Shown: positions 1 through 64,000 of the stretch, piece after piece | Layout of the letters: the number at the start of each line of letters is the position of its first letter | Position numbering within the stretch: the stretch's first letter is position 1 | DNA from: Capsulimonadaceae bacterium | Lineage (GTDB): Bacteria > Armatimonadota > Armatimonadia > Armatimonadales > Capsulimonadaceae | Direction of reading: 5' to 3' | Assembly (NCBI GenBank): GCA_965215505.1 | Contig: OZ244065.1 | Location: 5,888,001-5,952,000 of the forward strand | Length of the DNA stretch: 64,000 nucleotides | The notes under the pieces: generated by a model | The model's database searches: none | The model's input: the letters and a program-made list of their open reading frames with translations, nothing else | What the model was told of the DNA's origin: nothing | Position numbers and translations under genes: made by a program

Positions 1-61
1 GGGGCGCGATGAATCGCGCCCCTGCGCCCTGCCTTGTAGGGGCGAACCTTGTGTTCGCCCT
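1..61. repeat. Pair of GTAG-type REP-like palindromes
   Basis: 36-61 GTAGGGGCGAACCTTGTGTTCGCCCT is the exact reverse complement of 40928-40953; 1-25 is a second, oppositely oriented palindrome (GGGGCGCGATGAATCGCGCCCC). Confidence 0.75.
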
Positions 62-118
62 TCCGCCTCCGTCCGCCCTTCTTGTCCCGTCCGCCTATTC
101 CTGCACTCACAGGCGAGG

Positions 119-1153
119 CTATGGCAGCTCGATCTGCGCCTTCACCGAGGTCGGCGGCAGGTGGGAGGCGAAGTCGAAGGCCGCGACGCTGTCGGCGAAG
201 GCGAACGTGTCGGTGATCAGCGGCTTGACGTCTATCTTGCCGCTGCCCATCAGGGACAGGGCGCGCGGGAAGACGTGCGCGTAGCGGAAGACGTGTTCGA
301 CCCGCGCCTCCTTGATCTGCGCGCCTACGACGTCGTAGGGCGTCGGCCCGCCCGGCATCCCCACCAGGACCACGCAGCCGCCCGGACGGAGCGGCTCAAA
401 TACGCCCGAGATCGCCCGCTCGCTGCCGCTGCACTCAAACACGACGTCCGCGCCCCAGCCGTCGGTCAGGCCGCGGACGACTTCGGCCACGCTCTCGGAT
501 GCGACATTGACCGGCGTGATCGGCCCCAGCTTCGCGCCCAGGTCCAGCTTCGGCTGCTGCGTGTCAGCCAAAATGACCCGGCTGCACCCGCCCGCGAGCG
601 CGGCCAACGCGGTCACCATCCCGATCGGCCCCGCGCCCAGGACGACGGCCAGATCGCCCGCCTCGATCCGGGCCTTCTTCGCCGCCTGCATCCCGACCGC
701 CAGCGGCTCGACCATGGCCGCCTCGCCGAACGAGACGTTGTCGGGGATTTTGAACGTGTAATCGGCGGGGTGGACGACCGAGGGCCGCAGGACGCCGTGG
801 ATGGGCGGCGTCGCCCAGAACCGGACGGCCGGGTCCAAATTATACATGCCCAGCCGCGAGGCCCGGCTGTTCGGATCGGGAATGCCCGGCTCCATGCACA
901 CCCGGTCGCCCGGCTTCAGCGTCGTGACATCTTCGCCGATATCGGTGACGATGCCGGACGCCTCATGCCCCAGCACCATCGGCGCGTTGACGACGAACGG
1001 CCCGATGCGCCCATGCTGGTAGTAGTGAATGTCCGACCCACAGATGCCGACGGTCTTGATCGCGATGCGGACGTCGCGCGGCCCCAGCGGCTCGGCCAGA
1101 GTGATGTCGCCCAGTGCCAGCTTTTTCGTCTCTTCCAGAATCAGTGCTTCCAT
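119..1153 (-). CDS. Zn-dependent polyol (xylitol/sorbitol) dehydrogenase, MDR family
   Basis: [20 protein letters not shown] Rossmann motif; [12 protein letters not shown] and FRY motifs typical of D-xylulose reductase-like enzymes. Confidence 0.9.
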
Positions 1154-1207
1154 GTTGCCCCTCCACTTTCCCCCTAGTATACCCAGCTATGCCGGGCGGG
1201 GGTGCCG

Positions 1208-2644
1208 CTAACGAGGGGGCGTGTCCGCGCCGGCCGCCTCGGCCGCTTTCGCCGCATTCCGGGCCGTCAAGCGGTTGAGGACATCGGGGACTAGCTGCTC
1301 GGCGAAGCCGGCGACGAAAGCCCAGACCAGCAACTTGGCGGCGTCGGGCGTCGTGGCCGGGGTCGCGTCCGTAAACTTCGGGAACACCCCCTCCACCGAC
1401 GAGGCGATGATCGAAGCCGGCAGGTTGCTGAGGAAGATCAGGTAGAGCATCATGGCGAAGATGCCCCCATAAGTTGGGGCCAGACTGATGCCGAACTGTC
1501 CGGCATTGAGCGCGATGGTATCCAGCAGCGGCGTGTTCCCGGCGGGCAGCGCCTGGAGGCGGCGCAGCATGCTGATCAGCCCGCCCAGGACTCCGCACAG
1601 GATGACTAGGGCGGAGACTTGCAGGACCTGGAGCGGGGAAGAGATCGCTTCCGGCGGAGCGACCGGGGCGGCCGGGCCGCCGTCCTTCGTGCCGGGCGTG
1701 ACAGCCGTAGGCGTCGCGGGCTTCACCGGCGGGGTGGGGGCTGCGGGAACGGGCGCGGCCACGATCGCCGAGCGCGTCGGAACAGCAAGCCCGGCGAAGG
1801 ACCTTGGGGAGAAGCCTGGAGCGCCGTAGAGGAAGAGCGCGAGCAGCAGGCTGATGGAGGCCGACATGGCACCGATCCGCGAGATCCGGCTGTTCTTCTC
1901 CTCCCGCGCGTTGATGGTGGAGCGGAGGCGCTGGAGGTCACTCAGCAGGATGCTCAGGTCCGCGCGCAGCGTGGCGGCGGCGGGGGAGTCGCCCGTAGAG
2001 TGGCCTGGCGGGGCCTCAACGGGCGGCTCCGGCGGGGCCGGTGTCAGCAGGAAAAAGCCGGTCGCCCCGCGCGGGATGCTGGTGACGGAGACTGCGGAGG
2101 GCTTCCCTTCCGCGCCCGCCCCCGGTGAGGAGTCACCATGTGGTGGGTCCCCGTCGCCGGGCGGCTTGGACTTCTGATAGCCGTCATACCAGGACTGCCC
2201 GGCGACCTCGTGGTAGCGGGCGCGCAGGTTCCAGGCGTAGCGCTGGAGGTAGGCTTCGGGCAGAAGCTGGAGCAGCGCCATTTCCATCCCGCTGACATCG
2301 GCCCAGTTGAGGTCATGCTTTTTACGCTCCCAGGGCCAGTGGAAGCGCTGCCCCTCCTCTTCCTGCTTCTGCTGTTCCCGGACGAGGTATTTGGCAAGCT
2401 CATTGGCGGCGAGGTTTCGCGGGTCTGGGTCCACGCCGGGGAGCGTCAGGTACTGCGCGACGAGCTGGTTGAAGTACTCGACGGCATAGTCGGGGAGACA
2501 CTTCCCCTTGGGCGAGCGCTGGTTGACGGGGAGCGGCGGCGTACCCCCGCCCTCCCCCGGCGCTTTCGGCGCAGCCCCATTAGCGGTGACGCCGGGGTCT
2601 GCGACGCTTGTCTGGTCTTGCATCGGCTTTTCCTCCTTCTGCAT
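1208..2644 (-). CDS. Hypothetical membrane protein with Pro-rich linkers (paralog of 3857-4690)
   Basis: 478-aa ORF with C-terminal TM helices (ILCGVLGGLISMLRRL, LLVWAFVAGFAEQLVP); start may be 2623. Confidence 0.7.
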   Translation of the reverse strand: MQKEEKPMQDQTSVADPGVTANGAAPKAPGEGGGTPPLPVNQRSPKGKCLPDYAVEYFNQLVAQYLTLPGVDPDPRNLAANELAKYLVREQQKQEEEGQRFHWPWERKKHDLNWADVSGMEMALLQLLPEAYLQRYAWNLRARYHEVAGQSWYDGYQKSKPPGDGDPPHGDSSPGAGAEGKPSAVSVTSIPRGATGFFLLTPAPPEPPVEAPPGHSTGDSPAAATLRADLSILLSDLQRLRSTINAREEKNSRISRIGAMSASISLLLALFLYGAPGFSPRSFAGLAVPTRSAIVAAPVPAAPTPPVKPATPTAVTPGTKDGGPAAPVAPPEAISSPLQVLQVSALVILCGVLGGLISMLRRLQALPAGNTPLLDTIALNAGQFGISLAPTYGGIFAMMLYLIFLSNLPASIIASSVEGVFPKFTDATPATTPDAAKLLVWAFVAGFAEQLVPDVLNRLTARNAAKAAEAAGADTPPR

Positions 2645-2737
2645 TGGTCGGAATCAGAGGTCAAAGCAACCCGCCCTGCCTGAACCGTGCCCGCAGGAGT
2701 ACCGAGTTGGAGTATTCTGTTGTGGGGCTGAACGGCT

Positions 2738-3801
2738 TCAGCCGGCCTTGATCGGCAACTCTTCCACCTGCCAGGTCTCCGTGTCTTTGCTGCCGCTAAA
2801 GCTGCCAGAACCCCAGAGATAATGTACCGGAGTTTGCATGCTGTAGAGGGACGCTGGCCCGAACGGCTTGGGGTCCAGCACCAAATCTGTGTCCCGATGG
2901 ATGACAAGCAGGTCACCGGGATCGTTCCCGAAATACAGCCCGGCGTTCCTGTCTGAAGATCCTACGCCAAACGACATGTCCACCGGCACCCACCCGATTC
3001 CATCCGCATAGAACTCGGACCGGACGTGACACTGCCCATAGTCTAGGGTGGTTAATGCCGATTTCGCCAGGCGGCCAGCGAGGGAGTGAGCGGGAACGCC
3101 GTTAGCGCGCATCGCGGAGACGAACAGGTAGGAGAGGCCGCCGCAGTCGGACTGGTCAGTCAGGCATATCTTGGAAGCACTCCGATCCTGTTTTGGGTCG
3201 TAGTGGTAGTGATAGCGCTTCCGTATCGTCTGATAGACGCGGAAACCAAAATCAAGATCACGCTCCGAGGCAGACCTATGCAAATCGGTATCGTCCAGCC
3301 AGTGCTGGAACGGGGGCGACTGGAAATCCATTGTTCGACTGCTCCGCAGGCTGAGAAGCCGATCCGAGGCAGAGAGCGGCGGGATGGGGGCTGCCGGGGG
3401 GCCAAGCAGTATGCGGCGGGAATAAAGCGTTGCCTCGTATAAAACCTAGATGGTCAGCGCCCGCTGCGCCGGTCCGTTCGGCATGGTACGCGCCCACAAG
3501 ACTGGTCGCTGAAGCTGGCTGAGTTCAGCCGTCCGTCCCTGGCCTTGAGGAAGACCATCGAGGAAAAGGCTGGCTTTCACATGGTCCTGCCCCGGCGAGG
3601 GCAGAGGAACCGGTGTGAAGACGGCCCAGCGTCGTGGCGTGTCCTTCGGGTTTCCCATGTGTCCCTGAGAGTGGCCCGGATGTGTCTCACCGGGACCGTT
3701 TCAACGTGATAGGCCGCCGGGGCGGCGGTCTGCGCGTCGCCGCGTCCGCCGCCAAACAGCGAGAGAACCAAAGCTCCGACCCGAAAGACGCGCATGGTCA
3801 T
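2738..3801 (-). pseudogene. Secreted transglutaminase-like protein disrupted by a frameshift and an in-frame TAG
   Basis: C-terminal DCGG...HVRSEFYADGIGWVPVD triad. The same frame continues upstream across TAG 3446-3448 (ALTI*VLYEATLYSRR). The signal-peptide segment (MRVFRVGALVLSLF) is in another frame, with the shift near 3660. Confidence 0.7.
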
Positions 3802-3856
3802 GCCGCAGTATAAACCATGGGCTTGCATCTGTCAAGAAGCCGATCTGCCAAAAATC

Positions 3857-4690
3857 CTACGGGTGTTCCCGGCGGATGTAGGCCAGGGCCGCCGCCCCGC
3901 CGCCCGTCAGCGCCATGACCAGAGGAACAGCGGGCGCAACGCCGTCCGGGACGGGAGAGAGGTGGATCAGAACGAACCCGAGTATCCCCATGATGCAAAG
4001 CCCGAATGCCCAGCAGGCCGAGACCTGCCAGGCAATGGCGCGTGCGTCGGCTCCTGAAGAGGGACTCGACCGGTTGTGTTGGGTCTGTACCAGGAGCAGA
4101 GCCATTTCGGCGCGCAGTGCCTCAATGGGACCCGCCGCGTCGTCCTTGGGCGTCGTCTTCGAGCGCATGTATTGTCGGTACTGTGTGGGGGAAACAGCGG
4201 CACGGTAACGGGCACGCCGGTCATTGGCTTCGCGGCGCAGCACGGCCTCGGGCGTCACGCGCAGCACGGCAAGCTCAAGCTGGTGTAGGTCCGCATAGGT
4301 CAGCGTATGGCGCTCGGATCTCGCGGTCAGATCGTAGATGGTGCTGATCGCCTGTAGGTCGAAATGGAGACACGCCGCCGGGTCCGCCCCGTCCGTCCTG
4401 AACGTGCGGTATTGGTCCAGCAGGGAGCGGAAACGCGCCTCATCGGGGCCGCGCAGGGTCTCGCGTGGGTTTGGCGGGGTTGAAGGCGCCACCCGGACGG
4501 GGGGCGGCGGTGCGGGCCGGAATCGGAGCAGGAAGGGCGAAATGCCGCCCCGCTTGGAAGAAGACGGCCGCTGTGCGCTCGGCGGCGGCGTCGGGGCGGC
4601 TAGAGGGCGGAAAACGAATAGATCAGTCATGATCGGCTTCCCGATGGGTTCCACGACTTCCGGCGTGTCTGCGACCTGCGCTTGTTCCAT
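3857..4690 (-). CDS. Hypothetical membrane protein (paralog of 1208-2644)
   Basis: Shares the block ADL..LELAVLR..PEA.L.R.A...RARY...LRAEM with 1208-2644; two C-terminal TM helices; ATG 4690 follows an AGAGGAG RBS. Confidence 0.6.
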   Translation of the reverse strand: MEQAQVADTPEVVEPIGKPIMTDLFVFRPLAAPTPPPSAQRPSSSKRGGISPFLLRFRPAPPPPVRVAPSTPPNPRETLRGPDEARFRSLLDQYRTFRTDGADPAACLHFDLQAISTIYDLTARSERHTLTYADLHQLELAVLRVTPEAVLRREANDRRARYRAAVSPTQYRQYMRSKTTPKDDAAGPIEALRAEMALLLVQTQHNRSSPSSGADARAIAWQVSACWAFGLCIMGILGFVLIHLSPVPDGVAPAVPLVMALTGGGAAALAYIRREHP

Positions 4691-4861
4691 GTTGATGACT
4701 CCTCTGTGCTCATGCTGCCGGCCGGATGCGAGAGGCACATCGGACACGCCCCCGCCAAGTGGCTCACTTTGCAGAGACACGGCCGGCCCAATAATCCTAC
4801 TGCAAAGTAGTCATACTGCAAAATTCATGCCAAAACTAATGTATTCATGCCAAAACATGAT

Positions 4862-6124
4862 TCATGGGTTTACCGAGCCTAGACTGACCAGTTTTGAGGC
4901 CCCGCCGCTATCGCTGGCGATGCGCTGCAAGAGCCGCGCGGCGGCAAAACTGTCGTCCGTTCCGTCCGGATTCCGGCCCACGAGGCCGATGGTGGAGATG
5001 CGCGCGCGCCGGACGTTGAACCGCCTCAGCGCCTGTGTCAGCTTCTCCGGGTCCGTCTCGCCGACGGTCGGGACGCCGTCGGTCAGGATGACGACCTCGT
5101 TGACGTCGCGCAGCATCAGCGCCCGGACGACGGCGTCTTCCAGGTCGGTGTCCCCGGACGCCTCCAGCCCGCCCAGGAAGGCCGAGGCCCTCTGGAGATT
5201 GCCCGGTGCCGCTTCGGCCATGTCCGGGTCGAACATCTCGCTCCCGCCGCTGAAGGTGACGATGTTGAACGTCTCGCCGGGCCGCAGGCCGTGGAGCGCC
5301 TCCCTCAACTCATCCTCAGCCCGGTCCAGCCGGCTTTTCATGCTGCCCGAGGTATCCAGCACATAAACGATGTGGCGCGTCACCCCGTCCGCGGCCAGGC
5401 CGTCCCCGATCCCGAACGGCCCGCCCGCCTTTCGCCCAGTGTAGGCACCCGCGCCGGCGTCCCACCCCGCGCCTCCCCCGGACGCTCCCCGGCTGGCCTC
5501 CGTTTGAGCGGGAACGCGGGCCACCTCAGTCGGCGCGGCGGGCGGGGACGAAGCAGAAGGCGCAGGCTTGGTGAGCCGTGCGTCAGGCACGGGGGGCGGC
5601 ACGGGGATGGAAACCGCTGGAACCGCCGCGCTGCTGAGGGGCAAAGGGGTGAGTCGGACGGGCAAGAGGGTGTGAGGCCGAGGCGGTGCCTGTACCGGCG
5701 GGTCGAAAGAGGTCTGAGCCGGGACGGCAGGTGCCGGCAGATACGAGACCGGTGCAGTGGGGCGTATGGCGGTGACGATGCGGAAAATAGGGGTCGGCGC
5801 AACGGCCTCCCGCACGGGCCGCCGAGGGCGAACCAGGCGGCGCGGGTCTCTCCGTGGGCGCGGGACTGTCTGCGGACGCGGGGGTGACAGGCTCATCGCC
5901 GCCGTCAGCCTCGAAGCGGTCATCATGCCACGGCGGCCCGAGGAGGGCGGCGCGAGACGCCTTGAAAACGTCACCATCCGCAAATGGGGCTGGCCGGGTG
6001 GACTGCTGAGGTCAGGCAGCCCGCCGAGCCGTCCGATTAGGCCCAGCAGGCCCAGGTTCAGGAGGACCGAGGCCGCCAGGCTGATGCGGAAACGGCGCGC
6101 ATCTGCTGTCAATGAGTCGTTCAT
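4862..6124 (-). CDS. Membrane-anchored Pro-rich protein with C-terminal vWA domain
   Basis: N-terminal TM (ASVLLNLGLLGL), Pro-rich linker, MIDAS motif YVLDTSGSM, ILTDGVPT. Confidence 0.85.
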   Translation of the reverse strand: MNDSLTADARRFRISLAASVLLNLGLLGLIGRLGGLPDLSSPPGQPHLRMVTFSRRLAPPSSGRRGMMTASRLTAAMSLSPPRPQTVPRPRRDPRRLVRPRRPVREAVAPTPIFRIVTAIRPTAPVSYLPAPAVPAQTSFDPPVQAPPRPHTLLPVRLTPLPLSSAAVPAVSIPVPPPVPDARLTKPAPSASSPPAAPTEVARVPAQTEASRGASGGGAGWDAGAGAYTGRKAGGPFGIGDGLAADGVTRHIVYVLDTSGSMKSRLDRAEDELREALHGLRPGETFNIVTFSGGSEMFDPDMAEAAPGNLQRASAFLGGLEASGDTDLEDAVVRALMLRDVNEVVILTDGVPTVGETDPEKLTQALRRFNVRRARISTIGLVGRNPDGTDDSFAAARLLQRIASDSGGASKLVSLGSVNP

Positions 6125-6212
6125 CGCAAAGTAGAACGCCGCGCCGTGGCGCAGAGTTTCCCCTGCGGTTCGGCCCCGTCACGGTCACACGACGGGGCCG
6201 GGCGGGAAGCAG

Positions 6213-7043
6213 CTAAGGCACGGACACGGAAGAAATAGCCTGGATGGACCGCACATCGGCGGCGCTGATGCTCCGGCGACCGGCCAGCGTCTCCACGGTG
6301 TAGTTCCGGCCGTCGAAGGACGCCAGCGCGCCCACCACCTGCGTCTTGTCTTTCAGCGTGAAGAGCTGTGTGGGGGGTGATGTGGGGGGAGGGGCCGGTG
6401 CCAGAGGCGTGTCGGCAACGACCTTCGCGTCGTACTGCTGGCCCCGCGCCGCCGTCACGTCCTCGCCGCCCGCCAATACGCGCCCGAGGTCGGCGCTGAC
6501 ATCGCCCGAAACGCCCGCCTGCTGGTAGTACCCGCCGGGATATTCGCCGCCATACCCGTAAGGTGAATACGGTGGGTAGGAGTAGCCGCGCGCTCCCGTG
6601 CTGATCGATGCCCCGATCTCGCCCGTTGACCCGCTGATCGTCCTGATGGTCCCAGGGGAGACCGCGAGCGTGAGGGGGACGAGCGCCCCGTCATCGGTGC
6701 GCGCGTAGTCGCAGGTGAATGTCAGCTTGCCCGCCCGGCCCAGCGCGCCGTGCCCGGCGGACTCGGTGACGTGCCCGCGCGCCAGAGCGCCTTTCCCCAG
6801 GAGCAGCGTGTGGCCCGGCCCGTAGACGTTCTGGTCCACCGTGAAGAGGACCGGCTCCCCGGTCTTGTCCCGGCCCGAGCGCAGATCCATTTCCAGGCGC
6901 AGCCGAATCGGTGTGCCTTTGGTGAGGATAGCCTGGGACGGGACTGTCTGTTGGCCGACGGGCGTCGCCGGGGCGGCGTGCAGCACAGTGGCGCTTGCCG
7001 CTGTGCTGAGCGCGGCGCGGAGAACGATGACGTGAGGACGCAT
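6213..7043 (-). CDS. Hypothetical secreted protein
   Basis: RBS AAGGAG before ATG 7043; signal peptide; GTPIRLRL...V.FTV...G.L beta-rich pattern. Confidence 0.65.
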   Translation of the reverse strand: MRPHVIVLRAALSTAASATVLHAAPATPVGQQTVPSQAILTKGTPIRLRLEMDLRSGRDKTGEPVLFTVDQNVYGPGHTLLLGKGALARGHVTESAGHGALGRAGKLTFTCDYARTDDGALVPLTLAVSPGTIRTISGSTGEIGASISTGARGYSYPPYSPYGYGGEYPGGYYQQAGVSGDVSADLGRVLAGGEDVTAARGQQYDAKVVADTPLAPAPPPTSPPTQLFTLKDKTQVVGALASFDGRNYTVETLAGRRSISAADVRSIQAISSVSVP

Positions 7044-7146
7044 GGCCTTCTCCTTCTGACGGACCTGGTCTCGCCGCGGGGGCGGCGGAGTGCGCGAACA
7101 TCTTCCCACAGTATACCCGCCTGCACAAGAGACGAACAGGACGAGC

Positions 7147-8340
7147 TTACGGGCTGGCGACCCCCACCGTCACCACCTCGGCCACTCCGCCGCTGTCGCG
7201 GGCGATCTGCTGCAACAGGTGCGCCGCCTCGAAACTGTCGTCTGTGCCGTCCGGGTTCTTGCCGACCATGCCGACGGCGGAGATGCGGGCGTGGCCCGAG
7301 TTGAGCCGACGGATCTCGCGGGCGAGCGCCCCGAAGTCCGTCTCGCCCTCGGTCGGGACGCCGTCGGTCAGCAGTACGATCTCGTTGACATGGGGCCGGG
7401 TCAGGGCGCGGAGCATGGCCGCCTCCAGGTTCGTCCCGCCGTCCACCTGGAGCGTGTCGAGGTAGTCCGAAGCCTTCTGCACCATTTCGGGCGTCGCGGG
7501 TGCCATGCCGACGTCGAACGAGCGGACCTCGCTGCTGAAGGCGATGATGTTGAAAGTCTCGCCGGGCCGCAGGCCGTGAAGGGCCAGCCGCAGCTCCATG
7601 TCGGCCCGGTCAATGCGGCTGGTCATGCTGCCCGAGATGTCCAACACATAAACCACATGGCGCGGGGCGCCGTCGCCCGCCATGCCCCTGCCGAGGCCGA
7701 ACGGCTCCCCGGCGTCGCGGCCCCCCCCGGCCCCCGCCCCGCCCCCCTTGCCGGTTCCGACGCCCGCGCCTGCGCCCCGGCCAGCCGACGCGCCGCCCGC
7801 GCCGCTGCCGGTCACGGCGGCGGGCGGCGCGACCGGGGCCGTCGGCGGGGTGGGGGAGGGCGCGCTGACGGCGACTGGCGCGAGGGCGGGCATGGGGGGC
7901 GCGATGACGTTGTGGACGACGAACGGTGCGGCCCGCCGGGTCGTCGCCACGGCCGGGGCGGGCGCGGCAGGCGGCGCGGCCATCGCGGGTGCCGGGGCAC
8001 CCGCCTCCTGCCCCCCCGAGGGCGCGGCGGGCGGCGCGGGCTGGGCCGAATGGACGCGCGCGCCGGGCCGCCGGGGCGCCTTCGGGCGGGGCAGCTTGAC
8101 CGGGCGCGGCCTGGCGACGGTGGGTTTCACCGGCTGCGGCGGGGGCGGGACGACGGGGACGATGACCGGCGGGGGCGGCGCGGGGTGCCACGCCAGCCGC
8201 ACCATCCGGAGCCGGGGGAACACCGCCGCGAGCGGGGCGGACGGCGACCGCCAGACCCAGCCCATCAGGACGAACGCGGCGGCGTTCACCAGGAGCGAGG
8301 CCAGGAAGCAGAAACTCAAGCGGCGCATCTCGGACGTCAC
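7147..8340 (-). CDS. Membrane-anchored Pro-rich protein with C-terminal vWA domain (paralog of 4862-6124)
   Basis: YVLDISGSM MIDAS motif, LLTDGVPT; C-terminal domain highly similar to 4862-6124. Confidence 0.85.
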   Translation of the reverse strand: MTSEMRRLSFCFLASLLVNAAAFVLMGWVWRSPSAPLAAVFPRLRMVRLAWHPAPPPPVIVPVVPPPPQPVKPTVARPRPVKLPRPKAPRRPGARVHSAQPAPPAAPSGGQEAGAPAPAMAAPPAAPAPAVATTRRAAPFVVHNVIAPPMPALAPVAVSAPSPTPPTAPVAPPAAVTGSGAGGASAGRGAGAGVGTGKGGGAGAGGGRDAGEPFGLGRGMAGDGAPRHVVYVLDISGSMTSRIDRADMELRLALHGLRPGETFNIIAFSSEVRSFDVGMAPATPEMVQKASDYLDTLQVDGGTNLEAAMLRALTRPHVNEIVLLTDGVPTEGETDFGALAREIRRLNSGHARISAVGMVGKNPDGTDDSFEAAHLLQQIARDSGGVAEVVTVGVASP

Positions 8341-8418
8341 GAATTAAACCCTCCCTTCTTTGGACGCAAGGCCGGGGCCGGGAGTTCCCGACGCGCGGCG
8401 ACTTCCCCGCGATTTTGC

Positions 8419-8447
8419 TTGACTCCGTGGGGGCCAGCGGTTATAAT
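8419..8447 (+). promoter_or_regulatory. Sigma70-type promoter for glmU
   Basis: TTGACT-N17-TATAAT. Confidence 0.65.
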
Positions 8448-8490
8448 AGGCCGTCACCGACGCCCCGGCGCGTCCGCAGGAGTACCCGTC

Positions 8491-9900
8491 ATGCCCGATC
8501 CATCGTCGCCCCAGGCCGGCCGAGTCGCCGCGCTGATTCTGGCCGCCGGCAAGAGTACGCGCATGAAATCGCGGCGGCCCAAGGCCCTCCACGCCCTGCT
8601 CGGCCAGCCCCTCCTGCGCTGGGCTGTGGACGCCGCCCGAGGCGCGGGCGCGGCCCGGACGGTCCTCGTGGTCGGGCACCAGGCCGAGATGGTCCGCGAG
8701 GCGATGGGGCCTGACCTGGAGTACGTCCTCCAGGCCGAGCAGAAGGGCACCGGCCACGCCGTCCAGATGGCCGAGGTTCTGCTGCGGGACTGGGACGGCC
8801 CCCTGCTCGTCCTGCCGGGTGACGCCCCCCTGCTGTCCGACTCGCTCTTAGAAGCCCTGCTGGCCCACCACACTCGTTCCGGCGCGGCGGCGACCCTGCT
8901 GACGGCGGTTTTGGATGACGCCGGTTCCTATGGCCGCATCGTCCGCGACGGCGAGACGGGCCGCGTCCAAGCCATCGTCGAGGCCCGCGACGCCTCCCCC
9001 GAACAGCTCCTCATCCGCGAGATCGGCACCTCCGTCTACGCCTTCGACCCCGCCGCCCTGTTCGACGCGCTAGGCCGGATCACCCCGCAGAACGCCCAGG
9101 GCGAATACTATCTGACCGACGCCGTGGCCCTGCTCGCCGGTCAGGGCCGCGTCGTCGAGGCGCTCGTCTCCCCCGACGCCGATGTCGTGCGCGGCGTCAA
9201 CACCCGCCCGGAACTCGGCGAGCTGCGCGCGCTGATGCAGGCCCGCATCCACCAGGCCCACGGCCTTGCCGGCGTCACCATCCTGGACCCCCTGACCACC
9301 CACATTGACGCGACGGTCAAGATCGGGCCGGACACTGTTGTTCACCCCTTCACCCTCCTGTCCGGCGTCACCGACATCGGCGAGGACTGCGAGATCGGGC
9401 CGGGTGCCCGTATCAGCGACTCCCGCCTGGGCAGCGGCGTCTCCGTCCGCGACTCGCACGTCACCGCCTCCGAGGTCGGCGACGGGTGCCGCATCGGCCC
9501 CTTCGCCAACCTCCGCCCCGGAACCGTCCTGGGCCGCAATGTCAAGATCGGCGACTTCGTGGAGACGAAGAACGCCACCCTGGGCGACGGCGTCTCGGCG
9601 GGCCACCTGACGTACCTCGGCGACGCCGAGGTCGGCCCGCGCACCAACATCGGGGCCGGCACGATCACCTGCAACTACGACGGCATAGACAAGCACCGCA
9701 CCGTCATCGGCGCGGACGCCTTCGTCGGCACCCACTCCACCCTCGTCGCCCCAGTCACCCTGGGCGAAGGGGCCTGGACCGCCGCCGGCTCGGCCATCAC
9801 CGAGAACGTCCCCGCCGGTGCGCTCGGCATCGGGCGTGCCCGGCAGGTGAACAAAGAGGGCTGGGCGCGGGCCAAGAAGCGGCGCAAGAGCGGCGAGTAG
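8491..9900 (+). CDS. glmU: Bifunctional UDP-GlcNAc pyrophosphorylase / glucosamine-1-phosphate N-acetyltransferase
   Basis: LILAAGKSTRMKS, QKGTGHAV, NAQGEYYLTD, hexapeptide repeats, HLTYLGDA, GTITCNYDG; RBS AGGAG before ATG 8491. Confidence 0.97.
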   Translation: MPDPSSPQAGRVAALILAAGKSTRMKSRRPKALHALLGQPLLRWAVDAARGAGAARTVLVVGHQAEMVREAMGPDLEYVLQAEQKGTGHAVQMAEVLLRDWDGPLLVLPGDAPLLSDSLLEALLAHHTRSGAAATLLTAVLDDAGSYGRIVRDGETGRVQAIVEARDASPEQLLIREIGTSVYAFDPAALFDALGRITPQNAQGEYYLTDAVALLAGQGRVVEALVSPDADVVRGVNTRPELGELRALMQARIHQAHGLAGVTILDPLTTHIDATVKIGPDTVVHPFTLLSGVTDIGEDCEIGPGARISDSRLGSGVSVRDSHVTASEVGDGCRIGPFANLRPGTVLGRNVKIGDFVETKNATLGDGVSAGHLTYLGDAEVGPRTNIGAGTITCNYDGIDKHRTVIGADAFVGTHSTLVAPVTLGEGAWTAAGSAITENVPAGALGIGRARQVNKEGWARAKKRRKSGE

Positions 9901-9906
9901 AGCTTC

Positions 9907-10254
9907 ATGTCCATCCACAAAGACGATAAGTTTATCGAGTTTATCGAATGCGTTTGTTTGCGGCCGACGATGTTCGTGAGGTCCGGTAGCTTTGAGGAGG
10001 TCGCCACCTTTCTGGATGGCTATACCCATGGCGTGACCCAATTCGCTCCTGCTGATGTCAGGGCCGACTGCCTCTATGCATTCGGGTACTGGCTCTCCGA
10101 CAAGTGCGAGGGCTTGAAGGGAGTCCCGCGCAGTCTAGCATGGTTTGGGAAAATACGCCACCTGTTCCCAGACGATCAGGAAGCATTGCAGGCAATGGCG
10201 CGGCTGTATCGGGAGTTCTTGGACGATCCGGGGCGGGTGAAGAGAACCACATGA
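9907..10254 (+). CDS. Hypothetical protein
   Basis: 115-aa lower-GC ORF right after glmU; RP.MF...FL.GY motif; stop overlaps the next start. Confidence 0.6.
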   Translation: MSIHKDDKFIEFIECVCLRPTMFVRSGSFEEVATFLDGYTHGVTQFAPADVRADCLYAFGYWLSDKCEGLKGVPRSLAWFGKIRHLFPDDQEALQAMARLYREFLDDPGRVKRTT

Positions 10255-10496
10255 TCACCTCTAAAGCCCGTCAGGAAGTGACTGATTTCCTCGCGGCGAG
10301 CCGAAACCCAGACGAGATCATAGAGTTTCGCCTTTCCGAGGAAGCGCGGGCGCGTGCCTATGACCTCCTCGCACGGGAAAAAGGCAACGGCCTGAGCGCG
10401 GAAGAGGCGACAGAGCTTGACGATTACATGCGGCTGGAACACCTAATGCGCCTCACCAAAGCAAGCGCTAGGGCCGAGAACCAGCGCAAGCCATGA
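10251..10496 (+). CDS. Small hypothetical protein, putative antitoxin-like
   Basis: ATGA overlaps at both ends; sequence EIIEFRLSEE...LSAEEATELDDYMRLEHLMRL. Confidence 0.6.
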   Translation: MITSKARQEVTDFLAASRNPDEIIEFRLSEEARARAYDLLAREKGNGLSAEEATELDDYMRLEHLMRLTKASARAENQRKP

Positions 10497-11263
10497 GCAA
10501 CCTGTACGCCGACCCGGCAGCCGCCAGCCGCTACAACGCCGCCCGGCATCTGCCCGAGGAGACGAAGGCGTTCTGGATGGACAGCCTCAAGGCGGTTCTG
10601 CCTGAAGTCCCTGTCGGGCGGTGTCTGGACTTGGGCTGTGGGACGGGCCGGTTCACGGCGGTGTTGGCACAGACTTTCGCCTGCCCGGTCGTCGGCGTGG
10701 AGCCTTCGGTAGCGATGCTTGCCGTCGCGCGGGCGGAGGCCATCCCCGAGGTGGAGTGGAAGCAGGGGAGCGCCGAGGACATCCCTTTGGAGAGCGGGTC
10801 GGTCCGGCTGGTCTTCATGTCACAGGTGTTCCATCACCTGAACAAGCCGCAGGAGGCTTTGCGGGAGATCCACCGCGTTCTGACGCCCGGAGGCAGCCTG
10901 ATCATCCGTAACGGGACGGCGGAGAACAATGAGGAAACGGAGTGGCTCCAGTGCTTCCCCAAGGCCCTGGCCTTCGACGCCCGGCGCATCCCAACGCGGG
11001 ATGCCCTGGAAGAGACGGTCTGCCGCCGACCGTTCGAGCTCGTCACCCGGCAGACCTTCCGGCAGTTGTTCGCGGCTTCGTACCGGGACTATTACGCAAA
11101 GGTCGGCCAGCGCGGTCTATCTTCGCTCATTGCCATCAGCGACGAGGCTTTTGCGCGCGGTATGGAGCGCTTCAAGGTGTGGGCGGATGAGCAGCCGCCC
11201 GACGAACCGGTCTATGAGCCGGTGGACGTGTTCGTTTTCCGCAGGCACGGGAGCGCGGCCTGA
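10493..11263 (+). CDS. Class I SAM-dependent methyltransferase
   Basis: LDLGCGTG motif I, GVEPS..ML, VFHHL, LTPGG. Confidence 0.9.
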   Translation: MSNLYADPAAASRYNAARHLPEETKAFWMDSLKAVLPEVPVGRCLDLGCGTGRFTAVLAQTFACPVVGVEPSVAMLAVARAEAIPEVEWKQGSAEDIPLESGSVRLVFMSQVFHHLNKPQEALREIHRVLTPGGSLIIRNGTAENNEETEWLQCFPKALAFDARRIPTRDALEETVCRRPFELVTRQTFRQLFAASYRDYYAKVGQRGLSSLIAISDEAFARGMERFKVWADEQPPDEPVYEPVDVFVFRRHGSAA

Positions 11264-11290
11264 CGTCATGGCCTGTAGAGACGAGACAGG

Positions 11291-11373
11291 AGGGGCGGGG
11301 ACCAAGCCCCGCCCCTACGCGGCCCCGCCATGCCGGTTGCCGTGACCGTAGGGGTAGGGCTTGTCCCTACCCT
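11291..11373. repeat. Inverted pair of GTAG-type REP-like palindromes
   Basis: AGGGGCGGGGACCAAGCCCCGCCCCTAC (11291-11318) and GTAGGGGTAGGGCTTGTCCCTACCCT (11348-11373). Confidence 0.65.
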
Positions 11374-11515
11374 CCGTTCCATGATACATCTTCTGTCCCC
11401 TGGACAGGTCTTGCGTCAGCGAGTGAATTCAGTCACTCGTTCCTAACTCACCACCAAAGCCGCCGATTGAGCGGCGATCGTCAGTATCAGACGCTACTCG
11501 GGGAGATCACACCAC

Positions 11516-12484
11516 ATGGGAGCGGACGAAGACACCCTGCGCCTCTTCAGCGGCAACGCCAACCCGGCCCTGGCCGAGAAGATCGCCTACCACCTGGGCC
11601 GGTCGCTCGGCAAGATACACTGCACGCGCTTCGCCGACGGCGAGATCCGCGTCAAGATCGAGGAGAGCGTGCGCGGCATGGACGTGTTCATCGTCCAGCC
11701 GACCTGCGCGCCGGTCAATGACACCCTGATGGAGCTGCTGATCATGGTGGACGCCTTCCGGCGGGCGTCCGCCAAGCGCATCACCCTGGTCATGCCCTAC
11801 TACGGGTACTCGCGGCAGGACAAGAAGATCAAGCCGCGCGAACCCGTCACCGCCCGGCTGGTCGCCGACATGATCACGGCGGCGGGCGCGCACCGCGTCC
11901 TGGCCGTGGACCTGCACGCGGGCCAGATCCAGGGCTTCTTCCAGCTCCCCCTGGACCATCTCTACGCCGGACCGCTGCTGGCTGCTTACCTCGCGGAGAA
12001 GGGCCTGAGCGACGGCGACACGGTCGTCGTCTCGCCGGACGTCGGGGGCGTGGGCCGGGCGCGCGGCATGGCCGAGATGCTGCACGCGCCCATCGCCATC
12101 ATCGCCAAGCGCCGCCCCGAGCCGAACAAGGTGGAGATCATGGAGATCATCGGCGACGTGCGCGGCAAGACGTGCGTCATGGTGGACGACATGATCGACA
12201 CGGGCGGCAGCACCGTCCTGGGGGCCTGCGCCCTGATGGAGCGCGGGGCGCGGCGCGTCTTCGCCTGCTGCACCCACGCGATCCTGTCCGACGGGGCCGT
12301 AGGCCGGATCGAGGACTCGCCCATCGCCGAGCTGGTCATCACCGACACCATCCCGTTCGACGACGGAAAGGCGGCCCGCAGCAGCAAGACGACCGTGATC
12401 TCGGTTGCCCCATTGCTGGCGAGCGCCATCTCCCGAATCCACCACGACGACAGCGTGAGCGAATTGTTCGACGCCTACTATTAG
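11516..12484 (+). CDS. prs: Ribose-phosphate pyrophosphokinase
   Basis: FADGE, PYYGYSRQD, DLHAGQIQGFF, VSPDVGG, VDDMIDTGG. Confidence 0.97.
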   Translation: MGADEDTLRLFSGNANPALAEKIAYHLGRSLGKIHCTRFADGEIRVKIEESVRGMDVFIVQPTCAPVNDTLMELLIMVDAFRRASAKRITLVMPYYGYSRQDKKIKPREPVTARLVADMITAAGAHRVLAVDLHAGQIQGFFQLPLDHLYAGPLLAAYLAEKGLSDGDTVVVSPDVGGVGRARGMAEMLHAPIAIIAKRRPEPNKVEIMEIIGDVRGKTCVMVDDMIDTGGSTVLGACALMERGARRVFACCTHAILSDGAVGRIEDSPIAELVITDTIPFDDGKAARSSKTTVISVAPLLASAISRIHHDDSVSELFDAYY

Positions 12485-12503
12485 ACGCGATTGAAGGAAA
12501 GAC

Positions 12504-14501
12504 ATGGCCCTCGTCGAAAAAGCGCCGCCCACGACGGAGCCTGCGCGCGCCGGGCATCGGCCCGTCCGCTGGGCCTACGTCGCCGGCGTCGCCCTGCCGC
12601 TGATCGTGCTGAACTGCGGGTGGATCGCGAACTCGGAGATGAAAACGGGCGTCACCGAGCTGACCATCTCCACCCTCTTCCTGGGCGTCACCTTCCTGCT
12701 GTTCGTGCTGACGCTGCTGAACCTGCTGCTGGCACGCCTCGCCGGAGGACGGGCCGCCATGCGCCAGCCGGAGCTGATGGCGCTGTACTCGGTCCTCTCC
12801 ATGTCCAGCGTCGTGGCGGGCGTTGGGCACCTGGGCTTCTTCCTGCCGTTCCTCGCCAACCCCTTCTACTACCAGACCACCGCCAACGGCTGGTCGTCCT
12901 TCTGGCATCTGCTGCCCCCCTACATCGGCCCGCGCGACCCCGCCATCCTGCGCGGCTTCTTTCTGGGGCATTCGACCGCCTTTGAGCCGCACATCCTCGC
13001 GGCCTGGGCCTACCCCCTGGCCGTGTGGAGCGTCTTCTTCCTGGTCCTGCTCTGGACGACCCTTTGCCTCGCCGCCATCCTGCGCCGCCGCTGGGAGGAC
13101 GAGGAACACCTGCCGTTCCCCGTCCTCGCCCTGCCGCTGGAGATGACCCGCGAGGGCGCACCCCTGTACCGCCAGCCCCTGCTCTGGGGCGGCTTCGCCA
13201 TCCCCGCCGTCCTGCACTCGCTCAACTCCCTGCAAAGCCTCTTCCCGACCCTGCCGACGATGCAGATCAACAGCGTCCACGACCTCATCCCCGACGCCGT
13301 CCTCCAGTACCCTCTGACGGGGGCCGGGACGCTGTTCTATCAGCTCCACCCGTCCGGCGTCGGCTTCGGGTTCCTGATCAATACCGATGTCTCCTTCTCG
13401 CTCTGGTTCTTCTACCTCGCCCGGAAGGCCCTGGACGTCTGGGCCACGGCCCAGAACTGGCGCGACCCGGCGACGGGCTGGTATGTGGACAGCAACGGCC
13501 AGTTCCCGTATTTCAGCTACCAGGGATGGGGGGCCTGGCTGGCCCTGAGCCTCGCCACCCTGTGGGCCGGACGTTCCTACTTCCGCGCCTACTTCGCCCG
13601 CGCCTTCCGTGGCGACAAAAGGGGTGTAGACAGGGATGAGCCGATGAGCGCGCGTCTGGCAGTCTTCGGCTTCCTCGCTGGTTTCCTGGCCCTGAGCGCC
13701 TTCGTTTGGTCGTCCGGCGGGTCGTGGTGGCTGCCGGTCGTGTTCCTGGCGGTCTACCTGCTGCTCATCGTGACTCTCTCGCGCATCCGGGCCGAGACCG
13801 CCATGATTTCCAGCGAGCTGGTCTGGATCAACCCCCAGAGCATGATCACGGTGCTGACGGGTACGACCGCGCTGTCCCAGCCTGACCTAGCGCACATCGG
13901 CATGTTGTCCTGGTTCAACGGCGACTACCGGGCGGCGGCGATGCCGCACCAACTGGAAGCCTTCGTCGGGCTTCGGCGCGCGGGGGGCCGCCTCAGCCCG
14001 CTCGTCACGGCCCTGCTGCTGGCCGCCGCCGTCGCCATCGTCGCCGCCCTGCTGTGGGACCTCCAGCTCTACTACGTCAACGGCGCGGCGGGCGGCAACG
14101 TCAACTCCTGGCGCATCAGCAAAGGGTCGGAGCCGTGGGTGAACCTGCAAAACGCCCTGCAAAACCCGAAGGCGGCGAACGGGACCGCCCTGGGCGCGAT
14201 GGTCGGCGGCGCCCTGATCGTCTTCCTGCTGTCCGCCCTCCGCACCCGGTTCGTCGGCTTCCCGCTGCACCCCGCCGCCTACGCCCTGAACCTGAGCTTT
14301 GCCAACGACTTCTTCTGGGGCGATATGCTCCTCGCCTGGCTCATCAAGACGTGCGTCCTGCGCTACGGCGGCATCAAGCTGTACCGGCAGGCTTTGCCGT
14401 TCTTCCTGGGCCTCATTCTCGGTGACTACGTCACCGGCTCGGTCTGGAGCCTGATCGGGACGCTTTTCCACCTCAGCCTGTTCCGCACGTTCGCGACCTG
14501 A
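12504..14501 (+). CDS. Multi-pass membrane protein, DUF6785/DUF6784-like putative transporter
   Basis: Many TM segments; W...E.LPFP..LPL, FPLHP.AY and RYGG.KLYR.ALPFFLGLILGD motifs. Family assignment is from memory only. Confidence 0.65.
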   Translation: MALVEKAPPTTEPARAGHRPVRWAYVAGVALPLIVLNCGWIANSEMKTGVTELTISTLFLGVTFLLFVLTLLNLLLARLAGGRAAMRQPELMALYSVLSMSSVVAGVGHLGFFLPFLANPFYYQTTANGWSSFWHLLPPYIGPRDPAILRGFFLGHSTAFEPHILAAWAYPLAVWSVFFLVLLWTTLCLAAILRRRWEDEEHLPFPVLALPLEMTREGAPLYRQPLLWGGFAIPAVLHSLNSLQSLFPTLPTMQINSVHDLIPDAVLQYPLTGAGTLFYQLHPSGVGFGFLINTDVSFSLWFFYLARKALDVWATAQNWRDPATGWYVDSNGQFPYFSYQGWGAWLALSLATLWAGRSYFRAYFARAFRGDKRGVDRDEPMSARLAVFGFLAGFLALSAFVWSSGGSWWLPVVFLAVYLLLIVTLSRIRAETAMISSELVWINPQSMITVLTGTTALSQPDLAHIGMLSWFNGDYRAAAMPHQLEAFVGLRRAGGRLSPLVTALLLAAAVAIVAALLWDLQLYYVNGAAGGNVNSWRISKGSEPWVNLQNALQNPKAANGTALGAMVGGALIVFLLSALRTRFVGFPLHPAAYALNLSFANDFFWGDMLLAWLIKTCVLRYGGIKLYRQALPFFLGLILGDYVTGSVWSLIGTLFHLSLFRTFAT

Positions 14502-14536
14502 GCAGGATTCCTCCCGCCTGCGGCGAATAAGGGCGC

Positions 14537-15433
14537 ATGACACAACCAAACGACATCCGTATCGGCACACTCGTCAGCGGCAACGGGGCCGACCCCGCCG
14601 GGTACATCAAGCAGATCTTGCCGCACGGGTTTGAAAGCTTTCAGATCACCTTCTGGCAGACGACCGGCGGCGCGGACCTGCCCGACATGGCCGCCCGCGT
14701 CAAGGACACCCTCGGCGACCGGGCCGTCATCAGTTCGCTCGCCGTCTTCGGCAACCCCTTGGAAGGCGAGGAGCGTGACCTGGACAGCCTGCGGGCCTGG
14801 GAGAGCGCCATTGACAACGCCCACCTGTTCGGTGCCAACATCGTCGCCGGGTTCACGGGCCGCCTGCGCGGCAAGCCGCTCCCCGATTCGCTGCCCCGCT
14901 ACCGCGAGGTCTTCGGCCCACTCGCCCAGCGCGCTGCCGACAAGGGCGTCAAGATCGCGTTTGAAAACTGCGCGATGGGCGGCGACTGGCAGAGCGGCGA
15001 CTGGAACATCGCCCACTCCCCTGTCGCCTGGGAGGTGCTGTTTGACGCCCTGCCCGCCGAGAACGTCGGCCTGGAATGGGAGCCGTGCCACCAGCTCGTC
15101 GCCCTGATAGACCCGATGCCGCAGATCCCCAAGTATGCCTCCAAGATCTTCCACGTCCACGGCAAGGACGCGACCATCCATTGGGATGTCGTGAAGCGCG
15201 AGGGCGTCATCGGCCCGACGCCGTTCGCCTACCACCGAACGCCCGGCTTCGGCGACTCGGACTGGACCCAGGTCATCAGCGAGCTGCGCCGCAATGGCTA
15301 CACCGGCTCGATTGACATTGAGGGCTGGCACGATCCCGTCTACAGAGGCGACCTGGAGATGACCGGCCAGGTCCACGGCTTGAACTACCTGAAGCGCTGC
15401 CGGACCGAGTTCGTCCAGAACCCGATGGGATAG
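14537..15433 (+). CDS. Sugar phosphate isomerase/epimerase (xylose isomerase-like TIM barrel)
   Basis: IAFENC, HVHGKD, RTPGFGD.DW, IDIEG. Confidence 0.85.
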   Translation: MTQPNDIRIGTLVSGNGADPAGYIKQILPHGFESFQITFWQTTGGADLPDMAARVKDTLGDRAVISSLAVFGNPLEGEERDLDSLRAWESAIDNAHLFGANIVAGFTGRLRGKPLPDSLPRYREVFGPLAQRAADKGVKIAFENCAMGGDWQSGDWNIAHSPVAWEVLFDALPAENVGLEWEPCHQLVALIDPMPQIPKYASKIFHVHGKDATIHWDVVKREGVIGPTPFAYHRTPGFGDSDWTQVISELRRNGYTGSIDIEGWHDPVYRGDLEMTGQVHGLNYLKRCRTEFVQNPMG

Positions 15434-15443
15434 AAGCCCCTCG

Positions 15444-15542
15444 AGGGCGCACACGCAGGTGCGCCCCTACGCCGCGATGGTACCGTCTGGGTCAAAATGC
15501 GATGACCCGACGCCCGTAGGGGCGCACCTGCGCGTTCGCCCT
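15444..15542. repeat. Inverted pair of GTAG-type REP-like palindromes
   Basis: AGGGCGCACACGCAGGTGCGCCCCTAC (15444-15470) and GTAGGGGCGCACCTGCGCGTTCGCCCT (15516-15542). Confidence 0.7.
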
Positions 15543-15604
15543 CCTTATGGCGCGTTCGCCCTCCTTGATCCGTATGCGCCCTTCTGTGATTGCCAGGAAA
15601 CCCA

Positions 15605-16639
15605 ATGCCTACGACAAACACCTTCACCCGCACCGCCGATGGCGTCAACCCGAACCTCGTCCCCAAGATGCTCCTGCCAAGCGGCGTGACCGTCCCCGCC
15701 ATCGGGCTGGGCACCTTCGGGTCGGACAACTACACCACCGAACAGATCGCTGAGGCCGTCATCGGCGCGGCCTCCGTAGGCTACCGGCACTTCGACTGCG
15801 CCTCCGTCTACGGCAACGAGGACGCCGTGGGCCGCTCCCTCCAGACCATCCTACAGGGCGGTGTCCCGCGCGAAGATCTCTGGATCACCTCCAAGGTCTG
15901 GAACGACAAACACGGTCAGGTCATTGAGTCCTGCAAGCAGTCCCTCCAAGACTTGCAGCTTGACTACCTCGACCTCTACCTCGTCCACTGGCCCTTCCCG
16001 AACTTCCACGCCAAAGGTGTGGACGCCTCGGCCCGCGACCCGCACGCCAAACCCTACATCCACGATGACTACATGAAGACCTGGCAGCAGATGGAGCAGT
16101 TGATCGGCATGGGCCTGGTCAAGCACATCGGCACCTCCAACATGACAATCCCCAAACTGGAACTGCTCCTGCGCGACGCGGCGATCAAGCCCGCCGCAAA
16201 CGAGATGGAACTGCACCCGCATTTCCAGCAGCCGGACCTCTTCGACTTCGTGGTCGGCAATGGCATCCTGCCCATCGGCTACTCCCCCATCGGCTCGCCC
16301 TCCCGCCCCGAGCGCGACCGGACGCCCGAAGACACCGTGGACGTGGACGACCCCGTCATCCTCCGCATTGCCCAGCGGCTCAACGTCCACCCCGCCGTCG
16401 TCTGCGTCAAGTGGGGCGTCCAGCATGGCCACATCCCCATCCCCTTCTCGGTCAAGCGCGCGCAGTACCTCAGTACCTTGCAGGCCATCGTCGCCGAGCC
16501 TTTGACCTTGGAGGAGATGCAGGAGATCGCCGGCATTGACAAAAATAACCGCCTGATCAAAGGCCACGTCTTTTTGTGGAAAGACGGCCAGACGTGGGAG
16601 GACCTGTGGGACGTGACCGGCGAGATCACCCCGCCGTAG
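15605..16639 (+). CDS. Aldo/keto reductase
   Basis: PAIGLGT, GYRHFDCASVYGNE, ITSKVWN, YLDLYLVHWP, IGTSN. Confidence 0.93.
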   Translation: MPTTNTFTRTADGVNPNLVPKMLLPSGVTVPAIGLGTFGSDNYTTEQIAEAVIGAASVGYRHFDCASVYGNEDAVGRSLQTILQGGVPREDLWITSKVWNDKHGQVIESCKQSLQDLQLDYLDLYLVHWPFPNFHAKGVDASARDPHAKPYIHDDYMKTWQQMEQLIGMGLVKHIGTSNMTIPKLELLLRDAAIKPAANEMELHPHFQQPDLFDFVVGNGILPIGYSPIGSPSRPERDRTPEDTVDVDDPVILRIAQRLNVHPAVVCVKWGVQHGHIPIPFSVKRAQYLSTLQAIVAEPLTLEEMQEIAGIDKNNRLIKGHVFLWKDGQTWEDLWDVTGEITPP

Positions 16640-16694
16640 CGACCGCTTATGCGGTACAATGACAGCACGCCGCATCATCCCTGGAGGCCATATC

Positions 16695-17336
16695 ATGGCA
16701 CTGCCCGCGCTCTACGCCAAAGAACCGCTGCTAAACAAAGACTGGTATACGGAGGACGAATACTTCGCCCTTGAAGACCGCTCCCCCCACCGCTGGGAGT
16801 TCCTGCCTGATGACCCGCCGAACCCAAACGGGCCGCGCCTGGGCCGCATCCGCGCCATGAGTGGGGGCAGCCCGAAGTATAGCGCCCTCGCCATGCGTCT
16901 GGGCCGAAGGCTGGGTAATGCGCTCGAAAGCGCAGGAAACGAAATGTGTGAAGTCTATGGCTCGGACCTAAAGGTCCGCACCGTTGACGAACGCACGACA
17001 TACCCAGACGTCAGCATCGTGTGCGGCGCACTTATCTACCACCCCGGACGGCGTGATACGGTGACTAACCCCATCCTGGTCGCTGAAGTGTTCTCCCCCT
17101 CAACTGAGGGCGATGACCGCAACAAGAAACGCGCGAATTATCAGACAATCCCGACCTTGCAGCATTACCTGCTGCTCACTGCAAACCGGCCGCGCGTCGA
17201 GCTGTACACGCGCGAGGAGGCCGGCTGGCGTTTCGAGGCATGGGAGGACCGGGACGCCCTAATCCCTTTGCCCGCACTTAACCTGACGCTGACACTCGCC
17301 GAGCTATATAAAAGCGCAGACTTCGGGGCCGGTTGA
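16695..17336 (+). CDS. Uma2-family (DUF820) putative restriction endonuclease
   Basis: YPDVSIVC, P.LVAEV.SPSTE..DR..K...YQ.IPTL..YLL; GGAGG RBS. Confidence 0.85.
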   Translation: MALPALYAKEPLLNKDWYTEDEYFALEDRSPHRWEFLPDDPPNPNGPRLGRIRAMSGGSPKYSALAMRLGRRLGNALESAGNEMCEVYGSDLKVRTVDERTTYPDVSIVCGALIYHPGRRDTVTNPILVAEVFSPSTEGDDRNKKRANYQTIPTLQHYLLLTANRPRVELYTREEAGWRFEAWEDRDALIPLPALNLTLTLAELYKSADFGAG

Positions 17337-17379
17337 TCTGAGCGCGCACCAATGCCTCAAGCCCTTCAAAGCAGAACCG

Positions 17380-17604
17380 ATGCAAGTTCAAGAACACAAA
17401 GGCCGTGTCAGTATCAACGGCCATAAGCTCATCGGCCACATCACCGACACACCCTGTCCCCGGTGTGGGGAGAAGCTAGTGTACGCCGACAAGTATGATG
17501 CTAATTTTTGCCCCGCTGAGAACATCTGGACTGACGAGAAGTGTGGCGACGTTGCCTGCGCCCAATGTCGCCGGAGGCCGGACAAGCCACTTGCCGAAGC
17601 ATAG
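17380..17604 (+). CDS. Small Cys-rich (zinc-ribbon-like) hypothetical protein
   Basis: CPRC...C...C..CAQC in 74 aa. Confidence 0.55.
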   Translation: MQVQEHKGRVSINGHKLIGHITDTPCPRCGEKLVYADKYDANFCPAENIWTDEKCGDVACAQCRRRPDKPLAEA

Positions 17605-17613
17605 GAGTAACGA

Positions 17614-17889
17614 ATGACCATCACGATTGACCTACCGGAAGACACCGCCGCAATCTTGAATGAGCGGGCGCGGGTTGAGGGACGGCCTATCGCCGAACTC
17701 GCAACGGAGGCGGTCACGGATCGCTATAGTGCCTTCGATGAAGAAGACTTTCTGTTGGATGATGATGCAGTGGTGAAAATCTGGCGAGGTTTAGCGGAAG
17801 TGGATGCTGGTCAGGTTGCGTCTTTGGAAGAGGCACTGGCTAACTTCAAGGCTTCGTTTTCCATGTGCTACAGAAACGGTAACGCATGA
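17614..17889 (+). CDS. Putative antitoxin-like protein (ribbon-helix-helix-like N-terminus)
   Basis: MTITIDLPE...L..RA..EG; I.RGLAEVDAG.V.SLEE; AGGAG RBS. Confidence 0.6.
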   Translation: MTITIDLPEDTAAILNERARVEGRPIAELATEAVTDRYSAFDEEDFLLDDDAVVKIWRGLAEVDAGQVASLEEALANFKASFSMCYRNGNA

Positions 17890-17909
17890 GCAGGATAAGC
17901 CGAATGGGA

Positions 17910-17933
17910 AGGGAGGGACAAGCCCTCCCCTAC
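17910..17933 (-). repeat. GTAG-type REP-like palindrome
   Basis: AGGGAGGGACAAGCCCTCCCCTAC; reverse complement starts GTAGGGG. Confidence 0.55.
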
Positions 17934-18024
17934 ATCTCCGCGACTTTTGCCCGCGAAGGCGGGGAGTTGCACTTCTAAAGCCCAGGGGTTCAGCCCTGGG
18001 TCCCGGCCACTAGGGAAACAAACC

Positions 18025-19101
18025 ATGACAGTTTTGCAAGAACGAACCCCCCAACCCCGCACCATGCAGGGCGTCGTCCTGCCCGGAAACAGCACCGTCG
18101 CGTTCCGGGAGCAGCCCATCCCCGTGCCGGGGCATGGGCAGGTGCTGGTCCAGATGAAGGCGTCTTCCATCTGCGGCAGCGACATCCGCGCCATCTACCG
18201 GGAACACCTGGGGGTGGGGGATGAGGCCTACCGGAACGTACTGGCCGGGCATGAGCCGTGCGGCCAGATCGCCGAGGTCGGGCCGGGCTGCAAGCGGTTC
18301 AAGGCCGGCGACCGAGTCGTGCTGTACCATATCAGCGGGTGCGGCGTCTGCGAGGACTGCAAGGCCGGCTATATGATCTCCTGCCATTCCTCGTTCCGGG
18401 CCGCCTACGGCTGGCAGCGGGACGGTGGCCACGCGCCGTTCCTGCTGGCCGAGGAAAACACCTGCATCGCGCTCCCCGACAACCTGACCTATGTGGACGG
18501 TGCCCTGGTCGCCTGCGGCTTCGGCACGGCCTGGGAGGCCCTGACGCGCATCAACGTCGGCGGGCGCGACCGGCTGCTGGTGACCGGTTTGGGGCCGGTG
18601 GGGCTGGCGGCTGCCATGCTCGGCAAGGCTTTAGGCGCGTCCCAGGTGATTGGCGTGGACACGAGCCAGGGCCGGATTGACCTGGCGCTGGAACTTGGCC
18701 TGGTGGATGAGGCTTTTCTGAGCGACGCCGGGGCCTTGGACAAGATCAAGGCCGTGACGGGTGGCAAGGGGTGCGAGACGAGCATAGACTGTTCGGGGGC
18801 TGCGCCCGCCCGCAAGCTGGCCCTGCAAGGGACGCGCCAGTGGGGACGGTGCGTATTTGTCGGCGAGGGTGGGAGCGTAAACTTCGACGTGTCGCCGTAC
18901 TTGATCCACCCGCAGATCACCCTGTACGGGTCCTGGGTGACATCACTCAATCATATGGAGGACCTGGTGGAGCGCCTGTCGCGGTGGGACCTGCACCCGG
19001 AAAAGACCGTCACACACCGGTTCAAGCTGGAAGAGGCCGCCGAGGCGTATGACGTGGCCGACAAGGGCCAGTCGGGGAAGGTCGTGATCGTCTTTGACTG
19101 A
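18025..19101 (+). CDS. Zn-binding alcohol/sugar dehydrogenase
   Basis: [18 protein letters not shown]...C structural Zn site, GLGPVG. Confidence 0.9.
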
Positions 19102-21097
19102 CCTGAACTTCTTAAGCTCTCTGGCGGAAAACATCACTGTGGAGGCTGACCCGACGGGCGTCGGCGTCTTCCTGCGCTTCACGGCCTCCGAGGCTGGCGC
19201 GCGCCACGTCTTCCCCGTCGGCACGGTGACGGGCATGAGCCGCTTCACCTGCTGCGCCCGCTATGAGCCGTTCTGGATGAAGCCGCACGCCGGGATGCGG
19301 GCGGGCCAGGTGCCTGTCGAGACCCAATACCTACTCACCGAGCAGGAGGACGGCTCCTGCGTCCTGTACGTCCCACTGATTGACGGCGCGTCCCGGGCCA
19401 GCCTGCAAGGGGCGGGCGAGGACGGCCTGGAGATCGTCGCCGAGTCGGGCGACCCGGCGACGGTCACGGACCAGATCGTCGGGCTTTTTGTCGCCGCCGG
19501 GGCTGACCCCTACGCCCTCTTGGAGCAGGCCGCGCGCAGCGTGATGACGCACCTCGGGACGGGTAGGCTGCGGGCGGAGAAGCCGCTGCCCGCCTTCGCG
19601 GACGAGTTCGGCTGGTGTACCTGGGATGCCTTCTATGGCGAGGTTTCGCACGACAAGGTGCGGCAAGGGCTGGAAAGCTTCCGCGCCGGCGGCCTGTTCC
19701 CGCGCTATTTGATCCTGGACGACGGCTGGCAGAGCGTCCAGAAGATGCCCACGGGCGAGACGCGGCTGACGGCATTTAGAGCTAATGAGAAGTTCCCCGG
19801 CGATCTCGCCCCGACCGTGCGGATGGCGAAGGGCGAGTTTGGCGTCGAGACGTTCCTCGTCTGGCACGCTCTCAACGGCTACTGGGGCGGCGTGGACGAC
19901 GCCGCCCTGCCGGGCTATGACGCCCGCCCGATGCGCCGCGACCACTCGCCCGGCATCCTGAAGTTTGAACCCGGCTGGACCACGAGCCTCAACGAGTACT
20001 TCGGCGGGTTCGTGAGCGTCGTCCCGCCCCGCCACATCGCCCGGTTCTTCCAGGACTACCACCGGCACCTGCGCGCGCAGGGGGTGGACGGCGTGAAGGT
20101 GGACAACCAGGCCAGTCTGGAGGCCGTCGCGGCGGGCCTCGGCGGGCGCGTCACCCTCATGCAGCGCTACCATGAGGCTCTGGAAGGGGCGGCGCAGACC
20201 CACTTCGGCGGCACCCTCATCAACTGCATGTCCTGTGCCAATGAGATGTTCTACAGCGCCCCGGCTTCTACGCTGACCCGCACCTCGACCGACTTCTGGC
20301 CCAACGACCCGGCCTCGCACGGCCTGCACCTCTATACGAATGCCCAGGTCGGCGCTTGGTTCGGCGAGTTCGTCCACCCCGACTGGGACATGTTCCAGTC
20401 CGGGCACCCGATGGGGGCCTACCACGCCGCCGGCCGCGCCGTCAGCGGCGCACCCGTCTACGTCTCGGACAAGCCCGACGCCCACGACTTCACCCTGCTG
20501 CGTAAGCTGGTGCTGGCTGACGGCTCGGTCGCCCGCGCCGACCTGCCCGGCCGGCCCACGCGGGACTGCCTGTTCCACGACCCGACCCGCGAGGACGTCC
20601 TCCTGAAAATCTTCAGCCGCAACGGGAATGGCGGGGTCGTCGGCGTCTTCAACGCTCGGTATGATGCCGAGAACGCCCTGCCGCCCATCGCCGGTGTCGT
20701 CCGCCCCGCCGATGTGGAAGGGCTGGTCGGGGAACGATTCGCCGTCTACGAACACTCGACGGGCGAAGTCCGCGTCCTGGGCCGCGAAGACACTTGGGAT
20801 GTCGCCCTGCCGCCCCTGACGGCCGAAGTCTTTACCATCGTTCCCCTCACCGACGGGCTGGCACCCCTCGGCTTGGCCGACAAGTTCAACAGCGGCGGAA
20901 CCATCGCCTCGGTCGCCCGGCCTGACGGCGTCTGCGACGTGGTCCTGCGCGACGGCGGCCCCTTCATCGCCTGGTCGGAGCATGAGCCGGCCGAGGTGTC
21001 TATGGAAGGTGCCGCCCTGCCGTTCACCTATGATTCCGCCTCCCGTCTGCTGTCCGTCACCGTCCCGAGCGCCGGGCCGCTCCGCCTCCGCCCGTAG
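19094..21097 (+). CDS. Sip1/raffinose-synthase-type alpha-galactosidase (GH36)
   Basis: [48 protein letters not shown]. Confidence 0.92.
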
Positions 21098-21131
21098 CGG
21101 GCCAAGAAGAGTCCAAAAGGAGACAATCGCC

Positions 21132-22040
21132 ATGTCCATGCTGGGAAGGCTGTTCGGGTTCGGCCGGAATGAACACTATGACCGGGGCATCCGCCTCTTC
21201 GACCAGGGCCTTTATGAAGACGCCATCGGCGAACTCAGCCAGGCCCCCCAGAACAGCCCCGACGAGCTGACCGACCGGCTGGCGTCGTTCTACATCGCCG
21301 AGGCTTACTCCAAGCTGGGCCTGGCCGCGCTCGAATCGCAGAGGTACGTCCAGGCCCAGGACGCTCTGGGCAAGGCGCTGGAGATCAACCCGCACTACGC
21401 CGACCTCCACTACCAGTACGGGCGGGCGGCGCGCGGGGCGGGCGTCACCCGCCTCGCCCTCGCCGCCTTCGAGTCCGCGCTTACCATCAACCCGCGCTAC
21501 GCGAAGGCGCTCTTCCTCTGCGGCCTGACCCGGTACGAGGCGGGCCTGCCCGATGCCGGCCTGGCCTCGATCCAGGAAGCCGCCGCTCTTGACCCTGGTT
21601 TCCACGCCCCCCACTTCGAGGAAGCCGTGGCCGCCCACCAGGCCGGCGACTACGCCACGGCCCAGGCGCTCTTCGCCCGCATCGCCGAGACCGACGTGGA
21701 CGACATCATGTTCCACTCCCGCCTCGGTGCCGACCTCTACCGGCGCGGCATGTACGCCGAGGCCGTCTCCGAGTTCCAGAAGGCGCTCGCCCTCAACCCC
21801 GACTACGCCGACATCCACAACCATCTGGGCATCACCTTCAACGCCCAGGGGCTGTACCCGGAGGCCGTCGAGTCCTTCCGTGCCGCCCTCGCCCTCAACC
21901 CCAAATACACCGAGGCCCGCACTAACCTTGCCCTAACTCTGCGCGCAGCGGGCCGCCCCGACGAGGCCTCTAACGAGTTCGCCCGCGTCCTGGAAGACGA
22001 CCCCGGCAACGCCCTTGCGCGCGGGGAAGTCGTGCGATAG
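21132..22040 (+). CDS. Tetratricopeptide repeat protein
   Basis: Repeated ALxxNPxYA TPR motifs; AAGGAG RBS before ATG 21132. Confidence 0.88.
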   Translation: MSMLGRLFGFGRNEHYDRGIRLFDQGLYEDAIGELSQAPQNSPDELTDRLASFYIAEAYSKLGLAALESQRYVQAQDALGKALEINPHYADLHYQYGRAARGAGVTRLALAAFESALTINPRYAKALFLCGLTRYEAGLPDAGLASIQEAAALDPGFHAPHFEEAVAAHQAGDYATAQALFARIAETDVDDIMFHSRLGADLYRRGMYAEAVSEFQKALALNPDYADIHNHLGITFNAQGLYPEAVESFRAALALNPKYTEARTNLALTLRAAGRPDEASNEFARVLEDDPGNALARGEVVR

Positions 22041-22082
22041 GTGAGGCTCAAACGATTAGACGAACGGAGGCGGGAATAAATA

Positions 22083-22649
22083 ATGAGTGAACCGGATTGG
22101 GAACAAATCTGGAAAGTCGAGCGCGACATCTGCTTTCTGTACCACGAACTTTCCGAATATCCCGGCATCGAGGGTGATTTAGCTTATGGCCTTATATACA
22201 CGCTGCCCTATTGGGACTTCCTGAACTTGAGTGTTCGGCGGATGCCTGATGAGGAGCGTTGCTTCATCCGTGACGGTTGTTTGGTGATGCTTCTTGCGAT
22301 GGCTTGGGATGTGCTTGACGGTTCAGGCTCTTATTTGCTAAATCATCTCGGTTTTTGCCAGCAAGCTGTTGAGTCAGTCGAGGTAAACAACGAGAAGACG
22401 GAACAACTCGTCCAGACCGTCAAAACGGCGCTCAAAGCAGTAGAGATGGATAGCCAAGGAAATGGGCGGCTAGAAGGGCCGCCGCTTCGGCATCTCATAG
22501 ACCTTTCGGTTTGGGTGAACCGGGAATACGTCGGTGGCTACTTCAAGCAAAAAACCAATGAAATGGCGGACCAAGGGGACCGCAGCCTATTCGAGCAGGC
22601 CATGACTAAAGTCAGTGACGCTCCGCCGGACGAACAGGACCAGTTGTAA
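22083..22649 (+). CDS. Hypothetical protein (lower GC)
   Basis: 188-aa ORF with no recognised motif. Confidence 0.55.
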   Translation: MSEPDWEQIWKVERDICFLYHELSEYPGIEGDLAYGLIYTLPYWDFLNLSVRRMPDEERCFIRDGCLVMLLAMAWDVLDGSGSYLLNHLGFCQQAVESVEVNNEKTEQLVQTVKTALKAVEMDSQGNGRLEGPPLRHLIDLSVWVNREYVGGYFKQKTNEMADQGDRSLFEQAMTKVSDAPPDEQDQL

Positions 22650-22764
22650 GATTGCCGTAATGCCTTGGCACGGGGAGGTCGCACGGTGAAGATTTACCCC
22701 ATTTGGGTTACGTCCTGATTGTGCGACGTAGCGCCGAGCCAGGTAGCTGACCAAGGTTAAGTCT

Positions 22765-23157
22765 ATGCGGAAGGTGTTTCATTCCAGACGCACAACCATC
22801 AGATCCAAAGGAGCATTGTCACGGGCTAGGAGCCGTCAGAGCAGCCAGCGGTACGTCACAAAGCGAGGCCACCATTATCGGGCTATCTGGGATGCAGAAC
22901 GATACCGCCCGCCAATAGTCACTTCACCTCTTATGTTGAGGTCTGCACAGTCGCAGAAAGGGCACCCCATCGCTACGGCTCTCTGGTTCAATGAAGTCGC
23001 CGGGCGAATCATCGCCCTCGCCATCGGGGCCTACATCGCTGATGACGTATTTCATCTCCGAGGCTACCTTCTGGCCGCCGTTTGGATTCTGATCTGTCTA
23101 CCCAGATTGTTTCGGGCTTACAAGTGGATTAGAACCCGTAAAAGCCAGCTCCGATAG
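22765..23157 (+). CDS. Hypothetical small membrane protein
   Basis: Basic N-terminus and two hydrophobic segments; lower GC. Confidence 0.4.
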   Translation: MRKVFHSRRTTIRSKGALSRARSRQSSQRYVTKRGHHYRAIWDAERYRPPIVTSPLMLRSAQSQKGHPIATALWFNEVAGRIIALAIGAYIADDVFHLRGYLLAAVWILICLPRLFRAYKWIRTRKSQLR

Positions 23158-23254
23158 CTAAAGCGGTACTGGCTTCGTGCCATGAAGATGTGAGGCGATA
23201 ACACTCTGAGACGAGGGAGTGATCAAAATCACTCGCCCCCCTTTGCTTCTCGCC

Positions 23255-24346
23255 TTAGTCCAGCGCCACCGCCTGATACTCGTTCTCGCACGGCACGCCG
23301 TCGGTCAGCCGCAGCGTCTTGGCGGTCAGGTCCATGATGACCGAGGTGACGGTGATGTAATGGTGTTCCGGCGGCTCCAGCCCCTCGGCGGCGTGGCGGC
23401 AGACGCCATAGGGGTAACGGAGGTGGTCGCGCAGGCCGTCCTCGATGTCCGAAACGGAGACTTTTTCGTGCGCCCCCAGCAGCTCGCCCAGGCGTGAACG
23501 GCGGCCGATGGAGAAGACACGCTTGGGATTCGGCGGCTCGGCGACGCCGATCTCGGCGGGGTCGGTGAAGTTGTTGGTGTGGGTCAGCCGCCCCCGCTCG
23601 CAGGCCAGCAGCCGCAGTTTGTCCGGGGCGGCCTCGATGTCCACCACCTTGTCGGGGGTTTGGGCGATCAGGAAGTTTGTGGAGCAGGCGCGGTCTTCGC
23701 CCGTCACGACCGCCACGGCAGCCTCGAAGTCGCGGGCGCGCATGATCTCGTAGCAGCGGACGTGGAAGGGCTTCGCCAGCGTGGACCAGTCATCGTCGGT
23801 GCTGGTCATGCCGTTAATCGCCAGTCCGATGCCCGCGCTGTTCAGGCCGATCTTGCCGCCGACGATCCCGGCCTCGGTGAAGGCCAGCGTTTCCATGCCG
23901 TCCGGGTCGGTCGTGTGCAGGACGGCCCCCTGCACCTGCGGAATCCAGTCCCAGTTCTGGCCGACCAGCAGGTGCCCGTTGGCCGACGCTTCCGGCAGGA
24001 CGGCGAAGGCGGTGCAGCCGTCCACGTCCTCGCTCTGGGCGTTCTTGCCGAACTGGTAGTACAGAATCTCGTAGCGCACCTGCAAGGCGGCGATGTCGTC
24101 CGGCGCGAAACCTGAGCCGTCGGACACGCCCCGCATCCCCTCGAAGTAGTCCGCATTCTGCCGCTCGATCGCCCTCGCATAGCGCCGCGCCCGGTCCAGG
24201 ACCTCGGGGCGGGCCAGCCCCGTCTCCCGCTCGAAGCGGGCGAAATAGACCTCTAAGTTATGGGCGATCTGGCCTTTCAGAGCCTGCCCGTGCTGGACGC
24301 CCTGCTCATACGCCGTCCCCGTCAGATGCACGACCGGTAATGTCAT
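23255..24346 (-). CDS. Peptidase C45 / acyl-CoA:6-APA acyltransferase-like Ntn hydrolase
   Basis: GT.YEQGVQHG, autoproteolytic DGCT, GQNWDW, IGLNSAG, HTNNF. Confidence 0.9.
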   Translation of the reverse strand: MTLPVVHLTGTAYEQGVQHGQALKGQIAHNLEVYFARFERETGLARPEVLDRARRYARAIERQNADYFEGMRGVSDGSGFAPDDIAALQVRYEILYYQFGKNAQSEDVDGCTAFAVLPEASANGHLLVGQNWDWIPQVQGAVLHTTDPDGMETLAFTEAGIVGGKIGLNSAGIGLAINGMTSTDDDWSTLAKPFHVRCYEIMRARDFEAAVAVVTGEDRACSTNFLIAQTPDKVVDIEAAPDKLRLLACERGRLTHTNNFTDPAEIGVAEPPNPKRVFSIGRRSRLGELLGAHEKVSVSDIEDGLRDHLRYPYGVCRHAAEGLEPPEHHYITVTSVIMDLTAKTLRLTDGVPCENEYQAVALD

Positions 24347-25296
24347 TCGCTTTCCTCTTTCAGCACCTTCACCATGTCAAGCCACGCGGGCTGCCGGACG
24401 AAGCCCAGCCGCTCGTTGATGCCGAGCATCCCCCGGTTGTTCGCCTCGTTCCAGGTCTTGATCGAAGGATACCCGTTTTCCTTCGCCCAGGCGATGTTCC
24501 TCACCTTCAAAGCCAGCGCGATCCCCTGCCGCCGGTACTCACGTTTCACGCCGGTCAGCCCCGTCGTCAGGCCGCTCTCGCTCCGACTCGACCTCAGCGC
24601 CGTCACGCCGACGTACTCCCCGTCTTTGAGGGCTAACAGATAAGCGTCGCGGATCAGGCCGGGGTTCTTGAGGAACGCCGAGAGCCAGACGCTCTTCTCC
24701 AAATCTGTGCGCGGCTCGGAAGAGGGCACGTCCGCCCGCAGGTCCTGCGTCATCTCGTAATGCTTCTGCCAATGCCCCGGCAGATTTTCCAGTTCCCGTA
24801 GCGTCTTGAACTCGACCCCGAATGCCCGCACCCGCGCTTCGGCATTCACATACGGGGCCGGGTCGAAGGCGGTCACATCCAGCCGTGACTCATAGGAGCG
24901 CATGTCTTCGGCGAAGCCCCGGTCTTGCAGGAACCGGAGGCTCCGCGCGCCGTCCTCCCGGATCTCAACGCGGACGGAGAGCGGATCGAGCGGTGCCAGC
25001 GCGGACATCACCTGCTCATACAAGGCTCTGCCCAGCCCCCGCCCCTGCCACTCCGGCTCGACGATGACGTTGATACGGAACCGGCGCGGGTGGTAGGAGC
25101 CGGACCGCTGGCCGTACTCGCCGTAGCCGACTGCCCGGCCCTCCCGCTCGATGAGCCAGCGCCCGTGGCGGCACTTGGCGTCCCGGCGCGCGTCGCCGAA
25201 CTCTTTTTCTTCGGCGGACACAGGATATTCGGGGGACGCCGCGCTGGCGATGCGCGCGAGGGTGGGGTAGTCTTCGGGTGTGAACGGGCGGATCAA
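24343..25296 (-). CDS. Tandem-domain GNAT acetyltransferase
   Basis: Two acetyl-CoA motifs (WQGRGLG, YRRQGIA); N..ML.INE.LGF. Confidence 0.88.
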   Translation of the reverse strand: MIRPFTPEDYPTLARIASAASPEYPVSAEEKEFGDARRDAKCRHGRWLIEREGRAVGYGEYGQRSGSYHPRRFRINVIVEPEWQGRGLGRALYEQVMSALAPLDPLSVRVEIREDGARSLRFLQDRGFAEDMRSYESRLDVTAFDPAPYVNAEARVRAFGVEFKTLRELENLPGHWQKHYEMTQDLRADVPSSEPRTDLEKSVWLSAFLKNPGLIRDAYLLALKDGEYVGVTALRSSRSESGLTTGLTGVKREYRRQGIALALKVRNIAWAKENGYPSIKTWNEANNRGMLGINERLGFVRQPAWLDMVKVLKEESE

Positions 25297-25395
25297 AGCG
25301 ATAGCGCCTCCTCAAGTCTGTGGTCTGTCTGCGCTGCTGTTCGAGATGCTGCCGGTGAATCCCTGCCGGACACGGCGGCAGGAAGCGCGACGGCG

Positions 25396-25860
25396 CTACT
25401 GGGCATCCACACTTGCCTCCCGCCTCAGCACGACCCGCTGATGCCCGTCGGACCGCGTCAGCGTCAGCGTGTCGCCTTGCAACTGATAAGTGAACATCGT
25501 CTCCATCGGGCCGGCGAGTACGACTGTCTTCTGTTCCCCGCCGAGGGCGATGGTCCGGATCGTCGTCCGCTCGGTCAGGACGCCGCCCTCGGCCACCCAC
25601 GTCCCCTCCGCCGTCATCGCGCCCTGCGGCAGCGTGAGCGTCACCGACTGTGTGCCGTCGGCCCGCATCTCCCAAATCGACGGCACGGCGGCATTGCCCC
25701 CCGCCATCGCCCCGCGCCAGCGGCCGACGAGCGGCTGTGCGGCGGCAAGCGACTGTAGGGGAGGGAGAGGCACCGCGCAGCCGGCGGGCAGGAGGCCGAG
25801 GAGCGCGAGCGCGAGGGCGGCACGGCGGCTGATGGATCGCGGAAGGGGCAGAAATCTCAT
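25396..25860 (-). CDS. Putative lipoprotein (lipocalin-like)
   Basis: Lipobox-like LLPAGC; LVGRW...GTW...YQLQGDTLTL. Confidence 0.55.
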   Translation of the reverse strand: MRFLPLPRSISRRAALALALLGLLPAGCAVPLPPLQSLAAAQPLVGRWRGAMAGGNAAVPSIWEMRADGTQSVTLTLPQGAMTAEGTWVAEGGVLTERTTIRTIALGGEQKTVVLAGPMETMFTYQLQGDTLTLTRSDGHQRVVLRREASVDAQ

Positions 25861-25946
25861 GTTCGCCCGCTTGTTCGGCGTCGGGGGAGTATTTTCCTGC
25901 ATGATCGCCGCGATTCGGGGTATAACCACGGCGACAGGAGGACCGT

Positions 25947-26873
25947 ATGCTAAGATCACCGTTCGCCTCCCCCGCCCTGAAGGCGGTCCCCGGCCAGGTC
26001 GGCGGCGCGATGCGCCTGTGGACGCTTTTGAAGTCGCTCAATGTCCAGGACATCGCCGAGGCCGCCGACCGCCCGTTCCACCTCGCGCTGGTCGGGGCGG
26101 AGGACCACGCGCACCTGCTGATGGCGCGTCTGGCCCTGGAATCTGCCGCCCCGCGCGACCTGGGGCCGTCGGGTCCTGCGGACATCCGGGCTTACGCCGC
26201 CCGGTACGGCAACCGGGCCGAAACCCCGCCAAGCAGTGTGCTGCTGGACGCCGAGGCCTTGACGGCGGACGAGGCCCGCCTAGCTGCCGCGCTGGCTGCC
26301 GTCGTGGCCGAACAGCCAGACCTGCGGCTGGCACTGGCCCGGCACGTCCCGGCCTTCCGGCCCGCGGTCGTCACCTGCCTGATCGCCGAAGCGTCGCGGG
26401 ACAATGCCAAGATCGCCCTCATTTCCGCCGTGCCGGGCGTCATCCCGGCCGCCGCCTTCCTGCTGCCCGCGACCGCCCTGGGCGACATGGTGCTGCTGAC
26501 CAAGAACCAGATCCTGCTTCTGCTGCGGATCGCCGCCGCCTACGGCAAGGAGATGGACCTGCGGGAACGGACGCGCGAGCTGCTGCCAGTCGTCGGCAGC
26601 GCGTTCGGCTGGCGCGCGGCGGCCCGCGAGCTGCTCGGCCTGGTGCCGGGCGGGGTCGGGCTGCTGGTCAAGGGCTGCATCGCCTATGCCGGGACCTACA
26701 CCGTGGGCAAGGCCGCCGCCGTGTATTACAGCACGGGGCACACGCTGTCGCCGTCCCGGCTGCGTCAGCTCTACGGCGACGGACTCAAGGACGCCGCCGC
26801 CCGCATCCGCCCGCTCCTGCGTAAGCGGCGGACGCGCCCGACTGTTGACAAATCCGAGGCCGCGCGGGTATAA
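25947..26873 (+). CDS. Hypothetical protein, DUF697-like
   Basis: DMVLLTKNQ.LLL.RIAAAYG; ARELLGLVP..G...K..IAYAGTY.VG. Confidence 0.65.
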   Translation: MLRSPFASPALKAVPGQVGGAMRLWTLLKSLNVQDIAEAADRPFHLALVGAEDHAHLLMARLALESAAPRDLGPSGPADIRAYAARYGNRAETPPSSVLLDAEALTADEARLAAALAAVVAEQPDLRLALARHVPAFRPAVVTCLIAEASRDNAKIALISAVPGVIPAAAFLLPATALGDMVLLTKNQILLLLRIAAAYGKEMDLRERTRELLPVVGSAFGWRAAARELLGLVPGGVGLLVKGCIAYAGTYTVGKAAAVYYSTGHTLSPSRLRQLYGDGLKDAAARIRPLLRKRRTRPTVDKSEAARV

Positions 26874-26874
26874 T
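26845..26874 (+). promoter_or_regulatory. Consensus sigma70 promoter upstream of greA
   Basis: TTGACA-N18-TATAAT. Confidence 0.75.
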
Positions 26875-27019
26875 AACGCGCAAACTTTGGCAACAATCGC
26901 TCCTGGACACGACGTATAGGAAGCACCGGCCGCGGTCGCGGCGGGTGCTTCCGCGCTCTAGCCCCGAGGCTGGGCGCAAAAAACAACAAAAATAACTCCC
27001 GTGCAAGGAGAATGACGAC

Positions 27020-27493
27020 TTGGGTGACATTGAAGAGATCGTGCTGACTCCCGCCGGCTACAAAGAGCTGGCGGACGAACTGGAATCCCTGCGGACCACG
27101 GAGCGGCGCGAAGTCGCCGAGCGCATCCGCGATGCCATCACCTACGGCGAGCTGACGGAGAACTCCGAATACGAGGACGCCAAAAACGCGCAGGCGTTCC
27201 TGGAAGGCCGCATTGAGGACCTGAAGCACATCATGCAGATCGCCCGCCCGCTCGACCCGGAAGAGATCCCGACCGACCACGTCGGCCTTGGCTCGGTCGT
27301 CACGGTCAACGACGAGGATGAGGACTGGGAGTTTACCCTGGTTTCGCCCGTCGAGGCAAACCCCAACCTCGAAAAGATTAGCGACGAGTCCCCCGTCGGC
27401 GAGGCCCTGTTCGGCAAGAAGGTCGGCGACTCTGTTTCCGTCTCCACGCCCGCCGGTCGGACCAAGTACCGGATCGTCGCCATCCGCAAGTAG
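27020..27493 (+). CDS. greA: Transcription elongation factor GreA
   Basis: LT..GY..L..EL, GELTENSEY..AK..Q..LE.RI, IS.ESPVG.AL; TTG start after AAGGAG. Confidence 0.95.
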   Translation: MGDIEEIVLTPAGYKELADELESLRTTERREVAERIRDAITYGELTENSEYEDAKNAQAFLEGRIEDLKHIMQIARPLDPEEIPTDHVGLGSVVTVNDEDEDWEFTLVSPVEANPNLEKISDESPVGEALFGKKVGDSVSVSTPAGRTKYRIVAIRK

Positions 27494-27506
27494 ACTCCCA
27501 AGAACT

Positions 27507-27534
27507 AAAGGGCGGGGCTTGCCCCGCCCTTTTC
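27507..27534 (+). terminator. Intrinsic terminator-like hairpin after greA
   Basis: AAAGGGCGGGG-CTTG-CCCCGCCCTTTT. Confidence 0.6.
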
Positions 27535-27573
27535 GCTTGCTGCCACTCACCCGACACTGAAGGAGCGCCCCGC

Positions 27574-29106
27574 TTGCCCGAAGACGTAACGACCCAGAAC
27601 ACGACGCCCGCCGAGGGCATCGACCCCATCCGCCGGCAGAAGCTCGACGCCCTGCGGGCGGCGGGGCGTGACCCATTCGCCGCCGAGCGGTTCGACGTCA
27701 CCCACCACGCCGCCGAGATCGTCGGCGATTTCGAGCGACTGGAAGGGCACACCGTCTTCCTCGCAGGGCGCATCACCTCCCTGCGGCTGATGGGCAAGGC
27801 CGCCTTCCTGGACCTGACCGACGCAACCGGGCGCATCCAGCTTTATCTGCGCCGGGACGAGATCGGCGACGAACTTTACGGCGACATCCAGCACCACCTG
27901 GACCTCGGAGACATCGCGGGCGTCTTGGGCTTCGTCTTCAAGACCAAGACCGGCGAAACCTCCGTGCATGTCCGCGAGTGGACTCTGCTCGCCAAATCCC
28001 TGCGCCCCCTGCCTCTGGGCAAGGAGTACGAGACCGAGGCGGGCGAGGAGAAGCACGCGGGCGGCCTGAAGGACCCCGAGGCGCGCTACCGGCAGCGGTC
28101 CGTAGACCTGCTGGTCAACCGCGAGTCGCGCGAGCGGCTGCTCGGGCGGATGACGGTCACGCGGGCCATGCGTGAGTACCTGGACAAGCACGACTATCTG
28201 GAGGTCGAGACGCCCGTGCTGCAAATGGTCGCGGGCGGCGCGGCCGCGCGGCCCTTCCTGACCCACCACAACGCGCTCGATCTGGAGCTGCACCTACGGA
28301 TCTCGCTGGAGCTCTACTTGAAGCGGCTGATCATCGGCGGCTTGGACCGCGTCTATGAGATCGGGCGCGTCTTCCGCAACGAGGGCATCTCGACGCGGCA
28401 CAACCCGGAGTTCACCTTGATGGAGGTGTACGCCGCCTACGCGAACCTCGACGACATGATGACACTGGTGGAGGGCATGTACCGGCACATATGCCGCGCC
28501 CTGCATGGCCGGGAGCAGTTTACCTATCAGGGGCAGGAGATAGACCTCGCGCCGAACTTCGCCCGCCTGCCCATCCTGGAGGGCATCCGGCTGAACGCCG
28601 GGGTCGAACCCGAGGAGCTGGCGACGCTGGAGTCGGCCCACACCGTACTGACCCGGCTCGGCCTGCCGACCGAGAAGGAGCCGACCGTCGGCGGCATCAT
28701 CGAGAAGCTGCACGAGAAGTACACGCAGCCGACCCTGACGCAGCCAACCTTCATCACCGAGTTCCCGACCGAAACCTCGCCGCTCGCCAAGAAGATGCCC
28801 GGCGACCCGCGCCTGACGCGCCGGTTCGAGGTCTACATGGCCGGGGCCGAACTCGGCAACGCCTTCAGCGAGATCAACGACCCCCTGGACCAGCGCGAGC
28901 GGTTCGCCGCCCAGTCGGACCTGCGGGCGGGCGGCGACGCCGAGGCGCACCCGATGGACGAGGACTTCCTGCGCGCGATGGAGTACGGGATGCCGCCGAC
29001 GGGCGGCTTCGGCGGCGGCGTGGACCGGCTGGCGATCATCCTGACCGACGCGCCCTCCATCCGTGACGTCATCCTGTTCCCGCTCCTGCGCCCGGAGCGG
29101 GGGTAG
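27574..29106 (+). CDS. lysS: Lysine--tRNA ligase (class II)
   Basis: OB-fold N-terminus, GGAAARPF.THHN, FRNEGISTRHNPEFT, ELGNAFSE.ND, YGMPPTGG. Confidence 0.97.
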   Translation: MPEDVTTQNTTPAEGIDPIRRQKLDALRAAGRDPFAAERFDVTHHAAEIVGDFERLEGHTVFLAGRITSLRLMGKAAFLDLTDATGRIQLYLRRDEIGDELYGDIQHHLDLGDIAGVLGFVFKTKTGETSVHVREWTLLAKSLRPLPLGKEYETEAGEEKHAGGLKDPEARYRQRSVDLLVNRESRERLLGRMTVTRAMREYLDKHDYLEVETPVLQMVAGGAAARPFLTHHNALDLELHLRISLELYLKRLIIGGLDRVYEIGRVFRNEGISTRHNPEFTLMEVYAAYANLDDMMTLVEGMYRHICRALHGREQFTYQGQEIDLAPNFARLPILEGIRLNAGVEPEELATLESAHTVLTRLGLPTEKEPTVGGIIEKLHEKYTQPTLTQPTFITEFPTETSPLAKKMPGDPRLTRRFEVYMAGAELGNAFSEINDPLDQRERFAAQSDLRAGGDAEAHPMDEDFLRAMEYGMPPTGGFGGGVDRLAIILTDAPSIRDVILFPLLRPERG

Positions 29107-29117
29107 CCGCGGACGCC

Positions 29118-30923
29118 ATGACTCCGGCCATTCCCTCGGCTTCGGCCATCCCCCTGCGGACGGCGGGGCGCGACGCGCGGCTGCTCCCCGGCCTCCTGTT
29201 CGCCCTGGCCGCCTGCGCCGCCGGCCTGCTCCTGTTCGTCCTCGCCGAGAACCGGCTGGCCGAGCGGGACCTGGACGCCGCCCGGCAGTGCGCCTTCCTC
29301 TCCTCCGACGCCTTCTGGGTCTGGGGGGTGACGCAGCCCCGCCTGACGCCCGCCGCCCCTCCGCCCGGAGCGTTGTTGCCGGCGCGTCCCCCCGACCCGC
29401 TGCTGCCCCCCGACCTGACTCCGCCCGCCCCGTCGCCCGGCCTCGCGCCCCTGGTCCCGCCCGCTTCCGCGCCGGAGCCTCCGGCACTGCCCGGCGACGC
29501 GCCTCCATCGGGCGACTGGTCCAGGCTGTTCGCGGCGATGCGGGTCGGGCAGGGCCACCTGCGCGCTGCGTACCCGCACGACACGGGCGCGCTCGATGTG
29601 GCTTGGGCGGGCTTCGCGGACTCCCTGCATCAGTACGGGCGGGCGACCTGGCCGCAGACCTCCGCCCTCGGCGCCGCCTGTCGCTCCCTCGCCGACCGCC
29701 TCCGGGACCGCGCGGAGTGGCGCCGCACCCTTGCCTGGATGGTTTCCGGGCTGGGAGGGGGCATTCTGCTGGCCCTGGTCGCGGCGGCGATGATCCTGTC
29801 ACAGCGGCTGGACCTGGAGGCCGACCGGGTTCAGGCCGAACTGGAGCGGCGTGATGCCCTCCTGAATGCGACGGGGGAGGGGATCTACCAGGTGGACGCG
29901 CGCGGCTCCTGCACCTACATCAACCCGGCCGGCGCGGCCCTGCTCGGGTATCAGCCGAAGGAACTCTGGGGCAAAGAGATGGCCACGCTTCTGGGCTGGA
30001 ACCCCGATGAGGATGCGGGGTCGCCCGCCGAGACGCCCGAAGAAAGCCCGCTGCGAACGGTCCTGCGGACCGGCGAGGTCGTGCGGCGGGATGACGACCT
30101 GTTGTGGCGGCGGGACGGCTCCTGCTTCCACGCCACCACACTCGCCTCGCCGATCCTGGCGGGGGGTGTCCTGCGCGGGGCGGTGGTCACGTTCTCGGAC
30201 ATCACGGGCCGCAAGCAGGCCGAGACGCTGCGCGACGACCTGACCGGCATGGTCGTCCACGACCTGCGGACGCCGCTCACGTCGCTGCTGTCCGGCCTCC
30301 AGGCGCTCCGCTTCGTCGGTGGGCATCAGCCCGCCGAGCAGGAGATCCTGGACAACGCCATCGCCGGCGGCGAGACGCTGCTGGTCATGGTGAACGACCT
30401 TCTGGACATCAGCAAATGGGAAAGCGGGTCGCTCGTCCTGGACAGGCAGCCGCTCCAGCCCGCCGACGTGATCGAGTATGCCCTGGCCCAGACCACCCCG
30501 CTGGCCCGGCGGAACGGCCTGCGGGTCGCCCGCAACATCCCCCCCGACCTGCCTCCCGTGGAGGCCGACCGGGATATGCTGCGGCGGTCCCTGGTCAACC
30601 TGCTCGGCAACGCCGTCAAGTTCACCCCGCGCGGGGGCATCGTGACCGTCTCGGCCTCCTATGAAGCCGCCGAGGGGGGCGTCGTCTTCGCGGTCGGCGA
30701 CACGGGCGAGGGCATCCCCGCCCACCAGGTCCGGCGCATCTTCGACAAGTTCGGCCAGGTCGAGAGCCGCAAGGCGGGTCGACGCATGTCCACGGGCCTG
30801 GGCCTGACCTTCTGCAAGCTGGTCGCCGAGGCGCACGGTGGGCGGATCTGGGTGGAGAGTCGGCTGGGCAAGGGCAGCCGCTTCCTGTTTACCATCCCGG
30901 TGACGCCGGAGGCGCATCCATGA
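29118..30923 (+). CDS. Membrane-bound PAS-domain sensor histidine kinase
   Basis: Two TM helices, PAS, HDLRTPL H-box, NLLGNAVKF, DTGEGI, GLGL. Confidence 0.92.
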   Translation: MTPAIPSASAIPLRTAGRDARLLPGLLFALAACAAGLLLFVLAENRLAERDLDAARQCAFLSSDAFWVWGVTQPRLTPAAPPPGALLPARPPDPLLPPDLTPPAPSPGLAPLVPPASAPEPPALPGDAPPSGDWSRLFAAMRVGQGHLRAAYPHDTGALDVAWAGFADSLHQYGRATWPQTSALGAACRSLADRLRDRAEWRRTLAWMVSGLGGGILLALVAAAMILSQRLDLEADRVQAELERRDALLNATGEGIYQVDARGSCTYINPAGAALLGYQPKELWGKEMATLLGWNPDEDAGSPAETPEESPLRTVLRTGEVVRRDDDLLWRRDGSCFHATTLASPILAGGVLRGAVVTFSDITGRKQAETLRDDLTGMVVHDLRTPLTSLLSGLQALRFVGGHQPAEQEILDNAIAGGETLLVMVNDLLDISKWESGSLVLDRQPLQPADVIEYALAQTTPLARRNGLRVARNIPPDLPPVEADRDMLRRSLVNLLGNAVKFTPRGGIVTVSASYEAAEGGVVFAVGDTGEGIPAHQVRRIFDKFGQVESRKAGRRMSTGLGLTFCKLVAEAHGGRIWVESRLGKGSRFLFTIPVTPEAHP

Positions 30924-31756
30924 ACAGTCCGATGAAAAGCCGCCTCTACTGGGCCTGGCGCAAGTGGCGCGCGCTGGTCGGCATGTTCGTCCAGGACGGG
31001 CTGGCCTACAAGGCGAACCTGATCATCTGGATCATGACCGACGTCGTCACCGCCGTCACCATGCCCCTGATCTGGCTCGCCTCCTACAACGGCCGGGCGC
31101 AGATCCACGGCTTCGCGCCCTCCGAGATGGTCGTTTATTACCTCGTCATGCTCTCGCTCACCGGGTTCATCGAGTCCCACTGCATGTGGGACATGGCCGC
31201 CGACGTCAAGGCGGGCAAGTTCAACATCTATCTCATCCGCCCGGTCTCGTACCTGATGTACATGTACGCCTCGAACCTCGGGTGGCGCGTCATGCGGACC
31301 CTGCTGGCCGTGCCGCTGTTCGCGCTGGTCGCCCTCGCCTTCCGCCGCTACCTGCCCGACCTGGGGGCTGGACACTACCACGCCGGGCCGGTCTTCTGGC
31401 TCGCCGTGATCCTGGGGCATTGGGTGTCGTTCGCTATCACTTACGCCTTCGGGCTGCTGGCCCTGTGGCTGTACGAGACGCGCTCCGTTTTCAACTTTTA
31501 TTATCTGCCGCTGATCATCTTCTCCGGTCAGCTTGCCCCCCTCGCCCTGCTGCCGCCGGGCTTACAAGCCTTCGTCCGGTGGACCCCATTCCCCTACACG
31601 CTCGCGTTTCCCGCCGGCATATTCCTGGGTAAAGTAGACGGCACACAGCTATGGATCGGGCTGGCCGGCCAGGTCGTTTGGATCGCCCTGGGTCTGCTGC
31701 TGGCGTCCCGGCTCTGGCGCGGCGGCCTGCGGCGCTTTGTCGCCTTCGGCATCTAA
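30920..31756 (+). CDS. ABC-2 family transporter permease
   Basis: DVK.G....YL.RP, FSG.L.PL.LLP, about six TM helices. Confidence 0.85.
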   Translation: MNSPMKSRLYWAWRKWRALVGMFVQDGLAYKANLIIWIMTDVVTAVTMPLIWLASYNGRAQIHGFAPSEMVVYYLVMLSLTGFIESHCMWDMAADVKAGKFNIYLIRPVSYLMYMYASNLGWRVMRTLLAVPLFALVALAFRRYLPDLGAGHYHAGPVFWLAVILGHWVSFAITYAFGLLALWLYETRSVFNFYYLPLIIFSGQLAPLALLPPGLQAFVRWTPFPYTLAFPAGIFLGKVDGTQLWIGLAGQVVWIALGLLLASRLWRGGLRRFVAFGI

Positions 31757-31771
31757 ACCCGGCACCTCAAC

Positions 31772-32743
31772 GTGAATAAAAACAACCACCTGCCGCTTCA
31801 CAACGCCGCCGCGATCCTCCTGACGGCCCTCCTGCTGGCGCTCTGCACCTGGGGCGAGCTGTTCATCAAGGACCTCGCCGGGGTCAACCGCCCCTACACG
31901 ATCTTTTACCTCATTCCGGTCGCCGTCGGGGCAGCGCTTCTTGGCATACGCGGCGGCATTCTATCCGCCCTTGCCGCCGTCCTTCTCGCGCGGCTGTACC
32001 TATTCACCGACAACAAGCACGGGTTCGCGCTGGTATCATTCCCCAGCGTCGCCGAGACGATCGAGTTCTTCGCGCTTCTCTCGGGGACTCTCACCATCGC
32101 GTTCATCACCGGACGTCTGCGCTCGACCCTGGGCGAGCTGAACCGGACGAACGGGAATTTGCAGGCGGCGAATGCCCGGCTGACCGAGAGCGAGCAGCAG
32201 CGGCGCGTCTTCAACCGGGACGTCCTGCTGGCCATCACCGGCGGCAAGCTGCGGCTCGTGGAACACGACGAGATGCCGCCGCGCGACCTCGTCTCCGAAA
32301 CCCCCACCATGACGCAGGTCTTGCGCGTGCCGCAGGACGCCAGCCGCCTGCGCCACGCCCTGGTGCGGCTGGGACAGGAAACCGGCATGGATGCCGAGCG
32401 CGTTGACGACCTCTGCACGGCCACCACCGAAGCGGCGACCAATGCCGTCAAGCACGGCAACGGCGGCCTGGCGACGGTCTGGGCTGGCCGTGAAGCCGTC
32501 ACCGTCCAGATCGCGGACCACGGCACGGGCATCGCGCCGGCCCATCTGGCGCGGGCCACCCTGGAACAGGGCTTTTCCACCCGCGTCTCGCTCGGCATGG
32601 GCTTTCACCTGATGCTCCAGTCAACCGATGCGCTCGCCCTCTGCACGGATTCACATGGCACCACCGTCTTCCTCCAGGTCTTCAACAAACCCCGGCCGAC
32701 CGCCCAGGAAGCCGCCCTCGCCCGCTACGGCGGCATCACCTAG
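31772..32743 (+). CDS. Membrane protein with RsbW-like HATPase domain
   Basis: N-terminal TM sensor (FYLIPV), coiled coil, EAATNAVKHG, DHGTGI, LGMGF. Confidence 0.75.
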   Translation: MNKNNHLPLHNAAAILLTALLLALCTWGELFIKDLAGVNRPYTIFYLIPVAVGAALLGIRGGILSALAAVLLARLYLFTDNKHGFALVSFPSVAETIEFFALLSGTLTIAFITGRLRSTLGELNRTNGNLQAANARLTESEQQRRVFNRDVLLAITGGKLRLVEHDEMPPRDLVSETPTMTQVLRVPQDASRLRHALVRLGQETGMDAERVDDLCTATTEAATNAVKHGNGGLATVWAGREAVTVQIADHGTGIAPAHLARATLEQGFSTRVSLGMGFHLMLQSTDALALCTDSHGTTVFLQVFNKPRPTAQEAALARYGGIT

Positions 32744-32755
32744 TCGGGCGGCGCA

Positions 32756-33583
32756 TTAGTCGCCGTAGGATACCGTCGCGCGGGCCGGCCCCAAAACGTC
32801 CTCGCCGGACACCCACCGTTCCACGGCCTGTGGCCGGTCCAGAGCGATCAGCAGGCCGCTGTTCAGCTCGCACCTGTGGTCCGCGTCTTCGGGCAGGCCC
32901 GCGCGGCGCACCGCCCCGACGAGGCCCGCCTGGATGCCCGCGTTGACGCCCAGGGGCCGCTGGTCCTGCACGGCCCGTAGGTCGCCGCCCCCGTCTTCCA
33001 TGACGCGCTCGCACGCGGCCACGTCGCGGCTGTTCCAGGAGCGGCAGGCGAGGGGCCGGACGCCGTGGGCCGAGCAGAGGCCGTCCTCCAGCAGCGCGCA
33101 GGGGACGGCGGCGCGCACCCGCCCGGTCGGAGTCAGGCCCCGAATGGTCGCGGAGGTCCACCGAAGCCTCTCCCGCAGCAGTGCGAGCTGTGCCTCCGTG
33201 CGCGTCGCGCGCAGGTGTCCGGCGATCAGGAACACCTCGGGGGCCGATGCCTCGACCGTCAGATAGCAGCAGAAGGAGCAGCCGGCCCGGCAGTCGTGTT
33301 GGACGACGTTCAGGCTCTGGACATAGCGCCAGGTCTGGTCGTAGCCGTCATGGGCTTCGCGCGCCGCCGCCGACAGCGCCGGGGGCGTGACCGGCCGACC
33401 CAGGTACGCCCCGAGCCGCCTCTCCGTGTCGCCCGCCAGGGCGCGCACGAACGGCATCATCTTTTCGGGCGTGGCCGCGAGCGGGTCGCGGCCCGCCGTC
33501 TGCCCTGCCGACGTCTCGGGGACCTCCCCAGGCGGCTTGGTGCGCCGCTTCGTCCTCCCAGCCATTCGGCTGCGGTCTTTCAT
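32756..33583 (-). CDS. YkgJ-family cysteine-cluster protein
   Basis: CRAGCSFCC...CALL..GLCSAH.VRPLACR. Confidence 0.8.
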   Translation of the reverse strand: MKDRSRMAGRTKRRTKPPGEVPETSAGQTAGRDPLAATPEKMMPFVRALAGDTERRLGAYLGRPVTPPALSAAAREAHDGYDQTWRYVQSLNVVQHDCRAGCSFCCYLTVEASAPEVFLIAGHLRATRTEAQLALLRERLRWTSATIRGLTPTGRVRAAVPCALLEDGLCSAHGVRPLACRSWNSRDVAACERVMEDGGGDLRAVQDQRPLGVNAGIQAGLVGAVRRAGLPEDADHRCELNSGLLIALDRPQAVERWVSGEDVLGPARATVSYGD

Positions 33584-33718
33584 GGCTTTCCTTCCTGCTC
33601 CCACTGTGGTGAAGACCGCCGGGACTCTCCAGGCGGCACTACACTTTACCACGTCTACGCCCCCCACGCCTGCGCCCGCCGCCGAATAGTTTACAGCCTT
33701 GGTGTGTTCCCTTTCCTC

Positions 33719-33772
33719 TTAACAAATCCTTAACATTCGCTTAAAGCTCGTTTAACATTGGGCCAGTAAAAT
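33719..33772 (+). promoter_or_regulatory. Pho-box-like array of four 11-bp-spaced TTAACA repeats plus a -10 element
   Basis: TTAACA 33719, TTAACA 33730, TTAAAG 33741, TTAACA 33752; TAAAAT at 33767. Confidence 0.7.
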
Positions 33773-33821
33773 GACCTGGCGCAGTGTGACATTCACCCGA
33801 ATACCTAAAGGAGCAGCATCC

Positions 33822-34478
33822 GTGAAATCCTTATCCCTTCGTCGGCCCCTGAGCCACGCCGCCTTGCTCGGCCTCGCCGCCGCGGCCTTCCTGTGCGCCG
33901 GGAGCGCGTCCGCCCAGAACTCGCCCTATGCCTTCCAGATCATTAATGGGACGCTCTCCGGGGGCGACCCCGTCGAGTCCGTCACCGACGACCTCACCTT
34001 CAACAACCTCGTAGTGACGGAGACTTTCAGCGACGGCTTCATCACCCCGATCTCTTTGGGCAGCCTGAACACGGGCACCCTCTTCACCGAGACGCCGGCC
34101 ACCCTGTATGACCCCGTCCACGGCGCGCTGGCTACCGCCGTGTTGAGCGGCACCCTGGGCATCGACGGGTTCCCCGCGACCAGTGTCCTGAACGTGGCCT
34201 TGCAGAAGTCGCCCGGCGGCCCCACGACGAGTCAGTACATCAGCACCGCCTTCTCGACGACCCTGAGCCTCAGCCCCTTCAGCGCCGCACCGGCGGGCAG
34301 CATCAGCGTCGGACAGTTTTCCCTGGAGGCCGGCGGCAATCCCCTCTTCGGAGCTGCCCCCACCGAGATCGTCGTCGCCCCGGCCGTGCCGGAGGCCTCC
34401 ACGGTCGTTTCCCTGGGGCTGATGCTGGCCCTCGGCCTGGGCGGGCTGGCCGTCACGCGCCGCCGTGCCGCCAAGTGA
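33822..34478 (+). CDS. PEP-CTERM-like (VPEAST) exosortase-target surface protein
   Basis: Signal peptide; C-terminal AVPEASTVVSLGLMLALGLGGLAVTRRRAAK; AAGGAG RBS, GTG start. Confidence 0.85.
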   Translation: MKSLSLRRPLSHAALLGLAAAAFLCAGSASAQNSPYAFQIINGTLSGGDPVESVTDDLTFNNLVVTETFSDGFITPISLGSLNTGTLFTETPATLYDPVHGALATAVLSGTLGIDGFPATSVLNVALQKSPGGPTTSQYISTAFSTTLSLSPFSAAPAGSISVGQFSLEAGGNPLFGAAPTEIVVAPAVPEASTVVSLGLMLALGLGGLAVTRRRAAK

Positions 34479-34509
34479 AGGCGTTTTTACGATGAGGAGG
34501 AACATCACG

Positions 34510-37500
34510 ATGAAGCGAAATCAACTCAAGAAGCGAAATCAACTCAAGAACGGGGCGGCAGCCCTGGGCGCGGCCCTGCTCGGGCTGCTCGCCGGCTCCG
34601 CCGCGACGGCGCAGGTGGACGGCACCAACTGGGGCACCATCACCACCCCCGTCTACGGCACCTCGGAAACGGCCGTCGCGAACGGGACCTACAGCGCCGC
34701 CGAACTGCTCGCCGGGCCGAACAAGTCCGGAGAACTGTCGCTCCCGTCCACACTGACGCCCACCTACTTCGACGGCGTCCTGCCCAACGGCAAGAAGGTC
34801 ACGCCTGCGGGCGTCGTCGCCCAGATCGGTATGCACCCGCTGGGCAGCGCCTTGACGCCCGACGGCCAGTACATCATCCTCTCGTGCGACGACGAGCGCA
34901 ACATCACCGGCGGCCTCTCGACGCAGCCTTCGCCGACTACGGCGGGAACCACGGTCAACCTGCTCGGCGGCTACTCGGTCACCGTCCTGCGGACCTCGGA
35001 CATGAAGGTCGCTGCCCAGGCCAACGTCGGCCCGCTGTTCGTCGGCCTTCAAGTGGTTGCGAACGGCGCAGGCGGCTACACCGTCTACGCTTCCGGCGGC
35101 GGCGACCACAACGTCAAGGTCCTGACGTTCACCCCCCCGGCCACCGCGACCTCGCTCGGCACGCTGACGTCGGGGACGCCCATCAAGATCAACCCGATCA
35201 CGCCGAACGGCACGGCCACCAACTTCGCCGCGCTCCCTAACACCGGTGCCTTCAACGGCGGCGACTTCCCGGAGAACAGCGGCAACAGCGGCGGCGTCGT
35301 TGGCAGCGGCAGCGGCAACCGGCTGACCTTCCCGGCCGGCTCCGCCCTCAGCCCGACCGGCCGCTACTTGTATGTCGCCTGCAACGCCGACAACAGCCTG
35401 GCCGTCATTGACACCACCACCAACACAGTCATCAAGCAGGTCCCGGTCGGCTTCCTGCCCTACGGCGTCTCGGTCAGCCGCGACGGTTCCAAGGTCCTCG
35501 TCTCCAACTGGGGCGTCCAGCAGTACAGCTTCCTCGCCCCCCCGACGCTCGATGGGAACGGCAACGTGACCGCCCTTGCCTCAGTCACCCCCAGCGCCCC
35601 GAACGTCAGCGGCCTGTTCTTCGTGCCGGTCACCAGTACGGCGGGCACCAACCCGCAGACCTCTTCGGTGTCCGTCGTCTCCGTCCCCGGCGGTAACCCC
35701 GCCAGCGCCACCCTCCTGGGCAGCATCTACGAGGGCCAGCCCGCCGGGCTGGACGACCGCAGCATCGTCGGCGAGACCCACCCCTCCGCTTCGGCCATCG
35801 TGCGTCGCGGCACTATCGAGGTGGAGTACGTCGCCAAGGCCGGCAGCGACGCCCTGGGGCTGATCCTGGTCGCCAACAGCCGCAAGCTGCAAGACGTGGA
35901 CCTGTCTCCGCTCAATCTGAACCTGGACAGCCACACCGTCCACGGCACCTATCCTAACGCTTTGGCGGTCTCGCCGGACAACACGCGGCTTTATGTCGCC
36001 GAGGCGGGCCTGAACTCGGTGGCCGTGCTCGACACGACCAACCCGATGGCCCCCGTCCTGATCGGGCGCATCCCCACCGGCTGGTATCCCACTGCCCTGA
36101 GCGTCAGCGCGGACGGCAGGACCCTCTATATCGTCAGCGACAAGGGCGTCGGCGAGGACATCAACCCGGCGACGAACCTCGCCACCAACCCGACGGCCAG
36201 CGGCATCGAGTCGTTCAGCAACTCCAACTCCATCTTCGGCACCTTGCAGAAGGTTGACCTGACCCGCTACACGCCTGACCAGACCACCGCCCTGGCGAAC
36301 AACTTCGCCGTCCAGTCCGGCAAACTCGACACCTCCATCGTGCCGCTCGGCGGCCCGGCCTCGAACAAGATCAAGCATGTGATCTTCATCCTGCACGAGA
36401 ACAAGACCTTCGACTCCATGCTCGGCAATCAGGCCCACTTCGGCGCCTTCGCCAACCAGAACTATAATCTGGCGAATGGCACGACCAGCCTGGACACCGA
36501 GTACGCGGTGACCGGGCCGACCGGCTTCACGCAGCTCGCCTACAACACGCAGGCGCTGGCCGACACCTTCGCCACCGGCGTCAACTACTACTCGGACGCC
36601 GAGGAGAGCGACGGCGGGCATCAGTTCAGCGCCTCGGGCACGGCCAGCGACTACACCGAAAAGACGCTTCTCGTCAAGGGCGGGCGCGGCCTGCTCGCCA
36701 ACAAGAACATGGAGCCGGAGGACTACCCGGAGGGCGGCTACATCTTCAACAACGCCGCCCGCAACGGCGTCTCCTTCAAGGATTACGGGGCGCTCATCCG
36801 CGTCACCGGCACCGACAACGGCTACGCCAACCCGGCCAAGACCATTGACCCGCCCAGCGGCGGGGGCGGCCTGCCACTGGTGACGGGGCCGACGGTCAAC
36901 GGCGTCACCCTCGGGGCCGAGAGCAACCCGGTCCTCAACGGCCAGAACACCACTAGTGCTCCGTCCGCCTCCACTACGGTCGTCGAGGTGCCCGGCAGCG
37001 ATGTCACCTCGGCGACTCAAGGGCTGGGCCAGTCCTACTTCCTGAAGAACCCGATCCTCGCCATTTTGGGCGAAGCGAACGCCAACGGCGAGCCGCACCT
37101 GGACGTGAACTATCCGGGCTACAACTTCGGCATTTCCGACCAGCGCCGCGCCCTGGAGTTCATCAAGGACTTCGACCGCATGAGCGCCGCGGGCACGCTG
37201 CCGCAGTTCATCTACCTCTACCAGCCGAACGACCACTCCGGCAACCCCGCCGCCACGACCAACATCAGCATCACCGGCGGCAGTCCCTCGGGCGCGGAAC
37301 TGATCGCCGACGGCGACACGGCCCTCGGCATGGTGGTGAAGCACATCATGGGCACCCCCACCTACTACAACAGCGCCGACGGCACCGGCAGCGCGATCTT
37401 CATGACCTACGACGATGCCCAATCCGGCCGGGACCACCTGGACCCGCACCGGACGCCGATGATCGTCATCAGCCCCTACGCCAAGCCCGGCTTCCTGGGG

Positions 37501-37959
37501 ACGCGCCACTACTCGACGGCTTCCATCGTCAAGACCGAAGAACTGCTGCTGGGCCTGCCGCCGAACAACTACGGCGACCTGTTCGCCACCGACCTGCGCG
37601 ACATGTTCCAGTCGAGCTACAACGGCATCGCGCTCGGGCCGGACGGCCTGACTCTGATCCAGACGAAGAGCGGCAAGGCGCTCATCAAGCTCCACAGCAA
37701 GAGTACTTATGTGGCGACAGCGGAGGGCCGCAAGGTCTGGAAGCTTTCCGAGAAACTGGACTCGTCCTCCCCGGACCAGGACAGCCAGCGCCTGAGCCTC
37801 GTCACCCTGCTCTCAATGCAGGCCGACTCGCTGCACCATCAGGCGGCGAAGAAGAACCGCCTGCACACGACCGGGTACAAAGCTGCCCAGGCCCGCGTCT
37901 ACCAGGCCGCCGTGCGCGTCGTCAACGGCCCCAAAGCCGGCGACACCGACGGCGACTAG
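34510..37959 (+). CDS. Secreted YVTN/YncE beta-propeller plus phosphoesterase (alkaline phosphatase-like) protein
   Basis: Signal peptide, beta-propeller repeats (IPTGWYP), IKHVIFILHENKTFDSMLG, PNDH, DDAQSG.DH...HR. Confidence 0.88.
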   Translation: MKRNQLKKRNQLKNGAAALGAALLGLLAGSAATAQVDGTNWGTITTPVYGTSETAVANGTYSAAELLAGPNKSGELSLPSTLTPTYFDGVLPNGKKVTPAGVVAQIGMHPLGSALTPDGQYIILSCDDERNITGGLSTQPSPTTAGTTVNLLGGYSVTVLRTSDMKVAAQANVGPLFVGLQVVANGAGGYTVYASGGGDHNVKVLTFTPPATATSLGTLTSGTPIKINPITPNGTATNFAALPNTGAFNGGDFPENSGNSGGVVGSGSGNRLTFPAGSALSPTGRYLYVACNADNSLAVIDTTTNTVIKQVPVGFLPYGVSVSRDGSKVLVSNWGVQQYSFLAPPTLDGNGNVTALASVTPSAPNVSGLFFVPVTSTAGTNPQTSSVSVVSVPGGNPASATLLGSIYEGQPAGLDDRSIVGETHPSASAIVRRGTIEVEYVAKAGSDALGLILVANSRKLQDVDLSPLNLNLDSHTVHGTYPNALAVSPDNTRLYVAEAGLNSVAVLDTTNPMAPVLIGRIPTGWYPTALSVSADGRTLYIVSDKGVGEDINPATNLATNPTASGIESFSNSNSIFGTLQKVDLTRYTPDQTTALANNFAVQSGKLDTSIVPLGGPASNKIKHVIFILHENKTFDSMLGNQAHFGAFANQNYNLANGTTSLDTEYAVTGPTGFTQLAYNTQALADTFATGVNYYSDAEESDGGHQFSASGTASDYTEKTLLVKGGRGLLANKNMEPEDYPEGGYIFNNAARNGVSFKDYGALIRVTGTDNGYANPAKTIDPPSGGGGLPLVTGPTVNGVTLGAESNPVLNGQNTTSAPSASTTVVEVPGSDVTSATQGLGQSYFLKNPILAILGEANANGEPHLDVNYPGYNFGISDQRRALEFIKDFDRMSAAGTLPQFIYLYQPNDHSGNPAATTNISITGGSPSGAELIADGDTALGMVVKHIMGTPTYYNSADGTGSAIFMTYDDAQSGRDHLDPHRTPMIVISPYAKPGFLGTRHYSTASIVKTEELLLGLPPNNYGDLFATDLRDMFQSSYNGIALGPDGLTLIQTKSGKALIKLHSKSTYVATAEGRKVWKLSEKLDSSSPDQDSQRLSLVTLLSMQADSLHHQAAKKNRLHTTGYKAAQARVYQAAVRVVNGPKAGDTDGD

Positions 37960-37967
37960 AACCCACT

Positions 37968-37997
37968 GCCCCGGCTTCCCCAAGCTGGGGCTTTTTT
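37968..37997 (+). terminator. Intrinsic terminator
   Basis: GCCCCGGCTT-loop-AAGCTGGGGC followed by T6. Confidence 0.7.
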
Positions 37998-38013
37998 CGC
38001 CCGTTTGGAGACA

Positions 38014-40830
38014 ATGATGCTCTGCACACGAAACATAAGTAAGCGAAACTCGTTAGCCCTGCTCGGTGCCGCCGCCGTCGCCCTACTCGGCGTCCCTGTC
38101 GGGGCGCAGAACACGAACCCACTCGTCACGGGCAAGCGGATCACCCTGCCGCCGCTCGGGACGCAGGCGAACGTCGGCAGCCTGCCGATGAACATGATCC
38201 TCAGCCCTGACGGCCGGTACGCCGTCGCCACCGACATGGGCTTCCGGCAGGCGCTGTCGGTCCTGGACACCTCGACCGGCGCGGTCCTCTCGCAGACGCC
38301 GTTCTTCCCGGACCCGAACCAGCCCGGCGTCAACGCCGGCGACCCCAAGAAGATCAACCTCTACTACGGGCTGGCCTTCGCGCCGACCGCCAACCCCGAT
38401 GGCAGCTACACCCTGTATGCGTCCCAGGGCAGCAATGCCGCCGTCGGAGTCTACAGCCTGGCGAACGGCACTCTGACCTCGACGGGTACCATCCCCCTCA
38501 AGCCGGGCGACTTCGCGGCCGGACTCGCGACCGACGCGCGCGGCTACCTGTATGTGGCCGTCAACGAATATTATGGCGGCCCGGACCCGACGGGGCCGCT
38601 CACGCAGCCCGGCCGGCTCCTGGTCTATAACACCGCCGTCAGCCCCGCCGCCGAGGTCGCCCGCGTCTCGGTGGGGAATGCAGCCCTGCTCAACTCCTTC
38701 CCCCTGGCCGTGGCCGCACTGGGCGACGGCAGCAAGGTCTACGTCTCCAGCCAGCGCGACGGCGCGGTGTATGTCTTCAATGCCTCCGTCCCCGCCGCCA
38801 CGGCGGCGGCCGGCGTCCTGCCGACCGGCGCGCACCCGGACGCGCTGCTGCTGAACCGGGCGCAGACCAAGCTCTACGTCGCCAACGCCCACTCCGACAC
38901 CGTCTCGGTCATCAACACGGCGGACAACAGCGCCGCCGCGACGGTCCTGCTCCGGCCGAGCGGTGCGACGACATTGGCGGGCGCGACGCCGACCGGCCTG
39001 GCCTTGACGCCGGACGAGAGCCGCCTGTATGTGACCCTGGGCGACATGAACGCCGTCGCCGTCGTGGACCTGACGGCGGGGGCGACGGTCGGCTACATCC
39101 CGACCGGCTGGTATCCGACCGCCGTGGTGGCCTCGCCATTCAGGAAGCAGATCCTGGTCGCCGACGCCAAGGGGACCGCCACGCGCAACCCGAACCCCGG
39201 CCAGAAGGTGTACGACCTGCCAGGCGGCAAGAGTACCGATAGCGCGGGCCGGTTCTATGACCTGAACATCATCGAGGGCCAGGTGCAGACGATGCCGGTC
39301 CCCAACCCGGCACAGCTCGCGGCCCAGACGCAGCAGGTGGTCCTCAACAACCGGCTCACACAGATCGGGGTCGTCCCCGCCCCGTTCGGCCAGATCGGCT
39401 TGAAGGCGGGCGGCATCCAGCACGTCATCTACATCGTCAAGGAGAACCGGACCTACGACCAGGTCCTCGGCGATCTGCCCCAGGGCAACGGCGAGCCTGA
39501 CCTCGCCATCTTCGGCCAGAAGGTGACACCGAACCTGCACGCCCTGGCCTCCCGATTCGTCCTGCTGGACAACTTCTATGACTGCGGCGAGGCCTCCGGC
39601 GACGGCTGGCCCTGGTCCACCCAGGGCATCGCCACCGAATACGTCATCAAGAACCTGCCCTACAACTACAGCGGCCGGGGCCGGAACTATGACTTCGAGG
39701 GCCAGAACAACGGCTACCTCGTGGGCGGCTTCGCGGCCAAGGACCCCAACGGCAAGACGAACTCCACCGTCTTCACGAACGGGGCACCCGCCATCCCCGA
39801 CGTCTCCGAAGCGCCCGCCGGACACATCTGGGACCTGGTCGCAAGCGCCAAACTGTCCTACCGCAACTACGGCTTCTTCACCTCGTTCGGCGTCGGCACG
39901 GTCCTGCCGGACAATTACCCGACGGCCAAGGGCCTACTGCCTCCGGGCCGCTACACGTCCGGCGCGCTGGACCCCGTGGCGAACGGCATCACCGACTTCG
40001 ACTTCCGCCGCTTCGACACTGCCTATCCCGATAGCGATGCGCCGGCCCTGTACGGCTTCCAGGGCTACCCGACGCAGGCTTACGGCGCGTTCAGCGCCAA
40101 GAGCCGCTTCACCGAATGGAGCCGCGAGTTCCAGGCGCAGCTCGCGGCCAACGCCGTCCCGACGTTCTCGATGGTCCGCTTCATGAATGACCACACCGCC
40201 GGCCTTGCGTCCGGCGTGGCCTCGCCGCAGGCGCACGTCGCCGACAACGACTATGCCGTGGGCCAGCTCGTGGATGCGGTCAGCAAGAGCAGCATCTGGA
40301 ACAGTACGGCGATCTTCATCATCGAGGACGACGCCCAGGACGGACCCGACCATGTGGACGCCCACCGCTCCACCTGCTACGTCATCAGCCCTTACATCAA
40401 GCAGGCTTCTGTAGACCATACGTTTTACAACACGGACAGCGTGCTGAAGACGATGGAGCTGCTGCTGGGACTGCCGCCGATGAGCCAGTATGATGCCGTG
40501 GCGACCCCGTTCCTGGACTTCGATACCGCGCCGAACAACGGCGGGACCTACACGGCCCTCCAGCCGGCCCAGGCGATCATCACGGACACCAACCCCGTGT
40601 TGTCGTCCCTGAAGCCGGGCACGATGGCCTACCACCTGGCGAAGCTGGCGAGCAAGCTCGACCTGATCCACCCGGACAGCGCGCCGGCCGCCCTGCTGAC
40701 CGAGATGGAATGGAAGAGCGTCAAGGGCATGAACGCTAAGGTCCCCGCGACGCACCACAGCGGCCTCGTGCTGACGCGCCCCGCGTCCCCCAAGGCGGCG
40801 GCCCATGCCGCCGTCAAAGACGGCGACTAG
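38014..40830 (+). CDS. Secreted YVTN/YncE beta-propeller plus phosphoesterase protein (paralog of 34510-37959)
   Basis: IQHVIYIVKENRTYDQVLGD, DNFY, NDHT, EDDAQDGPDHVDAHR. Confidence 0.9.
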   Translation: MMLCTRNISKRNSLALLGAAAVALLGVPVGAQNTNPLVTGKRITLPPLGTQANVGSLPMNMILSPDGRYAVATDMGFRQALSVLDTSTGAVLSQTPFFPDPNQPGVNAGDPKKINLYYGLAFAPTANPDGSYTLYASQGSNAAVGVYSLANGTLTSTGTIPLKPGDFAAGLATDARGYLYVAVNEYYGGPDPTGPLTQPGRLLVYNTAVSPAAEVARVSVGNAALLNSFPLAVAALGDGSKVYVSSQRDGAVYVFNASVPAATAAAGVLPTGAHPDALLLNRAQTKLYVANAHSDTVSVINTADNSAAATVLLRPSGATTLAGATPTGLALTPDESRLYVTLGDMNAVAVVDLTAGATVGYIPTGWYPTAVVASPFRKQILVADAKGTATRNPNPGQKVYDLPGGKSTDSAGRFYDLNIIEGQVQTMPVPNPAQLAAQTQQVVLNNRLTQIGVVPAPFGQIGLKAGGIQHVIYIVKENRTYDQVLGDLPQGNGEPDLAIFGQKVTPNLHALASRFVLLDNFYDCGEASGDGWPWSTQGIATEYVIKNLPYNYSGRGRNYDFEGQNNGYLVGGFAAKDPNGKTNSTVFTNGAPAIPDVSEAPAGHIWDLVASAKLSYRNYGFFTSFGVGTVLPDNYPTAKGLLPPGRYTSGALDPVANGITDFDFRRFDTAYPDSDAPALYGFQGYPTQAYGAFSAKSRFTEWSREFQAQLAANAVPTFSMVRFMNDHTAGLASGVASPQAHVADNDYAVGQLVDAVSKSSIWNSTAIFIIEDDAQDGPDHVDAHRSTCYVISPYIKQASVDHTFYNTDSVLKTMELLLGLPPMSQYDAVATPFLDFDTAPNNGGTYTALQPAQAIITDTNPVLSSLKPGTMAYHLAKLASKLDLIHPDSAPAALLTEMEWKSVKGMNAKVPATHHSGLVLTRPASPKAAAHAAVKDGD

Positions 40831-40850
40831 CCGCCCTCGCCTCCACATAG

Positions 40851-40886
40851 GAAGCCCCGCGTCCAAGCAGTGGACGCGGGGCTTTC
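40851..40886 (+). terminator. Terminator-like hairpin
   Basis: GAAGCCCCGCGTCCA-loop-TGGACGCGGGGCTTTC. Confidence 0.55.
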
Positions 40887-40927
40887 CCCCGTCAAGGCTC
40901 GACGTTGGGGGAGCGGATGCGGCAGGA

Positions 40928-40988
40928 AGGGCGAACACAAGGTTCGCCCCTACGGGGCAAGATGTACGGGCGTGATTCATCGCGCCCT
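40928..40988. repeat. Inverted pair of GTAG-type REP-like palindromes
   Basis: 40928-40953 is the exact reverse complement of 36-61; 40964-40988 resembles the reverse complement of 1-25. Confidence 0.75.
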
Positions 40989-41104
40989 CCCCCCATGCGC
41001 GCCCCCTCCGCCCTCTGTGCCAGACATAAGAAGGCCGCCCACCATCGGTATGGCGGGCGGCCTCGGTCATCCGGCCTTCGTCCCTGCGTGCCTACACGTT
41101 TGCC

Positions 41105-41371
41105 TTACATCTTCGCGCCGCGCATCGCCCGGCTCTCCCTGGCTGCGCGCGGCAGGCTGGACATCCGCACGATGGTGAGCGGGTCGCCGCCCTTGTCGTG
41201 CATCCCGTGCGCCCGCGCGTAGGCCACCGAATAGTAGCGCTTGTCCTTGGCATCGTAGGCGACCATCTTGCGTCCGTGATGTCGGTGTGCGGCATGGGCG
41301 GCAGGCGGAACGGCGAGCAGAGCAACGGCGGCGAGAACGACCGCCGCAGTGAAAGGTGTCTTCGACCTCAT
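41105..41371 (-). CDS. Small secreted hypothetical protein
   Basis: Signal peptide ending AHA; GGAGG RBS directly after the upstream gene. Confidence 0.6.
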   Translation of the reverse strand: MRSKTPFTAAVVLAAVALLAVPPAAHAAHRHHGRKMVAYDAKDKRYYSVAYARAHGMHDKGGDPLTIVRMSSLPRAARESRAMRGAKM

Positions 41372-41386
41372 AAGGTCCTCCGTGTT

Positions 41387-42232
41387 CTAGGGATAGGTGA
41401 AGCTGGGCATCCCCGGCTGGGTGTTCCCGGCAGCGCAGATATTGGGTTCGTTCGGCCCGGCGCTCTGTGAACTCTGTACCGTCGTGTCCATCACCCCAGG
41501 AATTGGGTTGTTGTAGATCAGCTCGCACCCGGTCAGGTCTTTGCTGTTCTGGAACGTGGTGGCATTGTAAGCCTTCGCATGGCCGTCATAGAAAATGGCG
41601 TTCATGCGGCCCTGATGCCGGTTGCCAGAGTGCCACATGTGCGCCGTATTCCCGCCGTAGTCCGGGTCAAAGTCGCCGTTGAATGCCTCGATCCAGGTGT
41701 CGCCGATAGTGCCGGCCGAGTCTCTGTCCCACTTCTCCACGATTACCGCCGTCTCGACTGGGTCATCAATCTTGGCCAGCGGGAGGCTTTCCGCCGAGCG
41801 GCAGGCGATGTAGGAGCGCGGGATCACGAGGTTGTTGCCGGCGTCCGCGCTGAGGGTGGGGCCGGCGTCACTGGGGCAGGTGAAAACCGCGTTGCTCTTG
41901 ACATACGGCATGATCTGGTTCCACCACTTGATCGTGTAGCTGGCGGCGGGGCGGACAACGCCGCTCCGCGAGTGGGCGGCGACCGTGTCGGCGTAGAAGA
42001 AGAGCTTCTCGTCGCTGTCGTTGATGTACTGCGAAACGGCGAGTCCGAGCTGCTTCTCGTTGGAGAGGCAGGTCGTGGCCCGCGCCCGCTCCCGGACGGA
42101 CTGGAAGACCGGGAAGAGGATGGCGGCAAGAATCGCAATGATGGCGATGACGACGAGCAGCTCGATCAGCGTAAACGCTTGAGTGTAGCCCCGGCGACTT
42201 CCGGGGCGGAGCGGCGGCAAGAGTTCTGACAT
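41387..42232 (-). CDS. Prepilin-type N-terminal cleavage/methylation protein with H-X9-DG motif (DUF1559-like)
   Basis: [48 protein letters not shown]. Confidence 0.92.
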
Positions 42233-42268
42233 GGGCGTTCTCCTCCAAACACTGGTTTCTGTGTGGCC

Positions 42269-42300
42269 AGTATACTAGGGCAATGTAAAGAGAACATTAA
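42269..42300 (-). promoter_or_regulatory. Two-unit Pho-box-like repeat plus a -10 element
   Basis: Minus strand: TTAATG-N5-TTTACA-N9-TATACT. Confidence 0.5.
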
Positions 42301-42340
42301 GAAGCCGCCGCGTGGCCGCAGAGTAGGTATAATCAGAAGC

Positions 42341-43813
42341 ATGACCTATGACATCGTCGTGATCGGGGGCGGCCTTCTCGGCGTGAGCATCGCGCGGGAC
42401 GCCGCAGGGCGCGGCCTGTCCGTCTGCCTGTTCGAGCAGGAGGACTTCGGCGCGGGGGCGACGTCGCGGGACAGCCGGCTGGTCACCGGCGGGCTGAACG
42501 CGCTCGAGTCCCTGGACTTCACGCGCGTCCGCGAGGACATCCGGGAGCGGGAGGTCCTGCGCCGGACCGCGCCGCATCTGGTCCAGGCGCAGCCCTGCCT
42601 CCTCCCCTTCTACGGCCAGGGCGTGCTGGCCCAGACCCGGCTGCGGGCGAGCCTCGCACTCACCGACGCCCTGGGCTTCGACCAGTCCCTCCCCGTGCAT
42701 CAGGTTCTGTCCCCGTCGGAGGCGCGCGCGCGCGCCCCCGGCCTGCGCGCCGAAGGGCTGGTGGGGGCCGCGCTGGTCTGGGAAGCATCCGTGCCCCGAA
42801 TCGAGAGGCTTGCCCTCGAACTCGCCCTGGACGCGCGCCGGCACGGGGCTTCGCTGCGGACGCACACGCGGGTCGAGGCGCTCCGCGCGGAGCGGGCCGG
42901 GCGGGGCCGGGAGCAGGTCACCGGCGTTCAGTGGGTGGACCGTCTCACCGGCGAAGAGGGCCGCACGGACGCAGGCCTAGTTGTCGTCGCCGCGGGTGCC
43001 TGGGAGTCCGGGCTGGCCCTGCCCGCCGCGCCCCCGCCGCGCCTGGTCAAGAGCGTGTCCATCATCGGCCCGCCGCTGCCGGGGCGCGGGGACGCCCTCA
43101 TATTCCCGCGCGAGGAGGAAGGCGGTCTGCTCACGGTCACATCCTGGCCGAAGGGCTGCCGCGTCGGCAGCGTCGAGGCCGACTTTGATGGGGACCTGGA
43201 CACCGCGCACGCAACGGGGGTGGAAGTCTCGGCCTTGCTCCGCCTCGTCCGTGACTTCCTGCCGGATGTGGCCTGGGAGGACACGGCGGGCGCGCAGGCC
43301 GCCGTGTATGCGCCCCTGCCGCATCACTCCCCCTCGTTCGGCACCGCCGCGCCGGCCCATGACATCCGGGACCACGCGGCCAACGGGGGGGCACAGGAGG
43401 GCCTGGTGAAGGCGGCCGCGAGCCGGGTGACCGGTACGCGCGCCGTCGCCGAGGAGGTCGTGGATCTTGCCTGCCGCAAACTGGGCCGCGCGCTCTCCAC
43501 GCCGCCCTGCCGGACCGACTCGACGCCGCTGCCCGCGCCCGCAGGCCCTACGCTCGACGCGCCCGCCCCGGATGATGCGGCCCTCCGCGCCGCCGTGGAG
43601 TGGGCGGTGGCCGAGGAGGAGTGCCGCACTCTGCGCGACTTTCTCGAACGCCGCTCGGCTCTGGCATGGGCGGCGGACGGCGGGCGGTCCGCCGTCCCCG
43701 CCGCCGTGGAGACGATGGCCGCCCTGCTCGGCTGGGATGCCGACCGCCGGGCGCGGGAGGCCAGGGCGTATGAGGCCGACCTTGCTCTGACGCAGGCCTT
43801 CCGCGTGCTTTAG
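42341..43813 (+). CDS. FAD-dependent glycerol-3-phosphate dehydrogenase-like oxidoreductase
   Basis: DIVVIGGG..G..IARDAAGRGL, EQEDFGAGATS, EREVL.RTAPHLV, GlpD-like C-terminus; divergent. Confidence 0.8.
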   Translation: MTYDIVVIGGGLLGVSIARDAAGRGLSVCLFEQEDFGAGATSRDSRLVTGGLNALESLDFTRVREDIREREVLRRTAPHLVQAQPCLLPFYGQGVLAQTRLRASLALTDALGFDQSLPVHQVLSPSEARARAPGLRAEGLVGAALVWEASVPRIERLALELALDARRHGASLRTHTRVEALRAERAGRGREQVTGVQWVDRLTGEEGRTDAGLVVVAAGAWESGLALPAAPPPRLVKSVSIIGPPLPGRGDALIFPREEEGGLLTVTSWPKGCRVGSVEADFDGDLDTAHATGVEVSALLRLVRDFLPDVAWEDTAGAQAAVYAPLPHHSPSFGTAAPAHDIRDHAANGGAQEGLVKAAASRVTGTRAVAEEVVDLACRKLGRALSTPPCRTDSTPLPAPAGPTLDAPAPDDAALRAAVEWAVAEEECRTLRDFLERRSALAWAADGGRSAVPAAVETMAALLGWDADRRAREARAYEADLALTQAFRVL

Positions 43814-43916
43814 GTGTGCTGAGGGTACGCCGAGGGGAAGTGGAAGATCGGGAAATGAGAGAAACGGCCCGCAACCACTTCCTGGTTGCGGGCCGCCCCG
43901 AGTTGACCGGGCCGAG

Positions 43917-44882
43917 TCAGTTGCAGTTCGGGTGCGGGCCGTTGAAGTCGGTCGCCCACAGGCAGACATCCCCGACCACCTTCTCGTAGCGGATCGCCTT
44001 GACGTGCCCGTCCGCGAACTGGCAGTTGATCAGGCTGATGTGGCGGCTCGGGATCATCTGCAAGGCCTGAGCGGGGGTGACGGCGCTCCCCGTGCTCCAG
44101 CTCCAGTTCGAGTTGCCGATGTTCATCCAGTAGCTCTTGTACTGGCCGCCCTGGTTGTTCAGGAAGGGCACGTCGCCGTTCGTCGGGTCGGTGTTCAGGT
44201 TGTCGGTGACGGTCATGCCGCTCTGATTGTTGACGTCAGGGCAGACGCCGTAGTAGGTCGCGTCGGTCATCAGGATCGTGCCGGCGGGGCGGGTCACTTC
44301 CGCCAGGGAGACGATGTGGGCCGGGGCGCCGCCGGTGGCATAAGTGCCGGCGGGACTCATCCATGCGTCGTTGTGCCCGTAGCTGTTCTCGCCGCCATAC
44401 CCGGTGCCGCTGCATCCCGTGGCGTTCTGGCCACACCCGTTGGCCGCAGACCCCGTCGGGTCGTTCGTGCCGACCCAGGCGTTCGGGGCGTCGGGGCACT
44501 TGAACACGTCGTAGCTCTTGACGAACGGCTGGAGCATGCTGATCCAGAAGGTACGGTGTTCGGCGTTCTGAGTCAGGCCGGCGTTCGGGGTGGGGCCGCC
44601 GTTGGACTGGGCCATCGGGTTGCAGTACGACCCGGCCGCGCCGCAGTCGTAGCGGTGGGGGTAGAACTTCTCGTCCGAGTCCTGCGTGTACTGGATCGTC
44701 GCGACGCCGATCTGCTTGAGGTTGCTCAGGCATTGGGTGCGGCGGGCATTCTCCCTTACCTTCTGGAAGACGGGGAAGAGGATGGCGGCGAGGATCGCGA
44801 TGATGGCGATGACGACGAGCAGCTCGATCAGCGTGAAGCCCGGTCGGTGCTTGACGTGGGAGCGGTTGGGGCTGTCCAGCAT
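43917..44882 (-). CDS. Prepilin-type N-terminal cleavage/methylation protein with H-X9-DG motif (DUF1559-like)
   Basis: [50 protein letters not shown]. Confidence 0.92.
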
Positions 44883-44964
44883 TATTGTCTCTTTCTTCTT
44901 AGACTGGGCCGCCTGCGATGTGTGCGCGGCCACCTATAGTCTACAGCCGGACAAGGAGAGTTTC

Positions 44965-45004
44965 GATTAAGACAAGATTAAGCTTGGATTAAGTTTGTGT
45001 TAAG
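44965..45004 (-). promoter_or_regulatory. Pho-box-like array of four 11-bp-spaced CTTAAY repeats
   Basis: TTAA at 44967, 44978, 44989 and 45000; the minus strand reads CTTAAC, CTTAAT, CTTAAT, CTTAAT. Confidence 0.7.
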
Positions 45005-45021
45005 CGGGCAAATGGGGGCGG

Positions 45022-45660
45022 TCAGGCGGGCGGCGACGGCTGATGGGTCAGCCGCGCCAGCTCCCGGCCAAGCTCCTGCGTGATGGCCTCGATGGCCCGG
45101 CCGCGCGGCATCCCGCCGAAGTCCTGGGGGCGGATCGGCGGGCCGTAGGTGACGACGACCGGCCTGGGGGACCAGCGCGGGGTCAGCGTGCCGTAGGGCA
45201 GGACGCCGTTGACGTTCTCCAGGCCGACCGGGATGATCGGCGTCCCCGTCCGCAGGGCGACCAGGGCGACGCCCGGCTGGAGGCGCTGCAAGCGGCCGTC
45301 CTCCGAAGCGCGGCCTTCGGGGAACAGCAGGACCGGCTCGCCGCCCTTCAAAACCTCCTCGATGCGCCGCAGGGCCGCACGGTCCGGCGTGTCCCGGTGG
45401 ATCTGGATGCCCTGGAGCCGGGCGAACCACGGCCCCAGGACGGGGATCTGGAACAGCTCCTTCTTGCCCACCATCCAGCAGCGGCGCGGGGCGGTGACGA
45501 AGATCGCCGTCGGGTCGGCATCGCTGATGTGGTTCGGGCAGTACAGCACCCCGCCCCGGCGCGGGACGTTGCCCTCGCCGCTCGACCGCAGGCGGCCCAG
45601 GACGCGCAGGATCAGGCGCAGGGAGGCGAACAAAAGGGGATAGCTGAGGAAGTAGATCAT
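45022..45660 (-). CDS. plsC: 1-acyl-sn-glycerol-3-phosphate acyltransferase
   Basis: NHISDAD (HX4D), KKELF, LFPEGR, PIIPVG; ATG 45660 overlaps the MFS stop. Confidence 0.85.
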   Translation of the reverse strand: MIYFLSYPLLFASLRLILRVLGRLRSSGEGNVPRRGGVLYCPNHISDADPTAIFVTAPRRCWMVGKKELFQIPVLGPWFARLQGIQIHRDTPDRAALRRIEEVLKGGEPVLLFPEGRASEDGRLQRLQPGVALVALRTGTPIIPVGLENVNGVLPYGTLTPRWSPRPVVVTYGPPIRPQDFGGMPRGRAIEAITQELGRELARLTHQPSPPA

Positions 45661-46994
45661 GCCCGGATTTCCCCCATCCGGGCCGCGACCTCGCCCGCCG
45701 CCTCCCGCTCGCGCAGCAGCGAGAGGACGCCGAAGCCGAGTGCCAGGCAGACGGCGCAGACGGCGAAGATGACGCGGTAGCCGCCCTGCCCGTTGTGGCT
45801 GCTCAGGTTGATGAGCGTCCCCGTCAGCGCGACCGCGCCCGGCCCGGAGATGGAGGCGGCGGCCGTCTGCAAGCCGACATAGAAGCCGATCTCTTTGGGC
45901 GGCACGAGCCGGGTCAGCAGCGGGTAGGCGGAGGCGTTCTGCGCGCCGATGCCAAGCCCCGCCAGGCCCAGGACGACCGCGACCTGCGCGAGCGTCGTCA
46001 CCCAGAGCGCGTTCGCGGCGGCGACCGTGATCAGGGCGAGGCTGAACAGCAGCAGCCGCTTCGGCCCGAAGCGGTTGACCAGCGGGCCGAAGAGGAGGCT
46101 GCCCAGCCCGGTGCAGACGAGCAGCAGCACGGACATGAGCAGGGAAGTCCCGTCGGAGCAGTGCGTGATGCGCTTGATGAACGTGGTCAGGTAGGGCGTC
46201 ACCGCCCCGATGCCGGCCCCGAACAGCAGAAACATCGCCATATAGACCCGCGCCTGCCTCAGAGTCCGAAGCCCGGCCAGGGCGAGCTTGACGTCGTCCA
46301 TCTGCCCGCGCCGCGTCTCCGGCGGCGGCGTCACCGCCGGCTCCGAGGTCCGCGCGCAGGTCAGCAGTGTCGTCCCCAGCATCAGCAGGCCGACGAGGGT
46401 GAAGCCCACGGCCAGCGGCAGGTGCAGGACGGCGATCAGAGCAAGGATCGTGATCTGCCCCAGCGCCCCGACAAAGAACCAGAAGCCGGTCACCTTGCCG
46501 CGCTGCTCCGGCGTCGTGATGTCCGCCAAGAGTGCCTGGTACGGGTCCATGGCGACGTTGAAGGTGAGCGTGAACAGGAAGATGCACAGGACGACGCCCG
46601 CCAGCCGGAGGCCGGGCGGCAGGTGGGCGGCGGCGGGCGCGAGCAGCAGGAACAGGGCGGAGACCAGGATGAAGACCCGCATGAAGGGCCGCCGCCGCCC
46701 GCCCGGCCCGCGCAGGCGGTCGCTGATCGAGCCGACGACGGGCTGGATGAAGACGCCCTCGAACGAGTGCGACCCGCCCATGATCCCCAGCACGACCGCG
46801 TTCTGCGTGTACGCCTGGAGCCACAGCGGGATCACGAAGTTGTTGAAGGCGTAGAACATCCCGTAGCCCAGGTTCGCCAGGCTGTACCAGAGGATGCCGG
46901 CCAGCGGGAGCGGCGCGCGCGCCAGTGCCGCCGGCGTCTCCGGGGGAACGGTGGGGGCCGGGGGCCAGGCCGGCGGGGTGTCTGCGGTATCCAT
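45657..46994 (-). CDS. MFS/GPH-type sugar transporter
   Basis: QPVVGSISDR..GRRRPF, PYQALLADIT, about 12 TM helices. Confidence 0.88.
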   Translation of the reverse strand: MDTADTPPAWPPAPTVPPETPAALARAPLPLAGILWYSLANLGYGMFYAFNNFVIPLWLQAYTQNAVVLGIMGGSHSFEGVFIQPVVGSISDRLRGPGGRRRPFMRVFILVSALFLLLAPAAAHLPPGLRLAGVVLCIFLFTLTFNVAMDPYQALLADITTPEQRGKVTGFWFFVGALGQITILALIAVLHLPLAVGFTLVGLLMLGTTLLTCARTSEPAVTPPPETRRGQMDDVKLALAGLRTLRQARVYMAMFLLFGAGIGAVTPYLTTFIKRITHCSDGTSLLMSVLLLVCTGLGSLLFGPLVNRFGPKRLLLFSLALITVAAANALWVTTLAQVAVVLGLAGLGIGAQNASAYPLLTRLVPPKEIGFYVGLQTAAASISGPGAVALTGTLINLSSHNGQGGYRVIFAVCAVCLALGFGVLSLLREREAAGEVAARMGEIRA

Positions 46995-47125
46995 GTGGGG
47001 CCTAGTTCGCGGGCGGCAGGTCATTCTCCTGCCTGCACCAATGACGGGTGGCATGCCCGGCGGGAACCCGCCCCGTCTGCCCGCCGTTAGGGGGATAAGG
47101 CAGCCTTAGAAGGTACACTCATATT

Positions 47126-48193
47126 ATGGAAACGCTGACACAACCACTGACGATGGCCCGCACCGACGCGAACCCGCCCGCGCAGAGCTTCGGACAGGAA
47201 AACGACCTGTCCCTGCGCGTCCGCGCGATTGACCCCGCCCTGGACCTCGAGGCCGAGATCCTGCGCCTGAAGAAAGAGCTGAACGCCGTCATCCTGGCGC
47301 ACTACTACCAGGACTCGGACATCCAGGACCTGGCCGACCATGTGGGGGACAGCCTGGCACTCGCGCAGGCGGCGGCGGCGACCGACGCCGACGTGATCGT
47401 CTTCTGCGGCGTCCACTTTATGGCCGAGACGGCGAAGATCCTTAACCCCGACAAGCTGGTCCTCCTGCCGGACCTTGACGCCGGCTGCTCCCTGGCCGAC
47501 CGCTGCCCGATTGACGAGTACGCCGAGTGGCTGAAGCAGTATCCCGGCCATACGGTCATCAATTACATCAATTCGTCTGCGGCCGTCAAGGCCGTCTCGG
47601 ACATCATCGTGACCTCTTCCAACGCCGCCGACATCGTCCGGCAGCTCCCCCTGGACACGCCCATCGTGTTCGGCCCGGACCGGCACCTGGGCCGCTGGGT
47701 GGAGAAGGAGACGGGGCGCGAGATGGTGCTGTGGCCGGGCTTCTGCATCGTCCACGAGCAGTTCAACGCCCGCCGCCTGGCCAAGACGCGGGCGGCCTAC
47801 CCGCAGGCGCGGCTTATCGCCCACCCGGAGTGCGAGGAGGCCGTTTTGGAGCAGGCGGACTTCATCGGCTCGACGCTGGCCCTGCTGCGCTATGTCCAGA
47901 CGCACCCGCAGCACAAGCAGTTCATCGTCGCCACCGAGGTCGGCATCCTGCACCAGATGGAGAAGGCGCGGCCCGATGCCGAGTTCATCTGCTCCCCGCC
48001 CAATTCGGGCTGTAACTGCGCCTCCTGCCCGTACATGCGGCTGAACACGTTGGAAAAGCTCTACCTCGCCATGCGCGACAAGCGGCCCGAGATCACGATG
48101 GACGAGGGGACGCGCCTGCGCGCCCTGCGCCCGGTCCAGAGGATGCTGGACATGAGTAAGGGGCTGCCGCTGGTCCAGCAGAAGGGTGACTAG
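47126..48193 (+). CDS. nadA: Quinolinate synthase
   Basis: [47 protein letters not shown]. Confidence 0.97.
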
Positions 48194-48503
48194 CATGACG
48201 CGCGCCGAGGCCCTGGCCGTCCTGACCGCCCACCGCTCTGAATTGGCCGCCTTCGGCCTGCGCCGCCTGGCACTGTTTGGTTCAGTGGCGCGCGACGAGG
48301 CCGGACCGGACAGCGATGTGGATGTACTCGTGGAGTTTGAGGGCAAGGCAACGCTGGACCGTTACGCGGGCCTGAACGATCGCCTGGAAGACCTTCTGCG
48401 GCGGCCCGTGGACTTGGCAACCCCGAGTATGATTCGCCCGTTTATGCGTGAAGGCGTAGAGGAGGATGCTTGTGAGGTCAAAGGATTATCGCCCGTTTCT
48501 TGA
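48186..48503 (+). CDS. MNT (minimal nucleotidyltransferase) antitoxin, MntA-like
   Basis: [20 protein letters not shown] (GSX10DXD). Confidence 0.9.
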
Positions 48504-48809
48504 CGACATCCGCCGCTCCTGTGAGCGCGTAATTCGTTACACCAATGGCTTCACGGAAGAGCAGTTCTTAGCGGATGAAAAACTTACGACGCCACCCTGC
48601 GTCACCTCATTATCATCGGCGAGGCCGTTAAGCAACTTCCCGAAGAAGTGCGCGGACAATACCCGGCGGTGGAGTGGAAGCAGATCGCCCGCTTCCGCGA
48701 CCATGTCATCCACAGGTATTTTTCCGTCAATAACGACATCATTTGGGATGTTGTCGCCAACAAAGTGACTCAACTGCTCGCCGCATTAACGACGAACTTG
48801 GACACATAA
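48466..48809 (+). pseudogene. HEPN/DUF86 (HepT-like) RNase toxin, frameshifted in an A-run
   Basis: Adding one A to A5 at 48578-48582 gives ...DEKTYDATLRHLIIIGEAVKQLP...WKQIARFRDHVIHRYF...IIWDVV to TAA 48809, with the RX4H(X)Y motif. Confidence 0.8.
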
Positions 48810-48815
48810 ACCCTC

Positions 48816-49724
48816 ATGACCCTTTCTGAACCCCTTCTCGGCGAAGCCCTCGACACGACCGTCACCACACTGATGAAGCCCCTGCTCGGCGCGCACATGC
48901 CGACGGCGGGGGGGCACCACAACGCCATCACGGACGGCGCGGCCATCGGGTGCCGCAGCGTCCAGATCTTCACGGCCTCGCCGCGCCAGTGGCGGGCACC
49001 GGCCATCGCGCCCGAAGTGGCCGAGAAATTCAAGCAGGTCGTGCGCGAGAGCGGCATCACCAAGACGGTCGCGCACGACTCGTATCTGATCAACCTGGCC
49101 GCCGAGCCGGGGAGCGACGTGCTGGCGAAGTCGCGGGCCGCCTTCCGGGCGGAGATCGAGCGGGCCGAGACTTTGGGCGTGGACTTCCTGGTTTCCCACC
49201 CCGGCGCGCACGGCGGGGCGGGGGAGGATGTCGGGATCGCGCGGCTGATCGAGAGCCTGGACATCATCCACCGCGAAACGGCGGGGGCGAATGTGCGCGT
49301 CGCCATCGAAACGACGGCGGGGCAGGGGACTTATCTGGGCGGGCGCTTCGAGCAGATCGCGCGCATCCTCAGCGGCGTCGAAGACCCGTCCCGGCTGGCC
49401 GTCTGCCTGGACACCTGCCACGTCTTCGCGGCGGGCTACGACATACGGACGCCCGAGGCGTACCAGGAGACGATGCGGCTGTTCGACGAGGTCATCGGGC
49501 TGGCGAACCTGCAAGTCATCCACGCCAACGACTCGCAGAAGGCGTTCGGAAGTCACGCCGACCGGCACGCGCACATCGGGGAGGGGGAGATCGGGCTGGA
49601 GGCTTTCCGGCTGCTGGTGAACGACCCGCGCTTGGCGGGCCTGCCGGTCATCGTGGAGACGCCCGAGAGCGAGACGATGCACGAGGTCAACGTCCGCCGC
49701 CTGCATGACCTCCTGGCTGGGTGA
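48816..49724 (+). CDS. nfo: Endonuclease IV
   Basis: LGAHM, QIF, H.SYLINLA, HPG, IETTAGQG, CLDTCH.FAAG, HANDS, DRHAHIGEG, ETP; start may be 48873. Confidence 0.95.
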   Translation: MTLSEPLLGEALDTTVTTLMKPLLGAHMPTAGGHHNAITDGAAIGCRSVQIFTASPRQWRAPAIAPEVAEKFKQVVRESGITKTVAHDSYLINLAAEPGSDVLAKSRAAFRAEIERAETLGVDFLVSHPGAHGGAGEDVGIARLIESLDIIHRETAGANVRVAIETTAGQGTYLGGRFEQIARILSGVEDPSRLAVCLDTCHVFAAGYDIRTPEAYQETMRLFDEVIGLANLQVIHANDSQKAFGSHADRHAHIGEGEIGLEAFRLLVNDPRLAGLPVIVETPESETMHEVNVRRLHDLLAG

Positions 49725-49804
49725 TCTGATGGCCGCATGGCCCCTCCCGCAACTTTTCCCGGCGGCGCGTGTCAGAGTCTCCAGTAACCACGGAGGTACG
49801 CGCC

Positions 49805-50107
49805 ATGAACAACTCCCCCGACCCGAGCGGCGGGATCATCGCCGGCTTTGTTCTGCTGTACGGCTTTCTCATCCTGCTGGGCCTCGCCTCTTTCGTCTTC
49901 TGGATCGTCGAGATCGTGGACGTCGCCCGGCGCGAGTTCCGGGACCCGAACACGAAGCTGCTCTGGCTGCTCGTCGTCATCCTCGCGCACGGCCTGGGGG
50001 CGCTGATCTACTACTTCGCCGGCAAGCCGCAGGGCTGGCTGCCGGGGCAGACGCCGCTTTACCCGCAGTACCCGCCACGGTATCCGCCGCAAGACAGGCA
50101 GGAATAA
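49805..50107 (+). CDS. Small membrane protein with PLDc N-terminal-like domain
   Basis: FWI..IVD......K.LWLLVV......GALIYY; GGAGG RBS. Confidence 0.75.
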   Translation: MNNSPDPSGGIIAGFVLLYGFLILLGLASFVFWIVEIVDVARREFRDPNTKLLWLLVVILAHGLGALIYYFAGKPQGWLPGQTPLYPQYPPRYPPQDRQE

Positions 50108-50133
50108 AGTCGGGTCGGCGGTAATTGTAAGGC

Positions 50134-52581
50134 GTGACCGTCATCCCTGAAAACCCGCCGGCCGAGAACCCCGCCCCGGAAACGCTGCCCTCCGGGCTGT
50201 CGCGCCTGCAAGTGCGCCGCGCCCTGCGGCTCTGGACCCTGGAGGGCTGCGTCGCCACCGTCCAAGGCTCGCTGACGACGGGCGCGTTCCAGACCGGCTT
50301 CGCCCTGTTCCTGGGGTGCAGCCCGTTCTGGCTGGGCGCGCTGGGCGGCATCCCGGCCCTCGCCGGGCTGGTCCAGCTCCTCTCCTCCTACCTCGCCCAG
50401 CGGTACGGGCAGCGCAAGCCTCTGGTCATGTGGTTCTCGTTCGCCTCGCGCCTGCTCTGGGTGCCGATGCTGCTGATCCCCTTCATCCTGCCGCGCCCGT
50501 GGTGGGTCGGGACGTTCCTGCTGCTCACGCTCCTCGCCGCGCTCCTCGGCAACGTTTCCGCGCCCCTCTGGACGGCCTGGATCACCGACCTCGTCCCGGA
50601 CGACAACCGGGGGCGCTACTTCGGGCGCAAGAACATGTACGGCGGCTGGGTCGGGATGATCGTCCCCATCGCGGGCGGCTACTTCCTCGATGCCGCCTCC
50701 AAGAACCCCACCTGGGGCCAGGCGGCGGCCTTCGCGGTCATCTTCGGGGCGGCGACGCTGTTCGCGGGCGGCTCGCTCGGGCTGGCCTCGCAAAGCCCGG
50801 ACGTGCCGCAGGAGCGTTCGGGGGCCGACGGGGGCGGGGGGTGGGCGGCGGCACTGGACTATTACCGCGCGCCGTTCGCGGACCTGAACTTCCGCCGCGT
50901 GACCGCTTATGTCGCCATGATGGTCGTGGCCCAGTCCATCGCGGGCCAGTTCTTCACGGCCTACCAGATCCAGTACCTCGCCCTGAACTTCACCTCCCTC
51001 CAACTGCTGGCCGCCGCCGCCGCGCTGGCCTCGCTCGGGTCCATGCCGCTGTGGGGCTACCTCTCAGACAAGTACGGCAACAAGCCGATCCTGATCATCT
51101 GCTGCGGACTGGTGCTGATCCCGCCGCTGATGTGGATACCGGCCTACCCCGACGGTCTGGCCGGCCTGTGGGGGCACGACGCGCACGGCCACCTGCGCGT
51201 GTCCCTGACCAAGCTCGACATCATCGCCCTGAACGTCCTGTCCGGCGTCGGGTGGGCAGGGGTCGGCCTGACGCAGTTCAACCTGATCATCGGGGCCTCG
51301 CCCGCCGACAAGCGGACGGTGTATATCAGCGCAATCGCCGCCGTGTCCGGCCTGGCCGGCGGCCTTGCCCCGGTGGCGGGCGGGGCCTTGATGGAGGCGA
51401 TGGCGCACCTGCCCTTCCCGGCGCACGGCCTGATCCGCAGCAACTACCACGTCCTGTTCATCCTGTCGGCGGCACTGCGCGTCGTCGCCCTGTTCCTGGT
51501 CCGCCCGATCCATGAGGCGGGCAGCCGGCAGGCGACCTATGTGCTGAAGCAGCTCAAAGCGTCCAAGCCCGTCGGCTCCTTCGCTGGCATCCAGAAGCTG
51601 TCGCGGGCGGGCAGCTCGCAGGCGCGCATCCAGGCGGTGGAGTCGCTGGGCCGGCTGAAGACGCCGCTGGCGGTGGAAGAATTGGTGCGGACTCTGGACG
51701 ACGTCTCGCTCTCCGTCCGGGAGCAGGCCGCCGTCGCGCTGGGGGAGATCCGGGACCCGCGCGCGACGATGCATTTGGTCCACAAGCTGGCTGACCCGGC
51801 CTCGGGCATCAGCGGGGCGGCGGCGACCGCACTGGGCAAGATCGGGGATCGGGCCGCCCTGCCGGCCCTCGCCGCCGCCGCACAGCTCGGCCCGCCGCCG
51901 CGCCAGCTCGCCGCTTTGGAGGCGCTGGGCCGGCTGTCCGACCCGTCCGTCTCCGACATCCTGGGCGCGCTGATGCGCGACCCGGACGCGGCCGTCCGCA
52001 CGGCGGCCCTGCGCGCCCTGGCGGAGCGCGAGGACCCGGCCAGCCTGCCTGGCCTGATCGCGCAGCTCGGGGCGGAGCAGGAGCCGGCGAACCTCGCTGT
52101 CCTGGCCGACGCCCTGGGCCGGCTTGGCGAGCCGGAAGCCGCCCTGCCGCTGCTCCACGCGCTGGGCCGGAGCGCCTCACCGACCGTGAAGCGGGAGATA
52201 CTCAACGCCGTCGGCAGCCTGGGCGGCGGGCGCGACGCCTTCTACCCTTATCTGGCCCTCGACTCGTATGCGCGGGATGAGACAGTCGGGAAGATCCTGA
52301 TGAACATCCAGCGGCGCTACCGGGCGCGGGCGGCGCAGAAGAAGGAGCCGGGCGCGGCCCGCATCTCGATCCTGGCCAAGCGCGCGCTGGCGGCTTACAC
52401 CCTGGGCGACAACAAGGCATGCCTGGACCGTCTGGCGCGTCTGGCGCGTCTGCTGCCCTCCGACCCGGCCCTGCCCGCCTGCGAGATACTGCTGGCGCTG
52501 GACGCGCGGGACGGAGAGACGCCGTCGGGGGAAGAGGTCTTGCTGGGCGTGTTCCTGGTTCGGCGGTTGACTGGGGGGTAG
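50134..52581 (+). CDS. MFS transporter fused to C-terminal HEAT repeats
   Basis: About 12 TM helices (WGYLSDKYGNK), then VR..AA.ALG.I.D HEAT repeats. Confidence 0.85.
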   Translation: MTVIPENPPAENPAPETLPSGLSRLQVRRALRLWTLEGCVATVQGSLTTGAFQTGFALFLGCSPFWLGALGGIPALAGLVQLLSSYLAQRYGQRKPLVMWFSFASRLLWVPMLLIPFILPRPWWVGTFLLLTLLAALLGNVSAPLWTAWITDLVPDDNRGRYFGRKNMYGGWVGMIVPIAGGYFLDAASKNPTWGQAAAFAVIFGAATLFAGGSLGLASQSPDVPQERSGADGGGGWAAALDYYRAPFADLNFRRVTAYVAMMVVAQSIAGQFFTAYQIQYLALNFTSLQLLAAAAALASLGSMPLWGYLSDKYGNKPILIICCGLVLIPPLMWIPAYPDGLAGLWGHDAHGHLRVSLTKLDIIALNVLSGVGWAGVGLTQFNLIIGASPADKRTVYISAIAAVSGLAGGLAPVAGGALMEAMAHLPFPAHGLIRSNYHVLFILSAALRVVALFLVRPIHEAGSRQATYVLKQLKASKPVGSFAGIQKLSRAGSSQARIQAVESLGRLKTPLAVEELVRTLDDVSLSVREQAAVALGEIRDPRATMHLVHKLADPASGISGAAATALGKIGDRAALPALAAAAQLGPPPRQLAALEALGRLSDPSVSDILGALMRDPDAAVRTAALRALAEREDPASLPGLIAQLGAEQEPANLAVLADALGRLGEPEAALPLLHALGRSASPTVKREILNAVGSLGGGRDAFYPYLALDSYARDETVGKILMNIQRRYRARAAQKKEPGAARISILAKRALAAYTLGDNKACLDRLARLARLLPSDPALPACEILLALDARDGETPSGEEVLLGVFLVRRLTGG

Positions 52582-52585
52582 GTTC

Positions 52586-55500
52586 CTATTGCAGCGGGTC
52601 GAACAGCGGCACGATGACGGTGCGCGGCTTGCCGATGGTGGACTGGACGAGCAGTGTGTGACTCTGCTTTCCGGCCGAAGGCAACAGCAGCTTTCGCGCG
52701 GCGGTCAGGCCCAAGCCCGCCGTTTTGTGGCCGTCAATCTCCAGCACTTCGTCGAACGTGTTGAGGGCGGCGCGGACAACGGGGTCGCGCGCCTGCACCT
52801 CGGCGAGTATGACGTGACCGTGGCCCTGCGGGTCCTTCGTTTCCATCAACGTCAGGCCCGTCGTCTTGGTGACAAAGGGGGCGCGGGTGGCCGAGGTGGG
52901 TGCGAAGAAGACGCGGGAGTGCGGGTAGTCGAAGGTGACGACGAACCGGGACAGCAGGGACACGCCGAGCGACCCGGCGTTGATGAGGGACGCGCCGCCC
53001 TTGGGGTCGAGGGAAAAATCGGTGGGCACGCCGCGCAGGGTGACGCCCGCGACTCGGAGGGACCCGGTGCGCGTGACGCGGGAGCGCGAGACGCCGCCGA
53101 TGCCGCCGCCGGTCGTCAGGAGGCCGTGCGGGTACTTCTTGTCCAAGCCATATTGGGCGACGAAGGGGCTGTAGAGCCGCAGGGCGGCTTCATCGCCGGT
53201 GTCAATGAGGAACCTCTGGGGCGGCAGGGCGTCGAACTGGGCGACGACGGAGGGAACGTCATTGTCCAGTTCGAGAGGAAGGGCGACGCCGTCCGAGGCA
53301 GTCGGGTGGAAGGCGTCGGGCCGCAGGAAGGTCAGCTTCTTGCGCGCGAAGTCCAGGCGGACGACGAAATGGGAGAGCAGGTCGTAGCCGACGAAGCCGG
53401 AGATCGGGCGGGTGAAGTAGGAGTTCAGGGTGTCCGGCAGGTCAATCGCGATCGCCGTCACATCGGTGAGCTGGACCGCGCCCGGCACCTCCACGCGGCT
53501 GACGAGGACCGGGTGCAGGTCGGTCGAGCCGCCGTAGCCGCGCGCCTCCAGGAAGCCGCTGCTTTTCAGCCCCAGACGAGTCGCCGTCTGCTGGGAGAGG
53601 GCGATGCCGCTGGCCCCGCTGTCCAGGAAGACGCGGCTGGGCTGCCCGTTGAGCCGCAGGTCGAGTCCGATCTCGCCGTCGTCGGTGTCGAAGGGGACCG
53701 TCGCGGATGTCTGGCCGGGCCTAATGAAGCGGAACTTGTCGCCGCCGGTCGGCGGCGCGAACAGGTCCGGCGGCAGCGTGATGTTGTTCTGGAGCCGGGT
53801 GACTTTCCCGACGATGTCGTAGCGTGCGGTGCCGTTCGTCGTCGTCATGCTGAAGGGAAAGCGCGCCCCGTCCACGGCCCGGTAGTCGCCGTAGCCGGTC
53901 GTCACCAGGATGTTGTCGTCGAGGTGCTGCTCCCGGACGATCAGGAACGTGTGCGGGTCGAAGAAGAGCGTGCTGGGCTTGCCGCCGTCGGGCAGGGCGT
54001 CCACGACCCAGTCGCCCGTTTCGGGGTCCGGCTGGGGGCGCAGGGTCAGCCGGCCGGGGATGCGGCCGGGCAGGACATAGGAATTGGTGTCGAAGAAGAG
54101 CTGGACGCGCAGGTCCTTCAGCTCTTCGCCCGCCAGCGGGCGGACGTTGCCGTTGGTGTCGCGCTGCCAGGCGCTCTTGCCGTCGTAGCCCTGGGTGATA
54201 TCCAGAATCCCGAGCTTGTCCTCCTCGTACTCCCGGTCGGGTGCGGCGTAGATGGTCGTGATCGTCCCCTGGATGCCGCCCGTCGAGACGCTGGAAACGA
54301 CCTTGGTGTTCTTGAGGGCCATGATGACGTCCGCGCCGCCTAGGGCGGTCAGGTGCTTCTGCATCAGCATCGCCAGCGTCATCGGCGGGTCTGTCGGCAC
54401 GGGCGGGGTCATCACGTCCGCCACCAGGGAGAAGTGTGCGCCCCCCGCCCGCGTTCGCAGGGCGCTCGGCAAGGCGGGCGGCACGAGCGGCGCGGGGGCG
54501 GGGGGCGGGGGCGGGCCGGCCGTGAGCTGCATCCGGCTGTGCGCGTAGTCGAACGTCACCTGGAAGCGGTTCAGTACCTGGTTGCCGATCCCGCCGGCGT
54601 TCGTGGAGACGCGGGCGATCCCCGGCCCGGTCAGTGTCGCCACGTCCAGGCCGCTGAACTTCAGGGTCCCGACGCCCATCGTGTGCCCCGGCGTGATCGT
54701 CTCTTGGACCACCCCGCCCACCCCACTGCCGGAGAGAATCCGGGCGCGCGGGTCGTTCGGGCGCGGCAGCAGGCCGTTCGCCTGGGCGTAGTCTCCGTAC
54801 AGGTGGACGCCGCCCGCGTCGCCCGTATCAACCAGGAACCGGGCGGGCGGGTGGCCGTCCACGGAGGCGAGGATCGTCGGCACCCGCCCCTCCAGCTTGA
54901 GCGGGACCGTGACGCCCGCCCCGTCGGGGACGCGCGGCGCGGCGGGGTCGGTCAGGGTGACGGTCTTCTGGGCATAGTCGATCCGCGTGACGAAGCGGGA
55001 AAGCAGCTCGTAGCCGATGCCGCCGTCCACGCGGCCCTGCGCGCTGAGGCGCTTGCCGACATTCGGGTCCTTGATGACGTGCAGGAGCTGGCCGGACAGG
55101 CGGACCGCGCCGCCGAGTTCGAGCGTCGCCTGCGTCGCGATCCCGGTGTCCGAGGAGCCGCCGTACCCGAGGGTGGGCAGGTTGCCCTGCGTGTTCAGCC
55201 CCGCCTCCTGGGCGGCCTGGGCGGTGATGAACGCCCCGCCCGCCCCGCTGTCCAGCAGGAAGCGGAGGGGGTGGCCATTGACCGAGACGAAGACGATGAC
55301 CTCGTTCTCGTCGGTCACGAAAGGGAACGCGGCCTGGGTGGTGGCACCGGGCGTCAGGAACTGCCAGTCTCGCGCCGGCCTCGGCAGCACGAACAGCGAA
55401 GCGACGAGCGTCGCCCGCGTCGCCTGGGTCAGCGCGGCATCAATGGTCAGCGGCAGCCCCGCCGGCTGGATCTGGAGGTGGCTGGGCGTCTGCAACCCGA

Positions 55501-56110
55501 ACAGCGGCTTGTAGGTCAGGATGCTGATCGTCGTGCTGATCCCGCCCTTCCGCACGACCGACTTGCGGATGAGGTACGTCTTCGGGTCCAAATAGATCGT
55601 CTGCTTGGTCCCGCCCTTCGGCAAGACGTCCAGCACATAACACCCCGTCTCGACGTCGCGCCCCGGCCGGAGCGTGATAGTGCCACTGCCGCCTTTGGAG
55701 GTGTGCTTGAGTGGGTCCACGCTTTCGAGCGAGAAGCCGTTGTCGGCCTTGTTCTCGGCCAGCTCCTCGCCGCCCAGGATGCGGACGTTGCCGTTGCCGT
55801 CCTGCTCCCAGGTCGTCTTGCCGTCGCTGCCGGACGTGTTGGAGATCGGCCCCAGCCGGACCTCCGTGCGGCTGCGGTGCTTTGACGCCTCGTAGGTCGT
55901 CATCGTGCCGCTCAGGCCGCCCGCGCTCATCGTGTAGACAGTTTCCTGCATCCCCGTGTCCGGGAAAGCGGTCGGCGAGCCGGTGGCCCGCTGGTGCCGC
56001 GCCAGCACCTCGTTGAGTGTCAGCGCGGCGGGCGGCAGGGCGGCGGCGGGGAGGAGCAGGCAGAGGAGGGACGCGCACAGGAGGGTGCGCTGGAAAAGGG
56101 TGTAGTTCAC
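52586..56110 (-). CDS. Secreted, internally duplicated retropepsin-like aspartyl protease with PDZ-like tail
   Basis: Four catalytic-type motifs (LLDSGA, LVDTGD, FLDSGA, LIDTGD) in two repeated modules; signal peptide. Confidence 0.85.
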   Translation of the reverse strand: MNYTLFQRTLLCASLLCLLLPAAALPPAALTLNEVLARHQRATGSPTAFPDTGMQETVYTMSAGGLSGTMTTYEASKHRSRTEVRLGPISNTSGSDGKTTWEQDGNGNVRILGGEELAENKADNGFSLESVDPLKHTSKGGSGTITLRPGRDVETGCYVLDVLPKGGTKQTIYLDPKTYLIRKSVVRKGGISTTISILTYKPLFGLQTPSHLQIQPAGLPLTIDAALTQATRATLVASLFVLPRPARDWQFLTPGATTQAAFPFVTDENEVIVFVSVNGHPLRFLLDSGAGGAFITAQAAQEAGLNTQGNLPTLGYGGSSDTGIATQATLELGGAVRLSGQLLHVIKDPNVGKRLSAQGRVDGGIGYELLSRFVTRIDYAQKTVTLTDPAAPRVPDGAGVTVPLKLEGRVPTILASVDGHPPARFLVDTGDAGGVHLYGDYAQANGLLPRPNDPRARILSGSGVGGVVQETITPGHTMGVGTLKFSGLDVATLTGPGIARVSTNAGGIGNQVLNRFQVTFDYAHSRMQLTAGPPPPPAPAPLVPPALPSALRTRAGGAHFSLVADVMTPPVPTDPPMTLAMLMQKHLTALGGADVIMALKNTKVVSSVSTGGIQGTITTIYAAPDREYEEDKLGILDITQGYDGKSAWQRDTNGNVRPLAGEELKDLRVQLFFDTNSYVLPGRIPGRLTLRPQPDPETGDWVVDALPDGGKPSTLFFDPHTFLIVREQHLDDNILVTTGYGDYRAVDGARFPFSMTTTNGTARYDIVGKVTRLQNNITLPPDLFAPPTGGDKFRFIRPGQTSATVPFDTDDGEIGLDLRLNGQPSRVFLDSGASGIALSQQTATRLGLKSSGFLEARGYGGSTDLHPVLVSRVEVPGAVQLTDVTAIAIDLPDTLNSYFTRPISGFVGYDLLSHFVVRLDFARKKLTFLRPDAFHPTASDGVALPLELDNDVPSVVAQFDALPPQRFLIDTGDEAALRLYSPFVAQYGLDKKYPHGLLTTGGGIGGVSRSRVTRTGSLRVAGVTLRGVPTDFSLDPKGGASLINAGSLGVSLLSRFVVTFDYPHSRVFFAPTSATRAPFVTKTTGLTLMETKDPQGHGHVILAEVQARDPVVRAALNTFDEVLEIDGHKTAGLGLTAARKLLLPSAGKQSHTLLVQSTIGKPRTVIVPLFDPLQ

Positions 56111-56152
56111 CCCGTTAGTTTACCGCATTCCGCGCCGATTTTTGGTCAGCCC

Positions 56153-56182
56153 TTGACAATCCCCGAAACCGTGTGCTATTAT
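56153..56182 (+). promoter_or_regulatory. Sigma70 promoter of the RNA-repair operon
   Basis: TTGACA (56153)-N18-TATTAT (56177), with extended -10 TG. Confidence 0.7.
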
Positions 56183-56195
56183 CTCGCCCGGACCC

Positions 56196-56417
56196 ATGAC
56201 TTCACGAAACCATAACCTGCTCGCGGCGACCCCCGGCATCCAGACACCCTCGTTCTGGTCGCCCCTCGCCGCGTCACGCCTGGCCGACGGTTTCGGTACG
56301 GGCGCGGCGGGCTGTTTCGCGCCCTCCGCCGCCTATCAGCCCGGCCAAGCCATAACCCCAGATTATCCCGCGCCGCCGGTTGCGCCTGCCTCATGTCACC
56401 AGGAGAGACATCCTTAG
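56196..56417 (+). CDS. Putative leader peptide (73 aa)
   Basis: ATG a few nt after the predicted TSS; rich in codons unusual for this GC-rich DNA (ATA, TAT x2, AGA, CGA, TCA); ends 35 nt before a terminator. Confidence 0.4.
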   Translation: MTSRNHNLLAATPGIQTPSFWSPLAASRLADGFGTGAAGCFAPSAAYQPGQAITPDYPAPPVAPASCHQERHP

Positions 56418-56452
56418 TTTTTCCTCCCCCAACGACATTCAGCAGAGCAATC

Positions 56453-56486
56453 GGCCCCCGGCGCAAAGCCAGGGGCCTTTTTCTTT
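56453..56486 (+). terminator. Intrinsic terminator in the operon leader (putative attenuator)
   Basis: GGCCCC-C-GGC-GCAAA-GCC-A-GGGGCC followed by TTTTTCTTT. Confidence 0.7.
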
Positions 56487-56531
56487 GCCTCTTCGCGTCA
56501 CGGCGAAAGCCACAAAAGCAAGACAGAACAT

Positions 56532-56616
56532 CGGTTGGAGGCAGATACGGTTTGCTGCTCTGGTCTGTAAAACCAGTTCCCGTTGTGGAGTGTGGGTTCG
56601 AATCCCACCCAACCGA
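56532..56616 (+). tRNA. Atypical tRNA-Tyr(GUA) or tRNA-like RNA
   Basis: Acceptor CGGTTGG/CCAACCG, D-stem GCAG/CTGC, anticodon arm CTGGT-CTGTAAA-ACCAG, long variable arm, T-arm GTGGG-TTCGAAT-CCCAC, A73; no encoded CCA. Confidence 0.85.
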
Positions 56617-56649
56617 CTTGACCGACCATTCCGAAGGGAGGCGACGCGA

Positions 56650-57756
56650 ATGAGCGAACTGGAAGTACAGCGATTTTTACGCGGCGGCGGGACGCTCGCA
56701 GATCTGACGGCCACCTACGGCATCAAGGCGAAAGCCGATGTCGATCTCGGCGTCGTCATGCTGAACTACAACCAGATCGCCTCGCCGATGGCCGAAATGA
56801 TCTGCCAGGAGTGCCGCGCCCTGCTGCTCGAAATGGGCACCTGGGACGTGGTTTCGCGGAGCTTCTTCAAGTTCTTCAATCTGGGGGAGCCGAACGCCCA
56901 CGAGGTTGATTGGAAGACGGCGCGGGTGCAGGAAAAGCTGGACGGCAGCCTGGTCTGCCTCTACTTCCACCGAGGGCAGTGGCGGGTCGCGACGAAGGGA
57001 ACGCCGGACGCCTCCGGGCCGGTGAACAGCCACCCGATCACCTTCGCGGACCTGGTCAAGCAGACGCTGGCCGAGATGGGAAGCTCGTTCGAGGGCCTGA
57101 CGGCACATCTCGACCCGGCGGTCTTCTACTCCTTCGAGCTGACCGCGCCTGAGAACCGCATCATCGTCCCCTATGAAGACCGCCGCCTGACCTGGCTGGC
57201 GGCGTGGGATGCGCGGACCTTGGAAGAGCTGGACATTGAGGCGCTGCCCGACCTGCCCACCCCGCGCGTCCGGGAGTACCCGCTGCGGACTCTGGACGAG
57301 GTGATGACGGCGGTGGGGGCCATCGCGCCGTTCGCCGCCGAGGGCTTCATCGTGCGGGACGCGGCCCACCGGCGCGTCAAGATCAAGAGCGCGTCCTACC
57401 TGATGGTGGACCGCATCCTGAGTGCCCTCAGCACGCCCCGCCGCAAGGTGGAAGCGGTGCTGTCCGCGCAGTTCGACGACATGGTGCCGCAGCTCCCGCC
57501 CCAAGTGCGGGACGAGATGCTGTCGCTCCAGGCACATCTGGTGGCGTTCCGCCGGGAGGTGGCGGAGACGTTCGAGGCGCTTGCCGGGATCGAGGACCGG
57601 CGCGGGTTCGCGGCGGAGGCCTTGCGCCACCCGTTCTCGCCGATGCTGTTCTGGCTGCGGGACGGCAACGACATGGATGAGTGCTTCAGGCGGCTCCACC
57701 CGGACCGCCTGGTGGAATGGCTGGCGGTCGCGCCCGCCGGGGCGGAGGAGGAATAG
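56650..57756 (+). CDS. T4 Rnl1-like ATP-dependent RNA ligase
   Basis: ECRALLL, SFFKFFNLGE, motif I EKLDGSL, FELT, EGFIVRD, RVKIKS; RBS GGAGG before ATG 56650. Confidence 0.85.
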   Translation: MSELEVQRFLRGGGTLADLTATYGIKAKADVDLGVVMLNYNQIASPMAEMICQECRALLLEMGTWDVVSRSFFKFFNLGEPNAHEVDWKTARVQEKLDGSLVCLYFHRGQWRVATKGTPDASGPVNSHPITFADLVKQTLAEMGSSFEGLTAHLDPAVFYSFELTAPENRIIVPYEDRRLTWLAAWDARTLEELDIEALPDLPTPRVREYPLRTLDEVMTAVGAIAPFAAEGFIVRDAAHRRVKIKSASYLMVDRILSALSTPRRKVEAVLSAQFDDMVPQLPPQVRDEMLSLQAHLVAFRREVAETFEALAGIEDRRGFAAEALRHPFSPMLFWLRDGNDMDECFRRLHPDRLVEWLAVAPAGAEEE

Positions 57757-57759
57757 GAA

Positions 57760-58770
57760 ATGTCTACGCTTATCGTGGAGGTCTGCAAAATCGAAAAAGT
57801 GCTGGCGCATGACAACGCGGACGCGCTGGATCTGGCTCAAATCAAGGGCTGGCAGTGCGTCATCCCGAAGGGGAAGTACGCGCCGGGCGACCTGGTGACC
57901 TACATCCCCATTGATGCGGTCATCCCGGCCGAGCATTCGGACCGCTGGGGCATCACCAAGTACCTGTCCAACGGGCGGGTCCGGTGCGCGCGCCTGCGCG
58001 GCGAGCCGAGCTTCGGCGTCATCGTGGACCGCGACAATAAAGAATGGCCGGAGGGTAGGGACATCCAGGACTTCTACGGCATCACCAAGTACGTCCCGCC
58101 GGTCAAGATCAGCGCGGGCGACGCCGCCCCGTCCCACCCGCTGTTCGTCGAGTACACGGACGTCGAGAACCTGCGGAACTTCCCCGCCGTCTTCACGGAA
58201 GGCGAGGAGGTGTCGGTGTCGGAGAAGATTCATGGGACATCATGCCGGTTGGGGCTGGTCGAGGGCGAGTGGATGGCCGGCTCCATGTCGGTGCGCCGAC
58301 GCCGGCCCGAGGAGCTGTCGGGGAGCATCTACTGGCAGCCGATGGCCCTGCCGGATGTCGAGGCCCTGCTGAGTCACCTGGGCGCCTCGCACCGGCAGGT
58401 GATCCTGTACGGCGAGGTCTTCGGCAGCAAGGTCCAGAGCCTGGCCTATGGTCAGACCGGGGCGACCGGCTTCCGCGCCTTCGACCTACTGGCCGACGGC
58501 AAGTACCTGGACGCAGACGACTTCGCGGCCTTGTGCGCGCGGTTCGAGGTACTCGCCGTCCCCGTCCTGTACCGGGGGCCGTACAGCCTGGAGACAGTCA
58601 AGGCGCTGTCCGAGGGCGCGACGACCTTGGGCGCGGACCACATCCGCGAGGGCGTCGTCGTCCGCCCGGTGCGGGAGCGCAATGACCCGAAGGTGGGCCG
58701 GGTCTGCCTGAAATACATCGGCGACCCGTACCTGTTCGCCAAGAACGTCACGGACAGCCACGACGTTTGA
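57760..58770 (+). CDS. DRB0094/Rnl5-family ATP-dependent RNA ligase
   Basis: N-terminal OB module (H.NAD.L.LA.I.GWQCV...GDLV.YIP.D), motif I EKIHGT, YGEVFG, FRAFDL, REGVVV, LKYI. Confidence 0.88.
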   Translation: MSTLIVEVCKIEKVLAHDNADALDLAQIKGWQCVIPKGKYAPGDLVTYIPIDAVIPAEHSDRWGITKYLSNGRVRCARLRGEPSFGVIVDRDNKEWPEGRDIQDFYGITKYVPPVKISAGDAAPSHPLFVEYTDVENLRNFPAVFTEGEEVSVSEKIHGTSCRLGLVEGEWMAGSMSVRRRRPEELSGSIYWQPMALPDVEALLSHLGASHRQVILYGEVFGSKVQSLAYGQTGATGFRAFDLLADGKYLDADDFAALCARFEVLAVPVLYRGPYSLETVKALSEGATTLGADHIREGVVVRPVRERNDPKVGRVCLKYIGDPYLFAKNVTDSHDV

Positions 58771-58791
58771 CATTTCGAGAAAGGGAAAAAC

Positions 58792-60227
58792 ATGGAAAAG
58801 GAAAACATCAAGATCTTCGGAGACCACGAGGAGTCCACGTTGGCCCAGATCACGCGCTCGGCCTCCCCCGAGTCGGTCCGAGGCGCCGTCCTGTGCGCGG
58901 ACGGCCACAAGGGCTACGCCGTGCCCATCGGGGGCGTGATCGCCTACGAGGACAAGATCAGCCCGTCCGGAATAGGGTTCGATATCGCCTGCGGCAACAA
59001 AGCCGTGCGCCTGGACGTTCCCGCCTCGCAGGTGCGGGGCAAGATCAAGAAGATCATGGATGACGTCTGGAGCCACCTGGAATTTGGCATCGGTCGGACG
59101 AACGACACGCATGTGGACCACGAGCTGTTCGACGACGAGGCATGGAAGCTGTCGCCGATGAAGTCGCTAAAGCAGATGGCCCGCAACCAGCTTGGGACAA
59201 TCGGCAGCGGTGTCAGCCGCCTCGCATTGTAAGATGCGATGAGAAACCCGTCCAAATCGGGAAACGCCTGTGAGGGTAATTCCGAGGGAAGTGCGCTGGC
59301 GCGAGCCAACACCCCGTAGAGAGCAGAGGGACTTGGGCAGCCTGGGAACAGGCTGAAGGTGTGCTCCGAACTGCATGGAAAACGAACATGCAGAGCCAGG
59401 CGGAAACGACCTGGATGGTTTTGCTTTTTCGCGGCAGGAACCGCATAAAAAGCAAAACAGATAACAGACTGAACCACTATGTGGACATCTTCGCCGATGA
59501 GCAGGACCGGACCTGGATCGGCGCGCACTTCGGATCGCGCGGGCTGGGGCACAAGACGGCGACCTTCTTCCTGGAGGCGGGCGGGGCGAAGGACGGCATG
59601 GACGTGGACCCTCTGGTCCTCGACGTGCGCTCGTCGCTCGGCGGCGACTACCTCGCCTGCATGGCCCTGGCCGGGCGCTACGCCTACGCGGGGCGCGACT
59701 GGGTCTGCGCCGAGGTGGCGCGGCTGCTGGGGGCGAACATCCTGGAGGAAGTACACAACCACCACAACTTCGCCTGGAAGGAGACGCACGGCGGGCGGGA
59801 CCTGTGGGTGGTCCGCAAGGGGGCGACGCCGGCCTTCCCCGGCCAGAAGGGATTCGTTGGCGGCTCGATGGGGGACCAGTCGGTCATCCTGGAGGGCCTG
59901 GCTTCGGACGAGGCGACGGACGCGCTGCATTCGACGGTGCATGGTGCGGGCCGCGTGATGAGCCGGACGCAGGCGCGCGGCAAGGTCAACCGCAAGACGG
60001 GCCAGGTGATCTCGCCGGGCGTGGTCTCGCGCGCGATGATGCAGGAGTGGCTGCGCGAGAAGAACGTCGAGCTGCGCGGCGCGGGCACGGACGAGTCGCC
60101 GCATTGTTACAAACGGCTTCCGGACGTGCTGGCGCACCACGCCGGGTCCATCCGCGTCCTGCACACGCTGACGCCGCTCGGCGTGGCGATGGCAGGCGAG
60201 GACGTGGCAGACCCGTTTCGGGACTAG
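58792..60227 (+). CDS. rtcB: RtcB RNA ligase, spliced: exon 1 58792-59211, exon 2 59472-60227 (391 aa)
   Basis: Exon 1 has DGHKGY.VPIGG, DIACG, QLGTIGSG; exon 2 has NHY, HFGSRG, HNHHN, RKGATPA, GSMG, HGAGR, DESP..YK. Joining them restores GTIGSGNHY in frame. Confidence 0.93.
59212..59471 (+). ncRNA. Group I self-splicing intron (260 nt, no internal ORF) in rtcB
   Basis: 5' exon ends in U forming a U-G wobble in P1 (GCGGU-GUCA-GCCGC); terminal G 59471; P3 CCCGUCC/GGAC(UU)GGG; P4 UCGGGA/UUCCGA; P7 G(A)GAGCA 59319-25 / UGCUCC 59362-67; P8 CAGCCUG-GGAA-CAGGCUG; GNRA loops on P2, P5, P6; three 3' hairpins. Confidence 0.9.
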
Positions 60228-60231
60228 GCTC

Positions 60232-60261
60232 ACACCCGGCCCTTCCGGGCCGGGTGTTTTT
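60232..60261 (+). terminator. Intrinsic terminator after rtcB
   Basis: ACACCCGGCCC-TTCC-GGGCCGGGTGT followed by TTTT. Confidence 0.75.
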
Positions 60262-60263
60262 CT

Positions 60264-60336
60264 GCTTCCGTCGCTTAACTGGACAAAGCGCGCCCCTTAT
60301 AAGAGCGTGATCCGGGTTCGAGTCCCGGCGGGAGTA
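60264..60336 (+). tRNA. tRNA-Ile(UAU), rare anticodon
   Basis: Acceptor GCTTCCG/CGGGAGT, D-stem GCTT/AAGC with GG in loop, anticodon arm CGCCC-CTTATAA-GAGCG (one C-A mismatch), T-arm CCGGG-TTCGAGT-CCCGG, A73; no encoded CCA. Confidence 0.85.
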
Positions 60337-60338
60337 GC

Positions 60339-61055
60339 CTATGAGCCGTGGGTCTTGGCCGGATGAGCGGGCTTGCGCTTGGCCGTGACGGAGGCGGCGG
60401 GCTTGTGGGGCTTTGTATGGGACACGGGGCTGACGAGGAACGTGACCGGCGTGAGGGCGGTGACGCTGCCGTCCGCCATCAGGGCGCTGGCCCCGAGCGT
60501 GTGGTCGCCGGGGCGGAAGAGGGAGGTGTCTATCGTCACTTTGCCCGACCCGTCCACCGTCAGGGGCGTCGGGGCACCGTCGAGGCTGAGGGTGAACTTC
60601 TGCGCCGTGAGCGCCCCCGTCGGCGTAATCGTGACGCTGGTCTTGCCGACGATGGTTTCCACCTTCATCGTGAAGGGCACGGCGTCGATGAGCTTGACGT
60701 TGTAGCGAGTCATCCGGGTGACCGCCCCGCCCCCCCGGCTCCAGTAGACCGCGATCTGCTCGGTCGGGTCGTGTTCGATGGCCGTGTTCCACACCAGCTT
60801 CCACGAGTCCAGGAAGTCGCCCTTGGTGAACTCGCCGTAGTCGTTGCGGAGGGCGAACGTGGTCATCATCATCTGCTGGCTGATCGTCCCCTGGAACACG
60901 ACGAGGGTGCCCCGCACGACCGTGAGCGGGATGGGGGTTGGGGACGGCTTGACCAGCACGGTCACGGTCGGTGCCTGGGCGGACGCCGCGCCACCGAAGC
61001 CGTAGACCGCAAAAATTACGAGGGCGGGGATGAGAGCCTGAGTGATAGCCTTCAT
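60339..61055 (-). CDS. Hypothetical secreted protein
   Basis: AGAGGAG RBS, signal peptide ending ASA, beta-rich C-terminus. Confidence 0.65.
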   Translation of the reverse strand: MKAITQALIPALVIFAVYGFGGAASAQAPTVTVLVKPSPTPIPLTVVRGTLVVFQGTISQQMMMTTFALRNDYGEFTKGDFLDSWKLVWNTAIEHDPTEQIAVYWSRGGGAVTRMTRYNVKLIDAVPFTMKVETIVGKTSVTITPTGALTAQKFTLSLDGAPTPLTVDGSGKVTIDTSLFRPGDHTLGASALMADGSVTALTPVTFLVSPVSHTKPHKPAASVTAKRKPAHPAKTHGS

Positions 61056-61170
61056 CGGTAGTAGTTCTCCTCTGAAAGAGAGCTTGTTTCCATTGCTCAT
61101 CCCTCATTGTATCACACTCCGCGGGCTTTGAGAAGGGGGAGCGGCCCGAATGCCGGAAACGGCACCGGTT

Positions 61171-63327
61171 TCAGGCCGCCTGGCGGAGCGCCGCCTCGCC
61201 ATTCCCGGTGTCCTCCCTCCCCATGCCCTCGCGCATGAGGCTGACGAACAGGGGGGCGAGTGAGGGATCGAACTGCGTCCCCGCCCCGCGCGCGACTTCG
61301 CCCAGGGCCGTCTCCCAAGACAGCCCTTTCCGGTACGGGCGGTCGCTGGTCATGGCGTCGAACGTGTCGGCCAGGGCGAGGATGCGGGCCAGGAGCGGGA
61401 TCTGTTCGCCCGCCAGCCCGTCCGGGTAGCCGCCGCCGTCCCACCGCTCGTGGTGGTGGCGGACGCCCGGCAGGGCGGCGGCGAGTTTGGGGGCTTTGCG
61501 GACGATGACTTCGCCCAGGGCGGGATGCGTCTCCATGACCCGGCGCTCTTCGTCGTCCATCCGGCCCGGCTTCTTGAGGATGGCGTCGGGCACGCCGATC
61601 TTGCCGACATCGTGCAGGGTGCCGGTCATGTGGACCAGGGCGACCTCGTCGGCGGTCAGGCCCGCCCGGCCTGCCAGGGCGACGGCGTATTCCGCGACGC
61701 GCTGGGAGTGACCCTGGGTGTAGGGGTCTTTGGCGTCCACGGCGGCGGCCAGCGCCTGGATCGTGGGGAGGCTTTCGTCCTTCAGGAAGCGATGGAGCTG
61801 GTAGGGGTCGGCACCAGCGTCCGCGCCCGGCACGCTGTCGAAGCGGCAGACGCGGTCGCGCCCGAGCTGCTTGGCGCGTGAGACGGCAAGTTCGGCGGCC
61901 AGCACCAGGCCTTCCCCCTCCGCCGTGTGGGTGCCGAACTCGGCGCAGCCGATGCTGAGTGTCAGGCCGTGGTCCAGCCCGGCGACGGCCGCCCGGATCA
62001 TCTCCGCCAGGGCCTCCGCCTGTGCCAGATCGCGCTGCGGCAGCAGGACGGCGAACTCCTCGCCGCCGTACCGGGCCGCGACCGCGACTTGAGGCATGCA
62101 GGCTTGGAGCGTCTCGGCCACGTCACGCACCGCCAGGTCGCCCGCTGCGTGGCCGTGCCGCTGGTTGTACTGCCCGAAGTGGTCCAGGTCCAGCAGGAGT
62201 AGGGACAGGCGCTCGCCGGAGTGCGCGCAGCGCCGAGCCTCCTGGTCGAGCCGCTCCTGGAACCGGCGGTGGTTGTCCAGGCCGGTCAAGGGGTCCGTGT
62301 CTATCAGGGCCAACAGGCGTTCCTGGCTGCCGCGCAGGGACGCCGTCATCTCATTGAACACGGTCTGGAGCAGTCCGATCTCATCGGCCCGGCGGACCTC
62401 GAAACGGGCGGGCCACTCCCCCCGGCGCAGCGTCTCGGCGGCCTCGACGACACCTCCAAGGGGGCGGGTCAGGCCGCGCGCGAGGAACGCACCGCCGGCC
62501 AGGGCCAGCAGCAGCGTCAGGGCGGAGGCGGCGAGGAACGCCAGCAGGCATCGGTGGTAGAGCGCCATCGCCGGCCCATAGGGGCGCAGGGTGACGAACC
62601 CCATGCCGGCCTTGGGGTCGGTGTCGGGGAGCGGCGCGTAGAGGGCAAAGTAGCGGGTGCCGTTCAGCACCACCACCGTGGGCGTGCGGGGAGTCGGCAA
62701 GGTGGGGGGCAGCGGGCAGGAAGCGCCCACGACTTTGCCGTGGTAGAGGAACGCCACATCGGTTCCTAATGAGGCGCGCAGGTGTACGGCCACGGCGGGG
62801 TCAATGGCGCGGTAGGCGGTGAAAGTCCCCCACGGATAGGCGTGGATCTGCACCGGTACGCAGACGGCCAGCACGAGCCTCCCCCCCCGCGCGACGATCC
62901 CCTGCCATTCACGGTTGTCTATTGCGGCGGCGACCCCAGCATCGGCGCTCATGTCCGTCCCCGCGCGTAGCCCCCCCCCGGCGTCGGCCAGGACATGCCC
63001 GTCAAGGTTGGTCACGATGATCTCGTCCACGCCCAACTTCTGCCGGTAGCCGCGCAACTCGTATAGCACGGTCGCCGGATTATTGGTGCTGATCGCCGCC
63101 CGCAAGACCGGCAGATTGGTGATCAGGCGGGACTGGTCGCGCAGGACGGAGGTCCGCTCGCGCATGAGCTGGCCCAGTACGCCGCCGGTCGTGCGGACGT
63201 CCGCCTGCACGGCCCGGCCCACCTCGCGGGACACGAGGACGGTGAAGGCGAGCAGGATGACGGACACCAGGCCGACCGCCGTGCCGGCGACGAGCAGGAG
63301 GATCTTGGCGCGCAGACTCAGTTTCAT
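61171..63327 (-). CDS. Membrane sensor with HAMP, GGDEF and HD-GYP domains (c-di-GMP turnover)
   Basis: Two TM helices, HAMP (DEIG.L...FN.M), TDPLTGL, RYGGEEF, HDVGK, HHERWDGGGYPDGL. Confidence 0.93.
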   Translation of the reverse strand: MKLSLRAKILLLVAGTAVGLVSVILLAFTVLVSREVGRAVQADVRTTGGVLGQLMRERTSVLRDQSRLITNLPVLRAAISTNNPATVLYELRGYRQKLGVDEIIVTNLDGHVLADAGGGLRAGTDMSADAGVAAAIDNREWQGIVARGGRLVLAVCVPVQIHAYPWGTFTAYRAIDPAVAVHLRASLGTDVAFLYHGKVVGASCPLPPTLPTPRTPTVVVLNGTRYFALYAPLPDTDPKAGMGFVTLRPYGPAMALYHRCLLAFLAASALTLLLALAGGAFLARGLTRPLGGVVEAAETLRRGEWPARFEVRRADEIGLLQTVFNEMTASLRGSQERLLALIDTDPLTGLDNHRRFQERLDQEARRCAHSGERLSLLLLDLDHFGQYNQRHGHAAGDLAVRDVAETLQACMPQVAVAARYGGEEFAVLLPQRDLAQAEALAEMIRAAVAGLDHGLTLSIGCAEFGTHTAEGEGLVLAAELAVSRAKQLGRDRVCRFDSVPGADAGADPYQLHRFLKDESLPTIQALAAAVDAKDPYTQGHSQRVAEYAVALAGRAGLTADEVALVHMTGTLHDVGKIGVPDAILKKPGRMDDEERRVMETHPALGEVIVRKAPKLAAALPGVRHHHERWDGGGYPDGLAGEQIPLLARILALADTFDAMTSDRPYRKGLSWETALGEVARGAGTQFDPSLAPLFVSLMREGMGREDTGNGEAALRQAA

Positions 63328-63388
63328 TGCCTGTTCATTGCCTGTTCATTGCCTGTTCATTGCCTGTTCATTGCCTGTTCATTGCCTG
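63323..63388. repeat. Perfect tandem repeat, 6 x 11 bp (TTCATTGCCTG)
   Basis: Units start at 63323, 63334, 63345, 63356, 63367 and 63378; the array spans almost the whole intergenic gap and includes the downstream ATG. Confidence 0.95.
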
Positions 63389-63392
63389 CTTA

Positions 63393-63977
63393 CTACTTCC
63401 GAACGAGCGCCAGCGCCAGCGGGGCCGGCTTGTCGCCGACGGTGATAGTCTGGGTGAGAACGGCCCCGCTCTCGTGCCAGCCGTGCAGGGTGTAGGTCCC
63501 CGGCGGCACGTTCGGCATTCGGAACCGGCCCTGCGCGTCCGTGACCGCATAATAGGGGGTGTCCACGACCATGATGTAGGCGCTCATGTCCGAGTGGACG
63601 TTGCAGAGCAGGACGACCAGGCCGGTCTTGTCGAAGGTGATGGACTTGGTCGCGCCGCGCGGGTACATGCCCAGGTCGAACTTCTTCGCCTGGAAGTAGG
63701 CGAAGACGTTGTGGAAGATGGTGTCGTCGTTGGGAAAGCGGACGGTCGTGCCGCGCGTCACGACCAGGACGTGCGGCAGGAACATCTTGTCCCGCTGGTC
63801 CACGACCGCGTGCGGCAGTGGCGGTGCGGGGACGCTGCCCTCCAGATAGACGACGGCTTCGCGCGCCGCGCCGTGCGGCAAAGTCACTCTGCCGGTGAGT
63901 CCTGCGGCGCGGGCCGGGAGCATGGGAGCGGCGGAAAGGCCGACCAACAGACAAAGCAGTGTGATCAGTGAGCGCAT
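63393..63977 (-). CDS. Secreted cupredoxin-like / carboxypeptidase-regulatory-like domain protein
   Basis: Signal peptide; F.PHVL...GT.V.FPN.D...HNVF; CNVHSDM Cu-ligand motif; VPPGTYTL..WHE. Confidence 0.8.
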   Translation of the reverse strand: MRSLITLLCLLVGLSAAPMLPARAAGLTGRVTLPHGAAREAVVYLEGSVPAPPLPHAVVDQRDKMFLPHVLVVTRGTTVRFPNDDTIFHNVFAYFQAKKFDLGMYPRGATKSITFDKTGLVVLLCNVHSDMSAYIMVVDTPYYAVTDAQGRFRMPNVPPGTYTLHGWHESGAVLTQTITVGDKPAPLALALVRK

Positions 63978-64000
63978 TAGGAGTGTGCCTCTCGGGTTGC

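Follow-up and report, generated by a model that had tools for sequence, protein, structure and literature searches.

The window analysed here, a 64,000-nt stretch from a soil-type bacterium of the Capsulimonadaceae (Armatimonadota), has a locus in which a small translated leader gene and a terminator precede two extra tRNA genes and the genes of three enzymes that join RNA. The first-pass annotation had read this segment as a promoter, leader ORF, terminator, tRNA-Tyr, Rnl1-like ligase, Rnl5-like ligase, split rtcB, hairpin and tRNA-Ile(UAU), and we find every one of these elements at matching positions, all co-oriented on the + strand (Table 1). A promoter scan returned two promoter-like sites in 4.7 kb, compared with 0.6 expected. 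At 11 of 12 related loci the −35 box and its spacing of 36-37 nt to the leader ATG are kept, the twelfth being truncated by a contig end.

Table 1. Coordinates of features at the ligase/tRNA locus, numbered from the first letter of the window.
Feature	Positions	Strand	Description
Sigma-70-type promoter	56153..56182	+	TTGACA, 18-nt spacer, TG-extended TATTAT; 11/12 matches
Leader ORF	56196..56417	+	73 codons plus TAG; nearly no 5' UTR; no Shine-Dalgarno sequence
Box 1 (proposed antiterminator 5' strand)	56370..56383	+	Within leader ORF, over Pro-Pro-Val/Ile-Ala codons
Stop-codon hairpin	56401..56425	+	Apical loop contains leader stop codon (56415-56417)
Box 2 (proposed antiterminator 3' strand)	56447..56455	+	Shares first 3 nt of terminator stem
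Leader intrinsic terminator	56453..56486	+	GC-rich 10-bp stem (56453-56477), 5-nt loop, then T-run
Extra tRNA-Tyr(GUA)	56532..56616	+	Long variable arm, C1:G72, A73, no encoded CCA
Rnl1-like ATP-dependent RNA ligase	56650..57756	+	368 aa; GGGAGG ribosome-binding site upstream; PF09511 (3e-15, 57 bits)
Rnl5-like RNA ligase	57760..58770	+	336 aa; N-terminal OB domain PF21189 plus nucleotidyltransferase domain PF09414 (5e-26)
rtcB exon 1	58792..59211	+	140 codons, ends ...GSG; PF01139 profile positions 8-94
Intervening sequence (probable group I intron)	59212..59471	+	260 nt; no ORF; phase 0
rtcB exon 2	59472..60227	+	251 codons plus stop; starts NH...; HGAGR motif; PF01139 profile positions 173-424
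Hairpin plus T-run	60232..60263	+	GC-rich, 11 bp; abuts tRNA-Ile(UAU) 5' end
tRNA-Ile(UAU)	60264..60336	+	Sole UAU-anticodon tRNA of genome; G1.U72, C30.A40 mismatch

Profile searches, the check that had been proposed for the three ligases, confirm their Pfam families, and the closest solved structures are NgrRnl and T4 Rnl1. Residues 52-279 of the Rnl1-like protein match T4 Rnl1 structures (E 3e-7), and residues 19-301 of the Rnl5-like protein align with residues 21-317 (of 340) of the Naegleria gruberi RNA ligase (E 2e-17), nearly full length and with the domain order common to the N. gruberi and Deinococcus radiodurans Rnl5 enzymes (PDB 5COT and related). Both genes are single-copy in the genome, and their translations contain the lysine motif KLDG and the motif KIHG, respectively. 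The joined 391-aa RtcB aligns end to end with the uninterrupted RtcB of relatives (63-95% identity), the end of exon 1 falling opposite Pyrococcus RtcB residues 187-201. The genome also has another rtcB at a separate site, without an interruption. We know of no physiological substrate for the Rnl5 enzymes; unlike the N. gruberi and D. radiodurans cases, the gene here lies among tRNA genes, and 14 of the 19 Rnl5 loci in our genome collection likewise have tRNA genes adjoining or within the module. Phage T4 Rnl1 and Pnk repair PrrC-cleaved tRNA-Lys, and bacterial rtcBA is under the control of RtcR. The present module shares with those systems ligases of the Rnl1 and RtcB families and the idea that tRNAs broken in the anticodon loop are sealed again, but it contains no end-healing kinase/phosphatase and no RtcA, RtcR or sigma-54 control, and it sets three ligases and tRNA genes in one operon.

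Both tRNA genes were called by ARAGORN and by Rfam (48.9 and 53.5 bits), and the claim that they are supernumerary holds: the host has its own tRNA-Tyr at another genome site, plus four CAU tRNAs. Across eight relatives, 8 of the 25 cloverleaf pairs of the tRNA-Tyr show compensatory changes, pair 1:72 being CG in four and GC in four. Among seven listed UAU tRNAs, G1.U72 is kept in the six copies of ordinary length (the seventh is a 94-nt ARAGORN call), and position 30:40 is C.A or U.G. By sequence comparison, the extra tRNAs, both of which have unusual features (Table 1), are under selection. The strong hairpin and T-run directly upstream of the tRNA-Ile count against the explanation preferred below; because another strong hairpin occupies this position in G012 and G022 and lacks the T-run, the element may be a partial terminator or a stem that protects a 3' end.

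The 260-nt insert in rtcB is probably a group I intron, as first proposed, although the Rfam group I model (RF00028) leaves it unscored at E<=10, so the assignment rests on other evidence. The sequence can be folded into a 5-bp P1 helix that includes a U.G pair and into a P7 core. The P7 helix has a bulged A, and two of its pairs are compensatory when set against the 23S rRNA group I introns of this genus, which themselves reach 37-39 bits on RF00028 and are 75-80% identical to the 3' part of the insert. Three hairpin loops remain GNRA, G000 and G022 differ at both positions of one P2 pair, and the fold has a z-score of -4.2. In the two alleles with the insert, and in none of four intronless ones (C, A, G and G), the preceding exon base is T; the insert itself ends in G. 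To produce RtcB, such an intron would have to self-splice, and one could instead regard the insert as a disabling insertion that has left a pseudogene in two pieces. Besides the Rfam result, that reading can point to an in-frame stop 7 codons into the insert, the second intact rtcB, and a relative's contig, from a run on record as RNA, in which the insert is retained. But the insertion is exact and separates two whole codons, the exons on both sides are undamaged, with 84-95% identity to homologues that have no interruption, and the P1, P7, P2, loop, folding and boundary features listed above all argue against it; we consider a pseudogene very improbable.

Group I introns occur in bacterial and phage protein-coding genes, for example T4 td and nrdB. 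Like those, the insert is small, without an ORF (the others being ORF-less or endonuclease-associated), lies at a highly conserved catalytic motif, and is present or absent between close strains; it differs in its host gene, rtcB, in its site between the GSG and NH of the metal-binding motif, and in going unscored by Rfam. A literature search on group I introns with rtcB gave no title on an intron in rtcB among the matches listed. The insert is found in only 2 of 71 genomes of the order, and close relatives hold intronless alleles. The suggestion that splicing gates the locus is thus not supported: the intron looks like a sporadic, selfish passenger, outside the control circuit.

Comparison with relatives indicates that the locus is a pared-down version of a chromosomal island that varies within one genus of the Capsulimonadaceae. 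The relatives have Rnl5 and RtcB embedded among 5-22 additional tRNA genes (5 in G018, 10 in G014, 15 in G005 and 8 in G023), and one of these arrays also includes a Thg1-like tRNA-repair gene. The predicted synteny recurs for Rnl5 and RtcB among tRNAs, whereas tRNA content varies and Rnl1 is, on this comparison, a lineage-specific addition; where Rnl1 is found away from the module, neither attenuator nor tRNA adjoins it. A designed unit in which two tRNAs flank three ligases is accordingly not supported; what the relatives conserve is a core of attenuator, tRNAs, Rnl5 and RtcB whose content is variable. Parts of the module decay in relatives (Rnl5 is fragmentary in G011, and Rnl1 is interrupted by a homing-endonuclease gene in G012), which fits a dispensable function.

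Such decay, together with gene content that differs greatly among species, raises the possibility of a selfish island, or of cargo acquired in a recent transfer: the relic of a phage-type tRNA region, with a leader and terminator that merely silence costly foreign tRNAs and bring the host no regulated benefit. Selfish elements are indeed dense (the group I intron, inteins in rtcB and Rnl5, and free-standing LAGLIDADG and DUF559 genes), and GC content drops to 57-62% at the leader and intron. Rnl5 homologues of ~30% identity occur in tRNA-rich jumbo phages, other phyla also have Rnl5-in-array loci (one in Planctomycetota with 27 tRNA genes), and published arrays are described as mostly silent and horizontally spread (PMC8421152). 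We nevertheless think this origin unlikely. The same chromosomal genes flank the island in G000, G011, G012 and G022, and the upstream one also adjoins it in G006; the module has no integrase or phage genes, and the nearest phage proteins are no closer than the ~30% just given. The tRNA-Tyr fold is maintained by its compensatory pairs, the attenuator described below is widespread in the genus and duplicated where Rnl5 and rtcB are separated, and a frame-conserved translated ORF wired to a terminator would be needless in a pure silencer.

The nearest published parallel is the trn operon of Anabaena PCC 7120, where a tRNA array and rtcB are induced together by translation inhibitors, the extra tRNAs and RtcB being proposed to sustain the tRNA pool under impaired translation (PMC8421152), and TrcR acts as repressor (PMC10272220). 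Both loci have supernumerary tRNAs in one orientation, rtcB and homing-endonuclease genes nearby, and a patchy distribution, and the role proposed for Anabaena is the one suggested here. They differ in phylum, in the number of tRNAs (only two in this genome, although 5-22 in relatives), in the placement of ligases inside the array here, with RtcB joined by Rnl5 (plus Rnl1 in this genome), and in control, which here is apparently a leader-peptide attenuator and there a repressor that binds promoter repeats. The first-pass annotation's view that the combination was undescribed stands only in part, tRNA arrays that adjoin rtcB and are co-regulated with it under translational stress having already been published for Anabaena (PMC8421152).

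The attenuator is conserved at 12 loci from 11 genomes, and its pattern is present in 15 of the 17 genomes of the genus that were sampled. It always lies upstream of tRNA, Rnl5 or rtcB genes, and in G016 and G013, where Rnl5 and rtcB are separated, a copy precedes each. An ORF starting at an invariant ATG and 49-94 codons long is retained at 11 of the 12 loci; its stop codon lies 24-31 nt upstream of box 2, and the ATG-to-box distance is a multiple of 3 at 11 of the 12, across 9 distinct lengths. The terminator, missed by a simple terminator scan, is supported by covariation at the 12 related loci: pairing holds in 94.2% of 120 cells, both sides have changed in 4 of the 10 pairs, and none of 500 shuffles attains the covariation score. 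It is 83-98% identical in relatives, versus ~75% identity in their coding DNA. The 9-nt core of box 1 (56375-56383) is nearly invariant at the 12 loci, third codon positions included, and 98.1% of 108 cells pair between the boxes, compared with 11-44% when they are slid; the resulting helix is present in the minimum-energy fold of the whole G000 leader. These invariant synonymous positions and the complementarity to the terminator base imply a constraint at the RNA level. In single-sequence folds, the stop codon falls in an apical loop at 11 of the 12 loci despite differing stem sequences. The conserved leader, a new result, fits a ribosome-sensing attenuator that would open upon translation failure, and the earlier suggestion of gating by the leader now receives comparative support from related loci.

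Several observations count against an attenuator. Only 3 nt of the terminator are shared with the boxes; at 5 of the 12 loci the minimum-energy fold holds a shorter box helix alongside an intact terminator, a coexistence also seen in the consensus fold; and an extended pairing that captures the whole 5' arm of the terminator can be drawn by eye at only 9 of the 12. The antiterminator has no covariation among the 12 loci, because the two boxes never vary. A pause hairpin proposed within the leader ORF was unsupported when tested.

The coexisting helices and the lack of covariation would also suit a leader ORF that encodes a small protein with its own function, the hairpin being its terminator, the box helix a stabilising or processing element, and the tRNAs and ligases being expressed from another start or by constitutive leak-through. 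In keeping with this, the N-terminal 25-30 residues and a C-terminal motif of the peptide are conserved. Its middle, however, is hypervariable in length and sequence, it matches no Pfam family, its most conserved codons are those with the RNA-level constraint, and the element is always positioned ahead of tRNA, Rnl5 or rtcB genes; moreover, the promoter scan gave no further promoter-like site on the + strand between 56183 and 60336. A stand-alone small protein is in our view rather improbable.

Somewhat more doubtful still is the idea that the leader senses demand for specific codons, as attenuators of amino-acid operons do, and reads the supply of particular array tRNAs (e.g. Asn, His, Leu, Ile, Tyr) instead of the overall capacity for translation. 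A conserved Asn-His-Asn-Leu-(Ile) lies near the N-terminus and a Tyr just upstream of box 1; by eye in the alignment, ATA encodes the conserved Ile in G006, G014, G018 and G023, and TTG the conserved Leu. The leader has ATA in G000 and G012, both with tRNA-Ile(UAU), and ATT in G011, which lost that tRNA, but this correlation comprises three genomes. There is no run of any single codon, and the G000 leader shows no significant codon rarity (19-21% of random gene windows have codons equally rare), so no sensor codons could be identified. The arrays' tRNAs serve most amino acids, such that any leader would "match", and stalling at the Tyr codon would place the ribosome over box 1, promoting termination.

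The explanation we prefer, although we give it only about an even chance of being right, is that the island is a tRNA emergency kit: extra tRNAs and end-joining enzymes under one promoter, held off by a leader-peptide transcription attenuator. With a translated leader gene and terminator ahead of it, the set probably comes on when translation runs into difficulty. During normal leader translation, box 1 would be masked by ribosomes, or ribosomes would stand at the stop codon at the tip of the hairpin, and the terminator would form, leaving the operon off. If ribosomes lagged or failed (through tRNA cleavage or shortage, or ribosome-targeting drugs), box 1 would pair with box 2, taking three base pairs next to the T-run, and transcription would read through into tRNA-Tyr, Rnl1, Rnl5, rtcB and, beyond the second hairpin, tRNA-Ile(UAU). 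The spare tRNAs would then top up or replace damaged ones, while RtcB would reseal 2',3'-cyclic-phosphate/5'-OH breaks and Rnl1 and Rnl5 would reseal 3'-OH/5'-phosphate nicks. The lack of an end-healing kinase/phosphatase in the module counts against this role for Rnl1 and Rnl5. Repair of broken RNA, decoy tRNAs and induction, like the regulation and function set out here, are all inferred.

The proposed switch has partial precedents. ArmZ of Pseudomonas aeruginosa is RtcB-like. Its gene, armZ (PA5471), is preceded by the leader peptide PA5471.1, at which attenuation responds to stalled ribosomes (PMC12057347); the two systems share a short translated leader followed by terminators, with read-through proposed on impaired or stalled ribosomes, but the sequences are unrelated, and the Pseudomonas target is an efflux-pump anti-repressor operon with no tRNA genes. 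The classical leader-peptide attenuators of amino-acid operons, trpL, hisL and pheL, as described in PMC4007540, similarly have a translated leader, an intrinsic terminator and an alternative helix that competes with it, and the position of the ribosome determines which fold forms. Here, by contrast, there is no regulatory codon run, the leader is long and on a nearly leaderless mRNA, and the controlled genes are tRNAs and RNA ligases. Because the antiterminator 5' strand here lies inside the ORF, read-through is expected if the leader goes untranslated; the trp leader terminates under that condition.

All of the elements listed in the first-pass annotation are present on the plus strand of the module, and in the order given there (see the table). 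The genes 3′ of the leader are arranged as a compact operon with ribosome-binding sites and intervals of 3–21 nt, and besides the leader promoter we found no further promoter-like site on the plus strand of the module. Rfam searches at the gathering threshold and at E ≤ 10, over 4.3 kb and over 296 nt, returned no group I intron, T-box or other leader family. The hairpin between rtcB and tRNA-Ile has a T-run only in the host genome (G000), and its candidate roles are partial termination and protection of a 3′ end. The possibility that the module is a prophage or integrative element was rejected because it contains no such genes and its flanks are conserved. The tRNA-Ile matches a Deinococcus Y RNA at 19 bits, which reflects mere tRNA-likeness, and a Y-RNA/Ro system was also rejected: there is no Ro gene in the module, and both tRNAs have full anticodon arms.

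Features of the module, with related and neighbouring loci in the host genome (G000) and in other genomes (G0xx, relatives; L0xx, loci taken from relatives or the genome collection)
Feature	Location	Positions	Strand	Remarks
Sigma-70-type promoter, TG-extended	module	from 56153	+	11/12 matches
Leader ORF	module	56196-56417	+	73 codons
Box 1 (proposed antiterminator arm)	module	56370-56383	+	in leader ORF
Box 2 (proposed antiterminator arm)	module	56447-56455	+	overlaps terminator stem
Leader terminator	module	56453-56486	+	GC-rich hairpin, then T-run
tRNA-Tyr(GUA)	module	56532-56616	+	
Rnl1-like ligase	module		+	368 aa; PF09511, 3e-15
Rnl5-like ligase	module		+	336 aa; starts 3 bases after Rnl1; N-terminal OB + PF09414, 5e-26
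rtcB, two pieces	module		+	Pfam profile positions 8-94 and 173-424
rtcB insert	module	59212-59471	+	260 nt
Second hairpin with T-run	module, between rtcB and tRNA-Ile		+	11 bp
tRNA-Ile(UAU)	module	60264-60336	+	
Protease-like neighbour	window, upstream of module	52586-56110	-	1174 aa
Six-tRNA cluster	G000, outside window	2219562-2221409		Arg, Asn, Met-type CAU, Gly, Phe, Lys
Gly tRNA + 'Leu(UAG)'	G000, outside window	1531681-1531922		'Leu' 74 nt, no long arm
Cys + Glu tRNA pair	G000, outside window	4660380-4660547		
Unusual Val(UAC) tRNA	G000, outside window	900247-900325		
Rnl5 homologue amid tRNA genes	L054	8010-12156		Tepidisphaerales MAG
Thg1-like gene	L052 (G018)	2626-3462		PF04446, 3.7e-26
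Free-standing LAGLIDADG/HTH gene	L042 (G012)	2376-3152	-	cuts Rnl1
rtcB with intein	L039 (G006)	2244-4751		835-aa ORF
Rnl5 homologue with intein	L058	10001-12124		Chthonomonadaceae MAG; PF03161, 3e-19
Rnl5 homologue, split	L060	8802-10921		Chthonomonadaceae MAG
23S group I introns	L026 (G006)	1-154; 1390-1539		adjoin long ORFs
23S group I intron	L025 (G015)	1521-1672		adjoins long ORF

Profile searches confirm all three of the ligases proposed from the sequence (PF09511; PF21189 plus PF09414; RtcB in both pieces). The Rnl5-like protein has the expected N-terminal OB domain (PF21189, residues 6–88) followed by a nucleotidyltransferase domain (PF09414, residues 149–320) with the motif I lysine in KIHG, and its closest solved structure, the Naegleria gruberi RNA ligase 5COT, aligns over nearly its full length (E = 1.8e-17). 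The Rnl1-like protein contains an Rnl1 domain (57.1 bits to PF09511, cut-off 28.3) with KLDG, and is closest among solved structures to T4 Rnl1 (2C5U, E = 3.4e-7); that alignment ends at residue 279 of 368, and the last 90 residues have no match at all. The tRNA specificity of T4 Rnl1 is conferred by its C-terminal domain. The two RtcB pieces score 63.8 and 133.1 bits against Pfam and also match the Pyrococcus and human RtcB structures, and the translation has both the RtcB fold and the motifs DIAC, GSG|NH and HGAGR, which we take to be those for metal binding and the histidine nucleophile.

The Rnl1 and Rnl5 genes are single copies in the 6.18-Mb host genome, both in the module, and a second, uninterrupted rtcB stands alone elsewhere. 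Neither an RtcA cyclase nor an RtcR activator was found among the module ORFs or within 1.5 kb of the second rtcB, so the module differs from the RtcR–RtcBA operon, in which RtcA and the sigma-54 activator RtcR lie beside rtcB. RtcB joins 2′,3′-cyclic-phosphate or 3′-phosphate ends to 5′-OH ends, and Rnl1 and Rnl5 join 3′-OH to 5′-phosphate ends; since the module contains no end-healing enzyme, the two ligation chemistries would presumably serve different lesions.

When the 4.2-kb module was used as a query, parts of it were matched in 36 of 41 genomes, including all 23 other genomes of the genus. The synteny anticipated in the first-pass annotation holds in part: the placement of Rnl5 and RtcB among tRNA genes is conserved, but the three-ligase set is confined to a few relatives (G011, G015 and G022, plus a damaged form in G012), and G011, G012 and G022 share its neighbouring genes on both sides. 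At other loci the partners that recur are Rnl5 and RtcB, embedded in arrays of supernumerary tRNA genes that number 5 in G018, 10 in G014, 15 in G005, 8 in G023 and 22 in a Capsulimonas MAG, and that include several 73-nt "Leu" tRNAs without a long arm. We examined 19 Rnl5 loci of the genome collection: 14 are accompanied by tRNA genes, next to them or in the module, and two of the five tRNA-less loci are short contigs. The association extends to the Planctomycetota: in a Tepidisphaerales MAG an Rnl5 homologue (57% identical) lies amid 27 co-oriented tRNA genes that cover most amino acids, with no RtcB within 10 kb, and a Phycisphaerales Rnl5 locus has 4 tRNAs. With only 2 tRNAs, the host module falls short of the published definition of a tRNA L-array (PMC8421152), and the 5–22 tRNAs of its relatives and the 27 of the planctomycete locus imply that it is the remnant of an array rather than an array. 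Judged by this comparison of gene content, it is a reduced or decayed tRNA array with embedded ligases that gained Rnl1.

Some islands carry further genes. Between the tRNA array of G018 and its rtcB there is a Thg1-like gene that includes the Thg1 C-terminal domain; to judge by the domain match, it encodes a further enzyme for repairing tRNA ends in this type of island. The G015 island has an ORF weakly resembling a 2OG-oxygenase and a DUF559 ORF.

The two tRNAs of the module are extras, since elsewhere the host has an ordinary tRNA-Tyr (G1:C72) as well as four tRNAs with a CAU anticodon (of the 63 tRNA genes that ARAGORN called in the genome, a few look spurious); the UAU anticodon is found only in the module's tRNA-Ile. 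The module's tRNA-Tyr has C1:G72, A73 and a long variable arm, and its CCA is not encoded. In a comparison of 8 related copies, 8 of its 25 cloverleaf pairs have changed in a compensatory way, pair 1:72 (C:G in four copies, G:C in the other four) among them, which implies that this tRNA is under selection. For tRNA-Ile(UAU), G1·U72 is kept in 6 ordinary-length copies among the 7 UAU tRNAs listed, and position 30:40 is C·A or U·G. The host genome has odd supernumerary tRNAs at four other places (see the table), apparently dispersed fragments of such an array.

The promoter, ORF start, ORF box and terminator of the leader recur in conserved form at 12 loci in 11 genomes, where they precede tRNAs, Rnl5 or rtcB. 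An invariant ATG lies 36–37 nt after the −35 box, leaving almost no 5′ UTR, and the ORF of 49–94 codons stops 24–31 nt before the terminator box at 11 of the 12 loci, the twelfth being frame-shifted. At 11 of 12 loci the interval between ATG and box is divisible by 3, across nine different lengths, which argues indirectly for translation of the leader, as an attenuator requires. The terminator is conserved as a structure: 94% of 120 cells pair, 4 of 10 pairs have changed on both sides, none of 500 shuffles reaches the covariation score, and a T-run follows. Nearly invariant codons for Pro-Pro-Ile/Val-Ala, conserved in their third positions too, are complementary over 9 nt to the stretch with which the terminator begins (pairing in 98% of cells, versus 11–44% when slid); this box helix shows no covariation, since neither arm varies. 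It appears in the minimum-energy fold of the whole host leader, extended to 14 pairs, and the sequence separating the two boxes folds, at 11 of 12 loci, into a hairpin with the stop codon in its apical loop. Box helix and terminator overlap in no more than three pairs, those adjoining the T-run, and 5 of the 12 folds contain a whole terminator together with a shortened box helix. A pause hairpin inside the ORF found no support (68% of cells paired, matched by 95 of 500 shuffles).

These features suggest an element that works like an attenuator, but not one of the amino-acid type. The leader has no run of regulatory codons, and because the rarity of its codons is ordinary, no sensor codons were found; a rare-codon sensor was rejected on the same grounds, codon rarity not being significant. 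We propose that a ribosome that occupies box 1, or that terminates at the stop codon in the apex of the hairpin, would block the box helix, so that the full terminator forms and the operon is off, and that when the ribosome is absent or late the box helix would capture the terminator's base and let RNA polymerase read through. The predicted inducer is any block of initiation or early elongation. The host genome has a single copy of the attenuator and no second one, and in G016 and G013 separate copies stand before Rnl5 and before rtcB. The pattern was found in 15 of 17 genus genomes sampled. In 401 genomes of the phylum a reversed-pattern control also matches about 20 genomes, so matches outside the genus look like chance and we claim the attenuator for the genus only. 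The stand-alone Rnl1 genes of G013, G016, G017 and G021 have no attenuator or tRNA beside them.

It is plausible that the module supplies and repairs tRNAs under translation stress and is controlled by attenuation. To this extent the interpretation offered in the first-pass annotation survives; its view of the unit gives way to that of a decayed array, and its view of the intron to that of a parasite (see below). With more doubt than confidence, we also suggest that one attenuator family may define a genus-wide translation-failure regulon, in which tRNA arrays, Rnl5, RtcB and sometimes Rnl1 or the Thg1-like gene would be gated independently, and reduced ribosome progress, for instance under attack by tRNA-cleaving toxins or anti-phage nucleases, would trigger tRNA replacement and resealing. 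We know of no natural substrate for the Rnl5 ligases; if the regulon exists, they would gain a physiological role in tRNA repair.

The phase-0 insert in rtcB lies between the codons for GSG and NH, has no ORF, and is probably a mobile group I intron, a passenger or parasite of the operon. It is single-copy in the host, with no further copies in that genome, and among 71 genomes of the order a full insert is found in only two, the other being G022 (254 nt); rtcB is uninterrupted in G011, G012, G013 and G017. Exon 1 ends at a point that aligns to residue 201 of Pyrococcus RtcB, and deleting the insert from the sequence restores the GSG|NH frame exactly as in intronless alleles, giving a product that aligns end to end with the RtcB of relatives. 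RF00028 gave no match to the insert at E ≤ 10. The expected P1 can be drawn, the exon's GCGGU being able to pair with GCCGC at insert nt 5–9 to form the U·G pair, and the omega-G is present (the insert ends in ACUG). P7, drawn by hand as G(A)GAGCA/UGCUCC with a bulged A, has two compensatory pairs relative to the 23S rRNA introns of G006 and G015; P3–P6 were assigned by eye, and P2, P5, P6a and P8 carry GNRA loops. The fold is better than those of all 200 shuffles (z = −4.2), and between the host and G022 one P2 pair has changed on both sides, three hairpin loops remain GNRA, and G·U pairs preserve the long 3′ hairpin. The 3′ part of the insert shares 75–80% identity with those 23S group I introns (G006 and G015), which themselves score 37–39 bits against RF00028, below the curated 50. 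Short matches to the insert in G029 and G070 are not introns, and a distant-mode search of the phage collection gave no match.

Nothing suggests that the intron regulates the operon, and gating by splicing, a part of the first proposal, found no support. Contigs matching the module in four public sequencing runs all come from relatives (88–95% likeness), with intron-bearing and intronless alleles in the same samples. The base 5′ of the insert is T in both insert-bearing alleles and C, A, G and G in four intronless ones. The joints seen in runs X3 and X19 were considered as spliced RNA and rejected, both being intronless alleles of other strains; the X19 joint (59210/59472) is recognised as such because it carries C where the intron-bearing allele has T. 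Run X18, on record as RNA, covers parts of the stretch, with one intron-containing contig and another ending at 59211.

Other insertions interrupt the ligase genes of relatives. The free-standing LAGLIDADG/HTH gene in G012 leaves only the first 74 codons of Rnl1. The rtcB of G006 is one continuous ORF with a LAGLIDADG-type intein of about 440 aa (Intein_splicing and LAGLIDADG_3 matches) before the Cys of the DIAC motif, and G013, G017 and G038 have a gap of about 1.3 kb at that site. In one Chthonomonadaceae MAG an Rnl5 homologue has a LAGLIDADG intein at its lysine motif, and in another an insert of about 1 kb, with a 299-aa transposase-like ORF, splits the gene. One relative's 23S intron sits just upstream of the sarcin–ricin loop region. 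Together, intron, inteins and homing-endonuclease genes mark the ligase genes as hot spots for selfish elements, like phage tRNA regions.

Parts of this picture have precedents. Long tRNA arrays spread by horizontal transfer, and the Anabaena array is induced by ribosome-targeting antibiotics; rtcB lies in array neighbourhoods and is co-induced, homing-endonuclease genes adjoin arrays, and RtcB and the array tRNAs have been suggested to maintain the tRNA pool jointly (all PMC8421152). For armZ, attenuation by the PA5471.1 leader peptide has been proposed, with ribosome stalling as the signal (PMC12057347). In Deinococcus, leaderless leader peptides precede aminoacyl-tRNA synthetase and amino-acid genes, and RtcB is radiation-induced, an induction that the relevant parts of the paper do not link to leader peptides (PMC4007540). 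In the open-access PMC and bioRxiv literature we found no leader-peptide attenuator before tRNA or ligase genes, no account of Rnl5 within tRNA arrays and no intron in rtcB. The claim that the combination is undescribed therefore needs dividing: what is new is the putative switch in the conserved leader, the regular occurrence of Rnl5 amid tRNA genes and the probable intron that interrupts rtcB, but the general idea has been published for cyanobacteria.

The Anabaena array uses a repressor, whereas here a translated leader would tie tRNAs and ligases to ribosome progress. If this is correct, the island would be a second, mechanistically different answer to the problem that the Anabaena array addresses, with spare tRNAs and ligases wired to ribosome progress. 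It would also give the Rnl5 ligases a genomic context, among tRNA genes in two phyla, so that their sealing target in the cell becomes testable with tRNA substrates, and, the lineage being cultivable, simple reporters could show whether ribosome inhibitors or anticodon nucleases induce the island.

The upstream neighbour of the module encodes a secreted-looking, internally duplicated protein with a pair of retropepsin-like aspartyl protease domains in each half (PF13650, 3.5e-30, two stretches), and this protein adjoins the island in G011, G012 and G006 as well.

What the first reader, a model, noticed from the sequence alone, without database searches (positions are those of the whole stretch)
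56196..56486. Candidate translation-sensing attenuator whose leader contains the codons read by the operon's own tRNAs
Seen: between the promoter and the first tRNA lie a 73-codon ORF and then a hairpin plus T-tract terminator 35 nt after its stop. In frame the ORF has TAT (56334), ATA (56352) and TAT (56364), the Tyr and Ile-AUA codons matching the two encoded tRNAs, plus AGA, CGA and TCA, which are unusual in this GC-rich DNA. Inference: ribosome stalling when host tRNAs are cleaved or depleted could allow read-through into the repair genes. This would replace a protein regulator such as RtcR, which is not seen nearby. I could not identify a convincing antiterminator by eye, and the codon match could be chance.
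Basis: inference. Interest (0 to 1): 0.72.

Follow-up and report, generated by a model that had tools for sequence, protein, structure and literature searches.

The report
Codon-matched attenuator gating tRNA repair
A short translated test gene, spelled partly in the codons read by the tRNA genes behind it, sits inside a switchable transcription stop in front of spare tRNAs and RNA-repair enzymes, so the cell probably switches them on when those tRNAs fail.

Summary
Promoter, 73-codon ORF (TAT, ATA, TAT in frame), terminator, tRNA-Tyr, two RNA ligases, RtcB and tRNA-Ile(UAU) lie where stated.

I found the missing antiterminator. ORF bases 56370-56383 pair with 56447-56464, which overlaps the terminator's 5' arm, and the stop codon sits at the apex of this hairpin.

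The leader belongs to a family found in 20 of 23 genomes of the genus, with 1-3 copies each. Cargo varies from 0 to 19 tRNA genes plus RtcB, RtcA, RNA ligases and Thg1-like genes.

- Leader codons track the tRNA cargo: 0 of 100,000 permutations reached the observed match with 24 representatives, and 1 of 100,000 in a 14-locus hold-out set.
- The match appears only in the ORF's frame (z 8.2; other frames at or below 1.9) and only upstream of the antiterminator.
- Of 19 distinct leader lengths, 18 keep the frame.
- G011 lost the tRNA-Ile gene and has ATT where its relatives have ATA.

In this window alone, three codons are weak evidence (chance about 0.009). There is no Shine-Dalgarno sequence and no expression data.

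My six literature searches found no such control of tRNA genes. This scan has noted analogous attenuators on other DNA, mostly phages, but not this sequence family.

The parts
56153..56182 (+). Sigma-70-type promoter (TTGACA, 18 nt, TG-n-TATTAT)
   Evidence: 11 of 12 matches. Conserved in G012, G011 and G022. The gap from the -10 element to the ATG is 12-13 nt in 15 loci (my arithmetic).
56196..56417 (+). Leader ORF, 73 codons, no Shine-Dalgarno sequence, probable 5' UTR of only about 5-7 nt
   Evidence: Frame kept in 18 of 19 distinct leader lengths. Indels of 3, 12 and 33 nt in close relatives, with start and stop conserved.
56334..56366 (+). Sensor zone: TAT (56334), ATA (56352), TAT (56364), read by the operon's tRNA-Tyr(GUA) and tRNA-Ile(UAU)
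   Evidence: Codon-to-tRNA matching across the family is confined to this zone. ATA is ATT in G011, whose tRNA-Ile gene is a 17-nt remnant.
56370..56383 (+). Antiterminator 5' strand (GCGCC + GCCGGUUGC), lying within the Ala-Pro-Pro-Val-Ala codons
   Evidence: In the MFE. The 9-bp core is paired in 98.6% of cells over 31 sequences, with 2 compensatory pairs. Formed in 31 of 31 folds.
56401..56425 (+). Apical hairpin of the antiterminator, with the stop codon TAG (56415-56417) at its loop
   Evidence: The stop lies 37 or 40 nt after the start of the core in 25 of 31 leaders.
56447..56464 (+). Antiterminator 3' strand (GCAAUCGGC cccc GGCGC), overlapping the terminator's 5' arm
56453..56486 (+). 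Intrinsic terminator: hairpin 56453-56477 and U-tract 56478-56486
   Evidence: Sequence. -19.4 kcal/mol. 95.8% of cells paired, 25 double-sided changes, 0 of 500 shuffles as high.
56532..56617 (+). tRNA-Tyr(GUA), only 48 of 86 positions identical to the genome's other tRNA-Tyr
56650..57756 (+). T4 Rnl1-like RNA ligase (PF09511), with a GGGAGG Shine-Dalgarno sequence upstream
   Evidence: E 3e-15; sequence
57760..58770 (+). RNA ligase (PF09414) with an N-terminal PHA02142 OB domain
   Evidence: E 5e-26 and 2e-12
58792..60227 (+). RtcB RNA ligase, interrupted by a 260-nt structured insert at 59212-59471
60232..60257 (+). Second terminator-like hairpin, directly in front of tRNA-Ile
60263..60339 (+). 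tRNA-Ile(UAU)

Best explanation
This is a ribosome-mediated (leader-peptide) transcription attenuator. It gates a tRNA-damage response operon: spare tRNA-Tyr and tRNA-Ile(UAU), two RNA ligases and RtcB.

Shown by sequence and comparison:
- A strong promoter starts a transcript whose first 222 nt are an ORF.
- ORF bases 56370-56383 pair with 56447-56464 to form a long hairpin (about -42 kcal/mol). This hairpin sequesters the 5' arm of the terminator (about -19 kcal/mol), and the ORF's stop codon sits at its apex.
- Across the family, the codons just upstream of this hairpin match the tRNA genes downstream.

Inferred:
- When decoding is normal, the leading ribosome unzips the hairpin and sits at its apex while RNA polymerase makes the terminator. 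The terminator then forms and transcription stops.
- When tRNA-Tyr or the AUA-reading tRNA-Ile is scarce, for example after cleavage by an anticodon nuclease, the ribosome stalls at TAT or ATA before reaching the hairpin. The antiterminator persists and polymerase reads into the tRNAs and repair genes.
- The new tRNAs then relieve the stall, which gives negative feedback.
- I found no anti-antiterminator (1:2-type) pairing. Loss of leader translation altogether should therefore also switch the operon on.
For: Frame:
- 19 distinct distances from the ATG to the antiterminator (107-242 nt), of which 18 are congruent to 2 mod 3.
- Indels in close relatives are 3, 12 and 33 nt, and start and stop are conserved, TAG or TAA.

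Codon matching:
- 24 cluster representatives: statistic 1.142 against 0 +/- 0.187, with 0 of 100,000 permutations as high. Without the g4-type leaders, 0.747 +/- 0.152, again 0 of 100,000. In 24 of 26 anticodon classes the cognate codons are more frequent when the tRNA is present.
- Hold-out set of 14 loci, found afterwards with the covariance model: 0.793 +/- 0.172, with 1 of 100,000 as high.
- Frame control on 38 loci: z 8.15 in the ORF frame; -0.89 and -0.65 in the shifted frames; -0.01, 1.94 and 0.16 on the reverse strand.
- Zone control on 17 representatives: only codon 16 up to the antiterminator matches (0.152 against 0.100 +/- 0.011, 0 of 5000). The N-terminal zone gave 659 of 5000 and the post-antiterminator zone 2753 of 5000.

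Natural contrasts:
- G011 keeps only 17 nt of the tRNA-Ile(UAU) gene and has ATT instead of ATA.
- L180 lacks tRNA-Tyr in the 592 nt available and has no Tyr codon. Its near-twin L179 has both.

Structure:
- The antiterminator is in the MFE of the whole leader (z -3.70). It forms in 31 of 31 relatives when the terminator's 3' arm is withheld (-29 to -48 kcal/mol, against -16 to -25 for the terminators).
- The core helix is paired in 98.6% of cells, with compensatory changes in G021 and G015b and in G008b.
- The terminator covaries.

Context:
- Of 45 distinct leader loci with at least 3 kb downstream, 37 carry tRNA genes and 36 carry an RNA-repair enzyme. None lacks both (families).
- The genome has no RtcR.
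- No promoter-like site lies between terminator and tRNA.
Against: - In this window the match rests on 3 of 72 codons (chance about 0.009). The TAT at 56364 lies so close to the antiterminator that a ribosome stalled there would cover part of it.
- There is no Shine-Dalgarno sequence before the leader ATG, although the next gene has GGGAGG. The probable 5' UTR is only about 5-7 nt.
- Substitutions are spread evenly over codon positions (260, 225 and 270 of 1035 each). There is therefore no sign of selection on the peptide, and the coding evidence rests on frame conservation and codon matching alone.
- G016b reads the antiterminator motif in another frame, and G058 has an in-frame TAA.
- Five of the nine core antiterminator pairs never vary, so covariation support for that helix is thin.
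- A ribosome at the stop codon covers only the apex. Whether the outer helix can re-form behind it is unknown.
- tRNA-Ile lies behind a second terminator-like hairpin, so its co-transcription is unproven.
- Eight of the 45 leader loci gate repair genes with no tRNA, so tRNA cargo is not obligatory.
Confidence: 0.72

Rival explanations
1. A general translation-stress sensor. The leader is translated and the switch works as described, but it responds to any slowing of translation (antibiotics, ribosome damage, starvation). On this reading the codon match to the cargo tRNAs has little functional weight.
For: - The architecture is default-on and lacks an anti-antiterminator, so any stall upstream, or failed initiation, should induce it.
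- The window's leader holds only 3 cognate codons.
- Eight of 45 leader loci gate RtcB, Thg1-like or ligase genes with no tRNA at all.
Against: Codon matching is strong, frame-specific, zone-specific and replicated in a hold-out set. Codon and tRNA are lost together in G011 and L180. Both observations point to selection on codon identity.
Confidence: 0.13
2. A constitutive leaky terminator or RNA-processing element. The hairpin and T-tract merely set a low basal level or stabilise an upstream small RNA, and the ORF has no regulatory role.
For: There are no expression data. The scan tool did not score the hairpin as a terminator. A similar hairpin precedes tRNA-Ile without an obvious leader.
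Against: This does not explain the conserved frame, the conserved pairing between the ORF and the terminator's 5' arm, or the codon matching.
Confidence: 0.07
3. A structured non-coding leader that binds a trans factor such as a protein, tRNA or tRNA fragment (riboswitch- or T-box-like). The ORF would be incidental.
For: - Substitutions are flat across codon positions and there is no Shine-Dalgarno sequence.
- The most conserved ORF bases are conserved as RNA: G016b reads them in another frame.
- The leader as a whole is strongly structured (z -3.70).
Against: - No Rfam family, T-box included, matches 56140-56660 at E up to 10, apart from tRNA and chance hits to the terminator.
- 18 of 19 leader lengths keep the frame.
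- The codon match exists only in the ORF frame, which a non-coding RNA does not predict.
Confidence: 0.05

Closest known systems
Leader-peptide transcription attenuators of amino-acid operons and of pheST (trpL, hisL, pheL, ilvL, thrL, pheM). The mechanism as summarised in PMC1183508 (listing and start of abstract) and PMC4007540 (passages); the gene names are recalled.
   Same: A promoter-proximal short ORF holding regulatory codons, an intrinsic terminator before the structural genes, and an antiterminator that competes for the terminator's 5' arm. Ribosome position decides which structure forms.
   Different: - The cargo is tRNA genes and RNA-repair enzymes, not biosynthetic genes or synthetases.
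- The regulatory codons are a mixed set that changes with the tRNA cargo.
- No 1:2 anti-antiterminator was found, so absence of translation should give ON rather than super-attenuation.
- The stop codon sits at the apex of the antiterminator.
- The start is nearly leaderless, without a Shine-Dalgarno sequence.
RtcR (sigma-54 activator) control of rtcBA in E. coli and Salmonella (recalled; also named in scan note e1-5268164)
   Same: Induces RtcB, and in relatives RtcA, in response to damage to the translation apparatus.
   Different: A trans-acting protein sensor against a cis-acting leader peptide. No RtcR (PF06956) is found in this genome, while the E. coli control matches. tRNA genes are part of the regulated unit here.
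The Anabaena PCC 7120 trn operon (L-array) and its repressor TrcR. PMC8421152: listing and start of abstract. PMC10272220: abstract.
   Same: Supernumerary tRNA genes that are silent in normal growth and induced by translational stress.
   Different: There, control is by a ribbon-helix-helix repressor protein. Here it is a codon-matched leader peptide with a terminator/antiterminator switch, and the tRNAs are accompanied by RNA-repair enzymes.
Translation-stress-sensing leader peptides: toiL-topAI (PMC12121999, listing and start of abstract); PA5471.1-armZ/prfH (recalled, and named in scan notes e1-5181581, e1-5205838); leaderless poly-Cys sORF attenuators of mycobacteria (10.1101/834739, listing and start of abstract)
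   Same: Ribosome stalling in a short upstream ORF relieves premature termination. Leaderless or near-leaderless sensor ORFs have precedent.
   Different: Those sense drugs or one amino acid. Here the codon set mirrors a variable set of tRNA genes under its own control.
Phage countermeasures to tRNA-targeting defences: T4 Rnl1/Pnkp repair of PrrC-cleaved tRNA-Lys (recalled), and phage-encoded tRNAs (PMC12409363, start of abstract)
   Same: An Rnl1-like ligase, other ligases and replacement tRNAs for species known as nuclease targets (Tyr, Lys, Asn, Asp, His, Glu, Gln across the family).
   Different: This locus is chromosomal and syntenic next to the same 1174-aa protein gene in at least five genomes. 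It is regulated by an attenuator, and no Pnkp gene was seen in the operon.

Membership tests
Ribosome-mediated (leader-peptide) transcription attenuator | Short ORF at the 5' end of the transcript, conserved as a reading frame | tested here: met
   18 of 19 distinct lengths are in frame.
Ribosome-mediated (leader-peptide) transcription attenuator | Regulatory codons in the ORF that correspond to the function controlled | tested here: met
   at family level. In the window itself only 3 codons match.
Ribosome-mediated (leader-peptide) transcription attenuator | Intrinsic terminator between the ORF and the structural genes | tested here: met
Ribosome-mediated (leader-peptide) transcription attenuator | Antiterminator mutually exclusive with the terminator and reachable by the translating ribosome | tested here: met
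   Covariation is thin: 2 of 9 core pairs, plus the changes in G008b.
Ribosome-mediated (leader-peptide) transcription attenuator | Anti-antiterminator (1:2) or pause hairpin, as in trp | tested here: not met
   Neither the whole-leader MFE nor the 31 folds pair the 5' strand with upstream sequence. A 1:2-like pairing appears only in some g4-type leaders. This feature is typical of the enterobacterial examples and is not needed for the principle.
Ribosome-mediated (leader-peptide) transcription attenuator | Leader translated; read-through responds to charged-tRNA supply | not testable with these tools
RtcR/sigma-54-regulated rtc operon | RtcR activator gene present | tested here: not met
   0 matches to PF06956 in the 96%-complete single-contig genome; the E. 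coli control matches.
T-box riboswitch | Match to the T-box leader model (Rfam) | tested here: not met
   nothing but tRNA and sub-threshold chance hits at E up to 10.
RtcB / RNA ligase families (cargo) | Pfam domain above the curated cut-off | tested here: met
   PF09511 57.1 bits, PF09414 92.3 bits, and PF01139 63.8 and 133.1 bits on the two RtcB pieces.

The most novel reading that the evidence does not exclude
The locus is a hypervariable tRNA-damage response island, and its leader peptide is a programmable sensor. Each species' leader would spell out which tRNAs are attacked in its environment by anticodon nucleases (phage-defence systems, colicin-like or contact-dependent toxins). Sensor codons and cargo would be swapped together during evolution. 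The operon's tRNAs (tRNA-Tyr is only 48 of 86 identical to the housekeeping copy) would be nuclease-resistant replacements, made together with the ligases that mend the cleaved originals. This would be a cis-encoded, RtcR-independent way for bacteria to detect loss of individual tRNA species.
Probability: 0.35. Interest if true: 0.92.

Novelty: new variant of a known kind. Interest (0 to 1): 0.84.

Why it matters
Leader-peptide attenuation is textbook for amino-acid supply. My six searches of the held library found no report of it controlling tRNA genes or RNA-repair operons.

If the model holds, it has three consequences:
- It gives a simple answer to how a cell notices that a particular tRNA species has been destroyed, and how it responds with replacement tRNAs and ligases.
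- It provides an RtcR-independent logic for rtcB induction.
- It makes leader sequences a readable record of which tRNAs are under attack in a lineage.

The family's natural variation, with 0 to 19 tRNAs per locus and matching leaders, offers ready-made test cases.

Tried and rejected
- Rfam on the leader: no family. The best non-tRNA hit was anti-hemB at 18.1 bits (gathering score 49.5), and it aligned only the terminator.
- Pattern scan of genome contigs with the two antiterminator strands alone: too loose.
- Public runs: no RNA holder listed. Read laying was not used, because contigs cannot show RNA ends.
- Codon-position substitution test: no coding signal, reported as evidence against peptide-level selection.
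- Phylum-wide covariance-model search: outside the order there were only 25-30 bit hits. The three full-length ones I opened (L204, L206, L210) were ordinary gene ends or coding sequence. The five short ones were not opened.
- RiPP precursor, small-RNA gene and T-box readings were considered and dropped. The downstream genes are tRNAs and RNA-repair enzymes, and the codon match is frame-specific.
- Group I intron reading of the RtcB insert: no Rfam hit and no phage match. Left open.
- G021b, one of the 15 hold-out loci, was left out because I could not place its ORF.
- G014 and L190 were left out of alignment A2 because my search pattern missed them.

Full report
**What is in the window.** Reading 55800-57200 with the ORF list, ARAGORN, the promoter scan and Pfam gives one + strand unit:
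- promoter TTGACA-18-TATTAT with an upstream TG, 56153-56182, 11 of 12 matches;
- a 73-codon ORF, 56196-56417;
- a hairpin (56453-56477) and T-tract (56478-56486) starting 35 nt after the stop;
- tRNA-Tyr(GUA), 56532-56617;
- a T4 Rnl1-like ligase, 56650-57756 (PF09511);
- a PF09414 ligase with an OB domain, 57760-58770;
- RtcB in two pieces, 58792-59211 and 59472-60227;
- a second hairpin, 60232-60257;
- tRNA-Ile(UAU), 60263-60339.

On its own it is not compelling. With this genome's codon usage (66.5% G+C; TAT 5.8 and ATA 2.1 per 1000), the chance of at least two TAT and one ATA in 72 codons is about 0.009.

**The leader is a family.** A 531-nt query found full-length relatives at 71-80% identity in three genomes of the same genus. 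In their alignment the promoter, the ATG and the stop (TAG or TAA) are kept, and the indels inside the ORF are 3, 12 and 33 nt. Shorter matches led to more distant copies. An exact-pattern scan of metagenome contigs gave 18 more.

A covariance model built from 31 distinct sequences finds 40 full-length copies at E up to 1e-5 in 26 of 71 genomes of the order. Within the genus it finds copies in 20 of 23 genomes, and two of the three genomes without one are only 75% complete. Genomes hold one to three copies. A weaker search (E 3e-4) found a second copy in this genome, outside the window. Outside the order only weak hits appeared, and the three I opened were not leaders.

**The cargo is always tRNA and/or RNA repair.** Of 45 distinct leader loci with at least 3 kb of downstream sequence (families fixed by Pfam):
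- 37 have tRNA genes on the same strand within 5 kb (1 to 19 genes);
- 36 have at least one RNA-repair enzyme within 6 kb: RtcB 27, PF09414 ligase 18, Thg1-like 6, Rnl1-like 4, RtcA 4;
- none lacks both.

The tRNA sets differ widely:
- Tyr+Ile(UAU) here and in G012 and G001;
- Lys+Tyr in G015a; Lys+Phe in G006; Cys+Tyr in G003; Pro+Met in G015b;
- 8-15 species in G023, G014 and G005;
- arrays of 8-14 in a sister family with a shorter leader.

The locus sits next to the same 1174-aa protein gene in G000, G012, G011, G022 and G006. It is therefore chromosomal, with cargo turnover.

**Leader codons follow the cargo.** Marking each leader codon that the locus's own tRNAs can read by standard wobble already shows the pattern.
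- G015b (Pro, Met) has six internal Met codons and many Pro codons.
- G006 (Lys, Phe) has F, F, K just before the conserved motif.
- G056 reads PSFEGWYRDDP in front of Glu, Trp, Pro, Tyr, Phe, Leu, Gly and Asp tRNAs.
- The sister-family leader is 57-80% cognate.

For a test I centred each anticodon's cognate-codon fraction on its mean over loci, summed it where the tRNA is present, and permuted tRNA sets among loci.
- With one representative per cluster of leaders (60% peptide identity; only loci with at least 1 kb downstream), 24 representatives give 1.142 against 0 +/- 0.187. None of 100,000 permutations was as high.
- Without the sister-family type the result is 0.747 +/- 0.152, again 0 of 100,000.
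- In 24 of 26 anticodon classes the cognate codons are more frequent where the tRNA is present (an earlier 20-representative version is).

Kinship is only partly removed by the clustering, so I added three controls.
- Hold-out set: 14 loci found later by the covariance model, with G021b left out. Result 0.793 +/- 0.172, with 1 of 100,000 as high.
- Frame shift: the same bases read in other frames give z -0.89 and -0.65, and on the reverse strand -0.01, 1.94 and 0.16. The ORF frame gives 8.15 (38 loci).
- Zones: matching is confined to the stretch from codon 16 to the antiterminator (0 of 5000). It is absent from the first 15 codons (659 of 5000) and from the codons after the antiterminator begins (2753 of 5000).

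Two natural contrasts point the same way. G011 keeps only a 17-nt remnant of the tRNA-Ile(UAU) gene and has ATT where its relatives have ATA. L180 has neither tRNA-Tyr in the 592 nt available nor any Tyr codon, unlike its near-twin L179.

**Is the ORF translated?**

For:
- The distance from the conserved ATG to the antiterminator motif takes 19 different values from 107 to 242 nt, and 18 are congruent to 2 mod 3.
- The stop codon lies 37 or 40 nt after the motif starts in 25 of 31 leaders.
- The codon match exists only in this frame.

Against:
- Differences are spread evenly over the three codon positions (260, 225 and 270 of 1035), so the peptide itself is not under selection.
- There is no Shine-Dalgarno sequence, although the ligase gene has GGGAGG.
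- The ATG lies a constant 12-13 nt after the -10 hexamer in 15 loci (my arithmetic), which implies a 5' UTR of only about 5-7 nt.
- Where an upstream in-frame ATG overlapped the -10 element (G012, G015a, G006, G009, G022), I used the ATG that aligns with the other leaders.

Leaderless leader peptides have been reported in Deinococcus deserti (PMC4007540, passages read) and in mycobacteria (10.1101/834739, listing and start of abstract only).

**The switch.** The minimum-energy fold of the whole leader (-128.6 kcal/mol, z -3.70) does not contain the terminator. Instead 56370-56383 (GCGCC GCCGGUUGC, within the Ala-Pro-Pro-Val-Ala codons) pairs with 56447-56464 (GCAAUCGGC cccc GGCGC). That pairing takes up the terminator's 5' arm.
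- In 31 of 31 relatives the same pairing forms when the terminator's 3' arm is withheld. Energies are -29 to -48 kcal/mol, against -16 to -25 for the terminators.
- The 9-bp core is paired in 98.6% of cells, but five of its pairs never vary. Compensatory changes occur in G021 and G015b, and a double change occurs in G008b.
- The terminator is paired in 95.8% of cells with 25 double-sided changes (0 of 500 shuffles as high).
- The long hairpin is capped by a small hairpin of variable sequence with the stop codon at its loop.

From this I infer the following mechanism.
- A ribosome that translates freely unzips the hairpin's 5' strand and sits at its apex while polymerase makes the terminator.
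- A ribosome held at the sensor codons leaves the hairpin intact, and polymerase reads through.
- Nothing pairs with the 5' strand from upstream, so an untranslated leader should read through as well.
- A stall at 56334 or 56352 would leave the hairpin free. A stall at 56364 would cover its first bases.

- No + strand promoter-like site other than 56153 lies in 55500-61500.
- In the sister family the first tRNA begins 7 nt after the T-run.
- PF06956 (RtcR) has no match in this 96%-complete, single-contig genome, while the E. coli control matches.
- A second, uninterrupted RtcB lies elsewhere in the genome.
- The hairpin in front of tRNA-Ile leaves open how that tRNA is transcribed.

**Comparison with what is known.** The principle is that of trp, his, phe and ilv leader peptides and of pheST. 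The differences are the cargo (tRNA genes and RNA-repair enzymes), the mixed and evolving codon set, the two-state default-on design and the near-leaderless start. The known regulator of rtcBA is the protein RtcR (recalled). The known inducible tRNA operon of Anabaena is held off by the repressor TrcR (PMC10272220, abstract; PMC8421152, listing). Six searches of the held library gave no paper describing leader-peptide attenuation of tRNA genes or of rtcB together with tRNAs. Subscription journals and supplements were not visible.

**Earlier notes of this scan.** The scan has reported the same logic on other DNA, mostly in front of phage tRNA arrays. Some of those include RtcB, and some sit in front of bacterial rtcB without tRNAs. 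None shares sequence with this leader. I formed my reading before opening them. They supplied the PA5471.1 comparison.

**Verdict.** This is a real, conserved, codon-matched attenuator. Its reading as a sensor of loss of specific tRNAs is well supported by comparison and untested by experiment.

Noticed in passing
window 59212-59471: RtcB is interrupted between GSG and NHY by a 260-nt insert carrying an in-frame stop. The close relatives G012, G011, L183 and L184 lack it. It follows a U and ends in G. A hairpin pairs the last exon bases with intron bases 59217-59221, with a U.G pair at the junction. The insert is strongly structured (z -4.63). These are group-I-intron-like boundaries, but there is no Rfam hit, no phage match and no other copy in the genome.
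   Followed up: partly
G000 contig C1, about 2221641-2219560, minus strand (outside the window): A second attenuator of the same family in this genome. The leader MTSLTTKRNTKMMPGHR...SGFLKNFILGP is followed by tRNA-Lys, Phe, Gly, Met(CAU), Asn and Arg genes and an RtcA gene. 14 of its 49 codons are cognate.
   Followed up: partly
window 60232-60263: An 11-bp G+C-rich hairpin with a short T-run ends 5 nt before tRNA-Ile(UAU). It may be a terminator to be read through, or a 3' stabiliser left after RNase P cleavage.
   Followed up: no
window 56532-56617 and C1:5305705-5305790: The operon's tRNA-Tyr shares only 48 of 86 positions with the genome's other tRNA-Tyr. The anticodon loop is identical but the stems differ. 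AUA is otherwise served by a CAU tRNA resembling tRNA-Ile at C1:2257718.
   Followed up: partly
L042 (G006), L045 (G013), L229 (G017), L179: RtcB in these loci carries an insert of about 1.3 kb near residue 70. In G006 and G013 it is in frame (ORFs of 835 and 853 aa), so it looks like an intein. A free-standing NUMOD3/DUF559 endonuclease-like gene lies between leader and RtcB in G013, and a related one in G015a.
   Followed up: no
L048, L050, L051, L052, L047 (genus g4, sister family): A shorter leader of 42-48 codons, beginning MILQNRQLHLSLSCDCQRN, is made 57-80% of codons read by the 8-14 tRNAs that begin 7 nt after its terminator. In two of four folds the 5' end pairs with the antiterminator strand, as in a classical 1:2 helix.
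   Followed up: partly
L225 (G016c), L242 (G070), L244 (G065): The arrays include tRNAs with A at anticodon position 34 (Phe AAA, Val AAC, Thr AGU), as called by ARAGORN. Such anticodons are unusual in bacteria.
   Followed up: no
L053 (G058): This leader has an in-frame TAA, while its metagenome relative L196 is intact. It may be a decayed switch or an assembly error in a 68%-complete genome.
   Followed up: no

Follow-up and report, generated by a model that had tools for sequence, protein, structure and literature searches.

A predicted group I intron at the catalytic G-N-H motif of rtcB and its mobile relatives in bacteria and phages

The rtcB gene in the window (the whole stretch of 64,000 nucleotides that was analysed) is interrupted by an insert that is very probably a group I intron belonging to a mobile family that homes to rtcB, and splicing of the insert is predicted from its sequence. 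Introns at the same site were found in the genomes of 57 bacterial species (cyanobacteria, Acidobacteriota, Armatimonadota and Firmicutes) and in approximately 45 viral contigs, for the most part from jumbo phages. These same-site introns apparently form a large, undescribed family, and searches of the literature outside subscription journals brought up no earlier description of such an intron in rtcB.

The interrupted rtcB gene

The first exon of rtcB closes with the codons GGC AGC GGT of a GTIGSG sequence, and the second opens with AAC CAC TAT (NHY). The insert follows the third base of the glycine codon (GGU) and precedes the asparagine codon of the catalytic G-N-H motif. An earlier note on this DNA had placed the break after GTIGSG at 59211 and the restart at NHY at 59472, and these borders are correct to the base when judged by the sequence, the list of open reading frames and 17 of 20 loci from relatives. 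Its description of a 260-nt insert that is not a multiple of 3 and brings a TAA into frame at 59230 was likewise borne out, with the ORF 58792..59232 closed by that codon (59230-59232) inside the insert. Both halves of the protein match the Pfam RtcB family, at profile positions 8-94 and 174-424 of 426, and a PDB search aligned the end of exon 1 with ...LGSLGSG201 of Pyrococcus RtcB (1uc2).

In the 17 uninterrupted loci, exon 1 residue 140 is joined directly to exon 2 residue 1 with zero gap. The remaining three are the window itself, G022, which has a 254-nt homologous insert in the same place, and G026, in which a group II intron lies close by. Removal of the insert at its predicted splice sites would bring back the rtcB frame with GSG joined to NHY, the same junction that is present in the 17 uninterrupted relatives. 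The gene sits in an RNA-repair cluster. The insert itself is present only once in the genome, both by BLAST and by covariance model, and its identity as a repeat or MITE was ruled out by this single-copy status.

A reading without any intron would have RtcB made as two assembling polypeptides (146 aa and a 288-aa ORF) with the insert serving as a structured spacer, and an ORF in the exon 2 frame does start within the insert, at GTG 59361. However, the break severs the GxGNH metal and nucleotide motif, and conservation of the insert tracks RNA pairing rather than codons. In addition, the inserts of carriers range from 235 to 1065 nt in length, and an in-frame stop lies ahead of P3 in all 61 distinct contexts. 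The probability of two polypeptides is close to nil.

Architecture, covariation and T4 controls

The predicted elements of the intron are listed in Table 1. The core follows the order P3-P4-P5-P6-P7-P3'-P8-P7' with a P3/P7 pseudoknot, and this order is backed by covariation. From inspection by eye, the earlier note had described a full group I core (P1 with a U-G splice site, P3, P4, P6, P7, P8 and a terminal G); comparative analysis of approximately 100 homologous introns arrives at the same core. The MFE of the insert is -111.5 kcal/mol (z = -4.26), and none of 200 shuffles was as good. All of the peripheral elements are plain hairpins, most with GNRA caps. J6/7 and J7/3 of the window intron are longer than in textbook introns.

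Table 1. Coordinates of the rtcB exons and of the predicted intron elements in the window
Feature	Coordinates	Strand	Remarks
rtcB exon 1	58792..59211	+	140 codons, GTIGSG end; last codon GGT is the source of U-1
rtcB exon 2	59472..60227	+	251 codons and stop, NHY start
Predicted group I intron, ORF-less	59212..59471	+	260 nt
P1	59207..59220	+	exon GCGGU 59207-59211 paired with internal guide GCCGC 59216-59220
P2 hairpin	59222..59239	+	GUAA loop; houses the in-frame TAA (59230)
P3 5' strand	59247..59253	+	CCCGUCC; partner 59329-59337, 2-nt bulge; pseudoknot with P7
J3/4 AAA, P4, J4/5 AAAC, P5 (GUGA loop), J5/4 AAU	59254..59285	+	alignment covariation
P4	59257-59261 / 59281-59285	+	within the 59254..59285 block
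P6/P6a	59286..59315	+	GGG..GUG..UGGC-GCGA-GCCA..CAC..CCC; GNRA loop, GCGA to GAAA in G022
P7 5' strand	59319..59325	+	G108, bulged A109, G110 A111 G112 C113 A114 (intron numbering); partner 59362-59367
P3 3' strand	59329..59337	+	GGAC UU GGG
P8 hairpin	59338..59355	+	GGAA loop; 7/7 pairs covary
J8/7 (AAGGUG) and P7 3' strand (UGCUCC)	59356..59367	+	aligns with its counterpart in the T4 td intron
P9 hairpin	59371..59393	+	alignment covariation
P9.1 hairpin	59395..59415	+	GAAA loop, invariant
P9.2 long hairpin	59418..59458	+	site of the LAGLIDADG gene in relatives
3' tail ...UAACAGACUG	59459..59471	+	final base omega-G 59471

From 18 members aligned with plain MAFFT, RNAalifold recovered P1, P2, P4, P5, P7, P8, P9, P9.1 and P9.2 and a consensus with compensatory changes in 36 of 56 pairs. 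With the full structure model applied to the 18-member alignment, 89.8% of the cells were paired versus 36-41% for slid controls, and double changes were seen in 37 of 68 pairs (0 of 500 shuffles as good). For 73 distinct cores, pairing reached 98.7% versus 34-41% for slid controls, with compensatory changes in 33 of 48 pairs and again no shuffle among 500 as good. P3 is 98.6-100% paired, and its outer pair occurs as CG, GC, AU and UA.

The earlier note had drawn attention to a variant P7, GAGCA/UGCUC, which is indeed present at 59321-59325 and 59362-59366 and covaries in the family. Since GAGCG/CGCUC and GAAUG/CAUUC are found among other members and pair 108-156 occurs as G-C, A-U or U-A, the helix is real and bulged. 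Four of the six P7 pairs covary and the other two, G110-C155 and A111-U154, are invariant in 73 of 73 cores, a figure to be read with the fact that parts of P3', P4, P6 and P7 were fixed by the search patterns, so that their invariance in the alignments in part reflects ascertainment. The predicted guanosine-binding site in P7 presents bulged A109 followed by the conserved G-C pair, an arrangement that we take to be equivalent to A263 and G264-C311 of the Tetrahymena intron.

A group I covariance-model match had been named beforehand as a test, and with Rfam RF00028 the outcome was negative. No match was obtained for the window at the gathering score, for positions 59100-59600 at E <= 10, or for the loci of 13 relatives. 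The T4 controls make this a weak test: since the T4 nrdB intron scored 35.7 bits, under the gathering score of 50, and td was missed at E <= 1, RF00028 detects introns of bacteria and phages with low sensitivity. After this control, the Rfam result was set aside as a refutation of the intron. The P8-J8/7-P7'-P9 block of model R1 aligns with the intron annotated as group IA in T4 td (E 0.012), and a weak alignment was obtained with the nrdB intron (E 1.3); the T4 record annotates a 'group 1A intron' in both td and nrdB. The covariance model was built from a 170-position core.

Predicted splice sites and the state of the intron

The 5' splice site is predicted at the wobble U59211.G59216 of P1, which has a 4-nt loop (GUCA). 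U is found at -1 (GGT) in all 88 intron-bearing alleles, in a search that had permitted T or C; among the 17 intron-less relatives there is no GGT, the codon being GGC in nine, GGG in seven and GGA in one. In all 43 distinct contexts P1 begins at the U.G and has 5-6 contiguous pairs, and the internal guide covaries with the exon codons (GGAGGU/GCCUCC, GGUGGU/GCCACC and GGGGGU/GCCCC[U/C]). At the 3' end, the first AAYCAY is preceded by G in 82 of 85 loci, a base that was not demanded by the search. Of the three exceptions, two proved to be matches within the intron's own ORF.

The splicing mechanism proposed from this architecture is the textbook one. The transcript would fold into P1-P9.2, and an exogenous guanosine, held in P7 beside bulged A109, would attack after U59211 where it forms the wobble with the guide. 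The terminal G59471 would next occupy the same P7 site, and the exons would be ligated to read GGCAGCGGU joined to AACCACUAU, restoring a 391-codon RtcB. The TAA at 59230 in P2 should halt ribosomes ahead of the catalytic core.

The window and G022 are 91.9% identical in nucleotides over the intron and 97.8% over its core, with exon identities of 85.2% and 89.8%. The differences between them preserve the GNRA loops (GCGA to GAAA, GGAA to GAGA) as well as a pair in P2, which is U:A in the window and C:G in G022. Together with L090, whose core has diverged (78.8% identity), they form a sublineage in which the P1 loop, at 4 nt, is unusually short, and all three lack the GAUU/AAUC P10 pairing that is present in cyanobacterial and phage members.

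With its P1 loop so reduced, P10 gone and no endonuclease ORF, the window intron might be viewed as a splicing-dead relic and this rtcB copy as a pseudogene, the work being done by a second RtcB-like gene at G000:C1:248109-248750 that is 39% identical. The available RNA contigs do not separate splicing from intron-less alleles. The metatranscriptome contigs are only 85-95% alike to the window, with RNA runs making up small shares, and thus come from relatives. One RNA contig (X7) connects 59211 to 59472 and is indistinguishable from an intron-less allele, the RNA contigs of X1 and X6 contain the intron, and X2, which is probably DNA, has both forms. Nevertheless, a relic is highly improbable. 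Both exons are intact and encode a protein 94-96% identical to uninterrupted orthologues, and synonymous codon changes outnumber others in the comparison with G011 (32 to 8 and 53 to 10). All three GC-rich carriers have retained the rare GGT codon from which U-1 comes, compensatory changes maintain the helices, and the short P1 is shared with G022 and with the diverged L090.

The closest orthologues, G011 and G012, have the same gene context and no intron, which argues that the intron is dispensable, and its presence is patchy across near-identical rtcB orthologues. These observations bear on the idea, raised in the earlier note, of a conditional switch in which splicing would respond to GTP or guanosine, Mg2+ or stress and so gate RtcB production. 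All group I introns depend on guanosine and Mg2+, the gene lies among others for RNA repair, and, when the window is compared with G022, the intron core is better conserved than the exons; a review also offers a precedent in the c-di-GMP-controlled group I ribozyme of C. difficile (PMC3984707). Core conservation, however, is what a ribozyme requires merely to splice. The Rfam search identified no ligand aptamer, riboswitch or other Rfam family attached to the intron, whose peripheral elements are simple hairpins, and the intron is positioned inside coding sequence and not in a leader. Together with the homing endonucleases of relatives and the absence of the intron from G011 and G012, this leaves the GTP-coupled switch unsupported and very unlikely.

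Slightly less doubtful, while still quite unlikely, is that the intron has been kept in several phyla through condition-dependent, rate-limiting splicing (governed by translation, Mg2+ or guanosine nucleotides) or as immunity to phage-borne LAGLIDADG enzymes that cut the GGGNH site. In the first case RtcB would be produced only when RNA repair is needed, and in the second the intron would belong to a conflict between phage and host over RNA repair.

A mobile family and its known counterparts

The endonucleases of relatives and the patchy presence of the intron point to a selfish homing element aimed at a conserved motif. A pattern of J6/7-P7-P3' ... J8/7-P7' matched 34 viral contigs and 57 species genomes, and a pattern with P7 left free matched 41 viral stretches, 10 of which were new. 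The genome loci are flanked by the exon 1 end and/or the exon 2 start in 55 of 57 cases (33 both, 17 exon 2 only and 5 exon 1 only), and the exon 2 start was found at 30 of 45 viral loci. The earlier note had suggested a survey of rtcB homologues for this insertion site, and homologous introns are present there in bacterial and viral carriers alike. Intron cores are 61-88% identical in nucleotides to that of the window (median 74%), and in most carriers the exon 2 protein is just 23-32% identical. The same core in such different rtcB genes shows that the intron moved between phage and bacterial genes.

Among cultured phages, a 'distant' blastn search with the window intron and three family members found no same-site intron. 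It returned an exon match only in Tunturiibacter phage Tunturi_5, where rtcB is uninterrupted, and a 46-nt match in the crAss-like phage cr116_1. Weak BLAST matches in G033 and G041 were judged by inspection of the sequences to be chance similarity to unrelated sequence.

As the earlier note had noticed, the window insert has no homing endonuclease ORF according to the ORF list and Pfam; the only 80-aa ORF inside it (minus strand, 59213-59455) has no Pfam match. In relatives, Pfam LAGLIDADG_3 was identified in four of four 3'-side ORFs tested and Pfam HNH in the L5 ORF of L102. The closest endonuclease-bearing relative, L074 (core identity 87.7%), ends its intron with the same UAACAGACUG, which there codes for the C-terminus and stop of a LAGLIDADG ORF, and the last 10 nt of the window intron are the final codons (VTD-stop) of that ORF. 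Since relatives bear LAGLIDADG or HNH genes, the window copy belongs to a mobile family as one of its ORF-less members. Such a family would home to the DNA for GG(G/S)G followed by NH in very different rtcB genes. The endonuclease genes of its members, LAGLIDADG in P9.2 and HNH in L5, represent two independent invasions. The window intron is an ordinary selfish element, an ORF-less derivative that would have lost its endonuclease or never had one and would now be inherited along with rtcB.

Within one bacterial family, the element in rtcB may be the group I intron, a group II intron at a distance of 18 nt, or an intein; the intein lies between VVHN and CGNK in four relatives (L014, L015, L016 and L024). 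The catalytic motifs of rtcB strongly attract mobile elements. For annotation, gene callers will give two RtcB fragments here and similarly split calls in jumbo phages and in dozens of genomes of cyanobacteria, Acidobacteriota, Armatimonadota and Firmicutes, and the standard RNA library leaves the intron unflagged. As a compact ribozyme family (235-260 nt) with approximately 100 natural variants and rich covariation, these introns should be useful for studies of ribozyme structure and homing.

Chromosomal group I introns in bacterial protein genes have few reports (PMC4853749, PMC3984707). The earlier note had called them uncommon, which agrees with a review (PMC3984707), but the rtcB family is itself common. 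Like the intron of the window, those of Thiomargarita dsrA, Geobacillus flagellin and Bacillus recA/nrdE reside in core protein genes of free-living bacteria. They differ in host gene and site, the rtcB family has far more carriers, and they were reportedly recognised via Rfam or BLAST, whereas Rfam misses the rtcB family. The only regulatory case described (PMC3984707) is the c-di-GMP-regulated Clostridioides difficile group I ribozyme, which has a tandem riboswitch aptamer, a 5' leader position and control of a ribosome-binding site; the rtcB intron has none of these.

The T4 td, nrdB and nrdD introns (IA2) and similar phage and prophage introns likewise break the conserved catalytic motif of a protein gene. 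In these introns, as in the rtcB family, the 5' splice site is a U.G pair and the last base is G, P3 and P7 form a pseudoknot, a stop codon comes early in frame, peripheral loops house endonuclease genes, and forms with and without an ORF coexist. In contrast, only the P8-P7'-P9 block of the rtcB intron resembles td. The P7.1/P7.2 of td-type IA2 introns are absent, with P3' (to 59337) contiguous with P8 (from 59338), and P7 is GAGCA/UGCUC where T4 has the GACUA/UAGUC type. The rtcB family also differs from the T4 introns in its host gene and in its spread over at least four bacterial phyla plus phages. Inteins of RtcB, for example that of Pyrococcus RtcB, are also selfish, LAGLIDADG-bearing and aimed at an invariant catalytic motif, but they splice at the protein level and occupy another site, the metal-binding Cys.

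Borders of the insert in rtcB

The rtcB reading frame opens at 58792 and has sense up to GGC AGC GGT (59211; GTIGSG), after which a TAA lies in frame at 59230; a second frame has sense from AAC CAC TAT (59472; NHY) to 60227. Both pieces match the RtcB Pfam profile (positions 8–94 and 174–424 of 426), and it is very unlikely that RtcB is made from them as two polypeptides. In a PDB search, LGSLGSG201 of Pyrococcus RtcB stands opposite the last residues of exon 1; the catalytic N202 and H203 come directly after it. A query with exon 2 matched 40 of 61 related genomes. Of 20 loci from relatives and the window, 17 have exon 1 residue 140 joined directly to residue 1 of exon 2, with zero gap; the other three are the window (260-nt insert), its relative G022 (254-nt insert at the identical point) and a second relative, G026 (group II intron). 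The exact borders are thus decided by the uninterrupted loci of relatives, which support the break at 59211/59472 as placed in the earlier note.

The insert occurs once in the 6.18-Mb genome, and its fold beats all of 200 shuffled sequences (z = −4.26). The intron is real and its position exact. It is very probably a group I intron that lacks an ORF and has been inherited with the gene. The intron is predicted to be splicing-competent, and efficient splicing in vivo is likely, if with somewhat less confidence.

A compact RNA-repair cluster (56532–60339), the parts of which are listed in the table, has rtcB as its last gene. A tRNA-Ile with anticodon TAT is uncommon in bacteria. In G022 a tRNA likewise follows rtcB directly. 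Other elements are also hosted by rtcB in Capsulimonadaceae, namely a putative intein at ...VVHN/CGNK in four genomes and the group II intron of G026. In the loci with the former, the rtcB frame is 850–875 aa long and the exon 1 match starts only at residue 67. The insertion at the metal-binding Cys of RtcB looks like an intein, and the Pfam Intein_splicing model scored 31 bits on the candidate (cut-off 35.8). The group II intron lies 18 nt further downstream than the group I site, after ...GSGNHYVDL, and exon 2 is found again from FADEKDR. In the cultured jumbo Tunturiibacter phage Tunturi_5, rtcB is uninterrupted and codes for a short RtcB of 393 aa. Over 39 nt this phage DNA is 84.6% identical to the beginning of the window's exon 2, so soil jumbo phages share the window's short RtcB type.

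Features in the window, related genomes and phage loci
Feature	Location	Strand	Remarks
tRNA-Tyr	window 56532–56617		
Rnl1-type RNA ligase	window ~56650–57756		PF09511
Second RNA ligase	window 57760–58770		PHA02142 OB domain; PF09414
rtcB exon 1	window 58792–59211	+	
Group I intron	window 59212–59471	+	
rtcB exon 2	window 59472–60227	+	
Terminator-like hairpin	between rtcB and tRNA-Ile		
tRNA-Ile	window 60263–60339		anticodon TAT
Second RtcB-like gene	G000:C1:248109–248750		window's own genome
Putative intein in rtcB	L014 (1498–3711), L015, L016, L024		...AEGIVVHN/CGNKAVRLD in L014; LAGLIDADG-like motifs; metal-binding Cys
Group II intron in rtcB	L136:1236–3657 (G026)	−	ends approximate; protein with RT, maturase and HNH domains
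Uninterrupted RtcB, Tunturi_5	L137 (PP885688.1 243762–244943)		
Family member in another phage gene, with GIY-YIG gene downstream	L046:5771–6007 and 6062–7396		...EGVITG/KLTF...
Family member with HNH ORF in P5 loop	L102:2199–2687; also L086, L115		cyanobacterial
LAGLIDADG ORF, stop across 3' splice site	L071:2065–2871		
LAGLIDADG ORF, stop across 3' splice site	L074:7041–7820	−	
Match to P2-P3-P4, phage cr116_1	MT774389.1 / NC_055882.1 35113–35158		unannotated stretch

Distribution, structure and splice sites of the intron family

Public collections were searched with a pattern taken from the hand-derived secondary structure (J6/7-P7-P3' and J8/7-P7'), which matched 34 viral contigs, mostly of 77–400 kb, and 57 species genomes. 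The bacterial carriers include many Nostocales and other cyanobacteria, Pyrinomonadaceae, Blastocatellaceae, Chthonomonadales and other Armatimonadota, as well as Shimazuella, Paenibacillus, Thermincola, one Firmicutes MAG and one MAG labelled Gracilibacteria. A second pattern (P3-P4...P4'-P6), which puts no constraint on P7, found 41 viral stretches, including 10 new ones. With the window's own rtcB exon proteins as probes, 55 of the 57 genome loci showed an rtcB exon border on at least one side of the element (exon 1 end and exon 2 start 33, exon 2 start alone 17, exon 1 end alone 5), and the start of exon 2 was found at 30 of 45 viral loci. These probes did not reveal RtcB at eight viral loci, most of which are cut off by the locus end; in one, L046, the element lies in another gene. 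Identity of the carriers' RtcB to that of the window is mostly just 23–32% and that of the intron core 61–88% (median 74%), at intron lengths of 235–1065 nt. A single intron family occupies the same site across very different rtcB genes. Within the window's class, the intron is present in 2 of 71 genomes.

From a plain, unguided MAFFT alignment of 18 ORF-less members, RNAalifold recovered P1, P2, P4, P5, P7, P8, P9, P9.1 and P9.2, with compensatory changes in 36 of 56 pairs. Under the full model including the P3 pseudoknot, 89.8% of cells are paired in these 18 members (36–41% when slid) and both sides have changed in 37 of 68 pairs. For 73 distinct cores from P3 to P9.1, the values are 98.7% (34–41% when slid) and 33 of 48 pairs. 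None of 500 shuffles was as good in either set, a test that is inflated by kinship among the sequences. Excluded from the cores were L075, L101, L104 and L118 (>200 nt), L086, L102 and L115 (ORF in L5), and the cut loci L040 and L070. The slid controls and pair-type counts are independent of ascertainment, exclusions and kinship.

In the alignment of the 73 cores, covariation is seen in four of six P7 pairs, and G110-C155 and A111-U154 are invariant in all 73; since the finding patterns and the regular expressions used for picking fix parts of P3', P4, P6 and, for most members, P7, invariance at the fixed positions is partly ascertainment. The P7-free scan yielded the variants GAGCG/CGCUC (L066, L127) and GAAUG/CAUUC (L129, L133), and there the 108–156 pair, which spans the bulged nucleotide 109, is G-C, A-U or U-A. 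In the guanosine-binding site of Tetrahymena, a bulge is followed by an invariant G-C (A263, G264-C311), an arrangement that P7 of the family shares.

At the 5' splice site, all 88 carriers have T at position −1, where the search had permitted T or C. From the U.G onward, the internal guide makes 5–6 contiguous pairs in 43 of 43 distinct contexts, and it covaries with the Gly/Ser codons (GGAGGU/GCCUCC, GGUGGU/GCCACC, GCGGU/GCCGC). The Gly codon of the 17 intron-less relatives is GGC in nine, GGG in seven, GGA in one and GGT in none; retention of GGT in a genome of 67% G+C fits either a requirement for U−1 or co-conversion during homing. At the 3' end, a G, which was not imposed, precedes the first AAYCAY in 82 of 85 loci, and two of the three exceptions are matches within the intron ORF. 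All 61 distinct 5' contexts have an in-frame stop upstream of P3. This is only consistent with ribosomes being kept off the core, and in AT-rich members such a stop is often expected by chance.

Endonucleases and history of the window's copy

All four of the 3'-side ORFs tested (L032, L067, L069, L100) match Pfam LAGLIDADG_3, and the L5 ORF of L102 matches HNH. In some cyanobacterial members, an HNH ORF in the P5 loop replaces the LAGLIDADG ORF of P9.2 or occurs besides its remnants, which suggests that endonucleases invaded this one ribozyme family twice, independently. In two loci the TGA stop of the LAGLIDADG ORF straddles the 3' splice site (TG/A); thus, the conserved 3' tail of the ribozyme also serves as the final codons of the endonuclease gene.

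Two phage loci may be noted separately. In L046 a family member lies inside a 297-aa ORF without a Pfam match, and a free-standing GIY-YIG endonuclease gene is found directly downstream on the opposite strand, a layout that resembles 'collaborative homing'. The uncultured crAss-like phage cr116_1 has a 46-nt match (84.8%) to P2-P3-P4 of a family member and may hold another related intron.

The nearest endonuclease-bearing relative of the window's intron is that of L074, a Chthonomonadaceae MAG, with a core identity of 87.7% and an RtcB exon 2 identity of just 32%. The last 10 intron bases, UAACAGACUG, are common to both, and in L074 they encode ...VTD-stop. This would fit an ORF having been lost from the P9.2 loop of the window's copy. 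The closest orthologues (G011 and G012; 95–96% identity in exon 2 protein) lack the intron and G022 (94%) has it. Contigs 85–97% alike over 58792–60227 in four ice or plant metagenome or metatranscriptome runs (X1, X2, X6, X7) include intron-bearing and intron-less rtcB, and metatranscriptome contigs of relatives show both forms. Since both occur within the single run X2, co-occurring relatives are polymorphic for the intron.

Nucleotide identity between the window and G022 is 85.2% and 89.8% in the exons, 91.9% in the intron and 97.8% in its core, where the few changes keep two loops in GNRA form and one P2 pair intact. L090, the third of the GC-rich carriers, has a core identity of 78.8%, retains all helices via compensatory changes and has the same 4-nt P1 loop. 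The short P1 and the missing GAUU/AAUC P10, which is present in other members, are thus a conserved sublineage trait rather than fresh damage. That the interrupted rtcB is a dead copy is opposed by its intact exons with mostly synonymous changes, by the retained GGT codon and by a structure conserved over three diverged carriers. The window genome has one more RtcB-like gene, only distantly related (39% identical to exon 2), whose match includes one TAG within the open frame; comparable second copies occur in many relatives.

The earlier note had further proposed that the intron acts as a conditional switch. This finds no specific support: an aptamer is absent by Rfam, the intron lies within coding sequence, sister species do without it, so that it is dispensable, and the family is driven by endonucleases.

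Comparison with known introns

A missing covariance-model match had been named beforehand as evidence against the intron, and RF00028 did come out negative. At the gathering score Rfam gave no group I match for the window; nor did it give one for 59100–59600 at E ≤ 10 or for 13 loci of relatives. In a phage T4 control, however, RF00028 gave the annotated nrdB intron 35.7 bits, under its threshold of 50, and left the td intron unreported at E ≤ 1; the negative result therefore carries little weight.

According to a review, bacterial group I introns occur less often in protein-coding genes than in genes for rRNA and tRNA, and codons of critical residues are targets of homing enzymes (PMC3984707); the word rtcB does not occur in it. 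No report of a group I intron in rtcB was found in openly readable main texts of the literature. The intron is of the group I kind already known, and rtcB as a host gene and the family itself appear to be undescribed. It lacks the P7.1/P7.2 of IA2 introns and is thus not IA2. It would work in the same way as the T4 td and nrdB introns, and a covariance model built from the family's 170-position core aligns its P8-J8/7-P7'-P9 block to td (E 0.012) and, weakly, to nrdB (E 1.3).
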